20,277 nucleotides of DNA from a virus. Within the stretch, counting starts at the first letter, position 1. Each line of letters starts with the position of its first letter. Below the pieces are notes generated by a model. That model did not search any database, was not told the DNA's origin, and saw only the letters and a program-made list of their open reading frames with translations. The stretch lies in UHGV virus genome UHGV-0069616, one strand, 5' to 3'. A program made the translations under genes and the position numbers. Shown here piece after piece: positions 1-20,277 of this stretch.

Positions 1-235
1 TATAATATCAGCCAAACCACTAAAATGTAAATATTACACAAGCTAAGGCGTTGAAAATTGCCTTAGCCCAACCAAATATAACCAAATCTTAACCCAAAAA
101 TCCCAATTTAAAACCTCTAATATTAAAATATCTTACTATCTCCGAAATTATAACCAATACCGTTATTTACTCCCATTTTGACCTGTTCCGCCAAAAACAA
201 CTCGAATTGAAAACACCGCGACTTGTTTTTGAAAA
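1..235. repeat. Left inverted terminal repeat (235 bp), reverse complement of 20043..20277
   Basis: Read directly. The first 235 nt (tataatatcagcc...gacttgtttttgaaaa) are the exact reverse complement of the last 235 nt. Identity stops at 236 versus 20042. It contains hairpin 41..68 (gctaaggc-N12-gccttagc) and three CCCAA motifs. Confidence 0.95.
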
Positions 236-262
236 ATAGTCGGTTCACTAATCTAAAGTATC

Positions 263-302
263 TGCAAACAAAATGAGCGCAGACAATATTCATCATCTGC
301 GC
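263..302 (-). terminator. Rho-independent terminator ending the late operon (minus strand)
   Basis: The GC-rich inverted repeat gcgcaga-N12-tctgcgc (277..302) is followed on the minus strand by UCAUUUUGUUUG (265..276). It lies about 40 nt downstream of the stop of the 802-aa gene. Confidence 0.7.
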
Positions 303-344
303 TATAAAGGTATTAATTATAAATTAGTGAGGCGAGAACAATTT

Positions 345-2741
345 TTAAGGTTGCGGTTTCATATTTTTAAGATGGCCCCATATAAAATTAGCTAAATTTT
401 GTCCCCCAGCTTCACTTTGGTGTATATGGTCGACGTACAGTTCAGGTGTGTAAGGGTTTTGACCTCCCTCTGCACAATAGTCAACAACATCAATTCCCAT
501 AGTTCTACAAACAGCTATAACTGAATCCTCATATTCCCATGCTGTTTTATTATTTAATGGATACTTATAAGTTCTACCATCATATGTTACTTCACCATAA
601 GGTCTTATTAATTGGTCTGTGACAAACAAAATTCTTGCATTAGAATTTTCACATATATATTTTAAAATATTAAAAGTTAGGCCCGATAGCGTATCTTCAT
701 CTGAGGCTAATACTTCTCCTATAGCAGTATTACCCCAATCATTCGCAAAGCCTTCTACTACTACTAACGCCGCTTCAGCTTTTAGATTCGTTTTAATAGA
801 ATTATATATCTGCTTAGCTGTTCCAGCTGGAATACCATAATTTTCAACACTTAGACCACTTAATGAAGCTAGTGGGTTTACATATTTTCCATAAGAAGTT
901 GACGTAATAGAAGTCCCAAAGAATTGAGCCAATTTTCCACTCCAAGGATTATCCATAGTTCCTGAATCTACAATTAATCCAGTCAACTTAAATGAATCTT
1001 CTGTTGTTATTTCATTAAGTTGTTTATATTTTTTGCCCAACGTAACAATTCTTTGATTATCAGGTATTGAAGCTAAGAACGGAATCGAAATATAATATGC
1101 ATTATTGGGAACATAATATGCACCTAATTGAATGTCCGTTGAACTATTAATTGAAAGTATTGGTTTTCTAGATTCATCAAAATATGTAATCTCAATACCC
1201 CTCGTGGAGTTATTAGCACTATTATAAACTCTTCCCGGTAGTACTGGCAATAAGATTGAATCATAAGTAGGAAAGTCTGTTAATTTTCCCGCTAAATATA
1301 TCTTTCCCCTGTTTATCTCAACATTTTGGCTGTATAAATTTTTATATCCTTCATATTCATCCAAAAACATAGCACGATTAGAAATATCTGCAATATATCT
1401 TTTATATAAACCACTAACTCCACATTTTTCAGGAAAATATTTATAAAAATCCTTATAATTAAGATGAACCTTAACATTTAAATCCGTTTTTCCTAATGCT
1501 ATTTTTATTTTTCTTGTGCCATCAGGTATAGTTGCTACTGCTTGTTCACCGCCGCCTAGAATAGTATCGTTATTAGAATAAAACCATATTTTAGGCGTCA
1601 CAGTATAATCTTTACATGTTATAACATCATTAGTATTATATCTAAAATATGCTATCGAATAAGTATTAAAATTTGAATCAGTAACAACATTGCCGTTAAC
1701 AATATTTTTATTTGTTTCAAATTTCGAACCAGGAAGTAAATTATAAATATTAAATCCCGGGTCTATATTGTTGACAGGAATTCTAAAATCTTCATAAGAA
1801 AAGCCCATATCTGATTTCATATTAATTAAGTAAGGGGCTTTTGAATTATAAATCCACGTCCTATATATAGAATCATACCTGTTATCATAGGGAATTCTAT
1901 AAAATCCGTTTATACCCGGCATAAAATTAGGTTTGGTTACAGACGAAGTAATCGTAATATTTCTTAAATATGTTTTATTTTCATCATATAATGGAATTGA
2001 TAATTGATTGCCCGTTTGAGTAGTTTTCCATATCTCAGAAGTAGAAACATAATCGTCAATAGCTACAGGAATAAATCCAGTGGTATTTAATGTATCAGAT
2101 GAAACTACCACACCTCCACTTCCAATATACCCATTTATAATTGTATCAGGGTCGTCAGGGTTAAATAAATTTTTTGTTAATGAATAGCCCGCTAAATTTT
2201 TTTGATTTATGTTTTCAATGTTTATTGGATTTAGATAAGTTCCCCCTAGTGCCCATGTGGTGCCATTCCAATAATACCAGCCATTTGTTTCTTCAACAAC
2301 ATATATTCTGTTTTTATCTGTTCCAGTTGCAGAATTCAAATCGTTTAAGGTTTTAAAAACTCCTGCTGGTGACGGGGTAACAATACTTTCTATTTTTCCA
2401 TCCTGAATATCAAGTCGCTTATTTAAATCATCTTGTATATCTTTTAAAAGTGTATTATTAATTAGATTACCAAGAGTCCCGTTAGACACTAACAGATTAA
2501 TATAAGCTATTGTTTCATTTTCAACCCCTTCATTCAAAAGGTATTTTGTCCACTCTGTATTAACATTTAACTGCTCAACCACTTCGTTAATTTTCTGAGC
2601 CATTTTACCTTGTTCTTTAGCATACGTTAATTCTTCTCCATATACTGCTGGCAAGCTAATTTGCGCCCAATACATTAACTTTTCTACTGCATGTAGTAAA
2701 CCAACGGGTCTTTCAGGTGTTTTTAAATTATAATCAGCCAT
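345..2741 (-). CDS. Tail appendage / fibre-like protein (phi29 gp12 positional equivalent) with a C-terminal SGNH/GDSL-type hydrolase domain
   Basis: Track ORF 345..2753. The true start is probably the internal ATG (MADYNLKTP), preceded by GTGAGGAaaaag, and the GTG at 2753 is unlikely. It is the last gene of the structural block and is the largest protein. The C-terminus carries SGNH blocks FGTSITS, GFANDW (GxND) and DHIH (DxxH). Confidence 0.6.
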   Translation of the reverse strand: MADYNLKTPERPVGLLHAVEKLMYWAQISLPAVYGEELTYAKEQGKMAQKINEVVEQLNVNTEWTKYLLNEGVENETIAYINLLVSNGTLGNLINNTLLKDIQDDLNKRLDIQDGKIESIVTPSPAGVFKTLNDLNSATGTDKNRIYVVEETNGWYYWNGTTWALGGTYLNPINIENINQKNLAGYSLTKNLFNPDDPDTIINGYIGSGGVVVSSDTLNTTGFIPVAIDDYVSTSEIWKTTQTGNQLSIPLYDENKTYLRNITITSSVTKPNFMPGINGFYRIPYDNRYDSIYRTWIYNSKAPYLINMKSDMGFSYEDFRIPVNNIDPGFNIYNLLPGSKFETNKNIVNGNVVTDSNFNTYSIAYFRYNTNDVITCKDYTVTPKIWFYSNNDTILGGGEQAVATIPDGTRKIKIALGKTDLNVKVHLNYKDFYKYFPEKCGVSGLYKRYIADISNRAMFLDEYEGYKNLYSQNVEINRGKIYLAGKLTDFPTYDSILLPVLPGRVYNSANNSTRGIEITYFDESRKPILSINSSTDIQLGAYYVPNNAYYISIPFLASIPDNQRIVTLGKKYKQLNEITTEDSFKLTGLIVDSGTMDNPWSGKLAQFFGTSITSTSYGKYVNPLASLSGLSVENYGIPAGTAKQIYNSIKTNLKAEAALVVVEGFANDWGNTAIGEVLASDEDTLSGLTFNILKYICENSNARILFVTDQLIRPYGEVTYDGRTYKYPLNNKTAWEYEDSVIAVCRTMGIDVVDYCAEGGQNPYTPELYVDHIHQSEAGGQNLANFIWGHLKNMKPQP

Positions 2742-3078
2742 CTTTTTCCTCACTTTCTAACCTTTCGGCGTTTTCTCTCATGCTTTCTTCAATGAAACCT
2801 TGCACTTCGTCAATTGCCTGCGTTCGTTTTTTCCTCCCTTCTTTCTGCAAGCGTTCAATACAATATTGAAGTTCTTCCGCATGAAGTTTTTCTTCTTCCA
2901 TTATATCAGATATTACTTTATAAATCCAGTCATTTTCTGATAATCTTTCTAAATGTCCACGATAAATAAATATCGCTTCTAGTTCACCCGCAAGCTCAAT
3001 TTCTAGTGCTTGAAGCAACTCCGTTCGGTTGTTTAAGTCTTTTAAATCTCCCGTATAAGGGTTTGCAAAAATAGCCAT
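2734..3078 (-). CDS. Hypothetical protein (114 aa), acidic and helical, possibly an assembly chaperone for the appendage
   Basis: Track ORF. It overlaps both neighbouring genes, and its start ATG follows the RBS-like sequence cccgtataagggtttgcaaaaATG. No recognisable domain. Confidence 0.5.
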   Translation of the reverse strand: MAIFANPYTGDLKDLNNRTELLQALEIELAGELEAIFIYRGHLERLSENDWIYKVISDIMEEEKLHAEELQYCIERLQKEGRKKRTQAIDEVQGFIEESMRENAERLESEEKDG

Positions 3079-3264
3079 TTATTTTACCTTTCTTTCACAT
3101 AAAATACTTTCGCCAATATCACAAGCTTTTGCATAGTATATATTATATTCAGGGTGAGCCTTTAGATAAAGCTGTTTTGCTTTATCTAAAGTAGGTGCCT
3201 GCACTACTGCGTGAATTTTCAAATTTTTCGATGGACTTTTTCCCACAATGTCACAAAATATCAT
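3079..3264 (-). CDS. Hypothetical small protein (about 61 aa from the internal start MIFCDIV)
   Basis: Track ORF 3079..3297. The internal ATG is preceded by GAAGGGAGattgta, and its start overlaps the upstream stop as TAATGA. No homology recognised. Confidence 0.45.
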   Translation of the reverse strand: MIFCDIVGKSPSKNLKIHAVVQAPTLDKAKQLYLKAHPEYNIYYAKACDIGESILCERKVK

Positions 3265-3905
3265 TACAATCTCCCTTCGTAAACAAGCATGAAACAATCT
3301 TTAATTGAACGATCTTCAATAACCATCATATCAATATTAATAAAAGTATTTCGCCAATCTTGCAACATTTCGGAGTAGTTTTTACCTCCATTCGTACCTA
3401 CAATTGTATTGATATAATCTTCGGTATTATCTACTGTTAAATCATTTGAGCTAGTGCTTGTTGCATTTGCGTTATCCCATGAAGCGTCACTTGCATAGGT
3501 ATTGTTTTTAATATCCCCAATGGCTAACATACTTTGTGGAGTGTCGCTTCGTACATCTAAATCTTCTGAAGTTGTTGTTCCGGTTCCTGTTTGACTGGAA
3601 GTCCCTTTATTTTTTCTGTTACTGCTTTCAGTGATGTTTTTATCTTCAAAGGGATTCTTCTCTTTAAAGATATTAATACTTTCATAGAGCTGATTGTAAT
3701 ACGGCATAATTTCGTTCATTGACCGATTAAGCATGAACTTGAATAAACCAGCCGTTTCAAAACCAATTTCACGCATATAATAATGTTGTATTAACTTTTT
3801 ATTTAAAACATTCCTGTAAGTTTCATCAAAGATAGGGTACTCTCTTAGCCCCAAATCAAAACCCGATTCAATGAGGTTATAAAGTTCTATGGTAAACTTA
3901 GCCAT
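3264..3905 (-). CDS. Lower collar-like protein (phi29 gp11 positional equivalent)
   Basis: Track ORF 3264..3944. The start is probably MAKFTIELYNL, preceded by AGGAGGAcaggaaa. It lies directly downstream of the connector gene. The middle is Ser/Thr/Asn-rich. Confidence 0.55.
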   Translation of the reverse strand: MAKFTIELYNLIESGFDLGLREYPIFDETYRNVLNKKLIQHYYMREIGFETAGLFKFMLNRSMNEIMPYYNQLYESINIFKEKNPFEDKNITESSNRKNKGTSSQTGTGTTTSEDLDVRSDTPQSMLAIGDIKNNTYASDASWDNANATSTSSNDLTVDNTEDYINTIVGTNGGKNYSEMLQDWRNTFINIDMMVIEDRSIKDCFMLVYEGRL

Positions 3906-4875
3906 TTTCCTGTCCTCCTGTTTTATTGCTATGATAAATGACATCTGTATCGGATTTTATAACTTCTTCGTCTGCCGCAAAGTCCGGTTCGATTGCTCTG
4001 TTTCTTAATGTTACATATACTTCCTTTTCTAATCTGTCTCCCCATAATCGGTTCATTTTATCGCACGCTTCCTGTCTTGTGATTAACATGGTTTCTGCGC
4101 TCTGATTGACTTGATCAAAATTTGCAATGGCTTCATCAGCCACTAATCTTTCTCGTTTATCTGTATTGGTATTTTTAATTCCTAAAAACGTCATACATTC
4201 ATTCCATAAGTTATGCTTATAGAGCATTAAATCATTTGCAATAAACGGGCCAGCTAACGGCATTGATGTGAAGTTATCAATTCTTAAATCTTTGTCAGCC
4301 ATAATAAGAGGAACATTCCCCTCATATTTCGCCATAATATTTGTCCATGTCAATCGATTCTTTTCATCTGTTAACACGACCATTGGCGTTTTTTGTGTTT
4401 TAATATTAACGTCACACGTTCTTTCAATTTCATAAAAACGTTGAGCGTATAGTCTTATCGTATAAGCAGTAGGGAACCTGAAATAATTGTTTCTTACAAA
4501 TACACTTTCATCATTCCAAACCATTTGATTAAATTGAATCGAATACGCATTATAACGTTCAAAATCTCTGTAAATCGTTGGTCTCCCAGCCGGGTTAACT
4601 TGAAGATTTATAATATCTTCCGTTCCCCCTTCTTTTTTTCTTTCTATAAATATCGCTTGTCCATACCAGAAAAGCGTTTCTTCTAAAAAACGTTCATTAC
4701 AGCTTATAGGCAAGTTGTGCCATTCAAACATGGACATGGCCAGTAAGCTTAACCGCATAAAATAATCTTGATAAGTTGCCCTATTAAAAGCTCCTGTCTC
4801 TGCAAATGGTAAATTTCCAAATCCTAGAGAAGGGTCAAATAATAGGGTACCTTCGTTTGGGCCACCTTTCGGCAT
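3898..4875 (-). CDS. Head-tail connector (portal) protein, phi29 gp10 family
   Basis: Recalled similarity to phi29 p10: [33 protein letters not shown] matches [33 protein letters not shown], and [25 protein letters not shown] matches [25 protein letters not shown]. RBS AAAGGAGaaattaa. Confidence 0.9.
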   Translation of the reverse strand: [325 protein letters not shown]

Positions 4876-4926
4876 TTAATTTCTCCTTTCATGGTTCGTC
4901 GTTATCCATTCACTTCGTTCATGGAC

Positions 4927-4978
4927 TCCTGTCACGAACGATTGACACTCAAAATCAAAGATTTTGGTCAATCAGCTT
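4927..4978. promoter_or_regulatory. Dyad-symmetric element copy a (GATTGAC-CAAAATC-AAA-GATTTTG-GTCAATC core) between the M23 gene and the connector gene
   Basis: Read directly. It is about 52 nt and near-identical to 7959..8010. Its palindromic core matches 17132..17169 in inverted orientation. Confidence 0.6.
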
Positions 4979-5516
4979 AACAACCTGTATCCAGCGGTGG
5001 AAGTGGTAAGCACTTGCACGTGTCTTCATTTACAGGTAAATAACCAGCCGGGTCAACGGCTTCTCCGTTCACTCTTATTTCTAAGTGAACATGTCCACCC
5101 TGTGTTTGCCCGGTTTCTCCAATATGACCAATGATATTGCCTTCTTTAACAGCCGCACCTACCGCCGGAGCGGTATCACTCCACGGCCTGTGTGCATACA
5201 TATAGGAATAAGCACCTGCATCAACTGTGATGGAATTTCCCCACCCTCCGTTATCGCCCGCCTGCGTGACAACACCGTCCGCTATTGCTAAAAGTTCCGT
5301 TCCGTTAGGTGCTTGAATATCCCACCCATAATGCATTGTGTAAATGCCTGTTACAGGATTTAATCGACACCCAAACAAATTTGTTGGGTCACACGAATCA
5401 AGCTTGTATTCAGGCAGTGGTAAGGGCCAGCTTGTTACCGGAGAAGGCCCTGAGCCGCTACCTGTTCCCATTAACATTCCAATGAAAAAGCCTTGTGTAA
5501 ATCTAATATAATCCAT
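4977..5516 (-). CDS. Tail-associated M23/LytM endopeptidase (C-terminal half of a phi29 gp13-like cell-wall hydrolase, here a separate ORF)
   Basis: M23 motifs HYGWD (HxxxD) and GHVHLE (HxH). N-terminal hydrophobic/Gly-rich segment GFFIGMLMGTGSGSGPSP. The start overlaps the upstream stop as TAATG. GC content is well above the genome average. Confidence 0.8.
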   Translation of the reverse strand: MDYIRFTQGFFIGMLMGTGSGSGPSPVTSWPLPLPEYKLDSCDPTNLFGCRLNPVTGIYTMHYGWDIQAPNGTELLAIADGVVTQAGDNGGWGNSITVDAGAYSYMYAHRPWSDTAPAVGAAVKEGNIIGHIGETGQTQGGHVHLEIRVNGEAVDPAGYLPVNEDTCKCLPLPPLDTGC

Positions 5517-6034
5517 TAGGCGTATGCGTTATAAGCGTCATGCGCATATTGAAGTCTTGCGGGCATATTCGGTTCTCCGGCTCTCAAATATGCCGCTTCA
5601 AAGTCTATTGTCATTTGATCAATGTCTGTATATAACATCATATTATCAATTCCCCCATACGGCTCAAATCCCCATGCTTCGGTGGTGTGGGCTTCATTCC
5701 AGAAATAATTCATTTGAAAATCAAAATCAGACTTCGGAACGCCGGCGGCTTCTGCTGCGGCTTCAAATGCGACACGTCTGTCTCCTGTCCATTGGAATAT
5801 ACCATATCCATAACCGGGAGATGGGCCTTCTTCTGCGGCCGGATCACATTGAGATTCTTGCATAGCATTTCCAACAACGCCAGCGGCGGCTTGTGCGGTG
5901 AAGCCTTTAGCGATTAACCAGTTCCATACTCTACCCCGGTCGGTATCGTCACCCCCACCACCGCCGCCACCTTTCGCACCTGAAAACATTAGTCCCAAAA
6001 TCATTCCAGTTAAAAAGTCATTATCAAGTTCCAT
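5516..6034 (-). CDS. Phage tail lysozyme-like domain protein (N-terminal half of a gp13-like hydrolase, separate ORF)
   Basis: Motifs typical of the phage tail lysozyme family: GNAMQESQ...GYGIFQWTGDRR. N-terminus GMILGLMFSGAKGGGGGGG. GC-rich. Confidence 0.7.
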   Translation of the reverse strand: MELDNDFLTGMILGLMFSGAKGGGGGGGDDTDRGRVWNWLIAKGFTAQAAAGVVGNAMQESQCDPAAEEGPSPGYGYGIFQWTGDRRVAFEAAAEAAGVPKSDFDFQMNYFWNEAHTTEAWGFEPYGGIDNMMLYTDIDQMTIDFEAAYLRAGEPNMPARLQYAHDAYNAYA

Positions 6035-7845
6035 TAATAATTACCTACATTCCAAGGGTCATGCCATATGGTCACACCATTGTTAAACATTTGTTTAATC
6101 TGGTCAAGGTCATTCATTGGAACCCCTCCAGTAATCATTGCGTCAGTAGTTTTAATAAAATTAAAACCTGCACGCCCTTTAAAGTTTGGAACTTTTACTC
6201 TGTTAATCTCGTAGCCATATCGGTTAAAATAATCAGAAAGAATATTTCCGTGTTGATCATTGATTGTCCAAAGTTCAACCCAAACGCCGTCCTCTCCATC
6301 ATTATAGTCAAAGTCACCATTGTTTGAGTTTCCTGTCACTGTTGGAGGTTGACCTTGTAAGTCTTGTTTTTTAGCGTTTAATCCGCTTACTGTTTTATAA
6401 ACATTTGAAAGCCCTCCAATAGCACTTGAAGCAACCCCTGCAAGACCTCCAACAAGTGCACCCATTGGGCCACCTAACGCAAAACCTAGGCCAGCACTTG
6501 CCGCACCAGTTCCAACGGAAACCGCACCACCAACAATGCTGTTTGTGATGGCAACATCGTTTTGTGTTTTTGAAGTCATGAGATAGGCCCCGTATTGATC
6601 ATTTAGAACTGGAAGTGTATTGTTAGTATTAGAAATAACACTTTTATCTTTTTGATTTCCAGACCCTTGATAATTATCGCACCAATAACGGATTGTTACC
6701 GGGGAACCAAAACCTAGCGTATAGGAAATGTGAGGGTTTGAAACATATTCAGGCTTAAATATCTGAGCTGACCCTTTATGATTAGTAACCTTAAAATAAG
6801 AATAAGGATAATAATTAAGCTTTGGTTCACTGAAATAATCTGAGGTTACACCGCTTGACGCTGACCCAAAACGCAAATCAGACGTTAAGCCAACAACCCG
6901 CCTGCACCCATAACTATCCGTTTGATATTGTAAATCTGTTGGGTCGGCTGGTAGTCGGAATATTTCAACGATTGCGCTTGCGAATCTCGCCGCTCTTTCT
7001 TTTACTAATTCTCTTGTTTTTTGATATTTATCAAGTCCGGGAATATACCCAATGACATCAGCCGCCGCACTGTTACCCACAAACATGGTATTTAATACCT
7101 TTGACATTTCGGCTACTTTGCCATACCAATCTTCGCTCCCAGCTACAGGATTGTTGTACCCCAAAGGGTTATTTAAAATATTTCTCTCTTCGTCCGTGGC
7201 GGGCATTTTTAACATCGTTCTAAAAGATGAATCAAAATAATAATAATGAACACAACTCGGCGTTGAACCGTTTGGGCCATTCAGTGAAGATGGCTCTTGT
7301 TTATCCCAATATTTTGATTTCATAATATCTTCAACTGTTTCCGTCATAACGACATAGTAATCTGGCCCTATTCCTGATCTGTCCCATAAGTGAGCTTGTT
7401 TTCTCAATACATATTCATTTCCGGCATCAAGACCTTCTTCAACTGAAATTGATTCAGTTACATTAGTGTGTTCACGCTCAACATAGCATTTACCAAAATT
7501 AATATTAAATTGCCACGTCTGCCATGCGTCAGTAGTAATCACAATTCTTGAGTTGTTCGGGCTAATATATTCCATTCGGTCAATAAATGCGTAAAACCAT
7601 TTATTTCCAAAGTTTGCATTTTGGTACATTACATAATTGACGCCCCAAAGACTGTCAACGCTTATTGGTAAGTCAATGATATTATCTTTTCTCTGGTATG
7701 TTAAGTTGTTAAAGGTGTGAATTGCCTTCCCTGCAAAATAATCACGTTGTTGGTTTGTGTCTGCAAAATCTAATTGGTTCTCGTAGGTATTGTCAATTGG
7801 AACGGAACAAAGTCTTACTTGTGTCAAATTCTGTACGTCTGCCAT
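6034..7845 (-). CDS. Tail knob (distal tail) protein, phi29 gp9 family
   Basis: Recalled similarity to phi29 p9: QNANFGNKWFYAFI matches QNADYGNKWFYAFV. The C-terminus YGYEINRVKVPNF...GVTIWHDPWNVGNY matches YGYKINRVKKPNL...GITLWHTDNIGNY. A Gly/Ala-rich hydrophobic loop lies near residue 440. Confidence 0.9.
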   Translation of the reverse strand: MADVQNLTQVRLCSVPIDNTYENQLDFADTNQQRDYFAGKAIHTFNNLTYQRKDNIIDLPISVDSLWGVNYVMYQNANFGNKWFYAFIDRMEYISPNNSRIVITTDAWQTWQFNINFGKCYVEREHTNVTESISVEEGLDAGNEYVLRKQAHLWDRSGIGPDYYVVMTETVEDIMKSKYWDKQEPSSLNGPNGSTPSCVHYYYFDSSFRTMLKMPATDEERNILNNPLGYNNPVAGSEDWYGKVAEMSKVLNTMFVGNSAAADVIGYIPGLDKYQKTRELVKERAARFASAIVEIFRLPADPTDLQYQTDSYGCRRVVGLTSDLRFGSASSGVTSDYFSEPKLNYYPYSYFKVTNHKGSAQIFKPEYVSNPHISYTLGFGSPVTIRYWCDNYQGSGNQKDKSVISNTNNTLPVLNDQYGAYLMTSKTQNDVAITNSIVGGAVSVGTGAASAGLGFALGGPMGALVGGLAGVASSAIGGLSNVYKTVSGLNAKKQDLQGQPPTVTGNSNNGDFDYNDGEDGVWVELWTINDQHGNILSDYFNRYGYEINRVKVPNFKGRAGFNFIKTTDAMITGGVPMNDLDQIKQMFNNGVTIWHDPWNVGNY

Positions 7846-7862
7846 AAATTACCTTCTTTCCA

Positions 7863-7893
7863 AAACAGCCCTTCATGAATAGAAGGGCTGTTT
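7863..7893 (-). terminator. Stem-loop between the capsid and tail-knob genes, a possible partial terminator or attenuator
   Basis: aaacagcccttc-N7-gaagggctgttt (12-bp stem) lies about 20 nt upstream of the gp9 RBS. The U-tract is short on the minus strand and better on the plus strand. Confidence 0.4.
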
Positions 7894-7958
7894 AGTTTTA
7901 TTTAAATGGTGGTTCGGAACATTCCGTTCAGATTTCGCTTCGCTCTTCTTTACGGTGT

Positions 7959-8010
7959 TCCTGTCACGGGCGATTGAATCTCAAAATTAAAAATTTTGAT
8001 CAATCAGCCT
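7959..8010. promoter_or_regulatory. Dyad-symmetric element copy b, between the capsid gene and the tail-knob gene
   Basis: tcctgtcacgggcgattgaatctcaaaattaaaaattttgatcaatcagcc is a near-duplicate of 4927..4978. Confidence 0.6.
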
Positions 8011-8014
8011 ATGC

Positions 8015-20277: not shown

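Follow-up and report, generated by a model that had tools for sequence, protein, structure and literature searches.

How the wall-degrading enzymes of the tail tip are attached to the tails of phi29-like phages is a poorly resolved question, and it is raised again by a locus in which two small hydrolase genes lie between those of the tail knob (gp9) and the connector (gp10). The window, that is the whole stretch of 20,277 nt that was analysed, is a complete phi29-like podophage genome. The genes concerned are:

6034..7845, minus strand: tail knob gp9 (603 aa; PF16838 Caud_tail_N and PF20934 phi29_gp9_C; phrog_2248)
5516..6034, minus strand: stand-alone tail lysozyme gene (172 aa; PF18013, E 9e-32)
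4977..5516, minus strand: stand-alone M23 metallopeptidase gene (179 aa; PF01551, E 3e-23)
3898..4875, minus strand: connector gp10 (PF05352, E 1e-48), downstream neighbour of the M23 gene
10393..10659 and 9806..10396: holin and endolysin cassette, separate from the tail enzymes

The first-pass annotation had described two separate, coupled genes with a TAATG overlap located between gp9 and gp10, and the ORFs and their neighbours confirm this layout. The lysozyme stop codon overlaps the M23 ATG (TAATG at 5518..5514), where no Shine-Dalgarno sequence is present upstream, and the gp9 stop overlaps the lysozyme ATG in the same way (TAATG at 6036..6032). These overlaps suggest translational coupling from gp9 through the lysozyme to the M23 gene. 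A gap of 101 nt separates the M23 gene from the connector gene; no canonical terminator was found in it, and its fold is only marginally better than those of shuffled sequences (z -1.87). Since a separate canonical holin and endolysin are present, the pair would not be needed for lysis. Both enzymes are probably located in the virion. An Rfam scan of the window gave no pRNA, only a sub-threshold hammerhead match. The DNA polymerase gene has a frame change, and the same change is kept in three assemblies; its CGA-UUU-UCG site is a candidate for +1 frameshifting.

The two proteins are composed as follows:

5951..6034, minus strand: lysozyme leader (residues 1-28)
5975..6016, minus strand: lysozyme glycine-zipper core FLTGMILGLMFSGA, with Lys and seven Gly (5951..5971) after it
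5522..5932, minus strand: Phage_lysozyme2 catalytic domain (residues 35-171; PF18013)
5439..5516, minus strand: M23 leader (residues 1-26)
5460..5501, minus strand: M23 glycine-zipper core FTQGFFIGMLMGTG, followed by a Gly/Ser/Pro linker
5049..5336, minus strand: M23 catalytic domain (residues 61-156; PF01551), of the canonical HxxxD...HxH type
4980..5042, minus strand: C-terminal tail of the M23 protein, conserved and rich in Cys and Pro (YLPVNEDTCKCLPLPPLDTGC)

Phi29 gp13 (PDB 3CSQ, 3CSR) resembles the pair in the window in combining Phage_lysozyme2 and M23 activities within a phi29-like tail module, and both have a poly-Gly stretch ahead of the M23 domain (SGGGGGG in gp13). The N-terminal domain of gp13 is the sole solved sequence relative of the lysozyme (E 5.7e-7, 25% identity). 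The catalytic Glu is present: that of the lysozyme motif GNAMQESQ aligns with the Glu of GNMQSES in gp13, for which statements on catalytic residues are based on alignment and on PMC9662197. For the M23 enzyme the resemblance ends sooner. The local match to gp13 spans only 29 residues, and the enzyme is a canonical LytM-type protein (HYGWD...HVH) whose closest solved relatives are bacterial M23 enzymes (E 2e-20). Its motif is Hx3D (HYGWD), unlike the H(x)7D of gp13 (PMC9662197); H62, D66, H109, H142 and H144 are invariant across the clade alignment, and HxxxD, HxH and the intervening His are thus all present. Furthermore, gp13 is a single chain (364 aa) whose gene lies after gp12, whereas the window has two genes between gp9 and gp10.

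Lysozyme orthologues of 171-179 aa were found in four other phages (L005/L011, L006, L007 and L091), which share the two-gene arrangement. Four uncultured human-gut phages of the same clade (MT836189 and its relatives: L001, L008, L012 and L013) have an M23 gene with a leader and no lysozyme gene, so the leader and M23 domain would function as a unit independent of the lysozyme. Across 80 phi29-like loci, surveyed from roughly 600 gp9-positive IMG/VR contigs, single-domain tail hydrolase genes are common, and some other phi29-like phages place the hydrolase beside the knob. The earlier description of the pair as a split gp13 does not fit this picture: with a LytM-type M23 that barely matches gp13, M23-only relatives and single-domain genes elsewhere, the clade arrangement is a variation on a known theme, not phi29 gp13 simply divided in two. 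Word-indexed protein searches gave only 2 and 4 close relatives for the two proteins. When the M23 profile was searched exhaustively with HMMER, the whole clade fell into a single cluster at 50% identity, the next match being at 8e-41; most top matches were bacterial double-M23 proteins, which are uninformative. MT836505 was dropped as a phage relative; it is a high-GC contig with housekeeping-type genes around an EnvC-like M23, and is presumably bacterial.

Both proteins begin with a short hydrophobic segment and a Gly-rich linker, as had been claimed at first reading, and the strings quoted then (GMILGLMFSGAKGGGGGGG and GFFIGMLMGTGSGSGPSP) occur exactly in the two translations. The module is kept on both proteins in the relatives. 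It can be written as [FYW]xx[GA]xxxGxxx[GS] followed by Lys and a Gly-rich linker, and this pattern occurs in the first 40 residues of 17 of the 2,822 ORFs of 88 phi29-like sequences, 14 of the 17 being lysozymes or M23 proteins of the clade. All 14 clade enzymes (9 distinct leaders) thus carry it, whereas among the other ORFs, about 2,800 in number, only 3 do. The AlphaFold2 model of the M23 protein, built from a 5-sequence clade alignment only, is unusable (pLDDT 43), and the helicity that we infer for the leaders therefore rests on the sequence pattern.

A comparison with other tail hydrolases suggests what such leaders may do. Among sampled phi29-like sequences outside the clade, all 26 distinct complete tail hydrolases, including phi29 gp13 (..DGDGGDGDDNDNNKTKDLITLLLSDALHGWKA), end in a Pro/Gly/Asp-rich linker and a short aromatic or hydrophobic-basic peptide. 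A signature of this peptide, P[IVW]W within 20 residues of the C-terminus, is found in 26 of 2,822 ORFs, of which 21 are hydrolases. The clade enzymes have no such C-terminal linker and peptide, and neither window enzyme has the acidic/Gly linker and LLLSDALHGWKA-type peptide of gp13 at its C-terminus; instead the mirror image of the module is N-terminal, as a glycine zipper, once per enzyme. Since the module is C-terminal elsewhere and mirrored in the clade, the comparative data are best explained by a tether docking on the knob, and the docking or anchor peptide suggested in the first-pass annotation is to this extent upheld. We consider it rather probable that the locus encodes two small virion enzymes, a lysozyme of the gp13 N-terminal type and a LytM-type M23 peptidase, each tethered to the knob by an N-terminal glycine zipper. 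In each enzyme a glycine-zipper helix (aromatic-xx-G-xxx-G-xxx-G/S) would be followed by Lys, a flexible Gly-rich tether and the catalytic domain. The presumed docking partner of the leaders is gp9, and the tether would leave the catalytic domain free to move at the tail tip, cutting glycan strands and peptide cross-links respectively.

The mechanistic model is taken from the tail-tip enzymes of the Staphylococcus picoviruses Andhra (gp10) and P68 (gp11), which also have two catalytic modules; no sequence relationship was detected between these and the window enzymes. In the Andhra tail-tip lysin, helices form a four-helix bundle inserted into the knob, where it stabilises the internal loops, and have been proposed to link the release of DNA to penetration of the wall (PMC9710869). 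By analogy, the leader helices may serve as a plug that leaves once the knob loops are released. The systems differ in that Andhra gp10 combines a glycosyl hydrolase and a CHAP domain in one chain, whereas the window has PF18013 and PF01551 in two, and in that the inserting helices of Andhra belong to an internal helix-sheet-helix linker domain of a dimer, whereas the candidates in the window are N-terminal glycine zippers of two proteins. Also comparable are the Clostridium perfringens podophages PhiCP7R and PhiCPV4, phi29-like phages of an anaerobic Firmicute whose 529-aa protein combines lysozyme and M23 as the pair in the window does, and was found in the virion by mass spectrometry (PMC3362512). 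Its family, phrog_16615, matches the window M23 (E 2.9e-13), but it is a single chain attached by a tail domain of about 150 aa resembling the gp9 N-terminus, where the window enzymes have a short peptide. In phi29 itself, gp13 is not visible in the near-atomic virion map (PMC6542822).

More tentatively, and with less confidence than for the locus itself, a general rule may be proposed for phi29-like phages, in which a virion enzyme consists of a wall-degrading domain, a low-complexity tether and a greasy knob-binding peptide. The peptide would be C-terminal in most clades (..K-MPIW-MYGR.., ..LLLSxALxGW) and N-terminal and duplicated in this one; enzymes would be added, lost and swapped gene by gene, and the zippers would pack with the Gly/Ala-rich pore-forming loops of the knob, leave with them and so gate DNA release. 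If this is true, a transferable anchor-tether module would explain how very small phages exchange enzymes as they track the cell-wall chemistry of their hosts, and it would serve as a simple means of engineering enzymes carried by the virion or of linking cargo to the tails of picoviruses. Its practical value is modest, the hypothesis being based on a comparison of sequences from uncultured gut phages.

Among the alternatives, the one that survives best, although we think it unlikely, is that the leaders are loosely constrained spacers without a docking role and that the enzymes attach through their catalytic domains, through the Cys/Pro-rich tail of the M23 protein, or not stably. The leaders do diverge at about the synonymous rate. 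Proteins of the window are 85-98% identical to those of L011, with three exceptions: the knob at 56%, the leaders at 42-46%, and the distal protein of 802 aa, for which an identity of 70% extends over 180 aa only. The lysozyme leader is 46% identical to its counterpart where the catalytic part is 98% identical, and leader DNA has 60-62% nucleotide identity against 60-70% at 4-fold-degenerate sites; in the conserved genes such sites are only 50-70% identical. Nor does any Pfam family match the leaders: a scan with the leaders alone at E values up to 10 gave nothing relevant. The M23 C-terminal tail, moreover, is much better conserved than the M23 leader in the clade alignment and could be the true attachment element of that enzyme; C42 and C169 are jointly replaced in the relative P0005, which suggests a C42-C169 disulfide. 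Against loose spacers, the periodic pattern with its Lys and Gly-rich linker is kept in 9 of 9 distinct leaders, while neutral simulation to the observed divergence retains it about 1% of the time. Because the pattern survives in spite of near-synonymous divergence, it is under selection. The lysozyme ends one residue past its PF18013 domain, which leaves it without a C-terminal anchor peptide or any extension other than the leader, and a terminal linker-plus-peptide module is present in every other phi29-like tail hydrolase examined. A co-variation of leaders and knob between the window and L011 was considered and withdrawn. The middle part of gp9 (aa 141-520, including the Gly/Ala-rich loop at about 441-490) is mosaic among relatives, but since divergence at 4-fold sites comes close to that of the leaders, the co-variation is not diagnostic, and across relatives leader similarity does not cleanly track gp9 similarity.

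A second and still less probable reading is that the leaders are membrane-targeting sequences (signal peptides, signal-anchor-release domains or transmembrane anchors) of exported lysis or remodelling enzymes, or that they insert into the host membrane at entry. Gly-rich and weakly hydrophobic, they superficially recall signal-anchor-release domains, and the nearest non-phage M23 proteins (P0032, P0059 and P0093, which share a WPLPxxYxLD motif ahead of the domain) have genuine N-terminal transmembrane helices. Insertion together with the knob is also conceivable, as a hydrophobic loop of the phi29 knob inserts into membranes (PMC6542822). However, the uncharged run of the leaders is 10-16 residues, against about 18-20 needed to span a membrane, and their 19-residue Kyte-Doolittle maximum is 0.23-1.36, below the usual threshold of 1.6 and far from the 2.4-3.2 of the true transmembrane anchors of the bacterial M23 relatives; they are neither long nor hydrophobic enough to be a membrane span or a signal peptide. 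The core of the L005 lysozyme leader even contains a Lys and an Asp. The charge distribution has the wrong topology for export, the flank before the core being acidic or neutral (net charge -3 to +1) and the one after it, in 9 of 10 leaders, carrying a net charge of +1 to +4; for the M23 leader of the window this value is 0. The position of the genes within the structural module, apparently coupled to gp9, and the canonical holin and endolysin elsewhere in the genome also argue against membrane targeting and are consistent with tethering to the knob.

A third question is that of origin. The lysozyme and M23 genes have GC contents of 47.0% and 47.2%, well above the 35.6% of the whole genome, as had been noted at the outset. 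Two sources had been put forward for this excess, a Gly/Ala/Pro codon bias and horizontal acquisition, and it is the former that agrees with the data. A recent acquisition from a higher-GC donor is suggested by the raw GC values, by identities of at most 28-34% between either enzyme and any sampled phi29-like phage hydrolase outside the clade, and by a review according to which phages of this group often exchange wall-degrading enzymes (PMC11476376). Nevertheless, it is very improbable, as the GC content is unremarkable once amino-acid composition is counted: that expected from composition and genome codon usage (0.458 and 0.464) nearly equals that observed (0.474 and 0.476; z 1.4 and 1.0). 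Gly, Ala and Pro make up 30-32% of the residues of the two proteins against 2-21% in other genes, and it is this content that raises their GC. Their GC3 (0.37 and 0.38) is at the level of the capsid gene, and the GC of the capsid-to-knob region is likewise raised (39-43%). The excess is therefore compositional in origin and carries no foreign-origin signal; the real compositional outlier of the genome is the 802-aa distal gene (z -7.2).

Finally, the two ORFs could be an artefact, with a fused gp13-like gene interrupted either by a frameshift introduced in sequencing or assembly or by a mutation of recent date; a frameshift was the alternative put forward in the first-pass annotation. This would accord with the single lysozyme-M23 polypeptides of phi29 gp13 and of the L016 homologue (lysozyme, then M23) and with doubts about assembly quality that the polymerase frame change could raise, but it can be given almost no credence. 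Two ORFs are present in all of five independent assemblies, which have a differing stop codon or spacers at the junction. The Pfam match of the lysozyme reaches its penultimate residue, and its frame, if read onward, is closed again by a stop no more than 17 codons on. The M23 ORF begins with a complete leader of its own, such as is also found at the start of the M23 proteins of lysozyme-less phages, and the polymerase frame change is itself conserved. The split is thus genuine. At the junction, L091 has a TGATG overlap, and the other relatives have spacers of 9 nt (L005/L011), 8 nt (L006) or 8-26 nt depending on the start codon chosen (L007), which bear GGAG-like ribosome-binding sites. In the MT836189 group, which differs from the window in having no lysozyme gene, the M23 proteins (187-190 aa, 69-77% identical) are likewise encoded between knob and connector and have a leader with tether and a Cys/Pro tail as in the window; their tether (KGGGGGGQTDGW) resembles that of the window lysozyme (KGGGGGGGDDTDRGRVW).

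The stretch is a complete phi29-like podophage genome of 20,277 nt, bounded by perfect 235-nt inverted terminal repeats (1-235 and 20043-20277) and carrying all its substantial genes on the minus strand. A family scan for pRNA gave no match anywhere in the genome. In transcription order the genes are those for terminal protein, type-B DNA polymerase, gp16 packaging ATPase, holin, endolysin, capsid, gp9 (tail knob), lysozyme, M23 peptidase, gp10 (connector), lower collar, two small ORFs and an 802-aa distal protein. Gene identities come from Pfam and PHROG scans, and the features of the late region are:

10393..10659, minus strand: holin (Pfam, PHROG)
9806..10396, minus strand: M15 endolysin with peptidoglycan-binding domain (Pfam, PHROG)
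8015..9370, minus strand: major capsid protein (Pfam, PHROG)
6034..7845, minus strand: tail knob gp9 (Pfam, PHROG)
5516..6034, minus strand: lysozyme, 172 aa (Phage_lysozyme2, PF18013, E 9e-32, residues 35-171)
4977..5516, minus strand: M23 peptidase, 179 aa (PF01551, E 3e-23, residues 61-156)
3898..4875, minus strand: connector gp10 (Pfam, PHROG)
3264..3944, minus strand: lower collar (Pfam, PHROG)
345..2753, minus strand: 802-aa distal protein

As described in the first-pass annotation, lysozyme and M23 peptidase occupy two separate ORFs, the stop codon of the first overlapping the start codon of the second as TAATG, and the N-terminal strings quoted for them are found exactly in the translations. 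A second TAATG, absent from that description, joins the gp9 stop to the lysozyme start. No Shine-Dalgarno sequence is present upstream of the M23 ATG and, together with the overlaps, this suggests that gp9, lysozyme and M23 are translationally coupled.

The order knob, lysozyme, M23 recurs in four other assemblies with a different junction in each: a TGATG overlap in L091 (SRR17814992, 21.3 kb; leaders as in the window), a stop codon and a 9-nt spacer with AAGGTGA before the ATG in L005/L011 (IMGVR_UViG_3300001919_000161), an 8-nt spacer containing GGAG in L006 (SRR8048117) and GGAGGG followed by ATG in L007 (SRR27853842). Moreover, the PF18013 match extends to the penultimate lysozyme residue and the lysozyme frame, read past its own stop, meets another within 17 codons. 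A frameshift artefact splitting one fused gene is therefore excluded for practical purposes, and the split is real; the relatives, which keep two ORFs with junctions of their own, also speak against a frameshift having broken a fused gene. In a sister group (MT836189, which is L001, with L008, L012 and L013) the arrangement is knob, M23 (187-190 aa), connector; these four have no lysozyme gene, and their M23 protein starts with the same kind of leader.

This leader, a hydrophobic segment followed by a Gly-rich linker on both enzymes, had been noticed at the outset and is borne out across the clade formed by the window phage and its two-gene and M23-only relatives. When the first small residue is taken as the reference point, all leaders share the layout aromatic-x-x-[G/A]-x-x-x-G-x-x-x-[G/S], 1-4 residues, Lys, and then a Gly-rich or Gly/Ser/Pro tether of 6-10 residues running into the catalytic domain. 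The pattern occurs within the first 40 residues of 17 of the 2,822 ORFs from 88 phi29-like sequences; 14 of these make up the complete set of lysozyme and M23 proteins in the clade. Of the three remaining, two represent a 72-aa protein from a different phi29-like clade, which has a similar start, 'FGAAIAGGSGGG'. This small ORF (L061 8089..8307, L062 8108..8326) begins MSDMSDTMFNAMFGAAIAGGSGGG.., where a Gly-rich stretch comes after a similar hydrophobic segment with small-xxx-small spacing, and may encode a small tail-tip protein anchored in the same manner. In a comparison of the window with L011, protein identity is 97-98% for the catalytic domains but drops to 42-46% for the leaders; at the DNA level the leaders (60-62%) come near the value for four-fold-degenerate sites of conserved genes (50-70%), and an argument from co-variation of the leaders with the mosaic middle of gp9 was dropped for that reason. 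The pattern is nevertheless present in 9/9 distinct leaders, although it survives simulated unconstrained change to the same divergence only about 1% of the time. The residues thus drift almost neutrally, with the pattern itself held.

In length, hydropathy and charge layout the leader is neither a signal peptide nor a membrane anchor of the signal-anchor-release or transmembrane kind. The uncharged run is only 10-16 residues, and the best 19-residue Kyte-Doolittle window scores 0.23-1.36 vs 2.4-3.2 for the true membrane anchors at the N-terminus of the closest bacterial M23 relatives (P0032, P0059, P0093). An acidic or neutral flank precedes the core and positive charge follows it, and one leader has Lys and Asp within the core. 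The leaders match no Pfam family, and a normal holin and endolysin pair is encoded elsewhere in the genome.

Comparison with other phages favours a docking role. Among the surveyed loci, 26/26 distinct complete tail hydrolases outside the clade, phi29 gp13 included, end in a flexible Pro/Gly/Asp/Ser/Thr-rich linker and a short aromatic/hydrophobic and basic peptide (for example ..NKTKDLITLLLSDALHGWKA, ..GKALYPLLLSGALKGWSI, ..PEPDWKPSMPIWFALRKF, ..KQNKMPIWMYGRLL, ..KRKGMPVWMMCRPLF), an arrangement that spans many phi29-like clades (L010, L014, L016, L037, L038, L051, L067, L075, L077, L083 and others). K-x-MPIW-[MF]-x-G/A-R-x-F is one common type and a second, LLLS[DG]AL.GW, is found in phi29, L016 and L014; P[IVW]W lies in the last 20 residues of 26 of the 2,822 ORFs, 21 of them tail hydrolases. 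We found no mention of this module in the literature examined. The clade enzymes lack such a C-terminal peptide, the lysozyme stopping at its domain boundary and the M23 protein having a conserved Cys/Pro tail, and bear its mirror image at the N-terminus, where the greasy peptide comes first and the tether second. A tether with a short greasy peptide at one terminus thus looks like the common means of attaching phi29-like tail hydrolases. The gp9 of the window includes, at about residues 441-490, a long hydrophobic loop that is rich in Gly and Ala and full of small-xxx-small spacing, a plausible packing partner for the glycine-zipper helices. Of the docking peptide proposed initially, the shared anchor-like module is supported; mounting on the knob is what we infer from the terminal-module survey and the gp9 loop. 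We favour a model in which the N-terminal helix would mount each enzyme independently on or in the distal knob and the poly-Gly tether would provide reach to the catalytic domain; the helices may also serve as a plug. Location in the virion, contact with gp9 and any part in gating all belong to what is inferred here. Interest is modest, and would be somewhat greater if the terminal tether-and-peptide rule proved general.

The initial view of the pair as gp13, the phi29 tail lysin, split in two was too strong and holds only loosely. The gp13 N-terminal domain is the sole solved sequence relative of the lysozyme (E 5.7e-7, 25% identity over 134 residues), but gp13 aligns with the M23 protein over only 29 residues around HxH. 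The latter has the canonical HxxxD...H...HxH (H62, D66, H109, H142 and H144 invariant in the clade alignment) vs the unusual H(x)7D of gp13 (PMC9662197), and its best solved relatives are bacterial (e.g. 3SLU, E 2e-20). From roughly 600 gp9-positive IMG/VR contigs, 80 phi29-like loci were fetched with a gp9 alignment and their ORFs labelled by iteratively built HMMs. Every arrangement of tail hydrolases was met among them:

fused gp13-like protein after gp12 (phi29)
fused gp13-like protein, 382 aa, in the knob-connector interval (L016)
lysozyme alone in the knob-connector interval (L014)
lysozyme (186-202 aa) or M23 protein (192-213 aa) as a single domain, encoded upstream of the capsid gene
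both domains in reversed order, M23 before lysozyme (376-380 aa)
lysozyme combined with domains of other kinds

A 529-aa virion protein of C. perfringens podophages carries both activities fused to a tail domain resembling the gp9 N-terminus (PMC3362512). Single-domain genes and a knob-adjacent position are thus ordinary variation among phi29-like phages. In sequence, both clade enzymes stand apart: no other phi29-like hydrolase in the sample exceeds 28-34% identity to either, and when 1.84 billion representatives were searched exhaustively the M23 proteins of the clade fell into one 50%-identity cluster, with the next match at 8e-41. The pair would represent a known type of virion-associated peptidoglycan hydrolase of these phages in a new variant form.

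Leader-M23, found in both subclades, was probably ancestral. Phages with M23 alone have a tether (KGGGGGGQTDGW; ..GGTDRW in P0005) closer to the lysozyme tether (KGGGGGGGDDTDRGRVW) than to the one on the M23 protein of two-gene phages (..GPSPVTSW), a resemblance compatible both with capture of an M23 5' end by an incoming lysozyme and with loss of the lysozyme domain plus the second leader in the lineage that has M23 alone. The M23 protein also has five conserved cysteines (42, 50, 167, 169, 179) flanking its domain (DSCDPTNLFGC ... DTCKCLPLPPLDTGC); C42 and C169 are both replaced in P0005 (by E and V), which suggests a C42-C169 disulfide stapling the Pro-rich C-terminal tail to the pre-domain segment.

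The two genes are indeed conspicuously GC-rich (47.0% and 47.2% vs 35.6% for the genome). Of the two causes initially offered, horizontal acquisition, as read from GC, is rejected and Gly/Ala/Pro bias upheld. GC3 (0.37 and 0.38; capsid gene 0.38) is inside the genome range, and GC1 and GC2 are high because Gly, Ala and Pro make up 30-32% of residues vs 2-21% in other genes. The amino-acid sequences with the genome's synonymous codon usage predict 45.8% and 46.4%, close to the 47.4% and 47.6% observed in that calculation (z 1.4 and 1.0). The real compositional outlier is the 802-aa distal gene (GC 31.9% vs 35.9% expected, z -7.2). Its product matches L011 only over 180 N-terminal residues (70%) and is replaced in L091, the closest relative, by a 704-aa protein with a GDSL-lipase domain; it is probably a swapped receptor-binding or depolymerase cassette. 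The knob protein is mosaic at residues 141-520. Against L011, its N-terminal 120 residues are 90-97% identical, the middle 41% (four-fold sites saturated, 0.33) and the 441-480 loop 11%; yet this middle is 61-63% identical to that of the L001/L006 group, which is otherwise much more distant, and this points to recombination within the knob gene.

Directly 3' of the M23 stop codon, in an unusual 101-nt gap before the connector gene, lies a 39-nt partly palindromic element (TTGACCAAAATCTTTGATTTTGAGTGTCAA, 4938..4976) that recurs, 85% complementary, at 17132..17170 in the early region. The element is not followed by a T-run terminator, and the gap folds only slightly better than shuffled sequences (z -1.87); the element may serve as a binding site for a regulator. 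A weak type III hammerhead ribozyme match at 17505..17568 (minus strand; 27.4 bits vs a gathering score of 48.5, E 0.04) is probably due to chance. Finally, the type-B DNA polymerase (13493..15266, minus strand) is spread over two frames that change near 14562..14573:

15266..14529, minus strand: 245 aa, exonuclease part, ending ..GGFTYLSPRFSQYGSRGRNCS*
14557..13493, minus strand: +1 frame, gapless continuation of homology (..RNMEVGEGIVLDVNSLYP, motif A)

The polymerase is a single uninterrupted ORF in more distant relatives (L094-L096). In two further assemblies (L091 and L093) the frame likewise shifts by +1 at an identical CGA-TTT-TCG, although the bases downstream are different there and a 0-frame stop comes within 1-2 codons. 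The site is a candidate for programmed +1 frameshifting (UUU_U slip, with UCG in the A site); alternatively, the polymerase may be genuinely split.
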